Source of the DNA: a virus
Taxonomy: Duplodnaviria; Heunggongvirae; Uroviricota; Caudoviricetes
Reading direction: 5' to 3' (one strand)
Virus record (IMG/VR): IMGVR_UViG_2684622582_000008
Location: 1 to 13,574 of that record
Length of the DNA stretch: 13,574 nucleotides
In this document: positions 1-13,574 of the stretch, piece by piece
How the letters are laid out: the number at the start of each line of letters is the position of its first letter
How positions within the stretch are numbered: position 1 is the stretch's first letter
Notes under the pieces: generated by a model
Told to the model about the DNA's origin: nothing
What the model saw: only the letters and a program-made list of their open reading frames with translations
The model's database searches: none
Made by a program: the position numbers and the translations under genes

Positions 1-1038
1 CTACTTTTTCGACTCTTTATTCCACTGTAGCAAACCAGCGATATCCTTCTCGCCTTCGGCTTCTTTTAAGCGCCGTTGTTGTTCGGCAAACTGAACATAC
101 TCCGCCTGCGCTTTTTCATCGGCCATTTTCTTGCTGATTTTACCAGCGCCCTGTAGAACCTCTCGGTCGTTAAATTGCAGGAACTGATCCAGCTTATCCT
201 GCCAGTCGCGCAAAAAGACTTGCTGACGACGACGGGCCTGATCCTCGGCAAAGTCCAGCCACATATTAACCACGCGATTAAGTTCGCTGACCTCATCCTG
301 GGTGAGATAATTTTTTGCCACCGTCACGTCGCCCTTACGTACCTCTTCACCTTTATAACTGGTCAAGCCCATGTGCGGCTGGCTGGCATCTGCTCGTTTG
401 TGGATGAGTTCCGCAGCGGTATGCCCGGTACAGGCAAAATGCAGTTTATTCTGGATGGTTTGAAAAAATTGCGTGGTTTCTTTAAGCGATGGCTGATAGT
501 CGGCAGCTAAAGCAAAGATCTCCCGCACCCGCAAATATACCCGACGCTCGCTGGCGCGAATATCGCGGATGCGTTCAAGCATCTCATCAAAATAGTCGGG
601 CACAACCGATGAACCGACAGGCGGATTCTTCAGCCGCTCATCGTCCATCACAAAACCTTTGATCAGGTATTCCTGAAGCGTCTGGGTGGCCCACTGGCGG
701 AATTGCGTGCCTCGAGGCGAGCGAACGCGATAGCCGACAGCGAGAATGGCTTCGAGGTTGTAATGGTCTATCTCTCTGGAAACCTGACGTTTTCCTTCCT
801 GGCGAACTATCCGGAATTTCCGGATGGTTGAGTTTTGAACAAGTTCACCTTCGGAAAATATATTGATTAAATGTTCGTTAATAGTGCGAACATCTTTATC
901 GTACAGTTCAGCCATTGCCGCCTGGGATAACCAGATTGTGTCTGACTCAAAGCGACATTCAACACGCACTCTTCCGTCACCGCTGGCAAACATAATAAAC
1001 TCGCCTGCTGGGGGCTGGGTTAAGTCTTTGTCTGACAT
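1..1038 (-). CDS. rhuM: RhuM-family (virulence protein RhuM-like) protein, 345 aa; lies outside the satellite, next to the displaced selC 3' end
   Basis: Minus-strand ORF with TAG stop at 1-3. Preferred start is ATG at 1038 (MSDKDLTQ...), preceded by GGAGG 4 nt upstream. The longer ORF-track start at 1122 would run through the att repeat. Family call is from recalled similarity to RhuM proteins of selC-linked islands such as Salmonella SPI-3. Confidence 0.6.
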   Translation of the reverse strand: MSDKDLTQPPAGEFIMFASGDGRVRVECRFESDTIWLSQAAMAELYDKDVRTINEHLINIFSEGELVQNSTIRKFRIVRQEGKRQVSREIDHYNLEAILAVGYRVRSPRGTQFRQWATQTLQEYLIKGFVMDDERLKNPPVGSSVVPDYFDEMLERIRDIRASERRVYLRVREIFALAADYQPSLKETTQFFQTIQNKLHFACTGHTAAELIHKRADASQPHMGLTSYKGEEVRKGDVTVAKNYLTQDEVSELNRVVNMWLDFAEDQARRRQQVFLRDWQDKLDQFLQFNDREVLQGAGKISKKMADEKAQAEYVQFAEQQRRLKEAEGEKDIAGLLQWNKESKK

Positions 1039-1088
1039 GTCGCCTCCGAAGGAGTGTTGTTGACGTCGGGAGAGTTCAGGAGAGGCAT

Positions 1089-1111
1089 TTTGGCGGAAGA
1101 TCACAGGAGTC
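1089..1111. repeat. attR: displaced copy of the selC 3' end (direct repeat of 11803-11825)
   Basis: tggcggaagatcacaggagtc at 1091-1111 is identical to 11805-11825; the match extends 2 nt upstream (tt). Imperfect similarity continues into the element (caaaattgcc vs cgaacctgcc). Confidence 0.85.
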
Positions 1112-1233
1112 AAAATTGCCATATAACCACTTGATTCAAATCGTTTATATTTTTCTATTCTAATTCATTTATACACATCCTTATACATATAATATCTATC
1201 GATTAATTGTTACACGTATCTTCACGCACGTTA

Positions 1234-1540
1234 ACTCAGGAAAAAAATTTTTTTTCGGAAGAACTGTTCACACTGTTCACCTTTCTGTTTTCTCCTTTTA
1301 TTTCAGTTTGATAGGTGGTGAATAATGGGTGAAGGGTGAACATTCGATTCTTCACCTCCGGCATTCTGCCGGTGTGACTCATACCGGTGATTAATCCTCC
1401 GCACTGAAATCACTCAGGAAGAAAAAAGTTTTTTTGATTTGATTGTTCACACTGTTCACCTTTCGTTTTTCTCTTTTAATTTCAGTGTGATAACGGGTGA
1501 ATATACGGTGAAGGGTGAACAGTGGATTGTTCACCTTCGG
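1234..1540. repeat. crr-like cis replication region: two ~128-bp direct repeats (1234-1361 and 1412-1540), each with several TGTTCACC/GGTGAACA type-I-like iterons
   Basis: The two segments align almost base for base (actcaggaa...ttcacactgttcacctttc...ggtgaagggtgaaca...ttcacc). Octamers such as tgttcaca (1265-1272), tgttcacc (1274-1281) and ggtgaaca (1335-1342) are present. Position directly downstream of alpha matches P4 crr. Confidence 0.75.
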
Positions 1541-1554
1541 GGGATTCAGGGATG

Positions 1555-1578
1555 AAAAAAGACCGGCAGATGCCGGTC
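1555..1578 (-). terminator. Rho-independent terminator downstream of alpha
   Basis: Stem gaccggc/gccggtc (1561-1567 and 1572-1578) with a 4-nt loop. On the minus strand it is followed by a run of six T (complement of aaaaaa at 1555-1560), 17 nt past the alpha stop. Confidence 0.55.
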
Positions 1579-1594
1579 AGATGAGTCATGAGGG

Positions 1595-3928
1595 TCAGGT
1601 TGTTGCAGGGTCGTCACATTTTGGCAGCCAGTCGCCGTAGCTTTCCTCTTTCAGCGTCAGGTTGGTCTGTATCCCCTGTTTGGTATGGCGCTTCTCGTAA
1701 TTCAGCCCGTATTCCTTCAGCATCACCGGCAGCCCCAGCCCGAACATTTTCAGACTGAGTACATTCCGGTAGCCGTTTGCCTCCATGTAGGCCAGATAGG
1801 CGTGATAGAGGTATTTACGGTAATTACGCGGGATGATACTGGCGTTCCCCATATACATGCCGCTGGTCTGCGGCAGGGTTTCCAGATAGCCGATAAAATC
1901 AAACGTCGGGTCGGCATCCCGTTTGATGTTCAGTGCCTCGTCTGAGTTCTGCTGGGACTGAAGCAGTGACCGGGCGAGCATCGGGTCGCTGAATTTCTGC
2001 ATCAGGTGACGCACGATGACCGCCAGCTCGCGGGTGATTTTGTCCTTAAGCTGCGGGTCGCGCTCCTGCGGGGCTATCTGTTCCGGGAAGTGAATAATCA
2101 CCCGCCGGCGTGACACGCCGCCGCTGCGGTCGGTGAAGCGCATCGGGTTATTGTTCACGGCCAGAATCACCGCCGGGATATGCGTGGAGTACGCATCCCG
2201 GTATTTCGGGTCCACGGACACCGCATCGCCGCCGGTGATGGCCTTGAGTCCGGCACCGTCGCCGCTCCATTTTTCCTGGTCCGGCAGGCGTATCAGTGAG
2301 AAGCCAGTTAACGCGGCACGTTCACGCGGGGATTCCAGCGTCTCAATGGTGGCCGATGTGGCGTTATCCTCCCCGGCCAGCAGGGTGGCGATTTCGGCCA
2401 TGATACTTTTGCCGCTGCCGCCGGGACCGGTCACCTCCAGAAAGAGCTGCCAGTCGTAGCGGTTTGCCAGCACCATAAACAGTGCGGCCAGAATCACGTC
2501 GCGTTTTTCCGCACGGCCACCGGCGGCACGGTCAAGCCAGCGCCAGAACGCGGGGGCGTGGTTTTCCAGCGTTTCCCCTTCCACCGGCGGGGTGAAATCC
2601 ACATCGCACAGGGTGCGCATCCAGTGTGACGGACTGTGCAGGTGGAACGTGCCGTTCTGCGTGTCGAGCACGCCGTTACGAAAGCCAATCAGGCGGCGGG
2701 AGGGGGCTTCCTGCTGCGGAATAATCAGCTTCAGGGTGTCCACCACGGAGGCCACCTTCCCGGAGGAGAACGGCGCGCGCAGACGCTGAAACAGCCCGGC
2801 CACATCCCGGGCAAAGTCCTGTGGCGGCAGCATCTTCCAGACACCATTTTCATAGCGGGACAGAAGCTGGCCGTTGGCATCGACCGCGAGCGCCTCGCCG
2901 TAATGCTCATAGATACGCATGGCCTTTTCGCTGGTACTCATGGCGGAAAACTCCGCTTCGCTCATGGTGTCGAACGGGCTTTCAGCCGGTGGCCGGATGG
3001 CATCGTAAATGGCCTTACGGGTGGCCTCCCCGCCGTACTGCGTGAAGGCATCATTCCAGTCACCGAAGACCGGCGGCAGGGCAACAACGCCCTCACACGC
3101 ATCTGCGGCTGCGGCGGCTTTTTTCTGGCCGTCACCGCTGAGGTCACGGTCAGCAGCAAGGACAATCTGACAGGCCGGATGCTTCTGCCGGGCAAGGCTG
3201 GCCAGAGAAAGGAGGTTCACGGAAGAAAGCGCCACCATCACCGTTTCACCGGTCAGGTGATGTACGGTAAGTGCGGTCGCGTATCCCTCCGCTATCCACA
3301 GACGTTTTCCGGCCTGATTCTGTCCTTCAAGGATGTGACAGGTGCCCCTGACCTGTCCGCCTTTCAGGGTGCGCTTACGGCCGTCAGCACTGATTAACTG
3401 AAGGTTAACCAGTTCGCCGCTGTCGTCATACAGTGGCACCACAAGGTCACCGGCACGCCAGCTCACGCCACCGGCTCTGTGTGTGCCGGTCAGCATCCGG
3501 CATTCCCGGCCGGGAAAGCCCTTGCGGGTCAGGTAGGCGTTACCGGTTCCGGGACGGGTTTTCGCCATCAGGGTTTGTGCCAGTGCGGCGGCGTTCTTCC
3601 GGGCAGCGTCTGTTTCAGCAACGGCGGCGGCCGTCACTGCCGGGTCAGCCGGGGGCAGGCTGCCGGTCACGGCAGCCACCTTTGTGGCCGCGTCGGACGG
3701 GGAGACACCAAACACCTTTTCAACCAGTTTCAGGCCGTCACCGGCACCACACTGATTGCAGTACCAGGTGCCGCGCCCCTCCCTGTCATCAAAACGGAAG
3801 CGGTCACTCCCGCCACAGACCGGACAGGGCTGATGACGGTTTTTCAGCACCTGAATCCCCAGCGCCGGGAGGATACGCGGCCAGTGGCCGAGCGCATGGC
3901 TGACGGTGGCGGTTACGTTCATTTTCAT
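1595..3928 (-). CDS. alpha: P4 alpha-type primase-helicase (zinc-binding primase N-terminus, central/C-terminal P-loop helicase), 777 aa
   Basis: ATG at 3928 with GGAG upstream. N-terminal CPVCGG...WYCNQCG zinc-binding motif; Walker A GPGGSGKS; length equals P4 alpha (777 aa); flanked by crr iterons. Confidence 0.85.
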   Translation of the reverse strand: MKMNVTATVSHALGHWPRILPALGIQVLKNRHQPCPVCGGSDRFRFDDREGRGTWYCNQCGAGDGLKLVEKVFGVSPSDAATKVAAVTGSLPPADPAVTAAAVAETDAARKNAAALAQTLMAKTRPGTGNAYLTRKGFPGRECRMLTGTHRAGGVSWRAGDLVVPLYDDSGELVNLQLISADGRKRTLKGGQVRGTCHILEGQNQAGKRLWIAEGYATALTVHHLTGETVMVALSSVNLLSLASLARQKHPACQIVLAADRDLSGDGQKKAAAAADACEGVVALPPVFGDWNDAFTQYGGEATRKAIYDAIRPPAESPFDTMSEAEFSAMSTSEKAMRIYEHYGEALAVDANGQLLSRYENGVWKMLPPQDFARDVAGLFQRLRAPFSSGKVASVVDTLKLIIPQQEAPSRRLIGFRNGVLDTQNGTFHLHSPSHWMRTLCDVDFTPPVEGETLENHAPAFWRWLDRAAGGRAEKRDVILAALFMVLANRYDWQLFLEVTGPGGSGKSIMAEIATLLAGEDNATSATIETLESPRERAALTGFSLIRLPDQEKWSGDGAGLKAITGGDAVSVDPKYRDAYSTHIPAVILAVNNNPMRFTDRSGGVSRRRVIIHFPEQIAPQERDPQLKDKITRELAVIVRHLMQKFSDPMLARSLLQSQQNSDEALNIKRDADPTFDFIGYLETLPQTSGMYMGNASIIPRNYRKYLYHAYLAYMEANGYRNVLSLKMFGLGLPVMLKEYGLNYEKRHTKQGIQTNLTLKEESYGDWLPKCDDPATT

Positions 3929-3942
3929 GGTGTTGTTCTCCT

Positions 3943-4263
3943 TCAGTGCAGTACCGGCGCTTTTATGTGACGGGCACAGAGTTCATCCATCACAACCAGC
4001 CCGAGAAAGGACAGCGACGGCGCGGCCTTCAGGGGGCCGGATTCCATTAAATCTTCCAGCAGGGCACAGGCTATCTGACGCCCTTTTTCCTCACCGTGCT
4101 GGCGCAGATAAAAGCCTTCCAGCTCAGCGGCGATGGCCGCCTCCAGTGATTCAAGGGTGAGATGCGGGTAGCGGTGCTGACGTTCGCACACGGTCAGCCA
4201 GGCACAGGCGACAGCGCGACGGTAAAGGGCTGCGCGTAAGACGGGCGGTAAGGGGGTTTTCAT
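3943..4263 (-). CDS. cnr: P4 orf106-like small protein (possibly Cnr copy-number regulator), 106 aa
   Basis: ATG at 4263 preceded by GGGAGG. Ends 14 nt upstream of the alpha start, so it is in the operon. Size and position match P4 orf106; the cnr name is from memory and tentative. Confidence 0.5.
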
Positions 4264-4398
4264 TTGTTTTCCTCCCTGTGACAGATGACTGCATTCCGTG
4301 CCGGTTGCATTAACTGATAAGGCATATCTGCGTCTCCTGAAGACGTGCGTATCCCTGCGCGAATACGCACATTTAATTTTTCGGGTGTCGTTTTTTAA

Positions 4399-4854
4399 TT
4401 ACAGATAATTGCGGTAACTGTTATCCGGGGTGATTTCCGGGTCAGGCTCCGTGCGGGAAATTTCCCGCCATTCCCGCGCCACCGGTGCCGCCCGGCTGGC
4501 CGGAACAGTGTCCTGCGGGTAAATATCCAGATATTTCTCCCGCCATTTCTGTAATTCCGGGTCTCCGGCCATTTCTTTCAGTACCGCATGCCGGTTTACG
4601 GGGCTGCGTTTGAACAGGTCAGGACGGTCACAGGTAAATTCCCGCAGAAAACGCCCCAGCGGGATGTCTGTGGTGCGCCCGTCAGTGAGGATACGCACAA
4701 GGATACTGAATTTTCGGCGGTACGGGTTCCAGACAATTTCCGGACAGCGGTACGGCATTTCCCACGGAATACCGTCTTCCAGAATGCCGACCACGGCCAC
4801 ATCGGGAAAACCGGCAGAACGGTAAATCTCACCGGGCTGGGGAAAATCAAACAT
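4399..4854 (-). CDS. P4 orf151-like hypothetical protein, 151 aa
   Basis: ATG at 4854; start overlaps the stop of the upstream epsilon-like ORF by 8 nt (coupling). Size and position match P4 orf151. Confidence 0.6.
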   Translation of the reverse strand: MFDFPQPGEIYRSAGFPDVAVVGILEDGIPWEMPYRCPEIVWNPYRRKFSILVRILTDGRTTDIPLGRFLREFTCDRPDLFKRSPVNRHAVLKEMAGDPELQKWREKYLDIYPQDTVPASRAAPVAREWREISRTEPDPEITPDNSYRNYL

Positions 4855-5134
4855 GTGTCCTGTCTCCCCGGTCTTTCTGCTGGGCGAGAAAATCGCGGCA
4901 CAGGCCTTTGGCTTTCAGCTCATTCAGCACAAAATCAATATCTTCATTCAGGTAGCTGAAAATATGCGGAATGTAGAGCTGATGCAGGCCGGAGAGTTCA
5001 CGGTGAATCAAATCACCCCCAACAAACCGGGATACTGCGCTGGCGCGGTTGAGCTTATGGTAAGCCTCAATGCTGAGGTGTTCACGGGCGTCATGACGCG
5101 CTGAGACGGTCTGAGGGGCTTTTTTATTACGCAC
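4847..5134 (-). CDS. epsilon: Epsilon-like protein (P2-type helper derepressor), 95 aa if GTG start at 5134
   Basis: In-frame GTG at 5134 preceded by GGAGG (revcomp of cctcc at 5141-5145). Overlaps the stop of the upstream 65-aa ORF (GTGCGTAA). Alternative in-frame ATG starts at 5179 or 5215 cannot be excluded. Function inferred from position and size only. Confidence 0.5.
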
Positions 5135-5324
5135 GGGACACCTCCACCACCGGCAGACGGGCAGCAAGGGAGAGCACATAGTCACGGACAAGGGAACGGC
5201 GGGCGCTGCGTTCATCACCGGCGACGGTGCGAAGCATGCAGATACGGGGATGACGGTCTGCGCGACGGACAGCCGCAAACACAAAGACAAATTCAGGGTG
5301 TGAAGGGGTAAGGGTTGTAGCCAT
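5127..5324 (-). CDS. Small hypothetical protein (65 aa), first well-supported ORF after the leader
   Basis: ATG at 5324 with AAGGAGA 7 nt upstream; TAA stop at 5127. It is the C-terminal part of a longer open frame (5127-5762) that I do not accept as one gene. Confidence 0.45.
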
Positions 5325-5355
5325 AAGGCAGTCTCCTTCGAGTAGCAAATAACTG

Positions 5356-5619
5356 CTATCGCCGGAGTTCCTACGCTCGATGGCGATAGCCCAGACGGGG
5401 GTAGGAATACCGGCCTCGAAGAATACCGGCCAGCCCGGAGGCTGCCCCGCCTGAGCTACCATTGACTCAGTGGCATAACATGCGATTGCGAACAGGATCA
5501 TACCTGCACGGCAAACCACACGCCACACCATAATCTGGCGCTCTGTGGCGTTGATTGCGACACAAAAAAAGACGCATGGCGCGTCATATGTCGCCTTCGA
5601 GTTACACGGGTTCCTACGC
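5356..5619 (-). ncRNA. Candidate P4-type immunity leader (cI-like RNA with seqA/seqB/seqC-like elements)
   Basis: No RBS-supported ORF between the vis stop and 5324. gttcctacgc occurs twice (5367-5376 and 5610-5619); ggggtaggaat at 5397-5407 is near-complementary (8/10) to it. Hairpin ctatcgcc/ggcgatag (5356-5363 and 5382-5389). Order on the leftward transcript (copy, complement, copy) matches the P4 seqA-cI(seqB)-seqC layout. Confidence 0.35.
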
Positions 5620-5648
5620 CCGGCTGCCGATTTTGCGGCAGCGGAAAA

Positions 5649-5678
5649 ACTATATCCGCAAATGCCGGAAAAAGGCAA
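5649..5678 (-). promoter_or_regulatory. Candidate constitutive leftward promoter (PLE-like)
   Basis: On the minus strand: TTGCCT (-35; plus 5673-5678) and TATAGT (-10; plus 5649-5654) with 18-bp spacing, just downstream of vis. Confidence 0.3.
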
Positions 5679-5713
5679 GCCAGAAAAAGGGAGTTTTTGC
5701 AGAGCGGGCATCA

Positions 5714-5980
5714 TCATGCGTCGTACCCCCGTTTGCGTCCGGCAATGCGCCCGGCCATCCATGCGGTGATTTCAGAGTGCAGCCAGGCCACATTTTTACC
5801 GCCAAGACTCACCTGCGGCGGAAATTCCCCCTTACGGATGAGTTCGTAGATGGTCGAGCGTGACAGGCCGCACAGGTGCATCACTTCCGGCAGACGTAAA
5901 AAACGCTCCTGCGTGATGTCCGGCAGCGGCATCAGTGGCGTCACAGGGGCGGGAGACGGGGAAGAAAAAACAGCTTGCAT
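5714..5980 (-). CDS. vis: AlpA/Vis-family helix-turn-helix regulator/excisionase (P4 orf88 vis-like), 88 aa
   Basis: ATG at 5980 with GAGGT upstream. Segment [29 protein letters not shown]...[10 protein letters not shown] is typical of AlpA-family proteins. Length equals P4 orf88 (vis). Confidence 0.75.
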
Positions 5981-6081
5981 CGGGCTACCTCGTTAATGTC
6001 CATACAGCACCGGATAAGTCCGTCCGGCTTCGGGTAGCGCTTTATTTTGTGAATATTTTCAGCAGACGCAACAGGGGGATT

Positions 6082-6099
6082 TGTTCAGGCTGCCTTACA
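6082..6099 (-). promoter_or_regulatory. Delta/Ogr-type activator site (TGT-N12-ACA) of a leftward late promoter (PLL-like) upstream of vis
   Basis: tgt tcaggctgcctt aca at 6082-6099, centred about 110 bp upstream of the vis start. Confidence 0.5.
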
Positions 6100-6257
6100 A
6101 TGACTGTGTGTTTTTTATCCATCTGGACTGGAAGGGTCTCAAAGGGTTCTGAAGGACCTGGAATTTTTTATAGTGAAATACAAATTGTTTTTTCTTATTT
6201 ATTTCAGTGAATTAATAAAAATAAACAGTAGTAAACAGCACAAAAAGTCCATGAGCG

Positions 6258-6361
6258 GGTGAACAGTGGTGAACAGACGGTGAACAGTCATTACTGCGAT
6301 TGTTCACCCTTTAACTTACTGTATTACTTATCTTTTTTATTAAGGTGAACAGAGGTGAACA
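6258..6361. repeat. ori-like cluster of six type-I-like iterons (GGTGAACA/TGTTCACC)
   Basis: ggtgaaca at 6258-6265, 6268-6275, 6279-6286, 6344-6351 and 6354-6361; inverted tgttcacc at 6301-6308. Same octamer as in the crr-like repeats about 4.8 kb away. Confidence 0.7.
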
Positions 6362-6440
6362 GTAAAATATAAAAAAACAAACAGTAAGCCGGTTTTTCCT
6401 GCGACCTTTTCCTGGCTTGCCGGTGTGAGGATGAGTCTCC

Positions 6441-6458
6441 TGTGTCAGGGCTGGCACA
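6441..6458 (+). promoter_or_regulatory. Delta/Ogr-type activator site (TGT-N12-ACA) of Psid late promoter
   Basis: tgt gtcagggctggc aca at 6441-6458, centred about 80 bp upstream of the sid ATG (6531). Confidence 0.55.
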
Positions 6459-6530
6459 TCTGCAATGCGTCGTGTTGTTGTCCGGTGTACGTCACAATTT
6501 TCTTAACCTGAAGTGACGAGGAGCCGGAAA

Positions 6531-7265
6531 ATGTCTGACAACACCATCCCTGAATATCTGCAACCCGCGCTGGCACAACTGGAAAAGGCCAGAGCCGCCC
6601 ATCTTGAGAACGCCCGCCTGATGGATGAGACCGTCACGGCCATTGAACGGGCAGAGCAGGAAAAAAATGCGCTGGCGCAGGCCGACGGAAACGACGCTGA
6701 CGACTGGCGCACGGCCTTTCGTGCAGCCGGTGGTGTCCTGAGCGACGAGCTGAAACAGCGCCACATTGAGCGCGTGGCACGCCGGGAGCTGGTACAGGAA
6801 TATGACAATCTGGCCGTGGTGCTGAATTTCGAACGTGAACGCCTGAAAGGGGGGTGTGACAGCACGGCCACCGCCTACCGGAAGGCACATCATCACCTTC
6901 TGAGTCTGTATGCAGAGCATGAGCTGGAACACGCCCTGAATGAAACCTGTGAGGCGCTTGTCCGGGCAATGCATCTGAGCATTCTGGTACAGGAAAATCC
7001 GCTCGCCAACACCACCGGCCATCAGGGCTACGTCGCACCGGAAAAGGCTGTCATGCAGCAGGTGAAATCATCGCTGGAACAGAAAATTAAACAGATGCAA
7101 ATCAGCCTCACCGGCGAGCCGGTTCTCCGGCTGACCGGACTGTCAGCGGCAACACTCCCGCACATGGATTATGAGGTGGCAGGCACACCGGCACAGCGCA
7201 AGGTGTGGCAGGACAAAATAGACCAGCAGGGAGCAGAGCTTAAGGCCAGAGGACTGCTGTCATGA
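6531..7265 (+). CDS. sid: Sid-like capsid size-determination (external scaffold) protein, 244 aa
   Basis: ATG at 6531 with GAGGAG 8 nt upstream (the ORF-track GTG at 6513 has no RBS). Length equals P4 Sid; first gene of the sid-delta-psu operon. Confidence 0.8.
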   Translation: MSDNTIPEYLQPALAQLEKARAAHLENARLMDETVTAIERAEQEKNALAQADGNDADDWRTAFRAAGGVLSDELKQRHIERVARRELVQEYDNLAVVLNFERERLKGGCDSTATAYRKAHHHLLSLYAEHELEHALNETCEALVRAMHLSILVQENPLANTTGHQGYVAPEKAVMQQVKSSLEQKIKQMQISLTGEPVLRLTGLSAATLPHMDYEVAGTPAQRKVWQDKIDQQGAELKARGLLS

Positions 7266-7762
7266 TTTACTGCCCGTCGTGTGGACATGTTGCTCACACC
7301 CGTCGCGCACATTTCATGGACGATGGCACCAAGATAATGATTGCACAGTGCCGGAATATTTATTGCTCTGCGACATTTGAAGCGAGTGAAAGCTTTTTCT
7401 CTGACAGTAAAGATTCAGGAATGGAATACATTTCAGGCAAACAGAGATACCGCGATTCACTGACGTCAGCCTCCGGCAGTATGAAACGCCCGAAAAGAAT
7501 GCTTGTTACCGGATATTGTTGTCGGAGATGTAAAGGCCTTGCACTGTCAAGAACATCGCGGCGTCTGTCTCAGGAAGTCACCGAGCGTTTTTATGTGTGC
7601 ACGGATCCGGGCTGTGGTCTGGTGTTTAAAACGCTTCAGACCATCAACCGTTTCATTGTCCGCCCGGTCACGCCGGACGAACTGGCAGAAAGCCTGCATG
7701 AAAAACAGGAACTGCCGCCAGTACGCTTAAAAACACAATCATATTCGCTGCGTCTGGAATGA
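7262..7762 (+). CDS. delta: Delta-like late transcriptional activator (tandem Ogr-type zinc-finger domains), 166 aa
   Basis: ATG overlaps the sid stop (ATGA). CPSCGH...C..C and a second C..CC..C...C..C cysteine cluster are consistent with duplicated Ogr-like zinc fingers. Length equals P4 Delta. Confidence 0.8.
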   Translation: MIYCPSCGHVAHTRRAHFMDDGTKIMIAQCRNIYCSATFEASESFFSDSKDSGMEYISGKQRYRDSLTSASGSMKRPKRMLVTGYCCRRCKGLALSRTSRRLSQEVTERFYVCTDPGCGLVFKTLQTINRFIVRPVTPDELAESLHEKQELPPVRLKTQSYSLRLE

Positions 7763-7835
7763 GGGCTGCCGGTTAACACCGGCCGTCGCCGCACACCGTA
7801 TTTTTATTCTTCAGCATGATGAGAAAGAGATAACG

Positions 7836-8408
7836 ATGGAAAGCACAGCCTTACAGCAGGCCTTTGACACCTGTCAGAATAACAAAGCAGCATGGCTGCA
7901 ACGCAAAAATGAGCTGGCAGCGGCCGAACAGGAATATCTGCGGCTTCTGTCAGGAGAAGGCAGAAACGTCAGTCGCCTGGACGAATTACGCAATATTATC
8001 GAAGTCAGAAAATGGCAGGTGAATCAGGCCGCTGGTCGTTATATTCGTTCGCATGAAGCCGTTCAGCACATCAGCATCCGCGACCGGCTGAATGATTTTA
8101 TGCAGCAGCACGGCACAGCACTGGCGGCGGCACTGGCACCGGAGCTGATGGGCTACAGTGAGCTGACGGCCATTGCCCGAAACTGTGCCATACAGCGTGC
8201 CACAGATGCCCTGCGTGAAGCCCTCCTGTCCTGGCTTGCGAAGGGGGAAAAAATTAATTATTCCGCACAGGATAGCGACATTTTAACGACCATCGGATTC
8301 AGGCCTGACGCGGCTTCGGTGGATGACAGCCGTGAAAAATTCACCCCTGCGCAGAACATGATTTTTTCGCGTAAAAGTGCGCAACTGGCATCACGTCAGT
8401 CTGTGTAA
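7836..8408 (+). CDS. psu: Psu-like polarity suppression protein (Rho antagonist / capsid decoration), 190 aa
   Basis: Third gene of the late operon; length equals P4 Psu; N-terminus MESTALQQAFDTCQNN matches my recollection of P4 Psu. Confidence 0.8.
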   Translation: MESTALQQAFDTCQNNKAAWLQRKNELAAAEQEYLRLLSGEGRNVSRLDELRNIIEVRKWQVNQAAGRYIRSHEAVQHISIRDRLNDFMQQHGTALAAALAPELMGYSELTAIARNCAIQRATDALREALLSWLAKGEKINYSAQDSDILTTIGFRPDAASVDDSREKFTPAQNMIFSRKSAQLASRQSV

Positions 8409-8444
8409 AATTCCCCGAAAATCCGCCTGTTTTTACTGAAAAAA

Positions 8445-8483
8445 GCCATGCATCGATAAGGTGCATGGCTTTGCATGCGTTTT
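8445..8483 (+). terminator. Candidate terminator after psu
   Basis: Stem gccatgca/tgcatggc (8445-8452 and 8462-8469) followed by a T-rich tract tttgcatgcgtttt. Confidence 0.4.
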
Positions 8484-8572
8484 CCTGCCTCATTTTCTGC
8501 AGACCGCGCCATTCCCGGCGCGGCCTGAGCGTGTCAGTGAAACTGCATTAAAACCGCCCCGCAAAGCGGGCG

Positions 8573-8591
8573 GGCGAGGCGGGGAAAGCAC
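8573..8591. other. cos-like cohesive-end site (P2/P4-type 19-mer)
   Basis: ggcgaggcggggaaagcac matches the P2/P4 cohesive-end sequence as I recall it; it lies between psu and the cargo gene, as in P4. Confidence 0.65.
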
Positions 8592-8620
8592 TGCGCGCAT
8601 GTATGCAGGAAATAACCTGA

Positions 8621-8666
8621 CTCTCCAGCCAGAGAAAGAAACTGAACTGGAGAGTTTTTTGTTTTT
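8621..8666. terminator. Stem-loop with flanking T/A tracts between cos and the cargo gene
   Basis: ctctccag (8621-8628) pairs with ctggagag (8647-8654), followed by ttttttgttttt (8655-8666). It sits about 25 nt past the stop of the minus-strand cargo gene. Confidence 0.35.
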
Positions 8667-8678
8667 ACATGGATGTGT

Positions 8679-10439
8679 TCAGTTTTTATTTATGAATGAA
8701 ATACTGTTCTCTAGTGACTCCTTTACTTTTTTCACGGTGTTTTTTAACTCAATAATGGCTCCGCGACGAAAAGAAATTGAAAGTTCATTCAGGTAAGAAT
8801 TTAAGAACTCATCTAGTTTTTTTAGATGAGGTAGCTCGTTAGATAGATAATCGCGAAGGTTAGAAAAGTTGTATACAGATAATAGATGGTCTGAAAACAT
8901 TTGAATATCGTAAATGGACCAATTATGTTGTATGGCACTTATGATTAAATTTACATCTAAAGTTTCCAGTGCTTTAAACTTGAAATCTGAATGATATATA
9001 TCCATATCGATAGTGGTCCAACCATCGTTAACCATCTTGTTTTTTAATTCTTCTATTCTTTCTCTTTTTGTTATGTTAATATATTTGTCAACAAAAAAGT
9101 TATATAAATTATCTCCATCATGTTTTAGCATATTTAGTGGGATGTCATTGATGTTTGGCACGGTTTTATGAAAATATGATTTTATTTCATCGTCACTGAA
9201 GCTAAGTTTGCTTTGATTAATGGTGTCTTCATCTAGGGTGTTTATATGAGGTATATATTCATATTTTGAGAGTCTAATATAGTTATTCGTGGCAATTAAC
9301 CATGTAGATAGATCTGGAGAATTTGATTTTAAAATTGTTTTTATTATTTCTTCCTGATAGTCATGTTCAGATATGTTATATAACTCAGGTCTTAATAATC
9401 CAGCATAATCATTTCTCTTGGGAGGGGTATTGTCAGTAAAAACATATGGAAGAATGTCTTTATGCGAAATTGCATTAAAACAATATGGAGCCATTTTATT
9501 ATTATAGTTTTTGTATGCACTAATACTTAATAAATTGTTTTCTTCTTCACTTATTTCATTGTGTTCGTTTTCTGGTGTGGTTGAAATTGTTTTGAGTGAT
9601 GATGAAACAAAATTTTCACGAAACTCATTTTCCTTATAGTTGAATTTTTCCTTAAGTATTATATGTGCACACAATGAGCTTACTAAATTTTTAATATCTA
9701 TATCAGAGATATCTCTGTCTTGCGTTGTTTGTTCAAACAACGGTAGGAGTTTTACAATGACTCTATTAATGATTCGGATATTTGTTTCTTCGAAATCTAT
9801 AATTACTTGCTTAATGATGTCTCTATAATTTTCTTGTATTTTCTCAAGCTTTTTATCTAAAATGTCAGAAAGATTGTTTATAGAAAAGTATACCTCGTCG
9901 CTAATAACTTTTTCTTTATGATTCAATACCTCATTGCTTTGTTTTGAAAAATTACCAACTAAAATATAGTCTAACATCTTGTTATTTTGATAATTTTGTA
10001 AGCAAAAGGTTGCTATTTCATCTCGCAAATTTTGAGGTATACGTTCTAGATCATCAATAATAAAAACTCCTGAAAGATCTTTTAATACATAATGTTGCAT
10101 TGCCCCTGCAAATGTTGATATTATTTTTCCAGTAAACTTCCCAGTGCTTTCTTCTTTAGTAATAGCTGTGGTTACATTTGATGCTAACTCTGTAATTATT
10201 TCTATATCGGGTGGATTCTCTAAATAAGTTACACTCAACACCTTGTCTTTAAAATCTTGCAAACTATTTAATCCAAGCACAGATATATAAAATTGAGTTT
10301 TGTTGGAATAATATTGCTTAAATTCATTTTGAAGGAAGAATGTTTTACCAACCCCCCACTCACCGTTTAACAAAATTAGACCTTCACGTTTTTCATTTAG
10401 TAATCTAATTAAAACAGATATTATTGTGTTTTTATCCAT
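8679..10439 (-). CDS. KAP-family-like P-loop NTPase with large uncharacterised C-terminal region, 586 aa; candidate anti-phage defence cargo in the P4 hotspot
   Basis: ATG at 10439 with AAGGAG upstream. Walker A GEWGVGKT (GxWGxGKT type) and Walker B VFIIDDLER (hhhhDDL[DE]R type) in the first ~135 aa. Very AT-rich compared with the P4 backbone. Occupies the gop/beta/cII position between cos and int. Confidence 0.7.
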   Translation of the reverse strand: MDKNTIISVLIRLLNEKREGLILLNGEWGVGKTFFLQNEFKQYYSNKTQFYISVLGLNSLQDFKDKVLSVTYLENPPDIEIITELASNVTTAITKEESTGKFTGKIISTFAGAMQHYVLKDLSGVFIIDDLERIPQNLRDEIATFCLQNYQNNKMLDYILVGNFSKQSNEVLNHKEKVISDEVYFSINNLSDILDKKLEKIQENYRDIIKQVIIDFEETNIRIINRVIVKLLPLFEQTTQDRDISDIDIKNLVSSLCAHIILKEKFNYKENEFRENFVSSSLKTISTTPENEHNEISEEENNLLSISAYKNYNNKMAPYCFNAISHKDILPYVFTDNTPPKRNDYAGLLRPELYNISEHDYQEEIIKTILKSNSPDLSTWLIATNNYIRLSKYEYIPHINTLDEDTINQSKLSFSDDEIKSYFHKTVPNINDIPLNMLKHDGDNLYNFFVDKYINITKRERIEELKNKMVNDGWTTIDMDIYHSDFKFKALETLDVNLIISAIQHNWSIYDIQMFSDHLLSVYNFSNLRDYLSNELPHLKKLDEFLNSYLNELSISFRRGAIIELKNTVKKVKESLENSISFINKN

Positions 10440-10469
10440 AAAATACTCCTTTTAGTAATTATAATTAAC

Positions 10470-11642
10470 TCAATCTGCTGGATAAATAAAGTCACTATAC
10501 CATTGTAACATCTTTAATCTTTTCTCTAAATATTGAGCATGATTATATGTTCCCCTAATGCTATTTTTATCAACATGAGCTAGTTGCATTTCAATCCATG
10601 CACTATCAAAACCTTGTTCATGTAGTATTGTCGACATTGTATGTCTAAACCCGTGGCCTGTTGCACGTCCCTTATAACCAAGTAATTCGATCACTTGTGA
10701 TATACTTTCTTTAGAAATTGGTTTAGTACGATTATTACGTCCAATAAATATATAAGGATAATGGCTAGAGATGGGTTTTAATTGATTAAATAGGGTAATC
10801 ACTTGAGATGATAAAGGTACAAGGTGAGGCCGACGCATTTTCATGCGTTCTGCTGGTATTTCCCATATTCCTTTTTCTAAATTGACTTCTTCCCATGTGG
10901 CAAAACGCAGCTCTTGTGTTCTTACTCCGGTAAGCATCACAATCTTGGTTGCATTTTTAGTGATTATGCTGCCAGTGTAAGCCTCCAGATCTTTGACAAA
11001 ATAAGGGAGTTCTTCTGCTGATAGAAAAGGATGATGTTTTTGCTTCGGTACAGCTAATGCGATAGCTAAATCAGGTGCTGGATTGTATTCAGCACGGCCA
11101 GTGATGATCGCGTAGCGAAACACCTCTCCGCATCGTTGACGTACTTTTCTGGTTTTCTCCAACGCTCCACGTTTTTCTATGCGTTTAAGTACTTCAAGCA
11201 GTTCTAGGGGTTTAATTTCAGCTATTGGCCGTTTACCAATGAAAGGAAAAACATCCTGTTCAAATGTTTTAATAATTTCTTCGCGATAAGCTAGAGTCCA
11301 ACGATCTGCTTTTGCTGCGTGCCATTCTCTGCTAACTGCCTCAAAAGAGGTTTCAATTGATAATTTCTGAGCAATTTTCTGAGCCTTACGTTCTTCTACT
11401 GGATCAATGCCGTTTGCAACCTGTTTACGTGCCGTATCGCGTTTCTCACGTGCTTCTGCGAGGCTTACTAAATCATAGCTGCCAAATGACATTAACCGCG
11501 CTTTCCCAGCAAATCTGAAACGGAAACGCCAGCCTTTCGAGCCATCTGGATTGATAAGCAACGACAGACCTTGTCCATCGTTCAATGTGTATGGCTTGTC
11601 TTGTGGTTTTGCACGTTTGATCTGTATATCGGTTAGAGCCAT
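10470..11642 (-). CDS. int: Tyrosine site-specific integrase (P4/CP4-57-like family), 390 aa
   Basis: N-terminus MALTDIQIKRAKPQDKPYTL...WRFRFRF is typical of P4-family integrases. C-terminal catalytic region GHGFRHT...LAHVDKNSIRGTYNH. Lies adjacent to tRNA-Sec. AT-rich. Weak RBS. Confidence 0.85.
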   Translation of the reverse strand: MALTDIQIKRAKPQDKPYTLNDGQGLSLLINPDGSKGWRFRFRFAGKARLMSFGSYDLVSLAEAREKRDTARKQVANGIDPVEERKAQKIAQKLSIETSFEAVSREWHAAKADRWTLAYREEIIKTFEQDVFPFIGKRPIAEIKPLELLEVLKRIEKRGALEKTRKVRQRCGEVFRYAIITGRAEYNPAPDLAIALAVPKQKHHPFLSAEELPYFVKDLEAYTGSIITKNATKIVMLTGVRTQELRFATWEEVNLEKGIWEIPAERMKMRRPHLVPLSSQVITLFNQLKPISSHYPYIFIGRNNRTKPISKESISQVIELLGYKGRATGHGFRHTMSTILHEQGFDSAWIEMQLAHVDKNSIRGTYNHAQYLEKRLKMLQWYSDFIYPAD

Positions 11643-11804
11643 GTGTATAACTGAAAACTACGTATAAAAAATCTATACACATTACTATACATATTTTTCG
11701 CGGATTCAGGGAGATGAACTCGGACTATTACGGATAAGATGATTATTCATCGTATTGAATACAAAGGGTTTTATGGAGCGTCTCGGAACTGGCTGGATGA
11801 AGTT

Positions 11805-11899
11805 TGGCGGAAGATCACAGGAGTCGAACCTGCCCGGGACCGCTGGCGGCCCCAACTGGATTTGAAGTCCAGCCGCCTCACCGGAGACGACGATCTTCC
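11805..11899 (-). tRNA. selC: tRNA-Sec (selenocysteine tRNA), intact; its 3' end forms attL
   Basis: The reverse complement of 11805-11899 reads GGAAGATCGTCGTCTCCGGTGAGGCGGCTGGACTTCAAATCCAGTTGGGGCCGCCAGCGGTCCCGGGCAGGTTCGACTCCTGTGATCTTCCGCCA, matching E. coli selC as recalled, including the long variable arm and CCA end. Confidence 0.9.
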
Positions 11900-12191
11900 G
11901 CGCCTCGATTGCTACATGGAGGCGGGGCGCATTATAGCTACTTCCTTGAGTTTCTACATCCCCCAGATCAGTTTTTTCCGCCTAATACACGCAGCGTATT
12001 ATCACGAAAGCATTATAGTTCATATAAAAATCATATTTTACAATGATATATGAGCGAAATTAACGCTACCACGATCACATAAAACAAGAATCATAAATTA
12101 ATAACCAGATATCGGAATATTCGCTCTCGCAGGGATGGTTTACAAAATGCGTTATCGGTCTCAGCACCCCTATAGCATCAAGGAAAAGCAG

Positions 12192-13574
12192 ATGAAGAGT
12201 GAAGTGTTGTCCGTTAAAGAGAAAATTGGTTATGGCATGGGAGACGCCGCCAGCCACATTATTTTCGATAACGTAATGTTATATATGATGTTCTTTTATA
12301 CCGATATTTTTGGCATTCCTGCCGGATTTGTCGGAACCATGTTTTTGGTCGCTCGTGCACTGGATGCGATTTCCGATCCTTGCATGGGGTTGTTGGCCGA
12401 TCGAACGCGCTCTCGCTGGGGTAAATTTCGGCCGTGGGTGCTGTTTGGCGCACTGCCATTCGGGATCGTCTGTGTACTGGCCTATAGCACGCCAGATCTC
12501 AGTATGAACGGAAAAATGATTTATGCAGCAATTACTTACACCCTACTTACCTTACTTTATACCATCGTCAATATCCCTTACTGCGCATTGGGTGGTGTAA
12601 TCACCAATGACCCGACTCAGCGTATCTCGCTGCAATCCTGGCGTTTTGTGCTGGCGACCGCGGGAGGCATGCTCTCTACTGTTCTGATGATGCCACTGGT
12701 TAATTTAATTGGTGGTGATAATAAACCACTCGGTTTCCAGGGCGGTATCGCGGTCCTTTCCGTGGTGGCATTTATGATGCTGGCATTCTGTTTCTTCACC
12801 ACTAAAGAACGCGTTGAAGCACCACCTACAACGACGTCTATGCGGGATGATTTACGTGATATCTGGCAAAACGACCAGTGGCGTATTGTCGGTTTCCTGA
12901 CAATTTTCAATATCCTGGCGGTGTGCGTACGCGGTGGGGCGATGATGTATTACGTCACATGGATTTTGGGTACGCCGGAAGTGTTTGTCGCTTTTCTCAC
13001 CACTTATTGCGTGGGTAACCTGATTGGCTCCGCACTGGCAAAACCGCTGACCGACTGGAAATGTAAAGTCACTATCTTCTGGTGGACGAACGCCCTGCTG
13101 GCAGTGATTAGCCTCGCGATGTTCTTTGTTCCTATGCAGGCCAGCATCACCATGTTTGTCTTCATCTTCGTGATTGGTGTGTTGCATCAACTGGTGACAC
13201 CTATCCAGTGGGTAATGATGTCCGATACCGTCGACTACGGCGAGTGGTGTAATGGTAAACGCCTGACCGGGATCAGTTTTGCTGGCACGCTGTTTGTGCT
13301 CAAACTGGGGTTGGCCTTCGGTGGTGCCCTTATCGGCTGGATGCTGGCTTATGGCGGATATGATGCGGCAGAAAAAGCGCAGAACAGCGTCACAATTAGC
13401 ATCATTATCGCGCTATTCACGATTGTTCCGGCGATCTGTTACTTGCTGAGCGCGATTATCGCTAAACGCTACTACTCGCTCACGACGCACAATCTGAAAA
13501 CCGTTATGGAACAGCTGGCGCAGGGCAAACGCCGTTGCCAGCAACAATTCACCTCTCAAGAAGTGCAGAACTAA
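12192..13574 (+). CDS. yicJ: GPH-family (glycoside-pentoside-hexuronide:cation symporter) inner-membrane transporter, 460 aa
   Basis: ATG at 12192 with AGGAAAAG upstream (the ORF-track start at 12135 has no RBS). GYGMGD...D..R.RWGKFRPW GPH signature; many hydrophobic segments. Identity as yicJ is inferred from the selC-adjacent position in E. coli K-12. Confidence 0.7.
   Translation: MKSEVLSVKEKIGYGMGDAASHIIFDNVMLYMMFFYTDIFGIPAGFVGTMFLVARALDAISDPCMGLLADRTRSRWGKFRPWVLFGALPFGIVCVLAYSTPDLSMNGKMIYAAITYTLLTLLYTIVNIPYCALGGVITNDPTQRISLQSWRFVLATAGGMLSTVLMMPLVNLIGGDNKPLGFQGGIAVLSVVAFMMLAFCFFTTKERVEAPPTTTSMRDDLRDIWQNDQWRIVGFLTIFNILAVCVRGGAMMYYVTWILGTPEVFVAFLTTYCVGNLIGSALAKPLTDWKCKVTIFWWTNALLAVISLAMFFVPMQASITMFVFIFVIGVLHQLVTPIQWVMMSDTVDYGEWCNGKRLTGISFAGTLFVLKLGLAFGGALIGWMLAYGGYDAAEKAQNSVTISIIIALFTIVPAICYLLSAIIAKRYYSLTTHNLKTVMEQLAQGKRRCQQQFTSQEVQN

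Follow-up and report, generated by a model that had tools for sequence, protein, structure and literature searches.

A rhuM gene displaced from selC by a P4-like satellite in Escherichia coli is probably the right-end relic of an older CP4-57-like island

Why does a complete rhuM gene stand beside a displaced 3' end of selC, at the border of a phage satellite? The window analysed here, the whole stretch of 13,574 nucleotides, runs from the rhuM stop codon (position 1) to the yicJ stop codon (position 13574). A sequence-only reading had placed a complete rhuM-like gene about 50 bp from the attR copy of the selC 3' end, within positions 1-1111. It had further proposed that rhuM was the immediate neighbour of selC before the satellite inserted, as at the selC-proximal end of SPI-3-like islands, that the locus is a composite or tandem island, and that more island content may lie beyond the left edge of the window.

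The rhuM reading frame is intact, and its 345 residues equal the length of the RefSeq proteins. The start codon is the one that RefSeq assigns to this gene in related genomes and is preceded, five nucleotides upstream, by GGAGG (1046-1042). Between the ATG and the repeat there are 50 nt, or 52 nt when counted to where the tRNA 3' end would be; gene, spacer and att copy together end at position 1111, so both the proposed distance and the proposed coordinates are accurate. A longer reading frame of 373 aa (1..1122, minus strand) was rejected; its 28 extra codons are read-through over the att copy, an artefact. The family assignment also withstood homology search. The product scored 393.5 bits (E 4.5e-118) with Pfam PF13310 (Virulence_RhuM), whose cut-off is 33.7, and the match spans positions 1-250 of the 252 in the profile. 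It also matched the PADLOC candidate defence family PDC-S05 over positions 1-339 of 346 (E 2.8e-173), and its N-terminal ~190 residues match PADLOC PDC-S23 as well. NCBIfam and PHROGs searches with RhuM gave no match. The family is large, with 29,152 representatives at 50% identity (E up to 0.001); the full-length cluster at 99% identity holds 713 member sequences, and a homologue named for Salmonella is 94% identical to the E. coli copy. The gene is under strong purifying selection, with a dN/dS of 0.04-0.10 against orthologues from six genera.

Table 1. Features of the window (positions of the whole stretch; a blank cell means that no strand is given).
Feature	Position	Strand	Description
rhuM, complete CDS	1038..1	minus	345 aa; ATG at 1038, stop TAG 3..1; RhuM family
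Spacer, rhuM to att copy	1039..1088	minus	50 nt, includes Shine-Dalgarno GGAGG
attR core ("displaced selC 3' end")	1089..1111		exact 23-bp direct repeat, selC 3' end plus 2 nt
P4-like phage satellite in selC	1112..11802		Pfam, RefSeq annotation of relative L001, absence from empty-site strains
Two 119-nt direct repeats	1243..1540 (1243-1361, 1422-1540)		80% identical, TGTTCACC-type motifs; attR-to-primase interval
Satellite alpha primase-helicase	1595..3928	minus	777 aa; Pfam
P4-type tyrosine integrase	10470..11642	minus	390 aa, adjoins selC; Arm-DNA-bind_3, Phage_int_M, Phage_integrase
attL core	11803..11825		inside regenerated selC
selC, tRNA-Sec, anticodon TCA	11805..11899	minus	intact; ARAGORN; sole tRNA found
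yicJ, core transporter	12192..13574	plus	other side of selC; MFS_2; coordinates transferred from L001

As shown in Table 1, a P4-like satellite separates rhuM from the intact selC. The 23-mer TTTGGCGGAAGATCACAGGAGTC occurs exactly twice in the window, at the attR and attL cores, against 0 expected (200 shuffles, 3 mismatches allowed). Between these cores the order is crr-like repeats, alpha primase-helicase, Ash, a sid-like gene, Delta, Psu, a cargo NTPase and the integrase, and a terminator-like hairpin (1578-1561, minus strand) follows the primase gene. The 119-nt repeats occupy the position expected of the P4 crr replication region, which we presume them to be. With its terminal tRNA repeats, adjoining integrase and an empty site in relatives, the satellite belongs to the tRNA-targeting integrative elements; with P4-like satellites it shares the P4-type integrase, the alpha primase-helicase, Psu, Delta and Ash, as well as att repeats derived from the tRNA 3' end and, between psu and int, a slot whose cargo varies. 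This likeness belongs to the element next door, however, and not to rhuM, which the satellite only displaced from selC.

The cargo slot of the satellite (8679-10439, minus strand) encodes a 586-aa P-loop NTPase (AAA_22 / KAP) that matches the PADLOC candidate PDC-S49 weakly (E 2.2e-12). In the relative S1-ESP-02-A, the same slot holds a DEAD/DEAH helicase and a small ORF. Since its genes differ between these strains we call the cargo variable, and it is probably defence-related.

The state of the locus before the satellite arrived was read from other E. coli strains. In a megablast comparison of window 1-1300 with 5426 complete E. coli genomes, 845 (~16%) keep the full rhuM region at a threshold of at least 80% coverage; some of these have the satellite junction, and in others rhuM runs straight into tRNA-Sec. 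At least 80% of the whole window is carried by 75 genomes. Strain TUM2826, which lacks the satellite, matches window 1-1120 at 99.6%, has an identical rhuM coding sequence, and shows the order yicL, hypothetical ORF, rhuM, 52 nt, selC, yicJ. The 50-nt spacer of the window is likewise the one that stands after intact selC in satellite-free strains. Because TUM2826 and other satellite-free strains have rhuM 52 nt from an intact selC, rhuM was the immediate neighbour of selC before the satellite inserted, as had been supposed. About 3600 further genomes, K-12-type strains included, carry only a 162-bp rhuM pseudogene next to selC, with setC adjoining; K-12 setC was considered as part of a rhuM islet and rejected on empty-site and flank comparisons.

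The same comparisons bear on whether rhuM could be cargo of the satellite, placed at or beyond its attR end. The gene physically adjoins the end of the satellite, whose cargo NTPase lies in the same window, and P4-like satellites do carry defence cargo. Yet rhuM is located outside the 23-bp repeats, the identical gene sits beside selC in satellite-free strains, and the same satellite is also found beside the K-12-type remnant, in genomes without a full rhuM. The satellite and rhuM are therefore independent of each other, and the empty-site comparison refutes the cargo reading, to which we assign a vanishingly small probability.

The features to the left of rhuM lie outside the window and were read in relatives whose identity to the compared parts of the window, 1-1120 and 1-1300, is 99.6-99.9%. 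There, the left flank extends for 1.24 kb and then gives way to the core genes yicL, nlpA, yicS and nepI; this 1.24-kb flank is present in 1103 of the 5426 genomes. At 73-139 nt left of window position 1, the relatives L001 and L002 read GAAGAGGCATTT and then TGGC----GATCACAGGAGTC, which contains a second copy of the selC end (att'). This copy is degenerate, with a 4-nt deletion within the 23-bp core, and is seen in L001, L002 and L087; its outer flank resembles the true selC flank. An ungapped 20-nt att probe missed the E. coli att' because of the deletion, and pairwise blastn and a 13-mer probe detected it. Beyond att' lies a frameshifted fragment of a second rhuM (rhuM'), corresponding to RhuM residues ~170-237 at ~50% amino acid and 75-77% nucleotide identity, followed leftward by a 165-aa ORF in DNA of 32.5% GC. 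The ORF had no match in Pfam, PADLOC or PHROGs. In L002, the fragment and the ORF occupy 5616-5747 and 4934-5431, respectively. This older debris amounts to only ~1.1 kb before yicL is reached.

Extending the locus leftward in relatives thus yielded the second att repeat that the sequence-only reading had suggested looking for, in degenerate form, but no further intact island, only rhuM' and the 165-aa ORF. The expectation of an island continuing past the left edge failed in these relatives: the relic ends ~140 nt out, and ~1.1 kb of debris is followed by core yicL. The composite or tandem character of the locus was borne out in miniature, as att', a conserved arm and a decayed second rhuM.

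A small indel polymorphism was observed near the locus. A RelE/ParE toxin and an HTH antitoxin lie between yicN and nepI in TUM2826 and R9 (L002 371-1031, L087 4615-5275), and the pair is absent from S1-ESP-02-A and a K-12-type strain.

These flanks also decide the comparison with SPI-3. The Salmonella SPI-3 RhuM (PF13310 / COG3943; PDC-S05) and the E. coli protein share a full-length family match and linkage to selC; the E. coli copy differs in standing alone, 52 nt from selC, with neither sugR nor any SPI-3 cargo. In Salmonella, rhuM is reported to occupy the end of SPI-3 nearest selC (PMC5966662), which would favour reading the window's rhuM as the selC-proximal end of a large SPI-3-like island running leftward. 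One locus from our collection has a bearing on this reading as well. Locus L085, whose RhuM cluster is named Salmonella enterica, ends its rhuM region in an att copy that is a perfect 21-nt selC end, beyond which lie genes with autotransporter, Trans_reg_C regulator and P-type ATPase domains that fit SPI-3; we take these to be misL, marT and mgtB. In all inspected E. coli relatives, however, the SPI-3 cargo distal to rhuM (misL, marT, mgtCB) is absent from the left flank, and the ~1.24-kb flank, a stretch conserved in 1103 genomes, leads to yicL-nlpA-yicS-nepI. A large SPI-3-like island is thereby refuted for the examined relatives, and as an account of this locus it is hardly credible. Of the proposed SPI-3-like placement, the linkage to selC of the SPI-3 type stands, being found in other genera; the position does not, as rhuM is at the distal (attR) end of the island and not at the proximal one.

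What lies between the rhuM stop codon and att' shows the kind of island concerned. A conserved arm of ~95 nt fills this interval, of the form GCAAAATCATTTGGGGG...GGGGG...TCATTTATC...ATCAAT...TCAAATGC, then GACTCCTGTGATC. It aligns among E. coli, Pseudescherichia vulneris, three Serratia species, Chania, two metagenome scaffolds and L085; R9 and L084 are among the aligned loci. The combination of arm and selC-end copy after rhuM is found in E. coli, the probable Salmonella locus L085, Serratia, Chania, Pseudescherichia and an Erwiniaceae genome; in P. vulneris, a lone rhuM is followed by a near-perfect att'. We surveyed 80 rhuM loci of other species, taken from one-genome-per-species contigs. 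The 13-mer GACTCCTGTGATC occurs 103-116 nt past the rhuM stop in seven of the 80, plus L084-L086, each time in direct orientation, with none on the reverse strand (~0.35 chance hits estimated, with at most 2 mismatches). An nhmmer profile of the arm matched 19 of the 80 loci, in all cases co-oriented with rhuM: eight matches directly follow rhuM, seven, for the most part in Morganellaceae, are 0.5-3.7 kb downstream of it, and four are upstream of it, where another island separates rhuM from selC as the satellite does in the window.

On its other side, rhuM is preceded in several loci by a module of antirestriction, RadC, DUF987, CbeA, CbtA, DUF5983 and DUF4942 genes. In L017, L022 and L084-86, the gap from DUF4942 to rhuM is 73-87 nt, with CbtA, RadC and others before it. 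Given the arm, the selC-end copy and this CP4-57-type upstream module in other loci, we consider it likely that rhuM stands last, next to attR, in a family of islands that target selC and, in the present lineage, is the sole remnant of one member. Like CP4-57 / CP4-44-type islands, of which rhuM is the last gene in other genomes, the E. coli locus has rhuM followed by the ~95-nt right arm and a selC-end copy; it differs in that only the terminal gene and the arm are left and the attR copy is damaged. The integrase and the antirestriction, RadC, CbeA/CbtA and DUF4942 genes are all absent from the selC-to-rhuM interval in the window's locus type, so rhuM here is a relic and not a member island. 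A full CP4-like island does occupy the same selC slot in E. coli R9 (L087 10220-19220), with the same 4-nt-deleted att and the same flank. Its genes include Ag43, DUF932, antirestriction, RadC, CbtA and DUF4942, and rhuM is not among them.

The survey also bears on a reading in which rhuM did not come from an island. Here, rhuM would be an ancestral, core-like chromosomal neighbour of selC that most E. coli have lost, and islands and satellites would merely insert between the two genes. In 28 of the 80 loci a tRNA gene lies within 4 kb of rhuM, and it is always tRNA-Sec, upstream of and co-oriented with rhuM, from Klebsiella to Proteus. The GC content of rhuM, 49.9%, is host-like, and most E. 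coli retain a rhuM pseudogene remnant beside selC. At L034, selC and rhuM are separated by an inserted CP4-like island. In Atlantibacter and others, where rhuM stands 150-250 nt from selC, neither an arm nor an att was detected beyond the gene, a layout equally compatible with an old chromosomal gene. Against this, a conserved right arm and a selC-end copy follow rhuM in several genera, rhuM is contiguous with DUF4942/CbtA island modules, and beyond the att copy there is a further rhuM, now decayed. Furthermore, RhuM proteins 70-80% identical to that of E. coli are found away from selC in Vibrio, Shewanella, Aeromonas and Zhongshania, and some of these non-selC copies are nearer to the E. coli RhuM than the Morganellaceae copies are, which argues for mobility over pure vertical descent. 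We therefore regard an ancestral chromosomal neighbour as unlikely and keep to the origin of rhuM from an island.

Across the survey, the selC-rhuM gaps of the 28 loci range from 149 nt to 3.7 kb with variable gene content, and about 36 of the 80 loci are selC-linked when those with only an att or only an arm are counted. The loci without a selC link are mostly from Vibrio, Shewanella and other non-enteric genera. The adjacency of rhuM and selC is thus not specific to SPI-3 and recurs across Enterobacterales as a right-end module of islands. The literature that pairs rhuM with selC may be confined to Salmonella and Plesiomonas, and the right-end-relic pattern across genera may be undescribed, an incremental addition. 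Near rhuM, some of these loci hold other genes of the conflict type. A TIR-domain protein and a SymE toxin lie between selC and rhuM in a Klebsiella sp. (L004 2481-3876), a PIN_8 protein and an IS110 transposase lie by rhuM, in the selC-rhuM space or just upstream, in Serratia oryzae (L024 315-3076), and the E. albertii gap holds a truncated integrase and DUF4942.

Taken with the left flank, the locus probably consists of three mobile layers stacked at selC, in which rhuM remains from the right end of an older CP4-57-like island. We infer the order of layering from repeats, an empty site, gene orders, conservation and a family match that are themselves observed. The oldest layer, beyond the degenerate attR, would be the still older frameshifted rhuM fragment and the AT-rich ORF, which end at yicL. 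The second layer would comprise rhuM and the ~140 nt downstream of it, partly outside the window, as the relic of the CP4-57-like island; deletion of everything between selC and rhuM would have brought the gene to 52 nt from selC. For the newest layer, the P4-type integrase would have recombined the satellite attP with the selC 3' end, regenerating selC and leaving the 23-bp partial copy next to the rhuM spacer. One further similarity touches on this scheme: ~35 nt after the intact E. coli selC resemble the sequence after attR in L084 and L085. This points either to a long segment of attP/attB identity or to flanks reshuffled by homologous recombination, and homologous recombination between tandem elements could yield the same picture.

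At tRNA hotspots, successive elements accrete in tandem by using one att site, and cis-mobilisable elements (CIMEs) are known from such arrays. The attL-element-att-relic-att' arrangement of the present locus is of the same form, and it is conceivable that the selC end, rhuM, the arm and att' constitute an integrase-less, cis-mobilisable unit that a co-resident selC integrase moves, either by itself or linked to the satellite. Direct att-type repeats bound the unit, which stands in an accretion-type tandem with an integrase-bearing element, and the near-perfect att' of P. vulneris follows a lone rhuM. But the E. coli att' carries the 4-nt deletion in its 23-bp core, and the satellite arm differs from the CP4-like arm. 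Because of the deletion, and in this respect different from CIMEs, mobility of the relic in E. coli appears unlikely from the sequence, and we consider a cis-mobilisable unit very improbable. The stacked arrangement, with its island relic, illustrates three successive layers at a single tRNA hotspot. Each of its components is of an established kind, from the RhuM family and the P4-like satellites to the CP4-type islands and the accretion of elements at tRNA genes, and no concept is changed by it.

The transcription of the relic gene was considered from its upstream sequence. On the minus strand upstream of rhuM, a simple scan for promoters detected no sigma-70-like site, whether the satellite was present (the window) or absent (the empty site). 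A promoter-like block, TCTCTGGCATACTA, precedes rhuM as a conserved element in five other genera (L017, L018, L022, L027, L030) and resembles an extended -10 element; it is missing from the E. coli spacer. Since no promoter was recognised, the E. coli copy may be poorly expressed. In the empty site, rhuM may be transcribed by read-through from selC.

Previous reports offer several clues to what RhuM may do. In E. coli B, T7 and T5 plated ~1000-fold less well, and T4 ~10-fold less well, in the presence of a PDC-S05 protein from a cold seep that has a Virulence_RhuM domain (preprint 10.1101/2024.09.26.614923); this protein is a distant homologue of the E. coli RhuM. A role as a toxin domain was proposed by Anantharaman et al. 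for RhuM, which occurs in R-M/PrrC loci and often in Doc fusions (PMC3710099; also PMC1626090). A Salmonella rhuM mutant is cited, in a passage of PMC7449626, as defective in invasion and in killing of C. elegans. Virulence phenotypes are thus reported only for Salmonella, and defence has been shown only for the distant cold-seep homologue. A general role of RhuM as a stand-alone defence or toxin protein seems somewhat favoured, and the window's rhuM would most likely be a single-gene anti-phage or toxin module. Such a role would explain why rhuM was retained from the island. The intact, conserved candidate defence gene in 845 of the 5426 E. coli genomes, set against the K-12-type remnant, offers a natural contrast of presence and absence.

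More tentatively, and with the odds somewhat against it, selC-specific CP4-like islands across Enterobacterales may have a conserved terminal rhuM that is kept through their decay as an anti-phage or addiction module. If this is true, the selC hotspot stacks two defence carriers, the cargo slot of the satellite and RhuM, and expression of RhuM would depend on read-through from selC or the satellite.

PDB searches with RhuM as a single sequence and with a 41-sequence profile returned nothing significant, the best hit being a winged-helix regulator at E 0.69. The AlphaFold model (119 sequences; mean pLDDT 77, pTM 0.46) predicts an N-terminal strand-plus-helix domain at residues 13-104 and a helical remainder. 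Our best guess is that RhuM has a winged-helix-like, DNA-binding N-terminus and a conserved helical effector. Residues 134-163 (window ~550-640, minus strand) are the lowest-confidence part of the model (pLDDT ~40), and the sequence RIRDIRASERR in this segment holds several residues that are invariant across 119 homologues. The segment may be a candidate for binding a partner or nucleic acid.

Follow-up and report, generated by a model that had tools for sequence, protein, structure and literature searches.

The question raised by this locus, which we analyzed in a window of 13,574 bp, is whether the P4-like genes next to its selenocysteine tRNA gene (selC) belong to phage P4 itself, to a complete satellite of another composition, to a remnant retained by the host, or to a genomic island. 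The best answer, to which we give a probability of about 85%, is that they make up a complete P4-like satellite prophage, which spans 10,714 bp, has inserted by site-specific integration into the 3' end of selC, and is built as a mosaic of two blocks, with a P4-type life cycle and a probable anti-phage cargo.

Integration into selC

The host chromosome is of the E. coli type and the insertion into the selenocysteine tRNA gene is precise. An exact 23-bp direct repeat (1089-1111 and 11803-11825) delimits the 10,714 bp of the element, in line with the repeat of 21-23 bp given in the original prediction, and chance alone would give around 1.3e-6 such pairs. The tRNA-Sec gene (83.8 bits) was found at 11805-11899 on the minus strand. 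The attR core (11803-11825) is the 3' end of this intact gene, and the attL core (1089-1111) is a displaced copy of the selC 3' end, comprising 21 nt of the tRNA, CCA included, and 2 further nt. E. coli 95-3322 and 09A19CPO009 both have the empty site, i.e., window positions 701-1111 fused to 11826-12300, without a break and at 100% identity, and the joined flanks were found at a coverage of at least 80% in 789 of 5426 genomes. Since the empty site is found in other genomes, in addition to the repeat, integration at tRNA-Sec, and not at a leucine tRNA, is established as had been proposed. An att core that is a tRNA 3' end, is duplicated at both ends, and has an exact empty site elsewhere is what characterizes a tRNA-targeting integrase. 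In at least 75 complete E. coli genomes, selC is occupied by elements covering at least 80% of the window. The integrase would have recombined the 23-bp core of attP and the selC end identical to it, rebuilding the tRNA gene and leaving the displaced copy at the far end. A rhuM gene lies just outside the att repeat and is retained at the empty site.

A P4 backbone from crr to cos

Window positions 1242-8572 match P4 4291-11624 at 97.36% identity in a single DNA alignment, which runs on into P4 1-27. The collinear identity is 97.4% over 7.36 kb (window 1242-8599, from crr to psu plus cos), and the homology to P4 stops at 8599. All eight backbone proteins of P4 have full-length and gap-free matches (tblastn), and the list of open reading frames follows the P4 order (777, 106, 151, 88, 166, and 190 aa). 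The sizes and order of the backbone genes were hence correctly anticipated.

The genes of the first half are on the minus strand. The alpha gene (1595-3928) encodes a primase-helicase and origin-binding replication protein of 777 aa, which is 98.7% identical to P4 alpha without gaps and has Zn-ribbon, Toprim, D5_N, DUF5906, and Pox_D5 domains. Next to it are orf106 (3943-4263; 106 aa, 100% identical to P4 ORF106; DUF5375, E 3e-63), which we take to be the P4 copy-number gene cnr, and orf151 (4399-4854; 96.7% identical to P4 ORF151; phrog_10748). The gene for the helper derepression protein (4847-5134, coding 4850-5134; 95 aa plus stop) had been called epsilon-like; it is present, and the suffix was too weak, as the protein is 100% identical to P4 epsilon. 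The vis/orf88 gene (5714-5980) encodes an AlpA-family excisionase and late-promoter regulator (Phage_AlpA, E 4e-21), 97.7% identical to P4 Vis and differing from it by two substitutions (V30L and V71I). The plus strand carries sid (6531-7265, ATG at 6531), whose product of 244 aa scaffolds small capsids externally and shares 99.2% identity with P4 Sid; delta (7262-7762), encoding a zinc-finger late-gene transactivator of the Ogr/Delta type (166 aa, 98.2% identical to P4 delta, Ogr_Delta in two stretches); and psu (7836-8408), whose product decorates capsids and inhibits Rho (190 aa, 99.5% identical to P4 Psu; Psu domain, E 1e-88). The comparison of two alleles gave omega values of 0.085 for alpha and 0.26 for sid, i.e., purifying selection. 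The original prediction had named low identity to P4, or overlooked frameshifts and stops in alpha, int, or sid, as observations that would speak against it. Aligned to the P4 reference, the backbone is 97.4% identical in DNA and 97-100% in protein, and the three genes are intact, without frameshifts or stops.

The sites for replication and packaging are also those of P4. The cis replication region crr (1243-1540, plus strand), homologous to P4 crr (4291-4590), consists of two direct repeats of 119 bp each (1243-1361 and 1422-1540) with five exact copies of the type-1 iteron TGTTCACC. The ori (6258-6361) has six exact copies, at the positions corresponding to P4 9310-9413. In total, the iteron occurs 11 times in the window, where 0.41 occurrences are expected, so that the clusters described as crr-like and ori-like are borne out. 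The cos region (8531-8598) includes the 19-nt cohesive end GGCGAGGCGGGGAAAGCAC as an exact match at 8573-8591, where a cos-like 19-mer had been noticed, and its block of 64-68 bp is 88-94% identical to P2 and relatives; it is thus of the kind shared with P2-family helpers.

The seven core components of the Type A P4-like family (int, psu, delta, sid, alpA/vis, epsilon, and alpha) are all present according to Pfam and tblastn. Their arrangement, int - [hotspot/cos] - psu - delta - sid - alpA - epsilon - alpha, is that of Type A, in which att separates alpha from int once the element is circular. The description of the element as P4-type therefore stands. That of near-complete does not, because only the non-essential cargo of P4 is absent, having been swapped for another.

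A distinct integrase and cargo block beyond cos

Judging from its sequence, the element is a mosaic and not a relocated P4, from which it differs in the int/att module, the cargo, the immunity specificity, and the Cox-responsive repeats. The first block, 97% identical to P4, comprises crr, alpha, orf106, orf151, epsilon, the CI RNA, vis, ori, sid, delta, psu, and cos. The second begins shortly after cos, extends to the att site, and consists of one low-GC cargo gene and an integrase that is specific for selC. The picture is one of a nearly invariant hijacking backbone with an exchangeable integrase-plus-cargo block that starts 8 bp beyond the cos cohesive end. No match to gop, beta, or cII was found in the window, and the homology does not extend over the whole length of the P4 genome, as it should in P4 sensu stricto.

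The int gene (10470-11642, minus strand) encodes a tyrosine recombinase of 390 aa specific for selC, with 36% identity to P4 Int. Its Arm-DNA-bind_3, Phage_int_M, and Phage_integrase domains (PF13356, PF22022, and PF00589) all score above threshold, and the motifs of the catalytic residues could be located (R241, H330, R333, H356, and Y366). Integrases 82-90% identical to it are found in selC-linked satellites of Klebsiella, Serratia, Shimwellia, and Mangrovibacter, and the exact protein is on around 900 public contigs.

The att arm on the alpha side (1112-1241) has no homology to P4 and carries two candidate arm-type Int sites, TATACACAT (1170-1178) and TATACATAT (1182-1190). On the int side, the arm (11643-11802) has candidate sites at 11641-11649 (minus strand), 11674-11682, and 11686-11694. 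The motif TATACAYAT occurs five times in the window, always beside the att cores, against 0.15 occurrences expected. In four genera, the blocks of the int-side arm are conserved within otherwise divergent sequence. Vis is of the P4 type but the arms are not, and we could identify no Vis boxes.

Co-variation of the immunity RNA and its targets

The CI immunity RNA is encoded on the minus strand at 5379-5466 (Rfam C4 family, RF01695, 74.4 bits, E 2e-13), with its seqB loops at around 5403-5425. Its two loops differ from those of P4 by seven base changes. The seqA target region in the PLE leader (5565-5655, minus strand) matches the Rfam families isrK and c4-a1b1 (RF01394, 72.3 bits; RF03163, 49.1 bits), and the downstream target seqC (5331-5372, minus strand) has changes relative to P4 that match those in seqB. 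The cognate duplexes are predicted at -39.0 kcal/mol for seqA and -38.3 kcal/mol for seqC, against -26.6 kcal/mol for seqA and, with the P4 seqB, -25.8 kcal/mol for seqC; all the cross-pairings with P4 are between -25.5 and -26.6 kcal/mol, and the cognate duplexes between -38 and -39. A structured RNA of the C4 family whose loops are complementary to an upstream and a downstream target is the mark of C4/CI antisense-RNA immunity as known from P1, P7, and P4, and the compensatory changes at seqA, seqB, and seqC and the duplex energies agree with it. Since the CI RNA and both of its targets have changed in match, we predict the satellite to be heteroimmune to P4. Lysogeny would be held by pairing of the CI RNA with two segments of the early transcript, seqA and seqC, with a specificity unlike that of P4. 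This makes the locus a clean natural case of a specificity switch through RNA-RNA covariation.

Replacement of the Cox boxes

Upstream of the late promoter PLL, where P4 has three P2 Cox boxes, the element has 10-bp-phased repeats of a different sequence (6126-6165, plus strand). The P4 boxes at 9180, 9190, and 9200 fit the consensus TTAAA(G/C)NC(A/C) with 0, 0, and 1 mismatch, whereas no match within one mismatch was found in the window. The phased units are kept, as GAAGGGTCTC, AAAGGGTTCT, and GAAGGACCTG. This allele is present in 278 of 5426 genomes, i.e., around 5% of the complete E. coli genomes. The non-cognate Cox of W-phi was reported not to activate P4 (PMC5009727). Given this failure and the replacement of the P2 Cox boxes, induction by P2 itself is uncertain. 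In view of the replaced boxes, this common satellite lineage may be induced by the Cox of another P2-family helper. If so, the choice of helper would be a swappable cis module. A replacement found in around 5% of the complete E. coli genomes opens a direct route to the question of which helper induces which satellite.

The cargo gene

The least understood part of the element, mechanism included, is the cargo. It is a single gene (8679-10439, minus strand) encoding a KAP-family P-loop NTPase of 586 aa, with matches to AAA_22 (30.9 bits, above the cut-off) and, marginally, to KAP_NTPase (PF07693; 22.1 bits for a cut-off of 20). This gene, the non-P4 integrase, and the lack of gop, beta, and cII had been left out or understated in the original prediction. 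Residues G26, G29, G31, K32, T33, D129, D130, E132, and R133 do not vary among 26 homologues. They fit a Walker A - insert - Walker B arrangement of the hhhhDD-L-(D/E)-R type, in which the insert (74-117) is modelled at low confidence. The C-terminal half is modelled as all-helical, and fold searches of the structure models found no effector fold. There are no transmembrane helices (the highest 19-residue Kyte-Doolittle mean is 1.18), these being frequent but not universal in the KAP family. The gene has a GC content of 0.29 and a dN/dS of 0.20, indicating purifying selection.

P4-like satellites from four further genera carry the cargo in the same place between int and psu, and the satellites of five enterobacterial genera that were examined have it in tight linkage, downstream of the selC-type integrase. 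The exact protein is on around 900 public contigs, and its family of proteins of around 580 aa comprises 90 clusters at E <= 1e-30. The psu-int interval in which it sits is a hotspot in P4-like satellites (Rousset 2022, PMC9122126), and the protein of a near-identical allele (99.8% in DNA) is in Table S1A of that study as a single-gene 'AAA_22' locus, listed outside the systems validated there. With PADLOC 2.0, the only match was a weak one to the candidate system PDC-S49 (2e-12, N-terminal half), with no significant full-length match to a defence protein; apart from PDC-S49, no catalogued defence protein is detectably related to the cargo in sequence. Single-gene KAP NTPases with C-terminal regions of unknown function were shown experimentally to be anti-phage (PMC13552941), and one such gene from a P4 hotspot, 'Reve', has been validated (PMC13586616). 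EF_KAP (PMC13552941), PifA of F, and Reve (PMC13586616; compared by description only) resemble the cargo in being encoded by a single gene on a mobile element and in having an N-terminal KAP-type NTPase followed by around 300 residues without a known domain. EF_KAP differs by its two transmembrane helices.

Its position and architecture make it most likely that the cargo is a single-gene anti-phage protein at work in the lysogen. At loci of this class, most of the untested genes turned out to be defences. It would act through the NTPase and the helical-repeat C-terminal half, e.g., by binding a phage protein and sequestering it. There is an even chance, in our estimate, that the cargo is a soluble, effector-less anti-phage NTPase and, jointly, that the replaced Cox boxes answer to the Cox of another helper.

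Mobility and alternative readings

From the intact genes and sites, we infer that the satellite would be mobilized by a P2-like helper, as first suggested. The life cycle proposed here is drawn from the established biology of P4. In the presence of a P2-family helper, its Cox and/or Ogr together with the satellite's delta would fire PLL and Psid, and epsilon would derepress a helper prophage. Vis and Int would excise the element and alpha would replicate it from ori and crr. Sid would force the assembly of small capsids, which Psu would decorate, and the helper terminase would cut at cos and package the 10.7-kb genome.

One might argue, on the contrary, that the element is a domesticated, immobile remnant of the P4-like kind, which the host retains for the sake of its cargo, and in which the genes look intact but excision or helper sensing fails. 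The 36-mer of the attP junction, which would reveal an excised or packaged form, was absent from the three collections searched (viral, metagenome, and genome contigs); the P2-type Cox boxes are lost; and a P4-type Vis faces non-P4 att arms without recognizable Vis boxes. Yet, all the reading frames and cis sites are intact, alpha and sid are under purifying selection in the two alleles compared, and both occupied and exactly empty selC sites are common in the species. The co-variation of the immunity RNA with its two targets requires a working circuit. The altered Cox-box allele has kept its 10-bp phasing and is found in 278 genomes, which looks like retuning and not decay. We thus regard a remnant as unlikely.

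A non-satellite genomic island of the LEE, PAI-I, or SPI-3 kind that merely contains phage-like genes is very improbable. The gene selC is a known hotspot of islands (PMC6174562), and the rhuM gene just outside the element is of the island type. However, the att repeats enclose cos, ori, crr, and all seven P4 core components in the P4 order, and rhuM is located beyond the repeat and is also found at the empty site, so that the comparison with P4 and the empty site refute this reading. That the element is P4 itself, its integrase having been redirected to selC, has next to no chance despite the backbone identity of 97.4%, and is refuted by the divergent Int, the differing immunity determinants and Cox boxes, the absence of gop, beta, and cII, and the lack of P4 DNA homology across 8600-11802 and 1112-1241.

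Comparison with known satellites

The complete satellite prophage that we favor shares with P4 (NC_001609 / X51522) the gene order, crr, the type-1 iterons of ori, the delta/Ogr site, and the cos 19-mer. It differs in being integrated at selC and not at a leucine tRNA gene, in size (10.7 kb against 11.6 kb), in having a KAP NTPase gene of 29% GC in place of gop, beta, and cII, in the joint change of seqA, seqB, and seqC, and in the replacement of the P2 Cox boxes upstream of PLL.

By the titles of the papers on it (Sun, Inouye and Inouye 1991; Inouye et al. 1991), which are cited in PMC6174562 and PMC8628076, phiR73 is a P4-like retronphage in E. coli selC. It and the present element are thus both P4-like prophages in selC. 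The cargo of phiR73 is the retron Ec73, whereas this element has no reverse transcriptase: between psu and int there is no RVT_1 match and no Rfam retron RNA, and the KAP NTPase gene is the only one. Phage phiR73 depends on P2 as a helper and is heteroimmune to P4.

In the Type A P4-like family, integrases are reported to be exchanged frequently (de Sousa and Rocha 2021, PMC8628076). In Type A satellites with a psu-int defence hotspot, the variable locus adjoins cos, as it does here, and we see no structural difference. Elements of this kind are common and already catalogued, P4-like prophages at selC being known since phiR73 (1991). Hence, the element is one well-delimited example of modular P4-like assembly and, as a satellite, a textbook case.

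Integration at selC

The minus strand carries the tRNA-Sec gene (selC) at 11805-11899. An exact 23-mer, made up of the 3'-terminal 21 nt of this tRNA (with its CCA) and 2 further nt, is found at 1089-1111 and again at 11803-11825; the chance expectation for such a pair is ~1.3e-6. We joined positions 701-1111 of the window to 11826-12300 in silico and searched for the resulting empty site in 5,426 complete E. coli genomes. Strains 95-3322 and 09A19CPO009 have the joined flanks uninterrupted and 100.0% identical, and 789 genomes have them at a coverage of at least 80%. As the empty site is intact elsewhere, the element is a precise insertion of 10,714 bp that excludes the rhuM gene on its left. 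The integration at tRNA-Sec with a direct repeat of 21-23 bp, proposed in the original prediction, is thus borne out. At least 75 genomes have selC-located elements covering 80% or more of the whole window, and the core is duplicated 10.4-11.4 kb apart in relatives from E. coli and Mangrovibacter.

The motif TATACAYAT occurs in five copies (0.15 expected), none of them more than about 160 bp from an att core. The blocks on the int side are kept in Klebsiella, Serratia and Mangrovibacter, where the adjoining sequence diverges, and we infer that they are arm-type sites of the integrase.

Just outside attL, positions 1-1122 (minus strand) hold a RhuM-family gene (Pfam, 4.5e-118) that also matches the PADLOC candidate PDC-S05 (2.8e-173). 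As called mechanically, its reading frame extends by 27 codons across the att core; translation probably starts at the ATG at 1041, with GGAGG in front of it. This gene still adjoins selC at empty sites. On the other side, an ORF of 104 aa (11739-12053, plus strand), overlapping tRNA-Sec and attR on the opposite strand, is considered spurious.

A backbone close to that of P4

A megablast search of 50,697 phage records gave P4 (X51522 / NC_001609) as the sole extensive match, with 97.4% identity over 68% of the interval. When the two were compared directly, P4 4291-11624 matched 1242-8572 of the window in a single alignment at 97.36%, i.e., the identity is not low, and the alignment runs on into P4 1-27. 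The ORFs of 777, 106, 151, 88, 166 and 190 aa are ordered as in P4, and sid (244 aa) starts at the ATG at 6531 inside a reading frame of 250 aa. With tblastn, the P4 proteins matched the window at 98.7% (alpha), 100% (orf106), 96.7% (orf151), 100% (epsilon), 97.7% (vis), 99.2% (sid), 98.2% (delta) and 99.5% (psu) identity. All these matches were full-length and gap-free, and the backbone, including alpha and sid, is therefore devoid of frameshifts and stops. Vis differs from its P4 counterpart by two substitutions, both conservative.

The cis sites are also intact. The two crr repeats of 120 bp lie at 1243-1361 and 1422-1540, the iteron TGTTCACC, expected 0.41 times, has 11 copies (six in ori, five in crr), and positions 8573-8591 match the cos 19-mer GGCGAGGCGGGGAAAGCAC exactly. 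Hence, the gene sizes and order, the crr-like and ori-like iteron clusters and the cos-like 19-mer, all initially noticed in the sequence, correspond to their P4 equivalents. A block of 64-68 bp around cos is the only segment also matching P2-family phages (88-94%). Relative to P4, 9 bp (AGTCATGAG, 1584-1592) are inserted between the stop codon of alpha and its terminator.

We rejected the reading of the element as P4 sensu stricto: the homology ends at 8599, 8 bp past the cohesive end, and next resumes at crr, beyond the att sites; the integrase is only 36% identical to that of P4; and gop, beta and cII have no match in the window, a single gene of 586 aa standing in their place. A non-satellite island at selC and a chance resemblance of ORFs were likewise rejected. 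The identity to P4, the exact att repeat and the empty site show that the original prediction of a P4-type satellite prophage at selC was correct.

Changes in immunity and in helper sensing

Within the backbone, the mismatches to P4 concentrate at 5400-5600 and 6000-6200. The first region concerns the CI immunity RNA, which matches the C4 family of Rfam (74.4 bits), its upstream target matching isrK (72.3 bits) and c4-a1b1 (49.1 bits). Relative to P4, there are matched substitutions in seqC (the downstream target, 5331-5372), seqB (the loops within the CI RNA, 5403-5425) and seqA (the upstream target, 5597-5615), and the alignment shows both RNA loop segments and both target regions altered together. 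In P4, the target boxes GTGAGAA and TTCACAGG face the loops TTCTCAC and CCTGTGAA; in the window, the boxes GTAGGAA and CTCGAAGG face TTCCTAC and CTTCGAG. In the window, the cognate pairs form duplexes of -39.0 and -38.3 kcal/mol, and those of P4 have -41.6 and -40.8 kcal/mol, whereas cross-pairings reach only -25.5 to -26.6 kcal/mol, about 13 weaker than the cognate duplexes. That three sites changed in concert argues for a working circuit, and the element is predicted to be heteroimmune to P4.

The second region lies upstream of the late promoter PLL, where a stretch of 101 bp (6100-6200) is 74% identical to P4, compared with 97.4% overall. The 'ori type-2 repeats' of P4 (9176-9205) are three matches, phased by 10 bp, to the Cox box of P2, whose consensus is TTAAA(G/C)NC(A/C) (PMC3936717). 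No Cox box was found within one mismatch at the corresponding position of the window, and a different repeat with the same phasing (GAAGGGTCTC / AAAGGGTTCT / GAAGGACCTG, 6126-6165) replaces the three boxes. This variant allele is present in 278 of the 5,426 complete E. coli genomes, and a blastn search of the phage collection with the variant repeat matched P4 only (74%). Beside the repeat, the TGT-N12-ACA site, which we take as that of delta/Ogr, is conserved relative to P4 except for one change in its spacer. The Cox protein of W-phi binds other repeats and was reported not to activate P4 (PMC5009727). On the simplest reading of the variant repeat, the element may have been retuned to the Cox of another helper.

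Integrase and cargo

The int gene (10470-11642, minus strand) encodes 390 aa. The arm-binding, central and catalytic domains are all complete and the motifs bearing R241, H330, R333, H356 and Y366 were located, which supports the expectation of an intact int, even if it differs from that of P4. The cargo (8679-10439, minus strand) has a GC content of 0.29, against 0.55 in the backbone. It was found in 14 genomes and the int allele (at least 95% identity) in 15; given this near-equal prevalence, the two genes appear to travel together. Between the element of the window and that of APEC E16002, the cargo has a dN/dS of 0.20 and a dS of 0.33, against a dS of 0.047 in alpha and 0.035 in sid. The cargo is a selected gene with a history unlike that of the backbone. 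Integrase and cargo seem to have been swapped together as one block, of which one breakpoint lies 8 bp beyond the cohesive end of cos.

The int stop and the cargo start, on one strand, are only 30 bp apart (10440-10469). Inside the 3' end of int (10502-10530), a TTTAGA-17-TACAAT motif with an extended -10 TG is only a candidate cargo promoter; a scan of 8400-12200 found promoter and terminator sites no more numerous than in shuffled sequence. The cargo may share a transcript with int or be expressed from its own promoter. A contig of 3,653 bp from a MAG of 'uncultured Streptococcus sp.' (CABTZI010000154.1) carries yicJ with the same integrase and cargo at 100% identity; almost certainly it comes from E. 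coli and was mis-binned.

The cargo occupies exactly the cos-adjacent psu-int hotspot of Rousset et al. 2022 (PMC9122126). Its residues 5-160 match the Pfam families AAA_22 (30.9 bits) and KAP_NTPase (22.1 bits, for a cut-off of 20), and the Walker A residues G26, G29, G31, K32 and T33 are kept in 26 of 26 homologues, in which the DD-L-E-R Walker B (D129, D130, E132, R133) is also invariant. There are no transmembrane segments in the protein. Its full-length AlphaFold model (pLDDT 76, pTM 0.46) has a P-loop domain into which a disordered segment (74-117) is inserted, the rest being all-helical; no effector fold was found, and Foldseek against the PDB gave only weak ORC/Cdc6 matches (TM about 0.18). 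Sequence searches of the PDB and tblastn against the 50,697 phage records gave no match, NCBIfam returned only noise, and the PHROGs match is a family of unknown function. The sole PADLOC match is the candidate PDC-S49 (2e-12, N-terminal half).

A word-index search found 49 homologues of about 587 aa, all organism-named ones being Enterobacterales, and a profile search of 1.84 billion representatives gave 90 clusters with E <= 1e-30, most of them full-length (575-610 aa). Homologues in Klebsiella, Serratia, Shimwellia and Mangrovibacter share 53-65% identity and always lie directly downstream of the same type of integrase (82-90%), and the hijacking genes of the surrounding P4-like satellites are far more diverged (sid, 29-65%). 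The cargo of EC19 is 99.8% identical in DNA to that of the window; its protein, WP_000360276, is listed in Table S1A of Rousset 2022 as a single-gene 'AAA_22' locus, outside the set of validated systems (PMC9122126). In experiments, fusions of a KAP NTPase with an unknown C-terminal region proved anti-phage, both parts being needed (PMC13552941). 'Reve', validated in 2026, is a single-gene ATPase/KAP system from a P4 hotspot (PMC13586616). Considering domains, structure, distribution, selection and literature together, we rate a defence role of the cargo as likely, with a probability of roughly 0.6.

Just past alpha, one Serratia locus has a BrxR/WYL regulator among its genes and another an STM3845-family protein with a reverse transcriptase, which fits the secondary defence hotspot between alpha and att that PMC13586616 mentions. 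In the flank examined, these two loci showed no further copy of the att core.

Excision and mobility

The attP junction expected on excision of the element is GAAGTTTGGCGGAAGATCACAGGAGTCAAAATTGCC. An exact 36-mer (int-side arm, core and alpha-side arm) had no match in viral, metagenome and genome contigs, which is weak negative evidence because the query is strict. A metagenome contig of 11.8 kb with the cargo was considered as an excised form and rejected, since it holds the integrated locus with yicJ and yicI. A search for Vis boxes, based on k-mers that the PLL region shares with the att arms, both in P4 and in the window, gave only A/T-rich or single weak matches. At 10.7 kb, the element has 92% of the length of the P4 genome, which is inside the range of viable P4 deletion derivatives.

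If the element behaves as P4 does, the CI RNA would keep lysogeny until the Cox and Ogr proteins of a helper, with the satellite's delta, turn on PLL and Psid. Vis and Int would then excise the element, alpha would replicate it from ori and crr, epsilon would derepress the helper, Sid and Psu would remodel its capsid, and the helper terminase would cut cos.

Comparison with known satellites

By all the testable criteria defined in PMC8628076, the element is a Type A P4-like satellite, a family in which integrases are frequently swapped (PMC8628076). The exact Int protein is on 919 public contigs and the exact cargo protein on 894, and RefSeq annotates the same locus in EC19 (98.2% identity over 92% of the window). 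The element is already known as a kind and catalogued as an instance, and the remaining interest lies in the uncharacterised cargo and in the two specificity switches. Judging from titles cited in PMC8628076 and PMC6174562, P4-like prophages in selC have been on record since phiR73; phiR73 carries a retron that is absent here, and the two elements have in common the insertion in selC.

Follow-up and report, generated by a model that had tools for sequence, protein, structure and literature searches.

The nonamer TATACAYAT, repeated on both attachment arms of a P4-like satellite at selC, very probably marks the accessory, arm-type sites bound by the element's own heterobivalent tyrosine integrase. 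Judged by position and repeat sequence, these sites are positionally homologous to a feature known in P4 since 1987 and constitute a new specificity variant of it. An earlier sequence-only reading of this DNA had proposed integrase arm sites here, and that interpretation is supported in silico by the arm-binding domain of the integrase, by a layout like that of P4, and by conservation of the motif and of its distance from the core amid scrambled flanks.

The window (the whole stretch of DNA analysed, 13,574 nt) consists of E. coli DNA surrounding selC, with the P4-like satellite inserted at that gene. The inserted element is 10.7 kb long and is delimited by a 23-bp exact direct repeat, TTTGGCGGAAGATCACAGGAGTC. 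It also encodes Delta and Psu, in addition to the genes listed in Table 1. By blastn, positions 1242-8599 of the window are 97.4% identical to P4 4291-11624 plus 1-27. The alpha protein is 98.6% identical to that of P4, and Vis is 98% identical (86 of 88 residues). Since the identity is 97.4% outside, and the cargo, int and both arms differ, the element is P4 in which a single block has been replaced. On circularization this block forms one stretch that runs from the cargo (8600-10439) through int, the int-proximal arm and the core to position 1241 of the distal arm. The TATACAYAT clusters of both arms fall within it, and homology to P4 starts exactly at 1242, on the crr side, past the distal motif pair.

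The interval between psu and int is a documented anti-phage defence hotspot of P4-like satellites (PMC9122126). In the window it holds a 586-aa ORF (8679-10439, minus strand) for a P-loop NTPase of the AAA_22/KAP type, whose sole PADLOC match is the candidate system PDC-S49 (E=2e-12). The cargo at this spot varies in the relatives, where a kinase, a DEAD-box helicase, a HAD hydrolase or an AAA-like protein is found. One relative, L084 (E. coli O157:H7 Z1830), has an ISEc8/IS66 insertion (555-2867) in place of the distal att core, and the satellite is therefore probably locked in place.

Table 1. Features of the window and, for comparison, the annotated att region of P4 (NC_001609 coordinates)
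Feature	Positions	Strand	Remarks
Distal att core copy	1089-1111	.	Last 21 nt of tRNA-Sec plus 2 nt, duplicated; exact repeat of 11803-11825
IHF-consensus site TAACCACTTGATT (YAANNNNTTGATW)	1124-1136	-	Between core and distal arm sites
Distal-arm arm-type site 1 (predicted), TATACACAT	1170-1178	+	Exact match
Distal-arm arm-type site 2 (predicted), TATACATAT	1182-1190	+	12-bp period with site 1
crr-like repeats	1243-1361 and 1422-1540		Two ~120-bp copies, spaced 179 bp, 80% mutual identity; counterpart of P4 crr
alpha, P4-type primase-helicase	1595-3928		
Vis, AlpA family (predicted RDF)	5714-5980		
int, P4-family tyrosine integrase, 390 aa	10470-11642	-	Pfam; 38% identical to P4 Int
Inverted arm-type site (predicted), TATACACAT	11641-11649	-	Overlaps int ATG (11642-11640); candidate autoregulatory operator
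Degenerate inverted arm-type site (predicted), TATACGTAG	11658-11666	-	2 mismatches
Int-proximal arm-type site (predicted), TATACACAT	11674-11682	+	Tandem member; exact match
Int-proximal arm-type site (predicted), TATACATAT	11686-11694	+	Tandem member; 12-bp period
Int-proximal att core	11803-11825	.	Within tRNA-Sec 3' end; exact repeat of 1089-1111
tRNA-Sec (selC)	11805-11899	-	Flanked by RhuM family gene and start of yicJ
P4 arm repeat inside int (sixth annotated)	3621-3632		
P4 arm repeat at int start	3915-3926		Abuts Met (3914-3912) aligning with window Int Met1
P4 tandem pair, int side	3942-3953 and 3954-3965		
P4 att core	4078-4097		
P4 second tandem pair	4151-4162 and 4163-4174		Followed by crr

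The two 21-mers named in the sequence-only reading are present as claimed, tatacacatccttatacatat at 1170-1190 and tatacacattactatacatat at 11674-11694, both on the plus strand. Its figure of 60-130 bp for their distance from the att cores is right, since 58 nt separate the distal pair from its core and 108 nt the int-proximal pair from its own. The inverted copy that it reported also exists, but its description as a partial 8-mer at 11643-11650 was wrong: a full 9-mer lies at 11641-11649 on the minus strand, ending on the first two bases (A and T) of the int start codon. The 9-mer TATACAYAT has five exact matches in 13.6 kb against 0.15 expected, a number reached by no shuffle, and the 21-nt pattern TATACACAT-N3-TATACATAT has two against 0.01 expected (200 shuffles). 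All five TATACAYAT copies lie within ~160 bp of the two att cores. The motif is present on both attP arms, with two distal copies and three to four proximal ones, and is unrelated to the core sequence. The site equivalent to the degenerate inverted copy is a perfect TATACACAT in four relatives (L002, L003, L004 and L033).

Two motif-like copies are also found inside int on the minus strand: TATACAGAT at 11620-11628, which spans codons 5-8, and CATACACAT at 11585-11593, which spans Pro-Tyr-Thr-Leu codons. Ile6 is encoded by the rare codon ATA in 27 of the 32 non-redundant relatives that have Ile at this position. This bias hints at a constraint at the nucleotide level, with shared ancestry another possible cause.

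The integrase has an N-terminal arm-DNA-binding domain (Arm-DNA-bind_3, PF13356) at residues 3-88 (E=1.3e-27), a central domain at 100-193 and a catalytic domain at 206-371 (Pfam). The closest solved N-terminal domains to Int residues 1-89 are PDB 3JU0 (E=5e-23) and 3JTZ (E=4e-17). In the IntSXT/P4 subgroup, arm binding is assigned to this domain, DUF4102 (PMC8138268). Int is the only protein of the element that changes with the motif, because Vis and alpha are unchanged relative to P4 and the cargo differs among motif carriers.

When attP was reconstructed in silico the two arms came to be juxtaposed, as the sequence-only reading had predicted, and the order and spacing of the sites match those of the arm repeats annotated in P4. 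Counted from the int ATG through the distal pair, the reconstructed attP is ~264 bp long, and its P4 equivalent ~260 bp. Six "attP arm sequence repeats" are listed for P4 in NC_001609, following Pierson & Kahn 1987 (J Mol Biol 196:487), and five of the six flank the core in the geometry of the window, with crr next. Both begin with an inverted copy at the start of int and continue with a tandem pair of 12-bp period, ~110 bp and a core in a tRNA 3' end; beyond the core come ~55-58 bp, a second tandem pair and crr. With this direct precedent in P4, the arrangement is not new in kind. The repeat itself differs, being (A/G)TGCCCCCA in P4 and TATACAYAT in the window; the two have a TGnGnnTA skeleton in common at best, and therefore belong to different specificity classes. 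The elements also differ in their target, which is leuX for P4 and selC for the element in the window, and the sixth P4 repeat, inside int, lacks a clear counterpart in the window. The annotated start of P4 int (3926) lies four codons upstream of the Met that aligns with Met1 of the window Int.

Within the int-proximal arm, CGGA (TCCG on the int-sense strand) occurs at 11701, 11721, 11731 and 11784 (11701-11787). These repeats are common to the P4 P arm, and GTCTA repeats are found instead in three relatives (L251, L278 and L286).

Conservation was assessed in loci picked solely for the similarity of their integrase, from two integrase-based scans, which gave 98 loci (1.35 Mb) of the clade with the Int start M[APL]L[TSN][DE][IML]Q. 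The tandem motif, with up to 2 mismatches, has 86 matches in these loci, 85 of them at the two arm positions and one elsewhere. TATACAYAT is nearly its own reverse, which made the reversed motif unsuitable as a control (55 matches); permuted motifs were used, and 30 of them gave a mean of 1.1 matches and a maximum of 9. Of the 86 matches, 56 lie at -54 to -50 from the int ATG, in 56 loci out of the 63 whose upstream sequence is available (pair at -52/-40), and 29 lie at distal arms, 7-11 kb downstream and in unchanged orientation. A motif copy directly before the int ATG is present in 62 of the same 63 relatives. The tandem pair has more than 2 mismatches in 7/63 relatives, so the consensus is looser than TATACAYAT.

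The distance from the core is conserved as well. In a core-anchored test the tandem pair was found at 59-61 nt, upstream of the distal core, in 28 of 30 relatives. The 18 specified columns of the motif reach 1.82 of 2 bits over 21 non-redundant distal arms, against 0.48-0.62 in the flanks, and the proximal arms have the same conservation pattern. In L002, whose int is 80% identical at the nucleotide level, the distal arm is unalignable save for TATACACAT-CTC-TATACACAT, and the distance to the core is kept. The distal-arm statistics come mainly from viral-contig loci, because genome contigs of other genera mostly have no distal end within the 10-kb flank. Loci from an exact-pattern scan of viral contigs, of which 8 of the 80 checked have a related integrase, were left out of the conservation statistics because they had been selected by the motif itself. 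The distal arm was found in 484 of 5,426 complete E. coli genomes.

The sequence-only reading had proposed looking for conservation in other selC-targeting elements with related integrases. Motif and spacing are indeed kept in relatives, but the conservation is not specific to selC and follows the Int clade. TATACAYAT with its spacing is kept at three tRNA cores, namely selC, a tRNA ending in ...GGCACCA and a tRNA ending in ...CGCTCCA. Conversely, selC integrases that are 70-72% identical to the window Int carry G-rich arm repeats (L013-L017, L067, O157 Sakai and E. coli 536 IntI), which are clearest as a tandem in 536, L015 and L017. The N-domain of these G-rich-class selC integrases has 52-61% identity to the window Int, versus 69-80% for the remainder of the protein. 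By these comparisons the motif tracks the clade of the N-terminal arm-binding domain of Int, and not the tRNA target, Vis or alpha. E. coli 536 IntI and O157 Sakai IntL were considered as members of the TATACAYAT class and rejected, their arms carrying G-rich repeats.

Many relatives selected by Int, down to 45% identity, have a 12-bp tandem pair near -50 and an inverted copy at the ATG, each in sequences of their own. Examples of the repeat and its ATG copy are TGGGGGTAT/TACCCCCA, TGGGGGCAT/ATGCCCCCA and TGTTGGTAT/TACCAACA, the last with TGTTGGTAT twice and TACCAACA at the ATG; another is TGGGGGCAA, present twice, with TGCCCCCAA at the ATG. Two positions of the N-domain split 46 proteins of the TATACA class from 28 of a C-rich class without overlap. 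Residue 27 is Ser in the TATACA class and Tyr, Phe or Gln in the C-rich class, and residue 48 is Ala or Pro in the former and Glu or Arg in the latter. The co-variation of these residues with motif class is suggestive and is confounded by phylogeny.

Among integrases with the selC core at least three classes of arm repeat occur, TATACAYAT, a GGGGGTA type and GGGGGCAT (L290:9840-10220, which is 536; L288:2560-2910, which is Sakai; and L015/L017/L067). With several arm classes at selC, elements that compete for this one site may thus each be shielded from the integrases of the others.

For the function of the sites, physical binding, arm-core bridging, a role for IHF and autorepression are what we infer, following the paradigms of lambda, P4 and KplE1. 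The excised circle would carry a single attP with, in order, the int ATG and its inverted site, the degenerate inverted site, the tandem pair, ~108 bp with the CGGA repeats, the 23-bp core, the IHF site and the second tandem pair. The N-domain of Int (residues 1 to ~90) would dock on the arm sites, leaving the core to the central and catalytic domains, and a bend induced by IHF would let one Int protomer bridge arm site and core. The intasome assembled in this way would integrate the element into selC and, together with Vis, excise it. The putative IHF site in the distal arm, a match to the consensus alone, has just one equally perfect counterpart elsewhere in the window. An IHF-like site (WATCAANNNNTTR, at most 1 mismatch) is present at an unchanged offset in 9 of the 21 non-redundant distal arms, and a consensus scan of the int-proximal arm found no IHF site.

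Autoregulation is suggested as a second role by the inverted copy that overlaps the int start codon. Int bound to the proximal sites would repress int, and this negative autoregulation is expected because the proximal sites cover the start codon and probably the promoter too, with its -10 region. A scan of 11500-11900 for sigma-70 promoters and terminators found none, and the promoter overlap therefore rests on analogy with P4, where by our own reading a putative promoter, TTGAAA-18-CATAAT, lies across the tandem pair. According to the authors of PMC2951348, P4 Int binds DNA directly near the point where int transcription starts and thereby represses its own expression. In KplE1 the arm-type P' sites of IntS overlap PintS and IntS represses intS, and selC-intL is likewise autorepressed (PMC2951348). 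IntI of PAI I536, which is 72% identical to the window Int, strongly represses its own promoter, where IHF also binds (PMC7286903). These repression experiments were done with homologues, none of them an integrase of the TATACAYAT class. A search of the accessible literature found no binding, footprint or mutational data for the TATACAYAT class, matches to the motif string being Tn5 mosaic ends only, and a paper on regulation of ICEKp1 int has nothing on arm sites. There is no Shine-Dalgarno sequence before the int ATG (11643-11660), and many of the Int-selected relatives have a copy of the arm-type repeat there instead.

Other proteins or signals might account for the motif. Binding sites for a recombination directionality factor (RDF) are typically direct repeats about one helical turn apart and are normally on one arm. 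The tandem direct-repeat form of TATACAYAT fits such sites, and P4 Vis acts at attP and on int expression, so the copies might be sites of Vis and not of Int. However, the motif is on both arms, and no copy lies near the early and late promoters of P4 type, at which Vis acts too. Moreover, a Vis that is 98% identical to that of P4 would have to recognize TATACAYAT here, yet P4 has (A/G)TGCCCCCA at the equivalent positions. The CGGA repeats, common to the P4 P arm, fit Vis better and are the better candidates for its sites, and it is most unlikely that TATACAYAT serves Vis. Promoter or translation-initiation elements of int without a role in recombination are a very unlikely explanation, even if the motif contains TATA(C/G) hexamers resembling a -10 box, the proximal copies lie at most 55 nt from the int ATG, and this Int family does without a Shine-Dalgarno sequence. 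The distal pair has no gene start next to it, and in 28 of 30 relatives its distance from the distal core stays at 58-61 nt amid otherwise unconserved DNA. The equivalent repeats of other clades are G/C-rich (TGGGGGTAT) and cannot be -10 boxes, and the promoter scan was empty.

The distal pair is also ~50 nt from the crr-like repeats at 1243-1540, which would suit replication iterons of crr/ori bound by alpha. Alpha, however, is 98.6% identical to that of P4, and homology to P4 crr begins only at 1242, past the motif; the type-1 iterons of P4 have a different sequence (TGTTCACC type), and the other motif cluster lies beside int, a long way from crr. A single host factor cannot account for arm-motif classes that, in one and the same host species, shift with the Int clade, and both proposals, iterons and host-factor sites, appear extremely unlikely. 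As to chance, the att arms are AT-rich, and most of what the exact-pattern scan picked up in viral contigs was low-complexity TATACATATA repeats of AT-rich giant-virus contigs. Against these stand the shuffle expectations of 0.15 and 0.01, the 1.1 matches of permuted motifs versus 86, and a position that is kept across diverged arms, which leave chance similarity with a practically negligible probability. Arm-type sites of Int thus remain the preferred reading.

It is possible, if somewhat doubtful, that the layout follows a rule across the whole P4/DUF4102 family, from Enterobacteria to distant Proteobacteria (integrase identity down to 45%), in which a fixed arrangement is kept while the repeat co-evolves with a few residues of the N-domain. 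The arrangement may comprise a tandem pair of 12-bp period ~50 nt upstream of int, an inverted copy at the start codon that replaces the Shine-Dalgarno sequence, and a second pair ~58 nt beyond the core, and the recognition residues may include Ser27 versus Tyr/Phe27 and Ala/Pro48 versus Glu48. If the rule is true, arm-site specificity, and hence attP, would be predictable from the protein, and the start-codon copy would be a universal autorepression operator, possibly extended by the copies at 11620-11628 and 11585-11593.

The arm sites would define the minimal functional attP (~265 bp) of widespread P4-like satellites and selC islands. They may be of use in delimiting elements, in building selC integration vectors and in predicting which integrases cross-mobilise which elements. 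The comparison clearly shows the int-attP module, arms included, to be swapped as one block between otherwise identical satellites, and arm specificity evolves independently of core specificity. Elements with a common core and different arm motifs should be recombinationally insulated from each other. The classical selC retronphage phiR73 was not found in the phage collection searched.

Among known systems other than P4, the order of sites in the P' arm of lambda attP is C'-H'-P'1-P'2-P'3. The distal arm of the window resembles it in having a core, an IHF-consensus match placed like H', and tandem predicted arm-type sites. It differs in having two arm sites with a 12-bp period where lambda has three, in the family of the arm-binding domain (DUF4102/Arm-DNA-bind_3 in the window, lambda type in lambda) and in an unrelated Xis family. 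The heterobivalent logic of Int is common to both (PMC8138268). For the integrases of HPI and HAI7, whose arm-binding domains have been solved (3JTZ and 3JU0; Szwagierczak et al. 2009, cited in PMC8138268), the likeness is at the level of the protein domain alone.

KplE1 and HK620 encode IntS-type integrases that are ~46% identical to the window Int (Panis et al. 2010, PMC2951348). There too int lies beside a tRNA gene and arm sites are found in the int-proximal att region, with negative autoregulation predicted for the two systems alike. The IntS sites contain a TAAA motif and were mapped experimentally, whereas those of the window were mapped computationally, and the RDF is TorI in place of Vis/AlpA. 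IntI of PAI I536 and IntL of O157 (PMC7286903; PMC2951348) are closer, with a common selC core and 71-72% identity to the window Int, and their autorepression has been demonstrated experimentally. Their arms, in contrast, carry the G-rich repeats TGGGGGTA / CACCCCCA, and their N-domain is more diverged from that of the window Int than is the remainder of the protein.

Follow-up and report, generated by a model that had tools for sequence, protein, structure and literature searches.

Two direct repeats beside the alpha gene of a P4-type satellite prophage at selC correspond to the known cis replication region (crr) of P4

The direct repeat pair located at 1234-1361 and 1412-1540 of the window (i.e., the whole stretch of 13,574 nucleotides analysed here) is the already described crr of P4, found here in a close relative of P4, and it is as such already known. 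It very probably constitutes the cis replication region of a P4-type satellite prophage inserted at selC, made of iterons bound by alpha and acting as an enhancer of ori. What is observed is a conserved, fixed-geometry cluster of the initiator sites of ori, which is linked to alpha and which co-varies with ori.

Results

The first-pass annotation, made from the sequence alone, had described two near-identical repeats about 50 bp apart, downstream of alpha and right beside attR, each carrying several octamers in both orientations, and had likened them to the duplicated crr of P4. Their position was borne out by gapped local alignment, which pairs the full 1234-1361 with the full 1412-1540 and leaves a gap of 50 nt; ACTCAGGAA opens both repeats (at 1234 and 1412) and ...TTCACCTYCGG closes both (at 1361 and 1540). 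Their likeness had been overstated, as ungapped identity amounts to 80% over 119 nt, with a period of 179 nt in a repeat search of the window, and the longest exact blocks common to both copies span 21 nt (TGTTCACACTGTTCACCTTTC) and 15 nt (GGTGAAGGGTGAACA). Chance is excluded as the origin of the pair, the top ungapped diagonal in 1100-1700 scoring 52 vs 8.4 +/- 0.9, with a maximum of 12, in 100 shuffles.

Exact copies of the octamer TGTTCACC number 11 in the 13.6-kb window, where 0.41 would be expected by chance, and all of them fall in crr or ori, five in the repeats and six at 6258-6361. With at most one mismatch, each repeat indeed holds five octamers of this type, three on the plus and two on the minus strand. 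Both units, which were delimited by repeat search, alignment and P4 comparison, lie on the plus strand. In crr unit 1 (1234..1361), the alpha-distal and att-proximal repeat, an A7T8 tract (1241-1255) is accompanied by octamers at 1265-1272(+), 1274-1281(+), 1317-1324(-), 1335-1342(-) and 1349-1356(+), and by GGTGAAGG, with two mismatches, at 1328-1335. An inter-repeat spacer without octamers (1362..1411, plus strand) leads to crr unit 2 (1412..1540), the alpha-proximal repeat, with an A6-G-T7 tract at 1422-1435 and octamers at 1444-1451(+), 1453-1460(+), 1496-1503(-), 1514-1521(-) and 1528-1535(+). The two units score 98 and 99 bits, respectively, with the nhmmer unit model.

The resemblance to P4 proposed by the annotation was confirmed. 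The window is collinear with P4 from crr to cos (1242-8572, P4 4291-11624), with 97.4% identity, and P4 was the sole phage match of 1100-1700 in a remote BLAST search against phage records (95.2% over 459 nt). In the P4 record X51522, the matching interval bears two "crr 120bp direct repeat" features and ten "ori type 1 repeat" octamers, followed directly by the alpha terminator and the 777-aa alpha gene, and record X05623 independently carries the label "direct repeat 1 cis replication region (crr)". The window contains the same two repeats, 95-100% identical to those of P4, and the same ten type 1 octamers, five per repeat and in both orientations, at the positions annotated in P4. According to the 120-bp definition used for P4, where repeats of ~120 bp are ~60 bp apart, the repeats of the window extend over 1242-1361 and 1422-1540, with a gap of 60 nt. 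They come directly after alpha and the terminator of this gene, with ori about 4.5-5 kb away, i.e., in the same place and at the same distance from an identical ori as the crr of P4 (X51522 4291-4590; X05623). Two differences should be noted. The window repeat reaches 8-9 bp further left (ACTCAGGAA) than the annotated 120 bp of P4, because a different attP arm cuts repeat 1 of P4 there, and the neighbouring att and integrase are of the selC type in the window, whereas P4 has its own attP and int. In a four-way alignment, copy 1 pairs with copy 1 of P4 and copy 2 with copy 2 of P4, the unit cores being 96.6% (unit 1) and 100% (unit 2) identical to those of P4 vs 80% between copies. Like copies thus pair across elements, which indicates that the duplication is older than the split of the window element and P4.

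The element itself spans 10.7 kb at tRNA-Sec (11805-11899, minus strand) and is bounded by 23-bp exact direct att repeats. The attL core, at the tRNA-Sec/integrase end (11803..11825, plus strand), overlaps the 3' end of tRNA-Sec, and the identical, int-distal attR core TTTGGCGGAAGATCACAGGAGTC (1089..1111, plus strand) lies 122 bp to the left of repeat 1, in line with the proximity to attR initially reported. As in P4-like satellites, whose core set runs int, cos, psu, delta, sid, ori, immunity RNA, epsilon, cnr, alpha and crr, a stretch collinear with P4 from crr to cos is combined with an integrase and with att repeats at a tRNA gene; all P4 core genes between alpha and psu, these two included, are present in intact form and in P4 order (97.4% identity), and the tyrosine integrase is of full length, with all three domains (Pfam; 10470-11642, minus strand). 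Rfam located the C4 antisense RNA, isrK and c4-a1b1 at 5379-5655. Between alpha and crr stands t-alpha, the rho-independent terminator of alpha (GACCGGCATCTGCCGGTC then a T run; 1553..1578, minus strand), labelled "talpha put. rho-independent terminator" in X51522.

The repeats are indeed downstream of alpha (1595..3928, minus strand), a protein of 777 aa in which Pfam recognised a zinc ribbon, a Toprim primase, a D5-type helicase and a C-terminal origin-binding winged helix. Over its C-terminal 534 aa it shares 99% identity with P4 alpha (528/533), and residues 671-770 match PDB 1KA8, the solved P4 origin-binding domain (E 3e-65); alpha is hence the protein expected, from sequence, to bind the octamers. 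Directly upstream of alpha, ORF106 (DUF5375; 3943..4263, minus strand) corresponds by position and homology to P4 cnr (Pfam, P4 comparison), the gene between epsilon and alpha (PMC8628076).

Using alpha as bait, we collected 59 loci from one-genome-per-species contigs, 43 of them with a full-length alpha (78-99% identity), and these 43 span Enterobacter, Citrobacter, Kluyvera, Raoultella, Edwardsiella, Serratia, Tatumella and others. Short contigs with a 99% P4-type alpha were also found in metagenome-assembled genomes labelled Clostridiales (L004), Ferruginibacter (L005), "bacterium" (L006) and Dysgonomonas (L044), and the Campylobacter phage records MG065686 and MG065691 have stretches ~98% identical in common with the window; all of these seem to be contamination from E. 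coli or chimeric records. In total, 62 crr units from ~45 elements and >15 genera (the loci, P4, the window and E. coli matches) align without gaps over ~118 nt. The 5' part of the consensus reads A5-8 N T6-9, a ~9-nt linker, CTGTTCACACTGTTCAC[C/T] and a ~36-nt AT-rich spacer, and the 3' part reads GGTGAAt...GGTGAAg.GTGAACA, 6 nt and TgTTCAC[C/T]. A unit therefore consists of an A/T tract, two direct iterons 9 bp apart, a spacer, three inverted iteron-like sites and one direct iteron. Information content in this alignment reaches 1.73 bits in iteron columns vs 1.04 bits in the other columns of the unit.

The same plan is found at ori. The ori core (6258..6378, minus strand) contains six exact TGTTCACC octamers at 6258-6361, in the order -,-,-,+,-,- as at P4 9310-9413, and a crr-like module was detected inside it on the minus strand, from 6378 to 6278 (nhmmer crr unit model, 25 bits, E 1.6e-7). 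Since the crr unit profile also matches the ori of P4, as well as that of most related loci (nhmmer), ori shares the module plan of crr. The P4 ori core indeed has the same octamer, a T tract, two direct iterons, a ~36-nt AT spacer, an inverted iteron and a direct iteron; it differs from crr in its opposite orientation, in its extra iterons and type 2 repeats, and in being annotated as the replication start, which crr is not. Moreover, the eighth base of the iteron (C/T) co-varies between ori and crr in 22 elements (Spearman rho 0.74, p ~9e-5, uncorrected for phylogeny). This co-variation and the 1KA8 match agree, and both fit a single protein, alpha, reading ori as well as crr.

The first-pass annotation had further argued that such a duplication is prone to recombination, so that its maintenance would suggest functional constraint. 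In E. coli, the two-copy form clearly dominates. The whole crr probe matched 1132 of 5426 complete genomes, with both units in one place in 1061 of the 1132. A unit-only probe found 2515 places in 1087 genomes and a spacer probe (1352-1426) found 1194 places in 1005 genomes, counts from which ~95% of the E. coli unit copies are in two-unit loci. The best match was at least 95% identical in 1009/1087 genomes (93%) for the unit vs 321/1005 (32%) for the spacer: the spacer evolves faster than the units. Among the 43 loci with a full-length alpha, two adjacent units (period 166-181) were present in 15, a strong proximal unit with a decayed distal one in two (L007, L013), two units separated by 1.4-2 kb of ORF-containing DNA in four (L029, L031, L035, L043), and one unit within the retrieved sequence in ~18, including L008 on a contig ending too soon to tell. 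In the last four (L027, L033, L037, L038), only a weak unit or none was present within 2.5 kb downstream of the full-length alpha, no strong crr unit being found in that interval; either the requirement for crr is not universal, or these elements carry it elsewhere.

Recombination between copies does seem to occur in nature, as had been anticipated. Two loci of the P4 clade carry single units that are natural crr1/crr2 hybrids, L003 (1518-1635; E. coli O157:H7 146N4) and L004 (4117-4234), and their junctions fall in the longest stretches that the two copies share exactly (21 nt, 15 nt). Sister strains of L003 have two units at the same position. Judging from these sequences, the hybrids would be deletions by recombination between copies, with assembly collapse as a possible alternative. 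The proposal of constraint was upheld in part. The module is conserved across genera, and two copies dominate in E. coli; against this stand the ~18 of 43 single-unit loci, many elements of other Enterobacterales having just one unit, and the natural recombinants. With regard to conservation in related satellites, whose absence the annotation had named as evidence against its reading, the module is conserved and the duplication only partially so. Constraint is hence evident at the level of the module and less strong on the second copy. In P4 genetics one repeat is reportedly enough, and we infer that one unit is functionally sufficient.

Concerted evolution of the two copies was also considered and is unsupported, as unit identity within an element is only 0.66-0.81. 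Identity of the proximal unit to the proximal units of other elements is 0.81 (0.94 in the inverted-iteron block) vs 0.73 to their distal units, and its identity to its own partner, 0.80, is about equal to that to other proximal units.

Discussion

From a mechanistic point of view, the crr iterons are very probably recognised by the winged-helix domain at the C-terminus of alpha, and ori, about 4.7-5 kb away, is made of the same octamers. Once the element has excised and circularised, alpha bound to crr could contact alpha bound to ori via DNA looping, and this contact would raise initiator occupancy, or helicase assembly or loading, at ori. The crr would thereby act as a cis-acting enhancer of initiation, and the conservation of its A/T tract, together with the rigid spacing, points to a protein-DNA complex that is bent and phased. 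Ziegelin and colleagues in 1993, and Ziegelin and Lanka in 1995, reportedly showed that alpha binds the type I iterons at ori and crr and is able to loop out the intervening DNA, and that Cnr modulates this. Cnr modulates the binding of alpha to ori and crr. A recent engineering study refers to crr as a site "essential for ... replication" (bioRxiv 10.64898/2026.03.30.715334), and its requirement in cis is stated both there and in the X51522 annotation.

The same iterons could, in principle, serve mainly for negative control of copy number, by titrating alpha or by "handcuffing" ori, with Cnr promoting the alpha-mediated pairing, and we regard this as unlikely. Iteron arrays outside the origin do titrate or handcuff in P1 (incA) or F, and several features of crr are in line with such a role: its iterons are the same as those of ori, they are located outside ori and in two units, cnr/ORF106 lies directly upstream of alpha, and the number of units ranges from 0 to 2 among relatives, as for tuning rather than for an essential element. 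However, crr is defined by a positive requirement in cis in the P4 annotation and literature, and a pure titration site would act in trans, not only in cis. The P1 incA and F incC arrays resemble crr as repeated initiator sites far from the origin, which can pair with the origin via the initiator; they differ from it in being negative and dispensable for replication, whereas the crr of P4 is positively required in cis, and the initiator here is a primase-helicase rather than a Rep-type protein.

The repeats could also be crr by descent and no longer functional, as a silent relic of a prophage that has become defective and immobile, conserved through recent ancestry. An identity of 95-100% to P4 leaves little time for decay, and degraded P4 remnants that keep a crr unit do exist, such as L063, in which alpha is truncated and psu is a pseudogene. 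Such a relic is nonetheless improbable here, given that the core genes from alpha to psu and both att cores are intact, that the integrase is of full length, and that the units are more conserved than the spacer across E. coli. The prophage could still be inactive despite its intact genes.

That the repeats serve integration, as arm-type sites or as sites for accessory factors in the attR arm, is barely credible: the att core is only 122 bp away and the A/T tracts could bend DNA as in intasomes, but the repeats are common to P4, whose integrase and att (leuX type) differ, two elements with the same selC att (L014, L020) have a different crr type, and cargo genes part crr from att in several relatives. 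The leuX gene is the integration site of P4. P4 homology indeed begins exactly at the left edge of crr, at 1242, and the att arm beyond it differs from P4 and resembles that of the selC-inserted P4-like elements L014 and L020, with the same att core and TATACACAT-type repeats. Since P4 homology starts at the edge of crr, and the att arm and the integrase are unlike those of P4, crr is part of the replication module and not of the integration module, and a module-exchange breakpoint appears, from this comparison, to abut crr at 1242. Better candidates for arm sites are the TATACACAT-type repeats in 1112-1232 and beside int, which are probably the integrase arm-type sites.

On the attR side, the AT-rich arm 1112-1232 (26% GC) displays TATACACAT-like repeats, with TTATACACAT at 1169, and on the int side, 11641-11695 displays TATACACAT-like repeats as well, with tandem CTATACACATTA at 11673-11695. 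Just beyond the att core, a RhuM-family gene (1-1038, minus strand) was observed, and some E. coli genomes match the window only from ~1076 onward; this gene may be the remnant of a separate island at selC. A coding function of 1112-1594 was rejected, only spurious ORFs of 20-48 aa being present, and so was an RNA function of the crr region, where folding barely beats shuffles (z -1.1 to -2.3) and where 1112-1594 gave no match to an Rfam family. No promoter-like site was found in the crr region.

In relatives (L012, L029, L031, L035, L043, L063, L064), ORFs occupy the interval from alpha to crr, separate the two units, or lie in the stretch from crr to att. The ORF-bearing intervals include L012 4943-5506, L029 5589-6794, L031 5310-6632, L043 5689-6381, L063 5370-6251 and L064 5671-6330. 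Among the products of these cargo ORFs near crr are a PvuRts1I-like/SRA restriction enzyme and an HsdR_N protein, and PADLOC returned no matches on the ORFs. In the window, cos and int are separated by a gene for a 586-aa AAA_22 ATPase (8679-10439, minus strand), which has a weak match to the PADLOC candidate PDC-S49 (E 2e-12), in an interval that corresponds to the int-psu defence hotspot of P4-like satellites (PMC8628076). A broader scheme may tentatively be put forward, although we consider it rather doubtful: the replicon of the P4 family would go back to a single ancestral iteron module that now occurs in three places, in inverted form at ori and as two copies at crr, with the number and spacing of crr units tuning replication, and a second cargo slot would lie between alpha, crr and attR. 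This second slot, if real, would have escaped notice because the core protein genes were taken as the limits of the elements in earlier surveys (PMC8628076), and crr lies beyond alpha.

For the present window, the meaning of the repeat pair is limited to annotation: the P4-type satellite at selC is apparently intact, and the pair shows where its replication end lies. The pair was recognisable as crr from the raw sequence. For the family as a whole, the gapless 118-nt crr consensus can be used to locate the true right end of P4-like satellites. Finally, the number of crr units is polymorphic and the copies appear to recombine in nature. Naturally occurring variants with one or two units could help in testing how crr works.

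Follow-up and report, generated by a model that had tools for sequence, protein, structure and literature searches.

In phage P4, the CI RNA, processed from the leader, causes premature transcription termination by pairing with the sequences seqA and seqC, and the RNAs classed as C4 and IsrK-like are the CI and seqA RNAs of the P4 literature (PMC3632133, PMC4825925). According to Forti 1999, as cited in PMC10111431, the same P4 DNA gives CI RNA from PLE transcripts and eta protein from PLL transcripts: kil is nested in eta, whose translation requires transcripts from the upstream late promoter, is coupled to the alpA homologue and prevents termination. Phages P1 and P7 possess a C4 antisense RNA together with the genes icd and ant (Citron & Schuster 1990, as cited in PMC2864571), and the retronphage phiR73, a P4-like element that integrates at selC, is described as heteroimmune to P4 (Sabbattini 1996, as cited in PMC7567579). 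In Gifsy-1, the C4-like RNA STnc1160 follows IsrK (PMC4825925).

The stretch of DNA analysed here (the window; 13,574 nt of IMG/VR record IMGVR_UViG_2684622582_000008) carries at positions 5325–5713, with all features read on the minus strand, the immunity region of a P4-like satellite prophage of E. coli, a switch based on RNA. The system is not new, and the locus represents an ordinary, understood feature: textbook antisense-RNA-controlled transcription termination. A 1001-nt query (5100–6100, minus strand) aligned from end to end with phage P4 (X51522, 8141–9151) at 94.1% identity, and matched many E. coli chromosomes at 99% identity. In a search of a phage collection, P4 was the sole full-length match and no phiR73 record was among the matches. 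The vis stop (5716–5714) and the kil ATG (5324–5322) limit the interval, and gene order is as in P4—vis, leader, kil, epsilon, orf151, orf106 and alpha, with sid, delta and psu divergent (Pfam and P4 annotation)—with the ORFs 3′ of kil assigned by Pfam to the P4 Derepression family (epsilon), orf151, DUF5375 (orf106) and the alpha primase. We put the probability that the interval is a functional P4-type immunity region at roughly 90%, and no sequence feature speaks against this reading. The initial annotation, which had proposed a P4-like leader and named alignment, RNA folding and covariation as ways of checking it, is borne out by all three: besides the identity to P4 and the Rfam matches described below, the pairs between CI and its targets covary in 76 leaders, in agreement with seqB pairing with seqA upstream and seqC downstream, and the predicted CI fold leaves both antisense sites single-stranded. 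It had missed a second pairing module and an intrinsic terminator after seqA.

A 17-nt direct repeat (GGAAGATCACAGGAGTC) at 1095–1111 and 11809–11825 bounds the element. Its right copy forms the 3′ terminus of a tRNA-Sec gene (11899–11809, minus strand) with an integrase adjoining, and the window therefore holds a whole P4-like satellite prophage of ~10.7 kb, inserted at selC, the selenocysteine tRNA gene of E. coli. In this insertion site, and in an immunity specificity predicted to differ from that of P4, it resembles phiR73; in contrast to phiR73, however, the cargo it carries between psu and int, a variable slot, is no retron but a 586-aa P-loop protein (AAA_22/KAP NTPase; 8679–10439, minus strand), with a weak PADLOC match to the candidate defence family PDC-S49 (2.2e-12). 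Ec67 is of matching size and phiR73 carries a retron, and the 586-aa ORF was considered as a retron reverse transcriptase; this idea was rejected, as Pfam gave only P-loop/KAP NTPase domains. A 373-aa ORF (1–1122, minus strand) lies almost wholly outside the prophage, its start overlapping the att repeat; its match to the PADLOC candidate defence family PDC-S05 (3.4e-173) suggests a second island adjoining selC.

Table 1. Elements of the immunity region and flanking genes in the window (positions are those of the window).
Feature	Position	Strand	Evidence or remarks
vis, AlpA-family regulator/excisionase, 88 aa	5714..5980	-	Pfam Phage_AlpA 3.9e-21; position as P4 ORF88
eta frame, 196 aa, 591 nt; kil nested in frame at its 3′ end	5127..5717	-	Pfam Phage_ASH 2e-23
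PLE promoter (putative)	5649..5678	-	promoter scan; -35 TTGCCT 5678-5673, 18-nt spacer, -10 TATAGT 5654-5649
c4-a1b1	5655-5603	-	Rfam RF03163 49.1 bits, gathering 46.7
seqA / IsrK-like leader element	5565..5642	-	Rfam RF01394 72.3 bits, gathering 50
seqA-element hairpin 1	5642-5623	-	
seqA-element hairpin 2, seqA in loop	5622-5607	-	
seqA core GUAGGAA, upstream site-1 target	5611..5617	-	repeat search; pairs with seqB
Upstream site-2 target CUCGAAGG	5594..5601	-	repeat search; complementary to CI hairpin-2 loop
Intrinsic terminator, GACGCGCCAUGCGUC + U run	5564..5585	-	terminator scan; included in isrK model
Spacer, terminator to CI	5467..5563	-	
CI RNA gene	5384..5461	-	17-bp closing stem; hairpin 1 5444-5431, hairpin 2 5430-5409
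CI site 2, UCUUCGAG in hairpin-2 loop	5415..5422	-	
CI site 1 = seqB UUCCUAC, single-stranded 3′ junction	5401..5407	-	
seqC hairpin, seqC GUAGGAA (5374-5368) in loop	5355..5390	-	inverted-repeat search
Downstream site-2 target CUCGAAGG (5342-5335), overlapping kil Shine-Dalgarno AAGGAG (5338-5333)	5333..5342	-	
kil, 65 aa, Icd-like cell-division inhibitor	5127..5324	-	translation; NCBIfam phage_ICD_like 76.1 bits, cut-off 25
alpha primase-helicase	3928-1595		

The leader combines a promoter, an IsrK-like element ending in a terminator, and the CI RNA gene (Table 1). The PLE-like promoter seen in the initial annotation was recovered by a promoter scan as the only TTGCCT-18-TATAGT site in 5000–6200; its sequence is identical to that of P4, and its –10 element lies where P4 X02534 has the ‘-10 consensus’ annotated. 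Across nearly all loci compared, GGCTTGC-N17-TA(T/C)AGT is kept 6 nt upstream of the IsrK-like element. The site is thus placed as a putative constitutive PLE immediately upstream of seqA, as in the P4 immunity system, and its transcript probably starts at ~5642. CI matched the C4 model RF01695 over its full length (5466–5379, minus strand; 74.4 bits, gathering 45, E 2.4e-13); P4 itself scores 74.9 with RF01695 and matches C4 and isrK as the window does, and the window CI aligns to the dyad at 951–1026 of X02534. The minimum free energy fold of CI agrees with a closing stem and two hairpins. As the 5′ arm of the seqC hairpin doubles as the 3′ arm of the CI stem, the two structures are mutually exclusive. 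The intrinsic terminator behind seqA is presumably t1 of P4.

The repeats listed in the initial annotation fall onto these elements, with small shifts in position. As had been noted, GTTCCTACGC occurs at 5367–5376 and 5610–5619; these are exactly two copies in the window, with 0.01 expected by chance. The complementary ggggtaggaat between them is present, but at 5398–5408 instead of 5397–5407, and a repeat search returned complementary arms at 5392–5407 and 5611–5626 (88% complementary) as well as at 5361–5379 and 5396–5414. The hairpin placed at 5356–5389 exists with 9 perfect base pairs, its arms actually spanning 5355–5363 and 5382–5390, and corresponds to the seqC hairpin. The direct repeat reported as GGCCGGUAUU likewise exists, with ends off by one (GAATACCGGCC at 5405–5415 and 5421–5431), and represents the two arms of CI hairpin 2.

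Pairing of CI with its targets has two parts: seqB pairs with seqA and seqC, and the loop of hairpin 2 pairs with second targets located after seqA and at the kil Shine-Dalgarno sequence. Bipartite targets are a known feature of the C4 family (RF03163); in the open literature, we found no text stating whether the P4 papers name the second pairing site. For comparison, 80 P4-like loci were sampled from species-representative genomes using the alpha protein as probe (alpha identity 99% to 57%), yielding 76 aligned leaders, window and P4 included, in which nhmmer detected both elements; in all 12 of the 12 diverse loci scanned with Rfam, isrK and then C4 lay upstream of alpha. Between CI and the upstream targets, 89.3% of cells were paired and 12 of 20 pairs showed compensatory changes, as compared to 36–50% pairing when the sequences were slid against each other and 0 of 500 shuffles reaching the observed value. 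For CI with seqC and the Shine-Dalgarno target, pairing amounted to 99.6% with 12 of 15 compensatory pairs (35–43% when slid; 0 of 500 shuffles reached 99.6%). Broken down by module, compensatory changes affect six of seven pairs between seqB and the seqA core and six of seven between seqB and seqC (100% paired), and six of eight pairs at both the upstream (99.0% paired) and the downstream site-2 target at the kil Shine-Dalgarno (99.2% paired).

The internal structures are similarly conserved. Helices within CI and the IsrK-like element taken together were 97.9% paired, with 11 of 45 pairs compensatory (30–43% when slid), those of the IsrK-like element ranging from 86 to 99.8% across the 76 loci. 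The 17-bp CI closing stem was paired in 99.9% of cells, hairpin 1 in 100% with four compensatory pairs, and the invariant hairpin 2 in 100%. The seqC hairpin reached 99.1% with compensatory changes at three of nine pairs (22–72% when slid), and the terminator, retained in 76 of 76 loci, 96.4% with one compensatory pair. A candidate anti-terminator helix, formed by the seqA hairpin and the 3′ arm of the terminator in ViennaRNA folds of the isolated window leader, was rejected: it was 77.0% paired compared to 76.6% in shuffles and showed no covariation.

These elements can be placed in a course of events modelled on P4. In a lysogen, the constitutive PLE would transcribe the leader, from which the stable CI RNA would be cut out; C4/CI RNAs arise as stable small RNAs through processing of the leader, in which RNase P cuts at the 5′ end. 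The single-stranded antisense segments of CI—the hairpin-2 loop UCUUCGAG and seqB UUCCUAC—would then each find a partner in two bipartite targets on newly made PLE transcripts. Upstream, the target consists of seqA plus CUCGAAGG and adjoins the intrinsic terminator on its 5′ side; pairing there would consequently limit further CI synthesis, an autoregulation modelled on the P4 work. The downstream target would comprise seqC plus CUCGAAGG; as its second part covers the ribosome-binding site of kil, the gene that would be translated first from PLE transcripts, kil would be left untranslated and transcription would stop before the replication genes (epsilon to alpha). Once the late promoter is on, ribosomes ending vis would re-start at the overlapping eta ATG, and eta translation straight through the leader would override CI-dependent termination. 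CI processing, the place of termination and the immunity phenotype would thereby all follow what the P4 literature describes. No conserved helix that would let CI pairing at seqA promote the intrinsic terminator came to light, the rejected anti-terminator helix being the one candidate examined.

The Shine-Dalgarno occlusion brings the locus close to P1 and P7. There, too, one target of C4 (a1b1) lies upstream and the other (a2b2) covers the ribosome-binding site of an Icd-like gene, which is kil in the window, and the RNA family (RF01695, RF03163) and the two-segment antisense logic are the same. By this likeness, CI could be purely a translational repressor of the Icd-like gene, with downstream genes silenced only by Rho-dependent polarity. 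However, according to Pfam no antirepressor gene ant follows the Icd-like gene in the window; instead, the operon continues into the P4 replication functions (epsilon, orf151, orf106 and alpha), and its leader lies inside the eta frame. Moreover, the intrinsic terminator directly after the upstream target, kept in every one of the 76 loci, points to a termination step independent of kil translation, and in the P4 literature CI causes transcription termination (PMC4825925). We therefore regard a purely translational role as very unlikely and retain CI-controlled termination as the preferred reading.

The similarity of the seqA element to IsrK raises the question of whether the terminated transcript (5642 to ~5565) is itself a trans-acting small RNA, either a decoy for CI or an IsrK-like regulator. 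Together with its terminator the element passes the IsrK model (RF01394), and it is followed by a C4-like RNA, as IsrK is by STnc1160 in Gifsy-1; IsrK acts in trans in Salmonella (PMC4825925), and IsrK-like elements of P4-like prophages were scored as required in an S. Typhi TraDIS screen (PMC3632133). The Gifsy-1 gene context (isrK-orf45-anrP-isrJ), on the other hand, is absent from the window, where CI, kil and the P4 replication genes follow, and a role in trans would supplement the termination switch without excluding it. We accord this idea next to no probability. The window element is a structural homologue, i.e. the ‘SeqA RNA’ of P4 (PMC4825925), and not IsrK proper, and the translation-activating role of IsrK is not implied for it.

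The RNA genes coincide with an open reading frame. At 5717, the eta ATG shares nucleotides with the vis TGA and has the same frame as the kil ATG at 5324, and this vis–eta coupling geometry, a vis TGA overlapping an in-frame ATG (GCATGATGATG), is found in most loci. From the start of the IsrK-like element to the kil ATG (278–327 nt), the eta frame is stop-free in 75 of 76 leaders, as opposed to 0 and 7 leaders for the other two frames. Within the spacer, which is variable in sequence, 74 distinct sequences contained 0/53/31 stops by frame, the zero belonging to eta, with shuffled spacers being stop-free 43% of the time. Spacer length, measured from the Rfam isrK end to the C4 start, is 98 nt in the window and 59, 62, 65, 68, 98 or 107 nt across loci; all six classes equal 2 mod 3 and keep the reading frame. 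As a side observation, the P4/E. coli clade carries 36–45 extra spacer nucleotides that include a perfect 8-bp inverted repeat (in the window ACGCCACA/TGTGGCGT at 5520–5527 and 5544–5551), and most other P4-like leaders are devoid of these extra nucleotides.

An intact long ORF with a Phage_ASH match, spacer indels in multiples of three, and a RefSeq annotation of E. coli 042 that gives exactly this 591-nt CDS, labelled ‘Icd-like’, without RNA genes, would also fit a plain protein-coding gene (Ash/Eta, a 196-aa ‘Icd-like’ protein) in which repeats and hairpins are incidental. Yet variation upstream of kil shows no third-position excess (0.594/0.597/0.559), whereas kil is strongly variable at third positions (0.53/0.47/1.14), and NCBIfam recognises only the kil part of the frame. 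Three structured-RNA models of Rfam exceed their gathering scores in this region, and variation is concentrated at sites covarying as RNA pairs, up to 99.6% of them paired. A protein gene without RNA function is thus extremely unlikely, and a conventional protein domain at the eta N-terminus as the main constraint was rejected for its absent codon periodicity. The immunity leader being the reading we keep, its eta frame looks selected for translatability and not for amino-acid sequence. The description in the initial annotation of an untranslated leader without a gene accordingly holds as far as the RNA leader is concerned, but misses that the same stretch is the N-terminal part of the eta frame, in which kil is nested. 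Its suggestion that a translated open frame would refute the RNA model poses a false dichotomy, since the stretch combines RNA genes with a translated frame, P4 DNA making CI RNA as well as translated eta.

Two further observations concern the frame. Pfam PF10554 (‘Phage_ASH’) matches window positions 5289–5654 (eta residues 37–158), a part that overlaps the seqA and CI RNA genes and is devoid of codon periodicity, and the ‘Icd-like’ label of RefSeq covers the entire 196-aa frame (L084:985–1575). In elements from Pectobacterium and Dickeya (L060, L062, L063, L066, L068, L069 and L070), Shine-Dalgarno sequence and ATG lie 1 nt closer together; the leader frame, though free of stops there too, is consequently not in phase with kil, which rules out eta as an N-terminal extension of Kil in this group.

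Window and P4 share, in addition to their overall identity, the flanking genes, promoter sequence, RNA structures and nested kil/eta frame. They differ in the spacer, which is 9 nt shorter in the window, and at the pairing sites, where the differences cluster: in each target set, five pair positions are changed with compensation. At site 1, seqB reads UUCUCAC in P4 and UUCCUAC in the window, with seqA and seqC both GUGAGAA in P4 and GUAGGAA in the window; at site 2, the loop is CCUGUGAA in P4 and UCUUCGAG in the window, both targets being UUCACAGG and CUCGAAGG, respectively. Predicted duplex energies were –20.8/–22.2 kcal/mol for cognate CI–target pairs and –3.9 to –11.5 kcal/mol for cross pairs with P4. 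Judging by these compensated changes and the weaker predicted cross-pairing, the window element is probably heteroimmune to P4.

Among the 76 elements, six seqB alleles and 17 hairpin-loop alleles occurred in 34 combinations, and the window loop allele UCUUCGAG was absent from the other 75 loci compared, P4 included, most of which stem from other species. A leader of Mangrovibacter yixingensis (L056:41–325) is a natural hybrid: its seqA/IsrK-like part is identical to that of a co-resident element (L054), and its upstream target matches the CI of the latter and not its own, with which 12 of 15 pairs form, while at seqC and the Shine-Dalgarno target 15 of 15 pairs form with its own CI. Another locus carries two copies of the IsrK-like/CI leader ~6.9 kb apart (L044:393–620 and 7337–7561), which suggests tandem or nested P4-like elements.

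CI-like RNAs were present in 1977 of 5426 complete E. coli genomes, the exact 76-nt window CI in 149 complete E. coli records, and the identical Kil protein on at least 1000 contigs. In an E. coli RefSeq search with window positions 5385–5460, 887 of the 2361 CI-like places lay on plasmids, mostly at 80–90% identity, and phage matches to the same query included the N15-like phages phiKO2 and PY54; the CI/IsrK-like module is thus widely distributed outside P4-like satellites as well. Four short metagenome-assembled contigs labelled Clostridiales, Ferruginibacter, ‘bacterium’ and Ruminococcus (L004, L005, L006 and L040) encode alpha proteins 97–99% identical to that of the window and probably reflect binning contamination.

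What the present comparison adds to the known system is modest: the second pairing module, the heteroimmunity prediction, a catalogue of specificities, and an eta frame kept open without amino-acid constraint. More tentatively, and as a joint proposal that we consider possible though rather doubtful, the immunity specificity of P4-like elements could be a two-module combinatorial code with four matched target sites, reshuffled by recombination, with the eta frame across the RNA genes being kept only for ribosome passage. Both points might be new, since no such survey was encountered in the open literature searched, and if the latter were true, Pfam ‘Phage_ASH’ would largely model a translated RNA gene. 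For annotation, the value lies in the fact that public records name nothing but an ‘Icd-like’ protein in the region, with its RNA genes left unannotated. The comparative data, in turn, form a catalogue of natural immunity specificities that could help predict which satellites mutually exclude each other.

Follow-up and report, generated by a model that had tools for sequence, protein, structure and literature searches.

The DNA analysed here, called the window hereafter, is a stretch of 13,574 nucleotides of a virus in which two palindromic TGT-N12-ACA sites stand on either side of a cluster of origin-like iterons, and the question raised by this locus is what these dyads are for. An earlier note had read them as binding sites of Ogr/Delta-type activators, each positioned to drive one of two divergent units, leftward into vis and the left operon and rightward into sid, delta and psu. 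Perfect TGT-N12-ACA matches are present exactly as claimed at 6082-6099 (TGTTCAGGCTGCCTTACA) and 6441-6458 (TGTGTCAGGGCTGGCACA), and a third perfect dyad, which the note did not list, is found 38 bp downstream of the second at 6479-6496 (TGTCCGGTGTACGTCACA). The genes are laid out as described too, with vis running leftward and sid, delta and psu rightward. On the evidence set out below, the dyads are very probably the activator-binding sites of two divergent late promoters of a P4-type satellite, namely PLL for the leftward unit and Psid for the rightward one.

In order to place the dyads in their genetic context, the window was aligned by megablast with phage records. Window positions 1242-8572 show 97.4% identity to positions 4291-11624 of P4 (X51522), from crr to the right cos end, and the P4 annotation can be transferred directly to the window. 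In the ORF listing and the Pfam scan, alpha (1595-3928) as well as the orf106, orf151, epsilon and ash/cI regions are found on the minus strand. The same strand carries vis (orf88, 5714-5980), the first gene of the PLL transcript, which encodes an AlpA-family HTH protein of 88 aa (PF05930, E 3.9e-21) with 97.7% identity to P4 ORF88. The plus strand carries sid at 6531-7265 (244 aa, capsid size determination, 99% identity to P4 Sid), delta at 7262-7762 (166 aa) and psu at 7836-8408 (190 aa, PF07455, E 1.3e-88). The delta gene is intact and its product, 98% identical to P4 Delta, displays two Ogr/Delta zinc-finger domains (PF04606, two stretches, E 6.9e-22). Furthermore, Rfam matches on the minus strand to the C4 antisense RNA, which is the P4 CI immunity RNA (5379-5466), to isrK and to the a1/b1 target sites (targets at 5565-5655) confirm the presence of a predicted intact P4-type RNA immunity system.

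In contrast, the integrase, att site and defence cargo of P4 differ from those of the window. Right of cos the window shows a gene for an AAA_22/KAP P-loop NTPase of 586 aa (8679-10439, minus strand) and one for an integrase of 390 aa, both absent from P4; tRNA-Sec comes next after these two genes, at 11805-11899. The prophage ends (att) can be recognised by a direct repeat of 23 bp, found at 1089-1111 and 11803-11825, and according to this repeat the satellite occupies selC (tRNA-Sec) whereas P4 uses the leuX site. The left att repeat falls within the first codons of a RhuM-family ORF (1-1122, minus strand) which leaves the window. As for the 586-aa NTPase, it sits in the cos-integrase defence hotspot, replacing P4 gop/beta/cII, and is likely to be an anti-phage cargo gene. 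Judged by its sequence, the window is an integrated P4-like satellite prophage at tRNA-Sec, in which a P4-type core is joined to a different integration and cargo module.

The motif TGT-N12-ACA fixes just 6 bases, and one explanation of the dyads would be that they are functionless chance palindromes. Over the whole window 8 matches are counted against 3.08 expected, a number reached in 3 of 200 shuffles, and the five matches at 80, 1601, 4386, 5589 and 11035 look random and are compatible with chance (~3 expected). Moreover, in one relative of the satellite (L009) two tandem iterons create such a dyad by accident. However, the 550-bp spacer between vis and sid contains three dyads where 0.27 would be expected from 20,000 dinucleotide-preserving shuffles (P(>=3) = 0.0024), and all three are identical or nearly so to their P4 counterparts, found at 9133-9150, 9493-9510 and 9531-9548 in the P4 sequence compared. 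P4 also has a counterpart of the match at 1601, while those at 4386 and 5589 are imperfect in P4 and those at 80 and 11035 lie beyond the aligned stretch. P4 and the window do not differ anywhere in the stretch that begins with Psid dyad I and ends with the sid ATG. The PLL dyad shows a single internal substitution (C for T in the window), and a 1-bp deletion in the G run that separates this dyad from its core promoter brings the two 1 bp closer together in the window.

The dyads fit the consensus to which the earlier note had assigned them, as TGT-N12-ACA is cited for the Ogr-dependent late promoters of P2 with reference to Christie and Calendar and to Julien and Calendar (PMC3931495). In the P2 GenBank record (AF063097), the centres of the activator sites lie 55.5 (PO), 56 (PP), 55.5 (PV) and ~57.5 (PF) bp upstream of the annotated starts. 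Perfect TGT-N12-ACA was sought at the annotated P2 activator sites (L025, 3057-3087, 10239-10266 and 17555-17583) and none of them is perfect: PO/PP and PF display TGT-N12-CCA, and PV displays TGT-N11-ACA. Given these imperfect sites, the motif alone is a loose criterion. The published consensus is an idealisation, looser than the note implied, and the perfect P4-type dyads are its best examples and not typical ones. The P2 late promoters PP/PO, PV and PF are otherwise similar to those of the window, with a partial dyad at 55.5-57.5 bp, a poor -35 and activation by an Ogr-family zinc-finger protein, but in P2 one site serves the divergent PP/PO pair whereas the window has separate sites, 359 bp apart, with the origin between them.

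No sigma-70 consensus promoter was found in 5900-6600 on either strand, which fits activator-dependent transcription from the putative PLL and Psid. Promoters of the Ogr/Delta-activated class need the RNA polymerase alpha subunit as well as Delta or Ogr. Among the features of the Ogr/Delta-activated late promoters, the dyad, a core without sigma-70 consensus and a cognate C4 zinc-finger gene are all present; positional conservation was observed for Psid site I, while the perfect PLL site is restricted to the P4 clade. The gene layout, the near-identity to P4, the cited consensus, the spacing annotated in P2 and the lack of a sigma-70 consensus promoter together support the interpretation given in the earlier note.

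On the rightward side, the Psid region displays two perfect dyads on the plus strand, site I at 6441-6458 (counterpart of P4 9493-9510) and site II at 6479-6496 (counterpart of P4 9531-9548), the latter lying over the -10 hexamer. This -10-like hexamer, CACAAT (6493-6498, plus strand), was assigned by sequence reading and conservation and has no usable -35, the sequence at the -35 position being TCGTGT with a 2/6 match to the consensus. The start predicted from the hexamer is near 6505; counted from there, dyad I would be centred at -55.5 and the centre of dyad II would fall at -17.5.

To compare this arrangement among P4-like relatives, species-representative genomes were searched with a Sid profile, giving 22 loci, 21 of them with a Sid only 57-66% identical, from Klebsiella, Raoultella, Citrobacter, Enterobacter, Mangrovibacter, Scandinavium, Tatumella and other genera. 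The Psid comparison covers the 23 loci with enough upstream sequence, the window and P4 included. Site I is perfect in 23/23, and in each of them its centre is found 43.5 nt upstream of CA[CG]AAT, even though the interior of the site is variable and the distance to the sid ATG ranges from 76.5 to 82.5 nt. The extended pattern TGTGyCA-N4-TGsCACA is kept in 22 of these loci, the exception being L015 with TACCACA. This fixed register, combined with the conservation of the site, gives strong phylogenetic support to the predicted function of site I and to the promoter register. It also weighs against a chance origin of the dyads: statistical excess and conservation together exclude that reading, to which we assign a negligible probability. 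Site II keeps its register throughout the 20 divergent loci, where it reads TGT-N12-AGA, and is perfect in the P4 clade only; it overlaps both the -10 hexamer and the block GTTGTTGT, which may be enough to account for its conservation.

The TGTG and CACA ends of site I superficially resemble the half-sites TGTGA and TCACA, so that a host global regulator such as CRP, and not Delta or Ogr, might be the protein bound by the dyads. In the CRP consensus TGTGA-N6-TCACA, though, TGT and ACA are 10 nt apart, whereas each of the three dyads, like the orthologous Psid sites of 23/23 loci, has a spacing of 12 nt. Furthermore, a cognate Ogr/Delta-family gene is found directly downstream in every locus. 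A CRP-binding site was rejected on the difference between the 12-nt and the 10-nt spacing, and we regard binding of a host global regulator as most improbable.

On the leftward side, the probable PLL activator site is the perfect dyad at 6082-6099, read on the minus strand and counterpart of P4 9133-9150. Downstream of it on the same strand, a -35-like hexamer TTGCGT (6066-6071, by sequence reading) lies within a conserved cTTGTTGC block and is followed, after a 16-nt spacer, by a -10-like hexamer CAAAAT (6044-6049). Both CACAAAATA at the latter position and TTGTTGC are kept in at least 80% of the 17 loci compared for PLL. The start predicted from the -10-like hexamer is near 6035-6037. The dyad centre (6090.5) is 41.5 nt upstream of CAAAAT and would stand at about -53.5 from this start in the window and at -54.5 in P4. 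Given the -10-like hexamers chosen, the position at about -53.5 and not -55 is due to the one G deleted relative to P4.

Among the relatives, conservation is high for the core block cTTGTTGC...AAAATATTCACAAAATA as well as for the vis leader, and at least 80% of the 17 loci have TTGT in the register of P4, whereas the perfect N12 dyad occurs in the window, P4 and L003 only. In the 14 divergent loci with vis, 8 show TGT-N13-ACA and 6 show no such dyad. One could therefore propose that Psid alone is the conserved Delta/Ogr promoter, that PLL is driven in most P4-like satellites chiefly by other inputs, such as helper Cox and Vis, and that the P4 clade has specialised in having a perfect dyad at PLL. 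The conserved -35/-10 block and the conserved phased repeats upstream are in line with such a proposal. Nevertheless, it concerns the relatives, since the element of the window has the P4-type perfect dyad, and the TTGT kept in register in most loci speaks against it. We consider it possible, though not probable, for most other P4-like lineages, and it leaves the reading of this element unaffected.

The vis 5' leader (5981-6037, minus strand) is nearly invariant across genera. Its 5' CUACCC is able to pair with GGUAG of the vis ribosome-binding region, with 12 predicted pairs. No compensatory changes or covariation were found in the predicted fold of this leader, as its sequence hardly varies. 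The leader may serve to control translation, or it may be an operator for Vis.

Between the two promoters lie the origin iterons GGTGAACAG, found at 6258, 6268, 6279, 6344 and 6354 with an inverted copy at 6301-6308. Following the P4 annotation, they are the P4 ori type I iterons, six copies of which one is inverted, spanning 6258-6363 in the window. The annotated 'ori type 1 repeats' of P4 (9310-9413) also comprise six copies, identical in sequence to those of the window. The cluster characteristic of the P4 ori, made up of type 1 octamer/nonamer repeats and placed between orf88 (vis) and sid, is present. The cluster is located between the PLL dyad and the Psid dyads as the note had described. 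The note's further statement that replication and late-transcription control are interleaved holds for the geometry, with the iterons between both promoters; the evidence here bears on this arrangement in space and not on any functional coupling.

The proximity of the iterons raises another explanation for the PLL dyad, which could be mainly a degenerate seventh ori iteron bound by the alpha primase-helicase. The first six bases of the dyad, TGTTCA, are the complement of TGAACA, the core of the iterons, so that dyad and iterons have a 6-nt core in common, and the dyad is 160 bp from the iteron cluster. Against this, no type 1 repeat is annotated at that position in P4, and divergent satellites have the same iterons (in L009, GTGAACAG) while their PLL upstream element, TGTTGTGTGG, is not iteron-like and retains the TTGT register. 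We rejected the seventh iteron because TGTTCA is not conserved in relatives with the same iterons, and such a role of the dyad appears highly unlikely. An activator site of PLL remains the preferred reading of the dyad at 6082-6099.

The account of the flanks in the earlier note was accurate for the dyads and the iterons, but it overlooked an element responsive to Cox that is situated between the PLL dyad and the iteron cluster and in which the window differs from P4. P2 Cox has been reported to bind upstream of PLL, the consensus of the P2 Cox box being TTAAA(G/C)NC(A/C) (PMC3936717). In P4 the 'ori type 2 repeats' (9176-9205) contain three phased TTAAAG boxes that fit this consensus. As a positive control, the best match of the P4 block in the P2 genome was the Pc promoter/Cox operator region. 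In the window the P4 block has given way to GGACTGGAAGGGTCTCAAAGGGTTCTGAAGGACC, and the place of the P4 'type 2 ori repeats' is taken by 10-nt phased repeats AAGGG/AAGGG/AAGGA at 6132, 6142 and 6152 (block 6125-6166, plus strand). A helically phased chain of at least three TTAAA(G/C)NC(A/C) boxes is present in P4 (locus 4890, 4900 and 4910) and absent from the window. Conversely, AAGG[AG] gives a single cluster in the window and none in P4 or P2. No phased cluster was found with AA[AG]GG[AG], a badly defined motif.

Within the regulatory 5 kb of WPhi, the best local match of the window block is GGACTGGAAGGG-CT-CAAA--GTTCTGA with a score of 33. The shuffle mean is 20.6 and none of 1500 shuffles reached 33, while the maximum in a separate run of 200 shuffles was 35 (P ~0.001). 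This match adjoins the repeats of the WPhi attP P' arm on their immediate upstream side, in the presumed Cox-site region, as the Cox site annotated in P2 attP is found at that place. P4 is reported not to be activated by WPhi Cox, whose recognition repeats are different (PMC5009727). However, WPhi was not recovered when the variant block was compared with all phages in an unbiased blastn search. Among 5426 E. coli genomes the window-type allele was counted in 275 and the P4-type allele in 439, so that both are common. Sampled co-occurrence with a WPhi-type cox gave no support for a pairing with the window allele, as 1/60 window-type genomes vs 5/60 P4-type genomes, several of them clonal O145, were among the 60 WPhi-cox genomes listed. 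This outcome and that of the blastn search speak against a reading specific to WPhi.

In addition, the more distant loci (L004-L024) display lineage-specific direct repeats, phased at 10-11 nt, ~100-170 nt upstream of the vis ATG and adjoining the position of the PLL dyad; examples are TTTGCCA/ATGGCCA/TTTACCA, three copies of TGGCAAACGC and two copies of ATGCACT. These may provide each lineage with its own array of binding sites for Cox, Apl or Vis. In P4, helper Cox would act through the P2 Cox boxes upstream of PLL and so derepress the satellite. It is conceivable, albeit doubtful at present, that 6125-6166 is a swapped helper-specificity module which retunes the satellite to WPhi-type helpers, each P4-like lineage having its own 'Cox code'.

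The distribution of the dyads was also compared with the architecture of Delta. A Delta of 166 aa with two fingers is found in the P4 clade only, and the 20 other loci encode a protein of 67-87 aa with one CxxC finger. The short-Delta satellites share with the window the vis-ori-sid-delta layout, the perfect Psid site I with its spacing and the -10-like hexamers. They differ from it at the other two positions, where their PLL dyad is N13 or absent and their site II is TGT-N12-AGA. The perfect PLL dyad and the perfect Psid dyad II thus co-occur only with a two-finger Delta, an association that amounts to one evolutionary contrast and is a correlation only.

Taken together, these observations point to a mechanism in which the satellite Delta or the helper Ogr, both small zinc-finger proteins, would bind TGT-N12-ACA about 55 bp upstream of the start and would recruit RNA polymerase to promoters without a usable -35. 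PLL, with its site at 6082-6099, would fire leftward into vis and the left operon, and Psid, with its site at 6441-6458, rightward into sid-delta-psu. Because delta lies inside the Psid operon, it would activate its own operon in a positive feedback. An activator placed on dyad II, over the -10, would more plausibly limit Psid at high activator levels than stimulate it. Binding, the start sites and this negative role of site II are what we infer in this explanation, and the -55 placement is deduced from homology and from the -10-like hexamers. The Psid and PLL starts were reportedly mapped by Dale in 1986 and Deho in 1988, and Julien and Calendar in 1995 and Reiter in 1998 are said to have footprinted Delta at -55 of both promoters and, in Psid, also at -18. 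The predicted dyad placements match these reports.

The feature is hence already known, the PLL and Psid activator sites being textbook P4 biology in a 97%-identical relative. Little is at stake in this respect, since the best-studied regulatory region of P4 has been re-identified in a prophage with 97% identity to it, and the value for this element lies in a correct annotation, in which three activator dyads are assigned to two late promoters with the origin lying between these. For the family, the fixed register of the upstream Psid dyad makes it a very reliable marker by which P4-like satellites of different genera can be recognised, and the additional perfect dyads go along with the duplicated, two-finger Delta; both points are modest. 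The swap of the Cox block, if true, would matter more, as it concerns the way in which satellites discern the helper phage that has become active.

Follow-up and report, generated by a model that had tools for sequence, protein, structure and literature searches.

An iteron cluster in a P4-like prophage at tRNA-Sec that matches ori1, the replication origin of phage P4

Iteron cluster and its identity with the P4 origin

A cluster of six octamer repeats in the window (the whole 13,574-bp stretch of DNA analyzed here) is almost certainly the main origin of replication (ori1) of a satellite phage-plasmid of the P4 type, carried here by a P4-like prophage of ∼10.7 kb. No sequence feature speaks against this assignment. 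The octamer GGTGAACA occurs in 11 exact copies on the two strands of the window. Chance expectation was taken from 200 dinucleotide-preserving shuffles of the window, which yielded a mean of 0.38 copies and a maximum of 3, with none of the 200 reaching 11. Six of the copies lie within 104 bp at 6258-6361 (Table 1), five of them direct and one inverted, which bears out the claim of a sequence-only reading of this DNA that such a group is found within ∼100 bp. The start-to-start spacings of the iterons are 10, 11, 22, 43, and 10 bp and, since they sum to 96 bp, or nine helical turns, the six sites would all lie on one face of the helix. By analogy, the 35-bp A+T-rich spacer between iterons 4 and 5 is likely the place of first strand opening. 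Tandem Repeats Finder reported merely two tiny period-10 arrays in the cluster.

Comparison with phage P4 (X51522/NC_001609) showed that positions 1242-8572 of the window are 97.4% identical to positions 4291-11624 of the phage. Within this span, a pairwise alignment with P4 gave 100% identity over a segment of 169 bp (6256-6424) that contains the 35-bp spacer along with all six octamers. The annotation of X51522 over the matching stretch reads “origin of DNA replication,” with six “ori type 1 repeats” that start at 9310, 9320, 9331, 9353 (on the opposite strand), 9396, and 9406, i.e., with the same spacing as in the window. Iteron sequence, orientation, and spacing as well as the A+T-rich spacer of P4 ori1 are identical to those found here. 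The proposal that the repeats follow the ori/crr architecture of P4 is supported by the positions of the octamers, which fall on the annotated type 1 repeats of the phage, while the distal copies fall in its annotated crr. The origin feature itself is already known, and it has to be regarded as ordinary, given that it is base-for-base identical to that of P4.

The remaining five exact copies of GGTGAACA are found at 1274-1535, 4.7 to 5.0 kb to the left of ori, confirming that the octamer is reused in crr-like repeats ∼4.8 kb away, as proposed from the letters alone. When one mismatch was allowed, five degenerate octamers were added (Table 1), and the five exact and five degenerate copies together correspond to the ten “ori type 1 repeats” annotated in the crr of P4. 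These sites are distributed over two 120-bp direct repeats that lie just downstream of the alpha gene and are 95% identical to P4 crr, which likewise consists of two 120-bp repeats with ten iterons. The name crr stands for the cis-required region for replication (bioRxiv 10.64898/2026.03.30.715334).

A difference from P4 is found to the left of the iterons, where the three 10-bp “type 2 repeats” of the phage (9176-9205) have no counterpart in the window and a patch of about the same size but different sequence (6126-6165) takes their place. This patch holds most of the mismatches of a region that is otherwise ∼95% identical. Among eight sequences compared, it occurs in at least three discrete alleles, shared by P4 and M6, by the window, SC487, and 2013C_3963, and by SY019 and MSB1_4I, respectively. 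The patch looks like a recombination block, because each allele shares nearby single-nucleotide polymorphisms. Covariation of the patch with Vis was considered and rejected, since Vis is identical to its P4 counterpart in 86 of 88 residues (98%) and the patch is wholly different. The type 2 repeats of P4 fall outside the published minimal ori1.

Table 1. Positions of the features in the window
Feature	Position	Strand	Remarks
crr 120-bp repeat 1	1243..1361		Type I iterons at 1265, 1274, 1317, 1335, and 1349 (1265, 1317, and 1349 with one mismatch)
crr 120-bp repeat 2	1422..1540		Type I iterons at 1444, 1453, 1496, 1514, and 1528 (1444 and 1496 with one mismatch)
alpha, 777 aa	1595..3928	-	Zinc ribbon + Toprim primase, D5_N/SF3 helicase, C-terminal winged helix
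cnr (ORF106)	3943..4263	-	106/106 identical to P4 ORF106; Pfam DUF5375; upstream of alpha
C4 antisense RNA (Rfam)	5379-5466	-	
isrK (Rfam)	5565-5642	-	
c4-a1b1 target element (Rfam)	5603-5655	-	
TGT-N12-ACA dyad left of ori	6082..6099		Candidate Delta/Ogr activator site of leftward late promoter PLL
Second A+T-rich stretch, left of iterons	6160..6240		GC 17-32% in 60-bp windows; conservation below that of the core
ori1 type I iteron 1 (GGTGAACA)	6258..6265	+	X51522 9310-9317, “ori type 1 repeat”
ori1 type I iteron 2	6268..6275	+	X51522 9320-9327
ori1 type I iteron 3	6279..6286	+	X51522 9331-9338
ori1 type I iteron 4, inverted (TGTTCACC on + strand)	6301..6308	-	X51522 9353-9360
A+T-rich spacer between iterons 4 and 5	6309..6343		35 bp; 6 G/C in 35, 17% GC
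ori1 type I iteron 5	6344..6351	+	X51522 9396-9403
ori1 type I iteron 6	6354..6361	+	X51522 9406-9413
TGT-N12-ACA dyads right of ori (two)	6441-6458, 6479-6496		Candidate activator sites of sid promoter
cos GGCGAGGCGGGGAAAGCAC	8573-8591		Starts directly after end of match to linear P4 record
P-loop NTPase, 586 aa	8679-10439	-	Pfam AAA_22, KAP_NTPase
Tyrosine integrase, 390 aa	10470-11642	-	Pfam integrase domains; adjoins right att/tRNA-Sec
att repeats, 39 nt	1082-1120 and 11796-11834		Imperfect direct, 85% identical
tRNA-Sec	11805-11899	-	3' end overlapped by right att repeat

Replication genes

The gene of the putative initiator, alpha, sits between ori and crr. Its product is identical to P4 alpha in 766 of 776 residues (99%) over the full length and matches the Pfam families Zn_Ribbon_Prim, Toprim_3, D5_N, DUF5906, and Pox_D5. 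The origin-binding domain (amino acids 671 to 770) does not differ from the solved P4 domain in a single position (100/100 identical to PDB 1KA8). Cnr, whose gene completes the set (Table 1), is the copy-number regulator of the oriI replicon; the name cnr for ORF106 is found in PMC8628076. The elements that define the P4 oriI replicon at the level of sequence, namely, ori1, crr, alpha, and cnr, are all present in the window.

Host prophage

Several features place the host element among the P4-like satellite prophages, with core genes in P4 order, a cos site, and att repeats. The genes alpha, sid, delta, and psu lie within the 97.4%-identical span, and the P4 map also places ORF151, epsilon, cI, and orf88 inside it (orf88/vis being 86/88 identical to P4). 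For comparison, the core gene set of P4-like satellites has been given as int, psu, delta, sid, alpA/vis, epsilon, and alpha (PMC8628076). Since the att repeats that bound the element include the 3' end of tRNA-Sec, it is located at selC. Its outer neighbors, a rhuM-family gene and yicJ, are those seen in E. coli chromosomes. GGCGAGGCGGGGAAAGCAC, which we take to be the P2/P4 cohesive-end sequence, begins at the very position at which the linear P4 record ceases to match, so that cos is apparently intact.

Two further genes gave matches in PADLOC. The RhuM-family gene (window 1-1122, minus strand), just outside the left att repeat, matches the candidate family PDC-S05 strongly; the annotated ATG (1122) and the first few codons fall within the att repeat, and residue 29 is the first that matches the family, so that the true start may be further in. 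The 586-amino-acid P-loop NTPase is a weak match to the candidate system PDC-S49.

The prophage could be defective, in which case the origin would be intact as a sequence but only a relic from which the element never replicates. Such elements occur in about one in five E. coli genomes, and some of them may be inactive; furthermore, the integrase and cargo modules differ from those of P4, as does the type 2 patch that flanks the origin. However, we consider this reading unlikely, given that the parts of the replicon are intact (ori core 100%, crr 95%, alpha 99% and full length, Cnr 100%) and that cos, sid, delta, psu, the integrase, and both att repeats are present. Rather, the identity of ori, crr, alpha, and cnr suggests that the selC-integrated satellite could replicate autonomously once excised. 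Such an ability would matter, as satellites of this kind are carriers of anti-phage cargo (PMC9122126).

Flanking promoters and other readings of the cluster

The cluster is intergenic, with orf88/vis (5714-5980, minus strand) on one side and sid (about 6531-7265, plus strand) on the other. It is flanked by TGT-N12-ACA dyads (Table 1), which, going by the late promoters of P2 and P4, are presumably Delta/Ogr activator sites. The two dyads on the right are 38 bp apart, an interval that we assume to fit putative activator sites at -55 and about -18 of the sid promoter.

This location between activator-type dyads (6082-6099 and 6441-6496) would also fit a transcriptional operator array that primarily controls the divergent late promoters PLL (leftward) and Psid (rightward) and is not an origin, and alpha bound at the cluster could indeed affect the flanking promoters. 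Nevertheless, the octamers recur in crr, where the P4 record annotates no promoter; helical phasing and a conserved AT-rich spacer constitute the layout of an origin; and the P4 record annotates the stretch as such. We therefore regard an array of operators in place of an origin as very improbable, while a secondary regulatory role of the iterons on the flanking late promoters is possible.

Other functional classes were rejected. No open reading frame of at least 50 amino acids overlaps 6258-6361, which argues against a coding sequence. A structured RNA was rejected likewise, as no Rfam family matched at 6258-6361; the hits obtained elsewhere in the window were tRNA-Sec, C4, isrK, and c4-a1b1. 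We take the latter three to represent the RNA-based immunity of P4, i.e., the CI RNA and its seqA/seqC-type targets. A DnaA-dependent iteron plasmid origin was dismissed because the cluster has no DnaA box in its vicinity, the sole matches to TTATNCACA in the window being at 1169 and 11642, and no Rep_3 protein among the open reading frames scanned.

The chance that the cluster is a product of random repetition or a miniature CRISPR-like array is next to nil: even though its direct repeats are short and regularly pitched, with two period-10 arrays in Tandem Repeats Finder, no shuffled sequence came to 11 copies, and a phage origin with the identical sequence is already annotated. The sequence-only reading mentioned a CRISPR-like array solely as a mistake that an untrained caller might make. 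CRISPR arrays have repeats of about 23 to 55 bp, unique spacers of similar length, and usually cas genes. A CRISPR array was rejected because the repeats measure 8 bp, are separated by gaps of 2 to 3 bp, and include an inverted one; the ten open reading frames of the window that were scanned gave no Pfam match to Cas families.

Proposed mechanism of initiation

Taking the cluster as ori1, the steps of initiation can be proposed by analogy with P4. The C-terminal domain of alpha would recognize the octamer GGTGAACA. Bound at both ori and crr, alpha would assemble at ori and open the 35-bp A+T-rich spacer between iterons 4 and 5; it would then unwind the DNA as a helicase and lay its own primers. 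According to this proposal, replication would be bidirectional and independent of the host proteins DnaA, DnaB, and DnaG, because alpha itself unwinds and primes. In the plasmid state, Cnr would damp initiation. The lack of a DnaA box near the cluster is consistent with such a DnaA-independent mechanism.

Binding, melting, priming, and the need for crr would thus carry over from published work on P4. In contrast, the sequence identity of the parts to P4, in cis and in trans, and the conservation of the layout across the family are observed directly. In P4, replication is bidirectional and proceeds without DnaA, DnaB, or DnaG, crr is needed in cis, and Cnr limits copy number. Deletion of an iteron of P4 ori1, or an insertion of 6 or 10 bp, is reported to abolish function. 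Alpha binding and replication dependent on ori, crr, and alpha were reportedly assayed on the identical sequence in P4 by Ziegelin et al. in 1993 (EMBO J) and Tocchetti et al. in 1999 (J Virol). The latter are said to have defined the minimal ori1 as a 123-bp segment with the six iterons and the 35-bp AT-rich region and, reportedly, also described a second P4 origin, ori2, which lies inside alpha and works with crr and without ori1. If so, ori1 would not be the sole possible start site. Alpha has been described to bind the origin repeats through its winged helix, then to unwind and to prime (PMC4234260, PMC2777425); a summary of the two P4 studies is given in PMC4234260. Given that the sequences are identical to those of P4, the same mechanism may be expected in the prophage after excision.

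Conservation across genomes

To gain an idea about the distribution of the origin, we searched complete E. coli genomes for a 441-bp origin region and found it in 1,005 of 5,426, in a total of 1,202 places, all of them chromosomal, with up to four per genome. Since the cores are near identical in these up to four copies, co-resident satellites may share their alpha/iteron specificity. In a sample of 30 E. coli records drawn from across the ranking, RefSeq has no annotation under the origin region. Being a textbook origin that turns up again in a prophage, the cluster is of little weight as a discovery; its use is in annotation, as so many genomes carry a stretch that the sampled RefSeq records leave blank.

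For a broader view, alpha was used to scan Enterobacterales with one genome per species, which yielded 80 loci with alpha 57 to 99% identical. Clusters of GTGAACA, whose background density is 0.18 per kb, were found 1.2 to 3.3 kb upstream of alpha in 41 of the 63 loci with enough flank and within 900 bp downstream of alpha, the position of crr, in 37 of 76 loci. In the band of 78 to 95% alpha identity, these fractions rose to 29/30 upstream and 33/42 downstream. Exact-octamer counts underestimated the distant origins, which were recovered by a pattern of spaced GTGAA cores (GTGAA-N5-GTGAA-N6-GTGAA-N18-TTCAC-N37-GTGAA-N5-GTGAA, each gap ±1). This six-site layout was present 1.2 to 3.4 kb upstream of alpha in 37 of the 63 Enterobacterales loci and nowhere else in them on either strand. 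With zero off-target matches in 63 loci, the pattern has the specificity needed for automatic labeling of P4-type origins.

Column conservation was determined from 41 aligned loci chosen for at least three GTGAACA copies, a choice that in part guarantees the conservation of the iterons in this set. The 35-bp AT-rich spacer played no role in the choice, and its columns are 70 to 99% conserved across the 41 loci, with poor conservation of the sequence left of the iterons. Among eight E. coli/P4 sequences, the spacer is nearly invariant. In the E. coli element GF3-3, the flanks are unalignable and the origin core is kept. Together, these comparisons suggest that purifying selection maintains the site layout throughout the P4-like family.

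The iteron word itself is GGTGAACA in the types from E. coli, Enterobacter, and Klebsiella. In two Pantoea loci (L046 and L049), the layout and the AT-rich spacer are kept ∼1.6 to 2.0 kb upstream of alpha; in these elements, alpha is ∼68% identical and the iteron words are the variants GGTGAATA, GGTGAAG, and GGTGAATAG, which hints at a co-drift of initiator and iteron. One could speculate that variants of the iteron word and of the type 2 patch set which alpha fires which origin, or that they bind a further factor, an idea that we consider rather doubtful. If true, specificity groups would govern cross talk or incompatibility between co-resident satellites.

Some matches came from unexpected taxa. 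Alpha 97 to 99% identical was found on four short contigs (L003, L004, L005, and L039) from bins labeled Clostridiales, Ferruginibacter, “bacterium,” and Ruminococcus (metagenome-assembled genomes), and the “Campylobacter phage” records MG065686 and MG065691 contain about 1.9 kb of matching sequence (∼98% identical, spanning 605-13574 with 14% covered). All of these are probably misbinned or contaminating E. coli sequences.

Comparison with known replicons

Replicons of the pRN1 ORF904 and poxvirus D5 type resemble the one described here in that a single polypeptide also combines a primase, an SF3 helicase, and a C-terminal winged helix. In such one-polypeptide primase-helicases, the winged helix recognizes the origin (PMC2777425, PMC4234260). 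The differences are that the origin of pRN1 has no iterons and that its primase is of the prim/pol type (PMC4234260).

The origins of iteron plasmids such as pSC101, R6K, P1, and F (oriS) also have helix-phased short repeats that bind the initiator beside an A+T-rich region that is to be melted, and they also have a second, distant cluster of iterons that takes part in control. In P4, the distant cluster, crr, is not just inhibitory but is required for initiation. The iterons of the plasmids are about 17 to 22 bp long, compared with 8 bp in the window, and their initiators are of the Rep_3 type, compared with a primase-helicase fusion. Given this initiator and the absence of a DnaA box near the cluster, ori1 would work like an iteron plasmid origin but is not one.

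Finally, the element departs from P4 itself outside the replicon. P4 has a 440-amino-acid Int and its own integration site is leuX, whereas the element in the window has a 390-amino-acid integrase at tRNA-Sec. Beyond cos, P4 has gop-beta-cII, while here the P-loop NTPase gene is found in the position between psu/cos and the integrase, which has been described as a defense hotspot of P4-like satellites (PMC9122126). What this analysis adds relative to P4 is the integration at selC, an integrase and a cargo gene unlike those of the phage, the divergence of the type 2 patch, and the family-wide survey of the layout.

Follow-up and report, generated by a model that had tools for sequence, protein, structure and literature searches.

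A probable cos packaging site at the edge of the cargo cassette in a P4-like satellite prophage integrated at selC

In the satellite phage P4, closed circular DNA is cut at a 55-bp cos site, leaving 19-nt cohesive ends (PMC2231350; the packaging of P2 and P4 is also summarised in PMC9122126), and PMC9594776, PMC5694545 and PMC2231350 attribute this 55-bp core to Ziermann & Calendar 1990. Transduction of cosmids rose about 10^4-fold with longer cos regions (PMC9594776), and the capsids of P4 accept cosmids of 5-10 kb, the 10-kb del22 mutant and the 11.6-kb P4 genome (PMC2231350). The core genes of P4-like satellites have been listed (PMC13586616), and the interval between psu and int has been described as a hotspot immediately beside cos, whose cassettes vary and may face either way (Rousset et al. 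2022, Cell Host Microbe; PMC9122126), a description repeated in Moura de Sousa & Rocha 2022 and in a 2026 NAR study. Foreign DNA beside cos is also recorded in 186-related prophages, where a retron is reported to have taken the place of the DNA separating cos from a transcription terminator (Dodd & Egan 1996, cited in PMC5694545).

The locus considered here lies in a 13,574-nt stretch of viral DNA (IMG/VR record IMGVR_UViG_2684622582_000008), the whole of which is referred to below as the window, and in which an initial annotation had placed a helper-type cos site next to a cargo gene. Positions 8444-8598 are read here as the cos packaging site of an intact P4-like satellite prophage at selC, with a probability of roughly 0.9. 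The anatomy of the element, as observed in the window, is as follows:

1089-1111, distal att repeat, one exact copy of the 23-nt sequence TTTGGCGGAAGATCACAGGAGTC
1242-8572, P4 backbone comprising crr, alpha, orf106, orf151, epsilon, the C4/CI RNA, alpA, sid, delta and psu
Between the att repeats, crr repeats, two copies of 119 nt each
1595-3928, alpha primase-helicase (Pfam match), with orf106 and orf151 next in order
4847-5134, epsilon (PHROG match), with an Ash/Icd-like ORF adjoining in order
5379-5655, minus strand, C4 antisense immunity RNA with isrK and a1b1 target elements (Rfam)
5714-5980, alpA
6531-7265, sid
7262-7762, delta
7836-8408, plus strand, psu, 190 aa (Pfam Psu, E = 1.3e-88; PHROG 6366)
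10470-11642, minus strand, tyrosine integrase of the selC-specific type, 390 aa, right border of the hotspot (Pfam Arm-DNA-bind_3, Phage_int_M, Phage_integrase)
11803-11825, att repeat in the 3' part of tRNA-Sec, the other exact copy of the 23-nt TTTGGCGGAAGATCACAGGAGTC
11805-11899, minus strand, tRNA-Sec (selC)

By Pfam and PHROG matches, the whole P4-like core set (int, psu, delta, sid, alpA, the ash/epsilon region and alpha) is present in canonical order, and positions 1242-8572 align with P4 4291-11624 as a single block of 7.3 kb at 97.4% identity, the alignment ending exactly at the right end of P4, one base before the cohesive-end motif described below. Leftward of cos, the first conserved gene reached is psu, at the same 164-nt spacing as in P4. 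Integration at a tRNA-type gene, flanking att repeats and an excised circle that measures 10,714 bp from the att spacing all agree with a P4-like satellite of about 10-12 kb. The earlier suggestion that cos is retained holds for an element that looks mobilisable, with intact att repeats and nothing missing from the P4 core genes or the immunity RNA; the immunity system scores 74 bits for C4, 72 bits for isrK and 49 bits for c4-a1b1 in Rfam.

The backbone of such elements is mosaic: in a comparison with L006, L009 and L019, some selC relatives carry an 81-aa delta and a 187-aa psu, compared with 166 and 190 aa here and in P4, and homology to the window breaks off between 7384 and 7851. Outside the att repeats lie yicJ, from 12135 onward, and, just beyond the satellite on the other side, a RhuM-family gene (1-1122, minus strand) that matches the PADLOC candidate PDC-S05 (E = 3e-173) and may be a remnant of another selC island. 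The distal att repeat falls within the 5' extension of the longest RhuM ORF, the annotated start in relatives lying about 84 nt further in.

The putative packaging site itself comprises four nested or adjoining parts:

8444-8543, plus strand, extended cos left flank, with TGCAT repeats and dyads; P2-like phages align over 8444-8598
8544-8598, plus strand, 55-bp cos core common to P2 and P4 (29 bp left, the 19-mer, 7 bp right), from alignment of the circular junctions
8573-8591, plus strand, 19-nt cohesive-end sequence GGCGAGGCGGGGAAAGCAC, exact and unique in the window, equal to P4 bases 1-19 and to P2 cosL/cosR
8592-8598, plus strand, TGCGCGC heptamer, left boundary of the variable cassette and the sole conserved bases on the cargo side of cos

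The claim that a 19-mer here matches the P2/P4 cohesive end came with its own test, a comparison with the cos sequences of both phages that was set beforehand, and the outcome confirmed it: the motif is identical at 19/19 positions to bases 1-19 of P4 (NC_001609) and at 19/19 to the annotated cosL (1-19) and cosR (33575-33593) of P2 (NC_001895). It occurs only once in the window, either strand considered, even when up to three mismatches are allowed, and no match at that tolerance arose in any of 200 dinucleotide-preserving shuffles. That a GC-rich 19-mer arose here by chance can be dismissed altogether, given the shuffles, the P4 homology of the 164-bp flank and a position between psu and int like that in P4. 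The motif is variable in other genera, where Serratia carries GGCGAGGCGGGGATAGTAT and the Yersinia version is more divergent. An ORF that spans cos (8461-8796, plus strand) has no family match and was treated as spurious.

Identity extends well beyond the motif. P4, P2 and the window share a junction of the form TGCATTAAAACCGCCCCG(CA/TG)AAGCGGGCG, then the 19-mer, then (C/T)GCGCGC, and the observed length of 29 + 19 + 7 = 55 bp matches the core known from the literature, so that the helper-type assignment made earlier is borne out by the full shared core as well as by the cohesive end. Positions 8544-8598 are identical to P4 at 54/55 and to P2 at 53/55, with 55/55 positions matching one phage or the other. 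The sole difference from P4 is base 8592, which is T here and in P2 and C in P4; as both variants occur in elements presumed to be functional, this would count little against function. Between the psu stop and the 19-mer, the 164 bp are 97.6% identical to P4 11461-11624, and the alignments of several P2-like phages (from Klebsiella, Yersinia, Salmonella and Escherichia) cover 8444-8598, extending past the core.

The left flank has a distinctive composition. TGCAT starts at 8449, 8462 and 8472, with a fourth copy at 8544 inside the core, and this is the only place in the 13.6-kb window with four copies within 110 nt (0.14 expected); dyads lie at 8442-8472 and 8500-8527. An alignment of 16 cos regions (P4, P2, six E. 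coli prophages or satellites, satellites of Serratia, Yersinia and Klebsiella, and five Peduoviridae phages) has a central TGCAT pair about 95-115 bp left of the cohesive end that is invariant in all 16, usually with a third copy just upstream of the pair and a further one at -29. In a second set, 120 IMG/VR loci containing an exact 26-mer were classed as P4-like or P2-like by their neighbouring psu or portal genes, and at least two TGCAT were found between -145 and -81 in 14/14 distinct P4-like and 65/76 distinct P2-like cos regions, with mostly none in controls. The placement in the window, at about -125 to -95 and at -29, is that of both groups. The psu side, 8444-8543, is thus presumed to be the terminase-recognition side of cos and to be required for its function, and the TGCAT repeats, to judge by their conservation and by what is known of P4 and P2, may be contacts of the terminase small subunit. 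In P4-like elements two of the TGCAT copies form the stem of a psu-distal hairpin, and their conservation there could partly reflect a terminator.

A structural role has also to be considered for the GC-rich dyad at the left edge of the cohesive end (8554-8573), which might be mainly a terminator or structural hairpin separating the cargo/int transcript from psu. Read on the minus strand, 8573-8554 was flagged by a scan as terminator-like, with TTTTAATGCA after it; the folding energy of the dyad in the window is -8.9 kcal/mol, and in Serratia a hairpin still forms through compensating changes. However, the fold is no better than that of shuffles (z = -0.8 to -1.5), and pairing is lost in the Klebsiella satellite, a Klebsiella phage and STYP1 (z = +0.65 to +1.8). 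The right arm, AAGCGGGC(G/A)GG, is conserved across the 16 aligned regions, and since it persists where pairing is lost, conservation acts on sequence rather than on pairing. A conserved hairpin or terminator overlapping cos was accordingly rejected, the fold being at shuffle level and the pairing absent from functional-looking relatives, and a mainly structural purpose for the dyad is extremely improbable.

On the cargo side, conservation of the cos site is far shorter. YGCGCGC follows the 19-mer in 15 of the 16 aligned P2-like and P4-like regions (Escherichia, Klebsiella, Serratia, Yersinia and Salmonella), regions with a variant 19-mer included, and a further relative, L005, has CGCCCGC in its place. 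In P4-like elements, column conservation runs from psu to cos and collapses 7 nt past the 19-mer, whereas in P2-like elements it continues rightwards toward the portal gene. At the level of aligned columns, then, conservation of the satellite cos is asymmetric: the psu side contributes about 130 bp and four TGCAT, the cargo side TGCGCGC alone. As a separate observation, TGCGCGC is unchanged in Serratia and Yersinia satellites whose 19-mers are at least three positions off P2/P4 (L013, 7845-7851; L015, about 7844-7850, minus strand), the heptamer there being better conserved than the cohesive end itself.

Beyond the heptamer begins DNA of a different kind, with the following features:

8599-10485, variable cargo cassette (hotspot content), delimited by homology breakpoints and GC content
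8620-8655, plus strand, inverted repeat with a 9-bp-stem hairpin ACTCTCCAG...CTGGAGAGT, then TTTTTTGTTTTT (T run), terminator-like
8679-10439, minus strand, cargo gene encoding a 586-aa P-loop/AAA+ NTPase with a helical C-terminal half; TGA stop at 8679-8681

GC content falls immediately after cos, from about 55-60% in the backbone to about 27-32% in the cassette. A 471-nt query consisting of the psu end, cos and the cargo end was compared with 5426 complete E. coli genomes and matched 2255 of them (2260 records), the cargo side being matched in 12 genomes only. Breakpoints were read from 60 records sampled evenly down the ranking of 2260: with the exception of one that shares the cargo, all sampled alignments end at query 348-356, that is, at window 8597-8605, 6-14 bp past the 19-mer. 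Matches to P2-like prophages start at 8526-8544 (one at 8566) and also end at 8597-8605. In one E. coli P2-like prophage (L010, 2724-4830), the portal gene next to cos is split by ISApl1, and this helper is probably defective. At the other border, homology to selC relatives resumes at 10486 or 10530, inside the final 16-60 nt of the int gene. The interval between cos and int holds a DEAD/DEAH helicase with a small ORF, a HAD hydrolase with an ORF, or a helicase with a DUF2290 gene in selC relatives, and a restriction endonuclease in an element located at ssrA; alternative cargos were found in L004, L005, L008 and L009. Gene content between cos and int varies, as in a hotspot, among elements that are otherwise homologous. 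The proposal of a cos-proximal cassette site is therefore upheld by the breakpoints, by the scarcity of the cargo side and by the other genes carried at this position in selC relatives, and, as aligned, the core at 8544-8598 locates the left border of the cassette with single-base precision. The distance from the 19-mer to the cargo stop had been given as 88 bp, which is correct within one base (8679 - 8591 = 88, with 87 bases between).

The hairpin at 8620-8655 folds at -10 kcal/mol (z = -3.4) and is also found with the same cargo in L006 (APEC E16002), an element in which the delta-psu segment is non-collinear with the window (7385-7850 unaligned). From these comparisons the terminator-like hairpin is part of the cassette and travels with the cargo; facing the psu operon, it may block read-through from the late operon into the antisense strand of the cargo gene. 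A search for a cargo promoter returned one sigma-70-like site, inside the 3' end of int (10530-10502), and such sites are no commoner than in shuffles.

The same comparisons bear on whether the site could be a relic, a cos surviving in a domesticated, immobile selC island for no other reason than that the element is young. Many P4-like elements in genomes are degraded, the relative L007 has IS66 in its backbone, and the window itself holds no helper. Against this, the element has kept every P4 core gene, the immunity RNA, crr and the two att repeats in intact form; the core is invariant across many elements with wholly different neighbouring cargo, which points to purifying selection on cos; and orthologous elements of other genera keep cos at the same place with a co-varying 19-mer. 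A relic is therefore considered very improbable, and the reading of 8444-8598 as the packaging site of an intact satellite is preferred.

Why the cassette should lie exactly here is a separate question. With no conserved sequence past TGCGCGC, the DNA there would be free to vary without harm to packaging, and there the cassette begins; the absence of any needed sequence beyond the heptamer is the most economical explanation of why a cassette site should lie at the tip of the genome. A competing explanation, which leaves the identity of cos untouched, is that cos itself causes the hotspot, the cohesive ends made by terminase or exposed on injection being recombinogenic and driving cassette exchange, as Rousset et al. 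2022 have speculated (PMC9122126). The clustering of breakpoints 6-14 bp from the cohesive end in the sampled elements is in keeping with such a process, as is the occurrence of the same cargo and terminator beside a non-collinear delta-psu segment in L006. The second breakpoint, however, falls at 10486 or 10530, within the 3' part of int, so that homologous recombination between the conserved cos/psu and int flanks would suffice without events initiated at the ends, and the main hotspot of P2-like phages (the old/tin side) is on the opposite side of cos and begins farther off. Exchange driven by the cohesive ends is therefore judged rather unlikely, and freedom to vary past the heptamer is retained as the simpler account.

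The product of the cargo gene gives weak Pfam matches to AAA_22 and KAP_NTPase and a weak match, over the N-terminal half only, to the PADLOC candidate PDC-S49; NCBIfam returned no match above cut-off, no effector domain was recognised in the protein, and a PDB sequence search found no solved relative. The AlphaFold model (mean pLDDT 79) resembles only ORC/Cdc6/RuvBL AAA+ folds in Foldseek, at TM < 0.3, with a predicted helical domain following. Homologues are 53-86% identical, about 587 aa long and confined to Enterobacterales; the family is present in 38 of the 5426 E. coli genomes, including ATCC 8739 (NC_010468) with a 71%-identical homologue. For NC_010468, Table S1A of Rousset et al. 2022 (PMC9122126) gives a hotspot entry consisting of a single 'AAA_22' gene, and the table of tested systems in the same paper (Table S2) has no AAA_22 entry. 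By its location, the cargo is a candidate defence (anti-phage) gene. Orthologues in Serratia, Yersinia and Klebsiella keep the order int-cargo-cos in P4-like elements, with a spacing to cos that is also 88 bp in Serratia. At 7765-8104 in Serratia (L013 and L014) and Yersinia (L015 and L016), the orthologous cargo and cos-like site occur with no psu called between cos and delta, and only about 330 bp separate cargo and delta. The cargo product and that of P2 old (NC_001895, 31620-33380) are both exactly 586 aa long, and both genes adjoin cos, on opposite sides; on domain grounds kinship is judged unlikely, the cargo having matches of AAA_22/KAP type only and lying on the other side of cos, and the equal length is probably coincidence.

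Taking the biology of P4 and P2 as a guide to cleavage and packaging, the following course of events can be proposed. In the presence of an active P2-like helper, the satellite would be excised by its own integrase and replicated as a 10.7-kb circle, on which the helper terminase (gpM/gpP in P2) would recognise cos and nick both strands, the top one at 8572/8573 and the bottom one at 8591/8592, a stagger that leaves 5' overhangs of 19 nt. The linear DNA would then be threaded into a small capsid remodelled by Sid, and at 10,714 bp it is of a length that P4 capsids accept. Virion DNA would begin on the left at 8573, the cargo gene's 3' end lying 87 bp into the duplex, and would end on the right at 8572, 164 bp beyond psu, which is the right-terminal gene in P4 as well. 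The expectation that packaging places the cargo at one terminus of the linear genome is thereby sharpened: a cut at cos would set it at the left end, 87 bp in, in the position held by gop/beta/cII in P4. By analogy with lambda cosB, one may go further and suppose that the asymmetry of cos fixes the cassette at the genome tip, that the end bearing the recognition repeats is packaged first and the cargo end last, the cargo consequently being injected first, and that the exposed end is the entry point of cassettes; this extension is speculative and on balance unlikely. Were the recognition end indeed packaged first, a defence cassette would be the first satellite DNA to enter a new cell.

By every sequence criterion examined, the site belongs to the P2/P4 cos family. 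The selC island would thus appear to be a whole P4-like satellite that is probably still mobilisable, and not a dead island, in which case its 586-aa NTPase could travel in P2-type particles. The practical value lies in annotation, the cos core giving the cassette an exact left edge. The cos-proximal position of the hotspot is a correct reading that has already been published, and the placement of the cassette beside cos adds nothing to Rousset et al. 2022 (PMC9122126). The small additions made here are the base-level boundary at TGCGCGC, the one-sided conservation of cos with its TGCAT repeats, the location of the P2 hotspot across cos from that of the satellites, and the retention of the heptamer in other genera in which the 19-mer has drifted.

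Set beside known systems, the site is closest to the cos of P4 (NC_001609, junction 11624/1), with which it shares the 19-mer, 54/55 positions of the core, the 164-bp spacer at 97.6% identity, a position after psu and non-essential genes to the right. The right-hand DNA itself differs, being gop/beta/cII in P4 and the gene for a 586-aa NTPase here, and the integrase/att module here targets selC rather than the attachment site of P4. With P2 (NC_001895) and other Peduoviridae it shares the 19-mer, 53/55 positions of the core, the TGCGCGC right flank and TGCAT at the same leftward distance, whereas to the right of cos the P2-like phages are conserved into the portal/terminase operon. Accessory genes accordingly lie on different sides: the hotspot of P2-like phages (old/tin and others) is to the left of cos and starts farther away, while that of P4-like elements is to the right, 7 bp from the cohesive end. 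The cos of lambda, made up of cosN and cosB, combines a staggered nicking site with a one-sided flank of repeated protein-binding elements, and has 12-nt ends and a concatemer substrate. The logic is the same as in P2/P4, although the sequences are unrelated and P2/P4 cut closed circles, and a cosB-like role for the TGCAT repeats is proposed by analogy. The retron-bearing 186-related prophages reported by Dodd & Egan 1996 (cited in PMC5694545) resemble the window in that a terminator-like hairpin lies between cos and cargo here too, and differ in being phages of the helper type where a satellite is found here. With the P4 psu-int hotspot of Rousset et al. 2022, finally, both the locus and the claim coincide: nothing essential differs, and the cargo family is already catalogued there.

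What the first reader, a model, noticed from the sequence alone, without database searches (positions are those of the whole stretch)
8679..10439. Single AT-rich KAP-like NTPase gene in the P4 defence hotspot
In P4-type satellites the segment between cos/psu and int is a recognised variable hotspot that carries anti-phage systems in place of gop-beta-cII. Here it holds one 586-aa ORF. Its N-terminus has KAP-type Walker A (GEWGVGKT) and Walker B (VFIIDDLER) motifs. The remaining ~400 aa are N/K/D/E-rich with no nuclease, transmembrane or other effector motif I can recognise by eye. The gene is far more AT-rich than the backbone, consistent with recent foreign acquisition. I cannot match it to a named defence family, so it is a candidate single-gene abortive-infection or defence protein.
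Basis: partly seen in the sequence, partly recalled or inferred. Interest (0 to 1): 0.85.

Follow-up and report, generated by a model that had tools for sequence, protein, structure and literature searches.

The report
Known P4-satellite anti-phage NTPase (Reve family)
The AT-rich gene between psu and int of this E. coli P4-like satellite is real and intact, but it is already catalogued: a close allele was recently named "Reve" and shown to block T1-like phages, although how it works is still unknown.

Summary
There is one intact 586-aa ORF at 8679-10439 on the minus strand. Its GC is 0.29 against 0.49-0.61 for the backbone genes. It has Walker A GEWGVGKT and Walker B FIIDDLER, no TM segment and no recognisable effector domain. 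It is the only plausible gene between cos and int of a P4-like satellite integrated at tRNA-Sec.

The defence interpretation is supported, but the gene is not new. The identical protein (WP_000360276) is listed in Rousset et al. 2022 among P4 hotspot loci. That paper files the family as system #11, "AAA_22/NB-ARC, NLR-like", with 110 loci. A 63%-identical allele ("NOD-1") showed no activity on their 8-phage panel. A 2026 preprint tested an ~86%-identical allele ("UnknownSys7", evidently pFD425 = "Reve"). It reduced plating of all seven Drexlerviridae tested by 10^2 to 10^5.6-fold.

The most likely mechanism, which is inferred, is a nucleotide-gated sensor switch. The effector step is unknown.

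The parts
8679..10439 (-). Complete coding sequence (586 aa plus stop) of the Reve-family single-gene defence NTPase, identical to WP_000360276
   Evidence: ORF and translation. Identical to the EC19 protein WP_000360276. 49 homologue clusters of about 587 aa. dN/dS 0.1-0.2.
9870..10439 (-). Residues 1-190: P-loop NTPase core with a five-stranded sheet. A poorly modelled, variable helical insert at residues 75-117 lies between strand 2 and Walker B
10341..10364 (-). Walker A motif G26-E-W-G-V-G-K-T33
   Evidence: The same GxWGxGKT signature is the only stretch aligned with PifA of plasmid F.
10041..10067 (-). Walker B V125-FIIDDLER-133. D129, D130 and R133 are invariant and E132 is nearly invariant
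9609..9869 (-). Residues 191-277: helical lid-like domain with invariant N220-x-R222 (sensor-2-like) and a nearly invariant C257-A-H259
9549..9608 (-). Residues 278-297: disordered, most variable linker
   Evidence: pLDDT below 50 for residues 278-293. Highest column entropy, 1.53.
8682..9548 (-). Residues 298-586: family-specific all-alpha C-terminal domain, the putative sensor or interaction domain
10440..10530 (-). Upstream region: SD AAAGGAG (10446-10452) and a promoter-like site TTTAGA-17-TGnTACAAT (10502-10530) inside the 3' end of int
   Evidence: The promoter match is not above chance (12 sites found against 13.6 expected). The region lies within the 160-nt upstream segment included in the published Reve construct, and the aligned stretch is 93% identical to the window.
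8621..8666 (.). Hairpin CTCTCCAG...CTGGAGAG followed by TTTTTTGTTTTT on the + strand, immediately 3' of the ORF. Probable terminator separating the cargo gene from cos and psu
   Evidence: Sequence read directly. The scan reports a minus-strand terminator-like site at 8633-8616.
8573..8591 (+). cos core GGCGAGGCGGGGAAAGCAC. Similarity to the P4 reference ends a few bases later (after GCGCGC, about 8598), which marks the left edge of the variable cargo
   Evidence: Compared with the P4 NC_001609 sequence printed in Rousset Table S2A. That this 19-mer is the cohesive end is from my own knowledge.
10470..11642 (-). P4-type tyrosine integrase, directly upstream of and co-oriented with the cargo gene
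   Evidence: Pfam Arm-DNA-bind_3, Phage_int_M and Phage_integrase.
7836..8408 (+). psu, the conserved left flank of the hotspot
   Evidence: Pfam Psu 1.3e-88.

Best explanation
The ORF is the cargo gene of the psu-cos-int defence hotspot of a P4-like satellite. It is an allele of the single-gene anti-phage system recently named Reve (Rousset system #11, 'NOD-1'). Family membership rests on sequence identity and locus, and the defence role on the published phenotype of a close allele.

The proposed mechanism below is inferred, not shown.
1. The protein is made constitutively from signals in the 3' end of int.
2. It rests as an inactive, nucleotide-bound switch.
3. Its variable, acidic, all-alpha C-terminal domain recognises a component made by T1-like (Drexlerviridae) phages.
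4. Recognition drives nucleotide-dependent activation or oligomerisation of the KAP/STAND-like NTPase, using invariant K32, D129/D130, R133, K177, N220 and R222.
5. This stops phage production.

No catalytic effector domain or conserved catalytic constellation exists outside the NTPase. The executing step is therefore most likely non-enzymatic. It could be capture or remodelling of the phage target, or PifA-like toxicity. A separate nuclease, NADase or pore domain is unlikely.
For: Identity and locus: the window protein equals WP_000360276, which Rousset Table S1A lists as a P4 hotspot locus. The family representative of system #11 is the ATCC 8739 allele, 63% identical.

Defence phenotype: 'Syst.19_UnknownSys7' translates to a protein 91% identical to the window protein over the 281 aa visible, and it differs from P0003 at one residue. 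pFD425 gave EOP 2.5e-6 (Bas01), about 3e-6 (Bas11), 3e-5 (Bas09), 3e-4 (Bas12), 2-4e-3 (Bas13), 3e-3 to 2.5e-2 (Bas02, Bas04) and about 1e-2 on Bas58. It had no consistent (both-replicate) effect on lambda, Bas18/20/24, T5, P1, T4 or T7.

Functional gene: dN/dS is 0.10-0.21 in every domain, and length is conserved across Enterobacterales.

Self-contained: the gene occupies the same int-gene-psu/delta slot, alone, in Serratia and Mangrovibacter. Relatives at about 30% identity are stand-alone genes in tailed prophages and on a plasmid.

Switch rather than enzyme: the family-wide invariant residues are all in the NTPase and lid, and the C-terminal domain keeps only aromatic core residues plus E535. 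The C-terminal domain has no fold match and is the more variable half.

Precedent: KAP NTPases fused to unknown C-terminal regions defend as single proteins, and a Walker B DD to AA mutation abolishes their activity (PMC12632615).
Against: The window allele itself has not been tested. It is only 81% identical to the P0003 allele in the C-terminal domain, so its specificity may differ.

The 63% allele NOD-1, expressed from its native promoter, showed no activity on eight phages. The Reve phenotype was obtained with aTc-induced pTet expression, so protection at native expression is unproven.

The link UnknownSys7 = pFD425 = Reve is by ordinal position and matching domain description. The header is lost in the extracted File S3.

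No trigger, oligomer or toxicity data exist. The best structural neighbours are DNA-loading AAA+ proteins rather than STAND sensors.
Confidence: 0.8

Rival explanations
1. The protein is a DNA-engaging AAA+ protein like ORC/Cdc6, TnsC or MuB. It would assemble with ATP on phage DNA (ends, origin or replication intermediates of T1-like phages) and block replication or packaging directly, with no protein trigger.
Confidence: 0.12
2. The published phenotype is an over-expression effect. At native levels the gene does not protect the host, and its real role is something else for the satellite, such as interference with or exploitation of helper phages, or an addiction function.
For: Reve was assayed under aTc-induced pTet. 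NOD-1 expressed from its native promoter was negative. Bas01 and Bas11 are also reduced to the detection limit by two unrelated constructs, pFD423 and pFD424, so these phages are easily inhibited.
Against: pFD421, pFD422 and pFD426 do not reduce Bas01 strongly in the same assay, so the effect is not generic. Rousset's eight-phage panel appears to have held no Drexlerviridae: the family name does not occur in the paper's main text, although the full phage list was not read. That would explain the negative NOD-1 result. The gene sits in a slot that otherwise carries RM, Gabija, Kiwa, PARIS and retron systems. Relatives lie in prophage accessory regions and on plasmids, away from any P4 biology.
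Confidence: 0.06
3. The ORF is a decaying or non-functional hitch-hiker in the hotspot.
For: Foreign base composition. KAP genes are said to decay often; this is from my own knowledge of Aravind et al. 2004.
Against: The reading frame is intact with the same length across about 50 clusters and several genera. dN/dS is 0.1-0.2. The catalytic residues are invariant. A close allele is active.
Confidence: 0.02

Closest known systems
Reve (single-gene P4 hotspot system, bioRxiv 10.64898/2026.02.27.708500; construct 'UnknownSys7', pFD425)
   Same: Same locus, same 586-aa length and same Pfam signature (PF13401 plus PF07693). It is 91% identical over the 281 aa of the construct that could be read. 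The construct differs by one residue from P0003, which is 86% identical to the window protein over its full length.
   Different: It is a different allele. The C-terminal domain is only 81% identical, the window gene starts with ATG where the construct has GTG, and the window allele is untested. No mechanism is described for Reve.
Rousset et al. 2022 P4 hotspot system #11 'AAA_22/NB-ARC, NLR-like protein' (tested as 'NOD-1', pFR82, from E. coli ATCC 8739)
   Same: Same family and same slot. The window protein's own accession, WP_000360276, is in their Table S1A.
   Different: The tested representative is 63% identical. It is listed among the 'additional tested systems', not the validated ones. 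The panel was eight phages, and the paper's main text never mentions Drexlerviridae.
KAP-family P-loop NTPase defence proteins (PifA of plasmid F; EF_KAP and relatives, PMC12632615; Tmn)
   Same: Single polypeptide with an N-terminal P-loop NTPase followed by about 300 aa of unassignable C-terminal sequence. It shares the GxWGxGKT Walker A with PifA and has a DD-type Walker B. All 30 family members hit Pfam KAP_NTPase at E <= 0.01.
   Different: There are no TM helices, whereas EF_KAP has two N-terminal TM helices and Tmn has TM helices after Walker A. The KAP profile is matched over only 121 of 293 positions. The profile-sequence alignment with PifA covers only 29 residues.
Bacterial STAND/NLR-like sensors (Avs, bNACHT)
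   Different: There is no N-terminal effector, since the NTPase starts at residue 1. There are no TPR, LRR or WD40 repeats. NACHT and NB-ARC are below threshold for this protein. At 586 aa it is much smaller than the ~2000-residue SeAvs3 chain matched.
PADLOC candidate PDC-S49
   Same: It is the only PADLOC hit, at E 2.2e-12. Residues 22-299 align with profile positions 27-312 of 624, which is the NTPase plus lid.
   Different: The C-terminal halves do not align. PDC-S49 is an unvalidated candidate, and no paper in the library mentions it.
AAA+ initiator/loader proteins (TnsC, Cdc6/Orc1, ORC subunits, MuB)
   Different: Sequence identity is 7-15%. Walker B is DD rather than DE. The protein is acidic. 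There is no DNA-binding domain and the C-terminal domain is unrelated.

Membership tests
Reve / Rousset P4 hotspot system #11 | Single gene occupying the psu-cos-int slot of a P4-like satellite | tested here: met
   The same arrangement occurs in Serratia and Mangrovibacter.
Reve / Rousset P4 hotspot system #11 | Full-length sequence homology to the published representatives | tested here: met
   Identical to WP_000360276 of Table S1A. 63% identical to the system #11 representative. 91% identical over the readable 281 aa of UnknownSys7.
Reve / Rousset P4 hotspot system #11 | Domain signature AAA (PF13401) plus KAP P-loop (PF07693) | tested here: met
Reve / Rousset P4 hotspot system #11 | Protection against Drexlerviridae | not testable with these tools
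   Published only for the ~86% allele, under pTet induction.
KAP family P-loop NTPases | Match to Pfam KAP_NTPase above the gathering score | tested here: inconclusive
   Score is 22.1 bits against a cut-off of 20, but only profile positions 3-121 of 293 are matched. AAA_22 scores higher, at 30.9 bits. All 30 relatives match at E <= 0.01.
KAP family P-loop NTPases | Transmembrane helices inserted in or attached to the NTPase domain | tested here: not met
   The best 19-residue hydropathy mean is 1.18. Residues 75-117, between strand 2 and Walker B, form a soluble, poorly modelled helical insert.
KAP family P-loop NTPases | Trp-containing Walker A (GxWGxGKT/S) and DDLxR Walker B | tested here: met
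   GEWGVGKT and DDLER. PifA has GAWGSGKT at the aligned position. That DDLDR is typical of KAP proteins is from my own knowledge.
STAND / NLR-like (Avs, bNACHT) | Tripartite architecture: N-terminal effector, central NOD, C-terminal repeat sensor | tested here: not met
   Walker A starts at residue 26 and no N-terminal domain exists. The C-terminal domain is a non-repeat all-alpha domain with no TPR, LRR or WD40 hits.
STAND / NLR-like (Avs, bNACHT) | NACHT or NB-ARC profile match | tested here: not met
   NACHT scores E 0.053 and 13.8 bits against a cut-off of 26.7. Only 4 of 30 relatives match at E <= 0.01. Rousset's HHpred-based label 'NB-ARC' could not be reproduced with these tools.
AAA+ initiator/loader clade (ORC/Cdc6/TnsC) | AAA+ alpha/beta core plus lid fold | tested here: met
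AAA+ initiator/loader clade (ORC/Cdc6/TnsC) | hhhhDE Walker B and DNA-binding elements | tested here: not met
   Walker B is IIDD. The protein is acidic throughout. No DNA-binding domain was found.

The most novel reading that the evidence does not exclude
Reve-family proteins may be a compact, soluble, TM-less offshoot of KAP/STAND NTPases that defend without any enzymatic effector. On this reading the NTPase and a previously unseen all-alpha domain together capture or remodel a conserved component of T1-like phages in a nucleotide-dependent way. The same module also circulates as a stand-alone gene next to umuDC-like genes in tailed prophages. If so, it would be a tractable model for the old, unsolved question of how effector-less KAP proteins such as PifA exclude phages.
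Probability: 0.3. Interest if true: 0.6.

Novelty: already known. Interest (0 to 1): 0.3.

Why it matters
As a discovery it adds little. The gene, its locus and its likely role are in the literature, from the 2022 catalogue to the 2026 naming and phenotype.

What remains open is the mechanism. The family keeps a strictly conserved NTPase site but has no recognisable effector, and its 290-aa C-terminal domain has no structural relative. Natural alleles at 86%, 63% and about 30% identity sit in the same or analogous mobile-element slots. They offer a ready-made panel for mapping specificity against Drexlerviridae. They could also show how KAP-like NTPases without effector domains stop phages.

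Tried and rejected
Searches that found nothing useful:
- NCBIfam gave only a sub-threshold Hda hit on the P-loop.
- A profile search of PDB sequences gave nothing, best E 0.3.
- The literature search for PDC-S49 and the main-text search for protein accessions found no papers. The accessions appeared only in supplementary tables.
- The Foldseek afdb50 library was not available, so I could not ask whether the C-terminal domain recurs in other architectures.
- BFVD gave nothing at E <= 1e-3, so a phage-protein mimic is not supported.
- hhalign against PifA aligned only the Walker A region.

Ideas considered and rejected:
- Domain-specific positive selection in the C-terminal domain. dN/dS is 0.11-0.20 there, similar to the NTPase.
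- A second gene in the hotspot. The 111-aa GTG ORF at 8461-8796, and the 61-aa 'hypothetical protein' annotated in some genomes, overlap the conserved cos region or lie antisense to the gene.
- A membrane effector. There is no hydrophobic segment.

The promoter scan is not above chance, so the promoter assignment is tentative.
Full report
OBSERVATION. The ORF exists exactly as described. It spans 8679-10439 on the minus strand, starts with ATG and encodes 586 aa. It has a strong Shine-Dalgarno sequence (AAAGGAG, 10446-10452). It begins 30 nt after the stop codon of the co-oriented integrase gene. Its GC content is 0.291, against 0.611 (alpha), 0.531 (psu), 0.489 (delta), 0.493 (yicJ) and 0.402 (int). 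Walker A (G26-EWGVGKT-33) and Walker B (F126-IIDDLER-133) are present. No 19-residue window exceeds a Kyte-Doolittle mean of 1.18, so there is no transmembrane segment. Pfam, NCBIfam and PADLOC report nothing beyond the N-terminal P-loop region.

CONTEXT. The window is a P4-like satellite.
- It carries alpha primase-helicase (1595-3928), DUF5375, an Ash-family gene, delta (7262-7762), psu (7836-8408) and a P4-type integrase (10470-11642).
- The C4/CI immunity RNA and its targets lie at 5379-5655.
- The element is integrated at tRNA-Sec (11805-11899), next to yicJ, as in E. coli EC19 and ATCC 8739.
- It is bounded by an exact 23-nt repeat of the tRNA 3' end at 1089-1111 and 11803-11825.
- The cos core GGCGAGGCGGGGAAAGCAC is at 8573-8591. 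Similarity to the P4 reference printed in Rousset's Table S2A stops a few bases later.

The target ORF is therefore the sole plausible gene of the variable segment between cos and int. Other ORFs in 8409-8678 overlap the conserved cos region and are not credible.

ANATOMY. An AlphaFold2 model built on 30 homologues has mean pLDDT 79.5 and pTM 0.45. It shows four parts.
- Residues 1-190 form a five-stranded P-loop core. A poorly predicted, variable helical insert at 75-117 lies between strand 2 and Walker B.
- Residues 191-277 form a helical lid-like domain.
- Residues 278-297 form a disordered linker.
- Residues 298-586 form an all-alpha region.

Pfam gives AAA_22 (E 3.7e-7) and a partial KAP_NTPase match. 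The KAP score is 22.1 bits against a threshold of 20, over profile positions 3-121 of 293. NACHT is sub-threshold. All 30 relatives hit both AAA_22 and KAP_NTPase. The NTPase therefore sits at the AAA+/STAND/KAP border. It shares the Trp-containing Walker A with PifA of plasmid F, but nothing else aligns with PifA.

FAMILY.
- The word-indexed search found 49 clusters of about 587 aa. They come from Escherichia, Serratia, Yersinia, Klebsiella, Pectobacterium, Hafnia, Citrobacter, Kosakonia, Shimwellia and Mangrovibacter, at 53-100% identity.
- In complete E. coli genomes, 26 of 5426 carry a full-length copy in the same slot, in nucleotide-identity classes of about 99.6%, 91% and 75%.
- In Serratia and Mangrovibacter the gene again lies alone, directly after int and before psu or delta.
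- A profile search of 1.84 billion representatives found 90 clusters at E < 1e-30. Nearly all are 565-615 aa and matched end to end, and they include Enterobacter, Shewanella and Leptospira proteins.
- A ~30%-identical subfamily is a stand-alone gene convergent with umuDC-like genes. It lies at the end of tailed prophages next to tail-fibre genes, and also on an Enterobacter plasmid.

Across 45 relatives down to 17% identity, the invariant residues are W28, G29, G31, K32, S53, D129, D130, R133, K177, N220 and R222. Nearly invariant are G26, T33, G56, F63, E132, N163 and E176, and in the C-terminal domain only W380, W507, F515, Y523 and E535. dN/dS against four homologues is 0.10-0.21 overall and similar in each domain. 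The C-terminal half is more variable than the NTPase core. The gene is therefore under purifying selection and its nucleotide site is intact. Nothing in the C-terminal domain looks catalytic.

WHAT IS ALREADY KNOWN.
- The window protein is identical to WP_000360276. Table S1A of Rouset et al. 2022 (PMC9122126) lists that accession as an 'AAA_22' P4 hotspot locus.
The representative is the ATCC 8739 protein, which is 63% identical to ours.
- That allele was cloned with its native promoter as pFR82 'NOD-1'. It appears in Table S2B, 'additional tested systems', not among the validated ones.
- Their panel held eight phages, and the word Drexlerviridae does not occur in the paper.
- The Domainator paper recovers the same cluster, with 19 loci labelled 'NRL-like protein'.

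A March 2026 preprint (bioRxiv 10.64898/2026.02.27.708500) tested eight P4 hotspots of unknown function against 28 phages under aTc-induced pTet. [quoted passage not shown] Its Dataset E1 contains 'Syst.19_UnknownSys7'. The readable 281 codons of that fragment differ at one position from P0003, the 86% allele, and are 91% identical to the window protein. The upstream 160 nt also align with the window.

In File S3 the entry between Toga (Unknown 6, pFD424) and Hailong (Unknown 8, pFD426) lists PF13401, PF07693 and a Foldseek top hit to the human ORC motor module. I therefore take Unknown 7 = pFD425 = Reve. This step is an inference from order and content, because the header is missing in the extracted text.

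File S4 gives these EOP values for pFD425:

| Phage | EOP |
|---|---|
| Bas01 | 2.5e-6 |
| Bas11 | about 3e-6 |
| Bas09 | 3e-5 |
| Bas12 | 3e-4 |
| Bas13 | 2-4e-3 |
| Bas02, Bas04 | 3e-3 to 2.5e-2 |
| Bas58 | about 1e-2 |

There was no consistent effect on lambda, other siphoviruses, T5-like phages, P1, T4 or T7. A separate preprint (PMC12632615) shows that KAP NTPases fused to unassignable C-terminal regions act as single-protein defences that depend on Walker B.

HOW IT MOST LIKELY WORKS. Some steps are shown and others are inferred.

Shown:
- The gene is a conserved, selected, self-contained hotspot cargo.
- A close allele restricts T1-like phages.
- The nucleotide-binding and hydrolysis residues are invariant.
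- No second catalytic domain can be found.

Inferred:
- The protein is a nucleotide-gated switch.
- Its variable C-terminal alpha domain recognises a Drexlerviridae-specific component.
- Activation or oligomerisation of the NTPase then blocks infection.
- The executing step is non-enzymatic. It could be capture or remodelling of the target, or PifA-like host toxicity.

I put about 0.8 on 'Reve-family defence NTPase' and about 0.4 on this particular mechanism. The main rival, at about 0.12, is an ORC/TnsC/MuB-like ATP-dependent assembly on phage DNA. The fold ranking favours it, while the acidic charge, the DD Walker B and the absence of DNA-binding elements argue against it. An over-expression artefact, or a different native role, is possible at about 0.06. 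The induced promoter and the negative NOD-1 test support it. The phage-specific pattern and the lack of effect of other constructs on the same phages argue against it. A pseudogene is excluded for practical purposes.

COMPARISON AND NOVELTY.
- Reve / system #11: membership is met on locus, full-length homology and domain signature. The phenotype of this allele is untested.
- KAP: membership is only partial. The motifs and a threshold-level partial profile hit are met, but the TM insertion is not.
- STAND/NLR-like: membership is not met, because there is no effector, no repeats and no NACHT or NB-ARC hit above threshold. The NTPase fold nonetheless resembles these proteins.
- AAA+ initiator/loader clade: the similarity is in fold only.

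What remains open is the mechanism, the nature of the C-terminal domain and the phage trigger.

DEAD ENDS. NCBIfam, the PDB sequence search, the PDC-S49 literature search and the main-text accession search all returned nothing useful. afdb50 was unavailable. BFVD gave no match. The PifA profile alignment covered only Walker A. Domain-specific positive selection was not found. The promoter scan was not above chance.

Noticed in passing
window 1089-1111 and 11803-11825 (wider repeat 1082-1120 / 11796-11834): An exact 23-nt direct repeat, TTTGGCGGAAGATCACAGGAGTC, matches the 3' end of tRNA-Sec. It marks the two att sites and gives a satellite of about 10.7 kb. The annotated start of the RhuM-family ORF (ATG at 1122) lies inside or over this repeat. 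Its first ~28 codons are therefore probably not real, and rhuM lies outside the satellite. It may be a remnant of another selC island, as in Salmonella SPI-3 (that comparison is from my own knowledge).
   Followed up: partly
window 1243-1361 and 1422-1540: Two 119-nt direct repeats are 80% identical with start-to-start spacing of 179 nt. They lie between the att site and the 3' end of the alpha gene. The layout matches the P4 cis replication region (crr), described as two ~120-bp repeats 60 bp apart (from my own knowledge).
   Followed up: no
window 5379-5466, 5565-5642, 5603-5655 (minus strand): Rfam finds the C4 antisense RNA (the P4 CI immunity RNA class), isrK and the a1/b1 target elements. 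All are above gathering score and lie inside or next to the Ash/epsilon-region ORF. The satellite's RNA-based immunity module therefore looks intact.
   Followed up: no
L014:2963-6564, L017:2801-6357, L018:5986-9035: The ~30%-identical subfamily of the same 581-aa architecture is repeatedly found tail-to-tail with a umuD-like S24 peptidase plus Y-family polymerase pair. This occurs at the end of tailed prophages, just beyond tail-fibre genes, and on an Enterobacter plasmid. It is either a recurring accessory-gene neighbourhood or a functional link, and which of these it is remains unexplained.
   Followed up: partly
window 10251-11000: The 3' third of the integrase gene is as AT-rich as the cargo gene (GC 0.30-0.36, against 0.41-0.43 further upstream). 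This suggests the exchanged module extends into int, so the recombination boundary would lie inside the integrase coding sequence.
   Followed up: no
window 8621-8666: An 8-bp-stem hairpin is followed by TTTTTTGTTTTT on the + strand. It sits between cos and the 3' end of the cargo gene, inside the variable segment. It could terminate transcription from both directions, and it travels with this cargo.
   Followed up: no
File S4 of bioRxiv 10.64898/2026.02.27.708500: Phages Bas01 and Bas11 are reduced to the same detection-limit values by three unrelated constructs (pFD423, pFD424, pFD425). These two phages seem unusually easy to inhibit, so they are weak evidence for specificity on their own.
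   Followed up: no

Follow-up and report, generated by a model that had tools for sequence, protein, structure and literature searches.

A P4-like phage satellite at selC with a KAP-type cargo gene in the psu-int hotspot: co-divergence of the cargo with the 3' end of the integrase gene

In the 13,574-nucleotide stretch of viral DNA analysed here (the window), positions 1089-11825 are an integrated P4-like phage satellite of ~10.7 kb at selC. In our opinion, and we would put the probability at about 80%, this satellite is made of a P4 backbone, a recombination module and a cargo cassette, the cassettes being swapped via homology in the 3' part of the integrase gene (int) while the 5' part of int reassorts. 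We find that the last ~420 nt of int co-diverge with the cargo, a KAP-type NTPase gene, and that the 5' two-thirds of int do not. The region 10440-11825 is a selC-specific integrase and attachment-site module adjoining the known, fast-swapping defence-gene slot of the satellite. Recombination module and cargo are two separate exchange units of a well-described mosaic kind, not a new combined cassette, and the int-KAP arrangement adds an ordinary example to a kind already known.

The identity of the element is easy to illustrate. Its backbone is 97.4% identical in nucleotide sequence to phage P4 (NC_001609) over 1242-8599 (~7.3 kb). A profile search gives Pfam matches for alpha, delta, psu and ash, Rfam matches in the backbone are C4, isrK and c4-a1b1, and 86 of the 88 residues of Vis are those of P4 Vis. 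A 119-nt sequence occurs twice in direct orientation, at 1243-1361 and 1422-1540, and matches P4 crr. The features by which a P4-like satellite is recognised are present: the core gene set of int, alpha primase, sid, delta, psu, alpA/vis and the immunity region, the cos site, the crr repeats, and a tRNA gene where the element is bounded by directly repeated att cores. We also considered rhuM as a second satellite cargo and rejected it, since it lies outside the att core. The features are collected in the table.

Table. Features of the satellite and its flank in the window
Feature	Position	Strand	Basis or content
Second att core copy, far satellite end	1089-1111		23-nt direct repeat, TTTGGCGGAAGATCACAGGAGTC
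attP P' arm	1112-1241	-	GC 0.277; tandem arm-type repeats at 1170 and 1182; P4 homology only from 1242
P4 backbone	1242-8572		crr, alpha, orf106, orf151, epsilon, CI RNA region, vis, sid, delta, psu
Structured region with terminator-like hairpins 3' of cargo, abutting cos	8554-8633	-	terminator-like sites 8633-8616 and 8573-8554
cos 19-mer and end of P4 homology	8573-8599	+	cos GGCGAGGCGGGGAAAGCAC at 8573-8591; sharp psu/cos-side edge of hotspot
Cargo, soluble KAP/AAA_22 P-loop NTPase, 586 aa, candidate single-gene anti-phage protein	8679-10439	-	Pfam, PADLOC, phrog_4740
int-cargo spacer, 30 nt	10440-10469	-	Shine-Dalgarno AAGGAG, no terminator
Cassette-specific int tail: last 6 codons (FIYPAD) and stop, after conserved QWYSD	10470-10491	-	int-side edge of variable hotspot
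int 3' third, co-segregating with cargo (nt 721-1173, aa 241-390)	10470-10922	-	identity and composition
int, selC-specific P4-family tyrosine integrase, 390 aa	10470-11642	-	ORF, Pfam, catalytic motifs
attP P arm and int upstream region	11643-11802	-	tandem arm-type repeats TATACA(C/T)AT at 11674 and 11686
att core copy overlapping tRNA-Sec 3' end	11803-11825		23-nt direct repeat, TTTGGCGGAAGATCACAGGAGTC
tRNA-Sec	11805-11899	-	adjoins int

What differs from P4 is int, both attP arms with their arm-type repeats, and the cargo; on the 97%-identical backbone this block of cargo, int and attP has been replaced whole. Backbones with 99-100% identical Psu carry three int types: leuX (P4), selC (the window) and thrW (locus L071). 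The integrase itself has full-length Pfam domains Arm-DNA-bind_3 (PF13356), Phage_int_M (PF22022) and Phage_integrase (PF00589), with E-values of 1e-27, 4e-35 and 1e-25. Its catalytic residues, assigned by motif and not by structure, are R241 (TGVRTQEL), H330-x-x-R333 (HGFRHT), H356 (LAHV) and Y366 (RGTY). Identity is 81-98% at the amino acid level to selC-type integrases of other satellites, and E. coli genomes hold many relatives of the gene at 68-87% nucleotide identity.

The initial annotation proposed selC as the target, and the attachment sites agree with it. The integrase gene adjoins tRNA-Sec, the 23-nt core is repeated at both ends of the satellite (none expected by chance, as judged from 200 shuffles), and tRNA-Sec adjoins every selC-type int locus that has upstream flank. 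From these repeats and this neighbourhood we infer that Int acts at the selC att sites. All five copies of TATACA(C/T)AT in the window fall within the att arms, with ~0.2 expected by chance; the fifth, at 11641-11649, is inverted and extends over the int ATG. Neither arm is homologous to P4. The P' arm belongs to the int/attP module but sits at the opposite end of the integrated element.

The cargo protein carries a Walker A motif at residues 26-33 and a Walker B motif at 125-130. At its N-terminus AAA_22 scores 30.9 bits, higher than KAP_NTPase (PF07693), which reaches 22.1 bits against a cut-off of 20 and matches in part only (profile positions 3-121 of 293). There is a full-length match to phrog_4740 and a match of partial coverage to PADLOC PDC-S49 (E 2e-12). 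In classical KAP NTPases the P-loop domain commonly contains, or is followed by, transmembrane helices; unlike them, the window protein shows no transmembrane segment, its maximum 19-residue Kyte-Doolittle hydropathy being 1.18. Weak profile matches and location, in P4 and P2 hotspots, suggest that the protein is probably anti-phage. It would add one more single-gene P-loop candidate defence protein to the documented P4 psu-int hotspot.

Where else does this gene occur? A full-length KAP gene is present in 33 E. coli genomes, and in all seven whose context was read it lies in a P4-like satellite at selC. E. coli EC19 and EC596 are examples, with loci that are 99.7% identical. The int-KAP pair is also found at selC in Klebsiella, Serratia, Yersinia, Hafnia, Mangrovibacter, Kosakonia and Salmonella. 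The initial annotation called for a look at int-KAP pairs outside P4 backgrounds; the pair does recur widely, in E. coli and seven further genera, and the selC pairs are in P4-like satellites. In Pectobacterium and Citrobacter KAP follows thrW-type integrases, at tRNA-Thr(CGT), only 62-65% identical, and in a P2-like phage a 53% KAP homologue occupies a hotspot that has no integrase near it. The int-3'/KAP-5' junction is retained in a decayed fragment at another place in E. coli. A scan of genome contigs with the KAP protein, which reaches close relatives only, returned a single identical contig of 3.6 kb, recorded as part of a Streptococcus MAG, on which tRNA-Sec lies upstream of KAP with room for int between; the same scan of viral contigs, with the same reach, gave no match, and neither did a tblastn comparison with GenBank phage records. 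The Shimwellia KAP locus (L107) ends 259 nt upstream of KAP and is uninformative on int.

The hotspot has two edges of different character. On the psu/cos side homology to P4 stops at 8599, and homology to satellites with other cargo at 8598. On the int side homology with HAD- and HEPN-bearing satellites resumes only at 10486-10492, and the tails of int differ among cargo classes. Closely similar backbones bear unrelated cargo, and near-identical elements vary between conserved cos/psu and int, which is how a hotspot is recognised. The cargo occupies the published psu/cos-int defence hotspot, and the int-side boundary overlaps the int 3' end. Behind the 42 selC-type int loci we count 23 cargo configurations, with cargo GC of 0.29-0.42.

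Linkage between int and cargo depends on the part of int that is compared. The first 720 nt of the window int are 94-97% identical to those of ints preceding HAD or HEPN cargo, whereas its 3' third is only 75-78% identical to ints with other cargo. Across 42 loci, nine of them with KAP, nt 721-1140 are 85.6% identical in KAP-KAP pairs vs 80.4% in KAP-nonKAP pairs (permutation p=0.0005, a value inflated by relatedness, because some loci are closely related and four E. coli loci were picked for carrying KAP); over the 5' segments KAP-linked ints are not more alike (p=0.23 and 0.15). The share of different-cargo pairs that are at least 95% identical falls from 8.3% at nt 1-240 to 0.1% at nt 961-1140, and the identity matrix of the int 3' part follows that of KAP. 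In the Pectobacterium int the last 50 codons are nearest to selC KAP-linked ints, with which it has the C-terminal motif KRLKMLQWY in common, and codons 241-330 are nearest to its own type. Compared with loci L003 and L004, the diverged block takes ~80% of int (from ~nt 240), beyond the last third; thus in some lineages nearly the whole of int would be inherited with KAP. The idea that int and cargo were acquired jointly finds support in the 3' third, which co-diverges with KAP, and none in the 5' two-thirds, which are shared with HAD- and HEPN-cargo ints.

Composition was part of the original argument for joint acquisition. It is correct that composition is non-uniform and that int is markedly more AT-rich than the backbone: its GC is 40.2% vs 55.4%, outside the backbone range (lowest 1173-nt sliding window 0.495), and its GC3 is 0.286 vs 0.48-0.72 in backbone genes. 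The use of this AT-richness as a sign of co-acquisition does not survive comparison. P4 int has 46% GC vs 61% for P4 alpha, and all 42 selC-type ints have 40-46%, whatever their cargo. In each of these, GC drops from 5' to 3' and is lower in the last 400 nt; the same drop is seen in 40 ints of other types and in P4 int. Hence we rejected low GC of the int 3' end as a trait of KAP cargo. Overall, int and cargo are unlike (GC 0.40 vs 0.29; cargo GC3 0.249), and only nt 721-1173 of int, with GC 0.353 and GC3 0.219, resemble the cargo at synonymous sites. AT-richness is a trait of the integrase family, stronger towards the cargo, and no mark of joint acquisition with KAP.

The geometry of the junction stands as first annotated: int stops (10472-10470) 30 nt upstream of the cargo ATG (10439), both genes on the minus strand, with AAGGAG 8 nt before the ATG. 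A terminator between the genes would have spoken against a shared transcript, and a scan of the 30-nt junction finds no terminator-like site. The junction RNA is unstructured (z +0.81), and the 141 nt 3' of the cargo gene are strongly structured (fold z -3.43). In 11 diverged KAP loci the gap after int is 10-40 nt, each time with an SD-like motif, and KAP is co-oriented with int in every locus seen; this same spacing and orientation extends across nine genera. Co-transcription of int and KAP is plausible on this arrangement. The int 3' end also contains a promoter-like site at 10530-10502 (TTTAGA-17-TACAAT, with TG upstream) and the spacer a perfect TATAAT, so that independent transcription of KAP is possible.

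The last point leads to an alternative that in our opinion is unlikely: that the tie is functional, the int 3' region holding promoter or translational-coupling signals of the cargo, so that selection keeps the two together. In most co-oriented cargo types the cargo starts no more than ~50 nt from the int stop, and in several KAP loci the distance is 10-13 nt, too short for a promoter to fit between the genes. Together with the invariable orientation of KAP this speaks for such a tie, as does an extended -10-like element, TGTTACAAT, 55 nt upstream of the KAP ATG, which the window shares with L002, Serratia, Yersinia and Klebsiella. However, other KAP-linked ints lack the element or have a degraded form of it (TGCAGT in L029-L033; ATGATGCA in L003, L004 and Mangrovibacter), and the element falls in codons for the conserved peptide MLQW. 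Promoter-like matches near the junction are not above chance in this AT-rich DNA (12 found vs 14.1 expected in shuffles), and recombination distance alone predicts the linkage gradient. Because the matches are at chance level and the element is not conserved in all KAP-linked ints, an internal int-3' promoter was not adopted as the main explanation.

The initial annotation raised another account as a possibility, in which the whole of int and KAP came together as a foreign AT-rich cassette coupling selC specificity to defence cargo. Indeed the two AT-rich genes adjoin each other in the same orientation and no terminator separates them; at selC the pair is found in E. coli and seven other genera, most of int diverges with KAP in the comparison with L003 and L004, and even the decayed E. 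coli fragment preserves the junction. We nevertheless consider this account very improbable. It is largely refuted already by the 5' identity with HAD- and HEPN-cargo ints, and the GC of int differs from that of the cargo and is common to ints with unrelated cargo and to P4 int. A cassette linking site specificity to cargo is further at odds with 23 cargo configurations behind one type of integrase, with KAP behind thrW-type ints and, in the P2-like phage, behind none, and with a KAP phylogeny that does not track int type. Adjacency to int carries little weight, being forced for any single-gene cargo because int bounds the hotspot; co-orientation is no special feature either, since only 15 of the 23 cargo types have it and Rousset et al. 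(2022, PMC9122126) describe defence systems in either orientation. We give still less credence to the view that the int-KAP association stems from a single, vertically inherited selC satellite lineage in which modules were never exchanged. The selC KAP loci are indeed all P4-like satellites with identical gene order, but comparisons within E. coli give 97-100% identity for the backbones against 55-84% for KAP and 70-88% for int; identity to P4 reaches 99% for alpha and only 41% for Int, and unrelated cargo sits on closely similar backbones.

Our preferred reading is thus modular exchange. The data show how the element is laid out, where its mosaic boundaries fall, its base composition and the gradient of linkage; the mode of recombination, the shared transcript and the role in defence are inferred. 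One unit is the backbone, almost identical to phage P4. A second joins int and the att core to both attP arms and their arm-type Int-binding repeats; it has been exchanged whole relative to P4 and would set selC specificity. The third is the single-gene KAP/AAA_22 P-loop NTPase cassette, placed in the known defence hotspot that is flanked by cos/psu and int. Recombination would replace cargo cassettes with one sharp breakpoint ~26 nt past cos and another that reaches more or less far into the 3' part of int, where the C-terminal coding region, conserved across P4-family integrases, would serve as homology arm. Such a variable breakpoint would account for the cassette-specific tail and for hitchhiking of the last ~400-450 nt; each cassette would come with an int tail, a stop codon and a ribosome-binding site of its own, and the 5' two-thirds of int, encoding the arm-binding and core-binding domains, would reassort freely. 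KAP would most likely be the distal gene of an int-KAP transcript ending at the hairpins beside cos, to which a weak promoter in the int 3' end may contribute.

It is tempting to go further, tentatively, and to speculate that the int 3' end is a general homology arm shuttling defence cassettes across integrases and tRNA targets, with KAP distal on an autoregulated int transcript. If this were true, every cassette would have a private integrase C-terminus, and the defence gene would be wired to the control circuit of the integrase. The present data reveal no new type of mobile cassette and no coupling of integration-site choice to defence content. They do offer a base-pair view of where cassettes are cut, ~26 nt past cos and within a stretch of int that ranges from its final codons to its final third. 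This is of practical use for delimiting hotspot cargo automatically and for deciding how much upstream sequence to clone as a "native promoter", which may lie inside int.

Phage P4 itself is the closest known system. It has the same order of psu, cos, accessory genes, int and attP; there, too, a co-oriented accessory gene, cII, comes after int with a gap of 66 nt, and a terminator comes next; and its arm repeats also come as two tandem copies per arm, spaced by 12 nt, with an inverted copy over the int start. The differences are that P4 Int, with 41% amino acid identity, targets leuX and the window Int selC, that the arm repeat is GGGGGCA in P4 and TATACA(C/T)AT in the window, and that P4 carries gop, beta and cII where the window has a single KAP NTPase gene. 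Pathogenicity islands at selC carry P4-family (DUF4102 arm-type) integrases. These have the same domain architecture and target as the window int, but they reside in large islands, whereas the window int belongs to a complete ~10.7-kb P4-like satellite.

The P4 psu-int hotspot, which adjoins cos, is described by Rousset et al. (2022, PMC9122126) and Moura de Sousa et al. (2026, PMC13586616). The former propose cos and homologous recombination as the exchange route for hotspot systems; the latter, whose set comprises 3085 P4-like satellites, report rapid swapping of defence systems, with a correlation to individual core genes of at most 0.2. The window cargo agrees with these accounts in its location, in AT-rich unrelated cargo on near-identical backbones, in rapid turnover and in weak linkage to core genes. 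The latter work also contains Reve, a single-gene ATPase and KAP P-loop defence system from the P4 hotspot, to which we liken the window KAP on the basis of its description. Beyond what the accessible parts of the two papers contain, the present analysis places the int-side boundary of the hotspot within the last ~20 nt of int, finds that linkage between int and cargo decays from 3' to 5' along int, and describes a KAP family that is always co-oriented with int and starts 10-40 nt after it.

The initial annotation suggested that the selC-specific integrase gene (int) and the KAP gene behind it may have been acquired together, in one cassette joining site specificity to defence cargo. The underlying observation is confirmed: int lies at selC, with tRNA-Sec directly upstream and an att core overlapping the tRNA 3' end; it is AT-rich relative to the P4 backbone, so GC is indeed not uniform; and its stop codon is separated from the cargo ATG on the same strand by 30 nt (GTTAATTATAATTACTAAAAGGAGTATTTT). 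The interpretation is partly supported. In our reading of the sequences, Int with attP is one exchangeable module, overlapped by another that consists of the cargo and the 3' end of int; the two are not one cassette.

Features of the window and their composition
Feature	Position	Strand	GC	GC3	Remarks
tRNA-Sec	11805-11899	minus			sole tRNA in window
int, 390-aa ORF	11642-10470	minus	0.402	0.286	directly downstream of tRNA-Sec; Arm-DNA-bind_3, Phage_int_M, Phage_integrase, all full-length
int stop codon	10472-10470	minus
cargo (KAP gene), 586-aa ORF	10439-8679	minus	0.291	0.249	ATG at 10439
att core, 23 nt	right copy ends 11825; second copy 1089-1111				right copy overlaps tRNA-Sec 3' end
crr	1243-1361, 1422-1540				119-nt direct repeats, 80% identical mutually; correspond to P4 crr (cis-required replication region)
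C4 antisense RNA (P4 CI immunity RNA)	5379-5466	minus			Rfam
isrK	5565-5642	minus			Rfam
c4-a1b1 target sites	5603-5655	minus			Rfam
backbone genes			0.49-0.61	0.48-0.72
whole backbone			0.554		lowest 1173-nt window 0.495
host flanks			0.48-0.50

Since the att core is found at both ends, the integrated element extends from 1089 to 11825. Window positions 1242-8599 match phage P4 at 97.4% identity (P4 positions 4291-11624, then 1-27), in the order crr, alpha, immunity region, vis, sid, delta and psu, through the cos 19-mer (8573-8591), and the RNA-based immunity system of P4 appears intact. In the comparison with P4, homology is absent from 8600-11825 and from 1112-1241, which the circular form joins into one block of cargo, int, P arm, core and P' arm. 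Amino acid identity to P4 is 41% for Int, 99% for alpha and 98% for delta. Further, backbones whose Psu is 99-100% identical are paired with three int types, namely leuX (P4), selC (the window) and thrW (locus L071). Int has its catalytic residues by motif (R241, H330-x-x-R333, H356, Y366), and the att arms carry a repeat of their own, TATACA(C/T)AT, in tandem pairs with 12-nt spacing at 11674/11686 and 1170/1182, with an inverted copy over the int ATG. The layout equals that of the GGGGGCA arm repeats of P4; therefore Int, core and arm sites would form a coherent recombination module, swapped whole.

Several observations belong beside these. In the phage collection, Int is nearer to integrases of Sf6, HK633, and Klebsiella or Erwinia phages (46-49% aa identity) than to P4 Int. 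Vis/AlpA, the excisionase and regulator (5714-5980, minus), shares 86 of 88 amino acids with P4 Vis, despite the divergent Int and unrelated attP arms. A 373-aa RhuM ORF (1-1122, minus) starts inside the satellite end and reads across the left att core, thus rhuM lies outside the P4-like element, in the older island DNA of the selC site; at that position only a 129-162-nt rhuM pseudogene remains in most E. coli loci, and locus L005 has an intact copy.

Site specificity does not seem to be coupled to cargo. The scan of IMG/VR with the int protein returned 80 loci, which we pooled with the window and five E. coli loci; the 42 loci with at least 86% aa identity, our definition of selC-type int, have 23 different cargo configurations. 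The commonest cargo is KAP (5/36 in the unbiased part of the sample), and in 15 of these 23 types int and the first cargo ORF point the same way. Among complete E. coli genomes, 898 have a full-length relative of the window int and only 33 a full-length KAP gene. Against L005 (HAD cargo) and L006 (HEPN cargo), homology ends at 8598 on the cos side and restarts at 10486-10492, which is 16-22 nt within int, just past the conserved QWYSD. As this edge is inside int, each cassette would bring its own end of the int reading frame (a few codons and the stop) and a ribosome-binding site.

What remains of the proposed joint module is the 3' part of int. Nucleotides 1-720 are 94-97% identical to L005, despite its HAD cargo, and 241-540 are 97% identical to L006, whereas 721-1140 are near only to E. 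coli JML285 (L002; 97%, KAP gene 89.5% identical), all others being at 75-86%. When all pairs are compared, identity of at least 95% is reached by 8.3%, 5.0%, 5.5%, 2.2% and 0.1% of the pairs with different cargo, for successive int segments from 5' to 3'. Identity over nt 721-1140 is 85.6% for KAP-KAP and 80.4% for KAP/non-KAP comparisons (permutation p=0.0005, a test inflated by kinship among some of the 42 loci, nine of which have KAP); upstream, KAP loci are not more alike (p=0.23 for nt 1-360, p=0.15 for nt 361-720). The identity matrix of the int 3' part mirrors that of KAP, and against the KAP-linked L003 and L004 the co-diverged block extends up to about nt 240. In L002 (11033-11064, equivalent to 10440-10472), TGA to TGT abolishes the int stop; Int is thereby 6 codons longer, taking up part of the spacer, and 12 nt instead of 30 separate it from KAP.

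AT-richness, which had been taken as a mark of co-acquisition, is in our opinion no such sign, judging from the family's composition. GC falls along int from 0.433 (nt 1-720) to 0.353 (nt 721-1173), where GC3 is 0.219, matching the cargo. However, all P4-family ints examined, with any cargo, are AT-poorer than their cargo and AT-richer than their own backbone (P4: int 0.46, alpha 0.61). Int GC is 0.40-0.46 in selC-type loci with KAP, HAD, HEPN or other cargo and 0.44-0.49 in other genera, and the fall is family-wide (selC-type quintiles 0.50, 0.44, 0.46, 0.43, 0.37; other int types and P4 int alike).

The KAP protein has Walker A and B motifs and weak matches to AAA_22, KAP_NTPase, PADLOC PDC-S49 and phrog_4740; no transmembrane segment was found in its 586 residues. 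Homologues (53-86% aa identity) occur across Enterobacterales. The int-KAP pair recurs in P4-like satellites of seven further genera, there with a selC-type int ahead of KAP (Serratia, Yersinia, Klebsiella, Hafnia, Mangrovibacter, Kosakonia, Salmonella), but a P2-like prophage (L019, a JGI metagenome contig) has a 53% homologue in its A-Q hotspot (8001-9734), beside a DNA methylase and GmrSD and HEPN genes and away from any integrase; here the family seems to have been shared long ago, not transferred recently. In Pectobacterium and Citrobacter, the int ahead of KAP is of the tRNA-Thr(CGT) type, with 62-65% aa identity to the window Int. By sequence (71-72% aa), the Pectobacterium KAP belongs with those linked to selC; its int is nearest selC KAP-linked ints over the last 50 codons, nearest its own type over codons 241-330, and shares the peptide KRLKMLQWY with the window int. 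This suggests that the KAP cassette crossed int types, bringing a piece of the int 3' end along. Separately, E. coli XJ5.2 (L008, 7001-7491) and four other genomes have an unannotated decayed fragment matching 10082-10575 (80.8% identity). It spans the junction, with 104 nt from the 3' end of int on one side and 358 nt from the 5' end of the KAP gene on the other, and lies among pseudogenes beside the sgc operon, far from selC. A 3.6-kb contig labelled uncultured Streptococcus MAG (CABTZI010000154.1) has a tRNA-Sec upstream of the KAP gene 100% identical to the window's; it probably came from E. coli through a binning error.

As to transcription, the terminator scan and RNA fold of the junction found no terminator-like site or stable structure between the genes; strong hairpins (fold z -3.43) lie 3' of KAP, abutting cos. 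An independent promoter has some points in its favour, namely TATAAT in the spacer and TTTAGA-17-TACAAT within the int 3' end (10530-10502), yet promoter-like matches do not exceed chance (12 against 14.1 in shuffles), and the latter motif is not kept in all KAP-linked ints. Moreover, 11 diverged KAP loci have an SD-like motif in a gap of 10-40 nt, and the gaps of 10-13 nt are too short to hold a promoter. Given all this, putative co-transcription from the int promoter would be the simplest reading of the sequence. In P4, Int and Vis reportedly repress int expression (Piazzolla et al. 2006, as cited in PMC2951348), and since an arm-type site covers the int start here too, a purely int-driven cargo gene would be autoregulated.

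The locus is of a known kind, because the hotspot, its rapid swapping and the P4 layout (int, co-oriented cII, terminator) have been described. Rousset et al. 2022 (PMC9122126) describe the psu-int hotspot as adjoining cos, with systems in either orientation, and propose exchange by cos-end recombination and a second homologous recombination event. Moura de Sousa et al. 2026 (PMC13586616) report very fast swapping, with correlations to individual core genes of at most 0.2, and validated Reve, a single-gene ATPase + KAP system from a P4 hotspot, whose description resembles that of the window KAP protein. To this our analysis adds the exact int-side boundary, the 3' to 5' decay of linkage within int, and the finding that members of this KAP family keep one orientation and a constant spacing.
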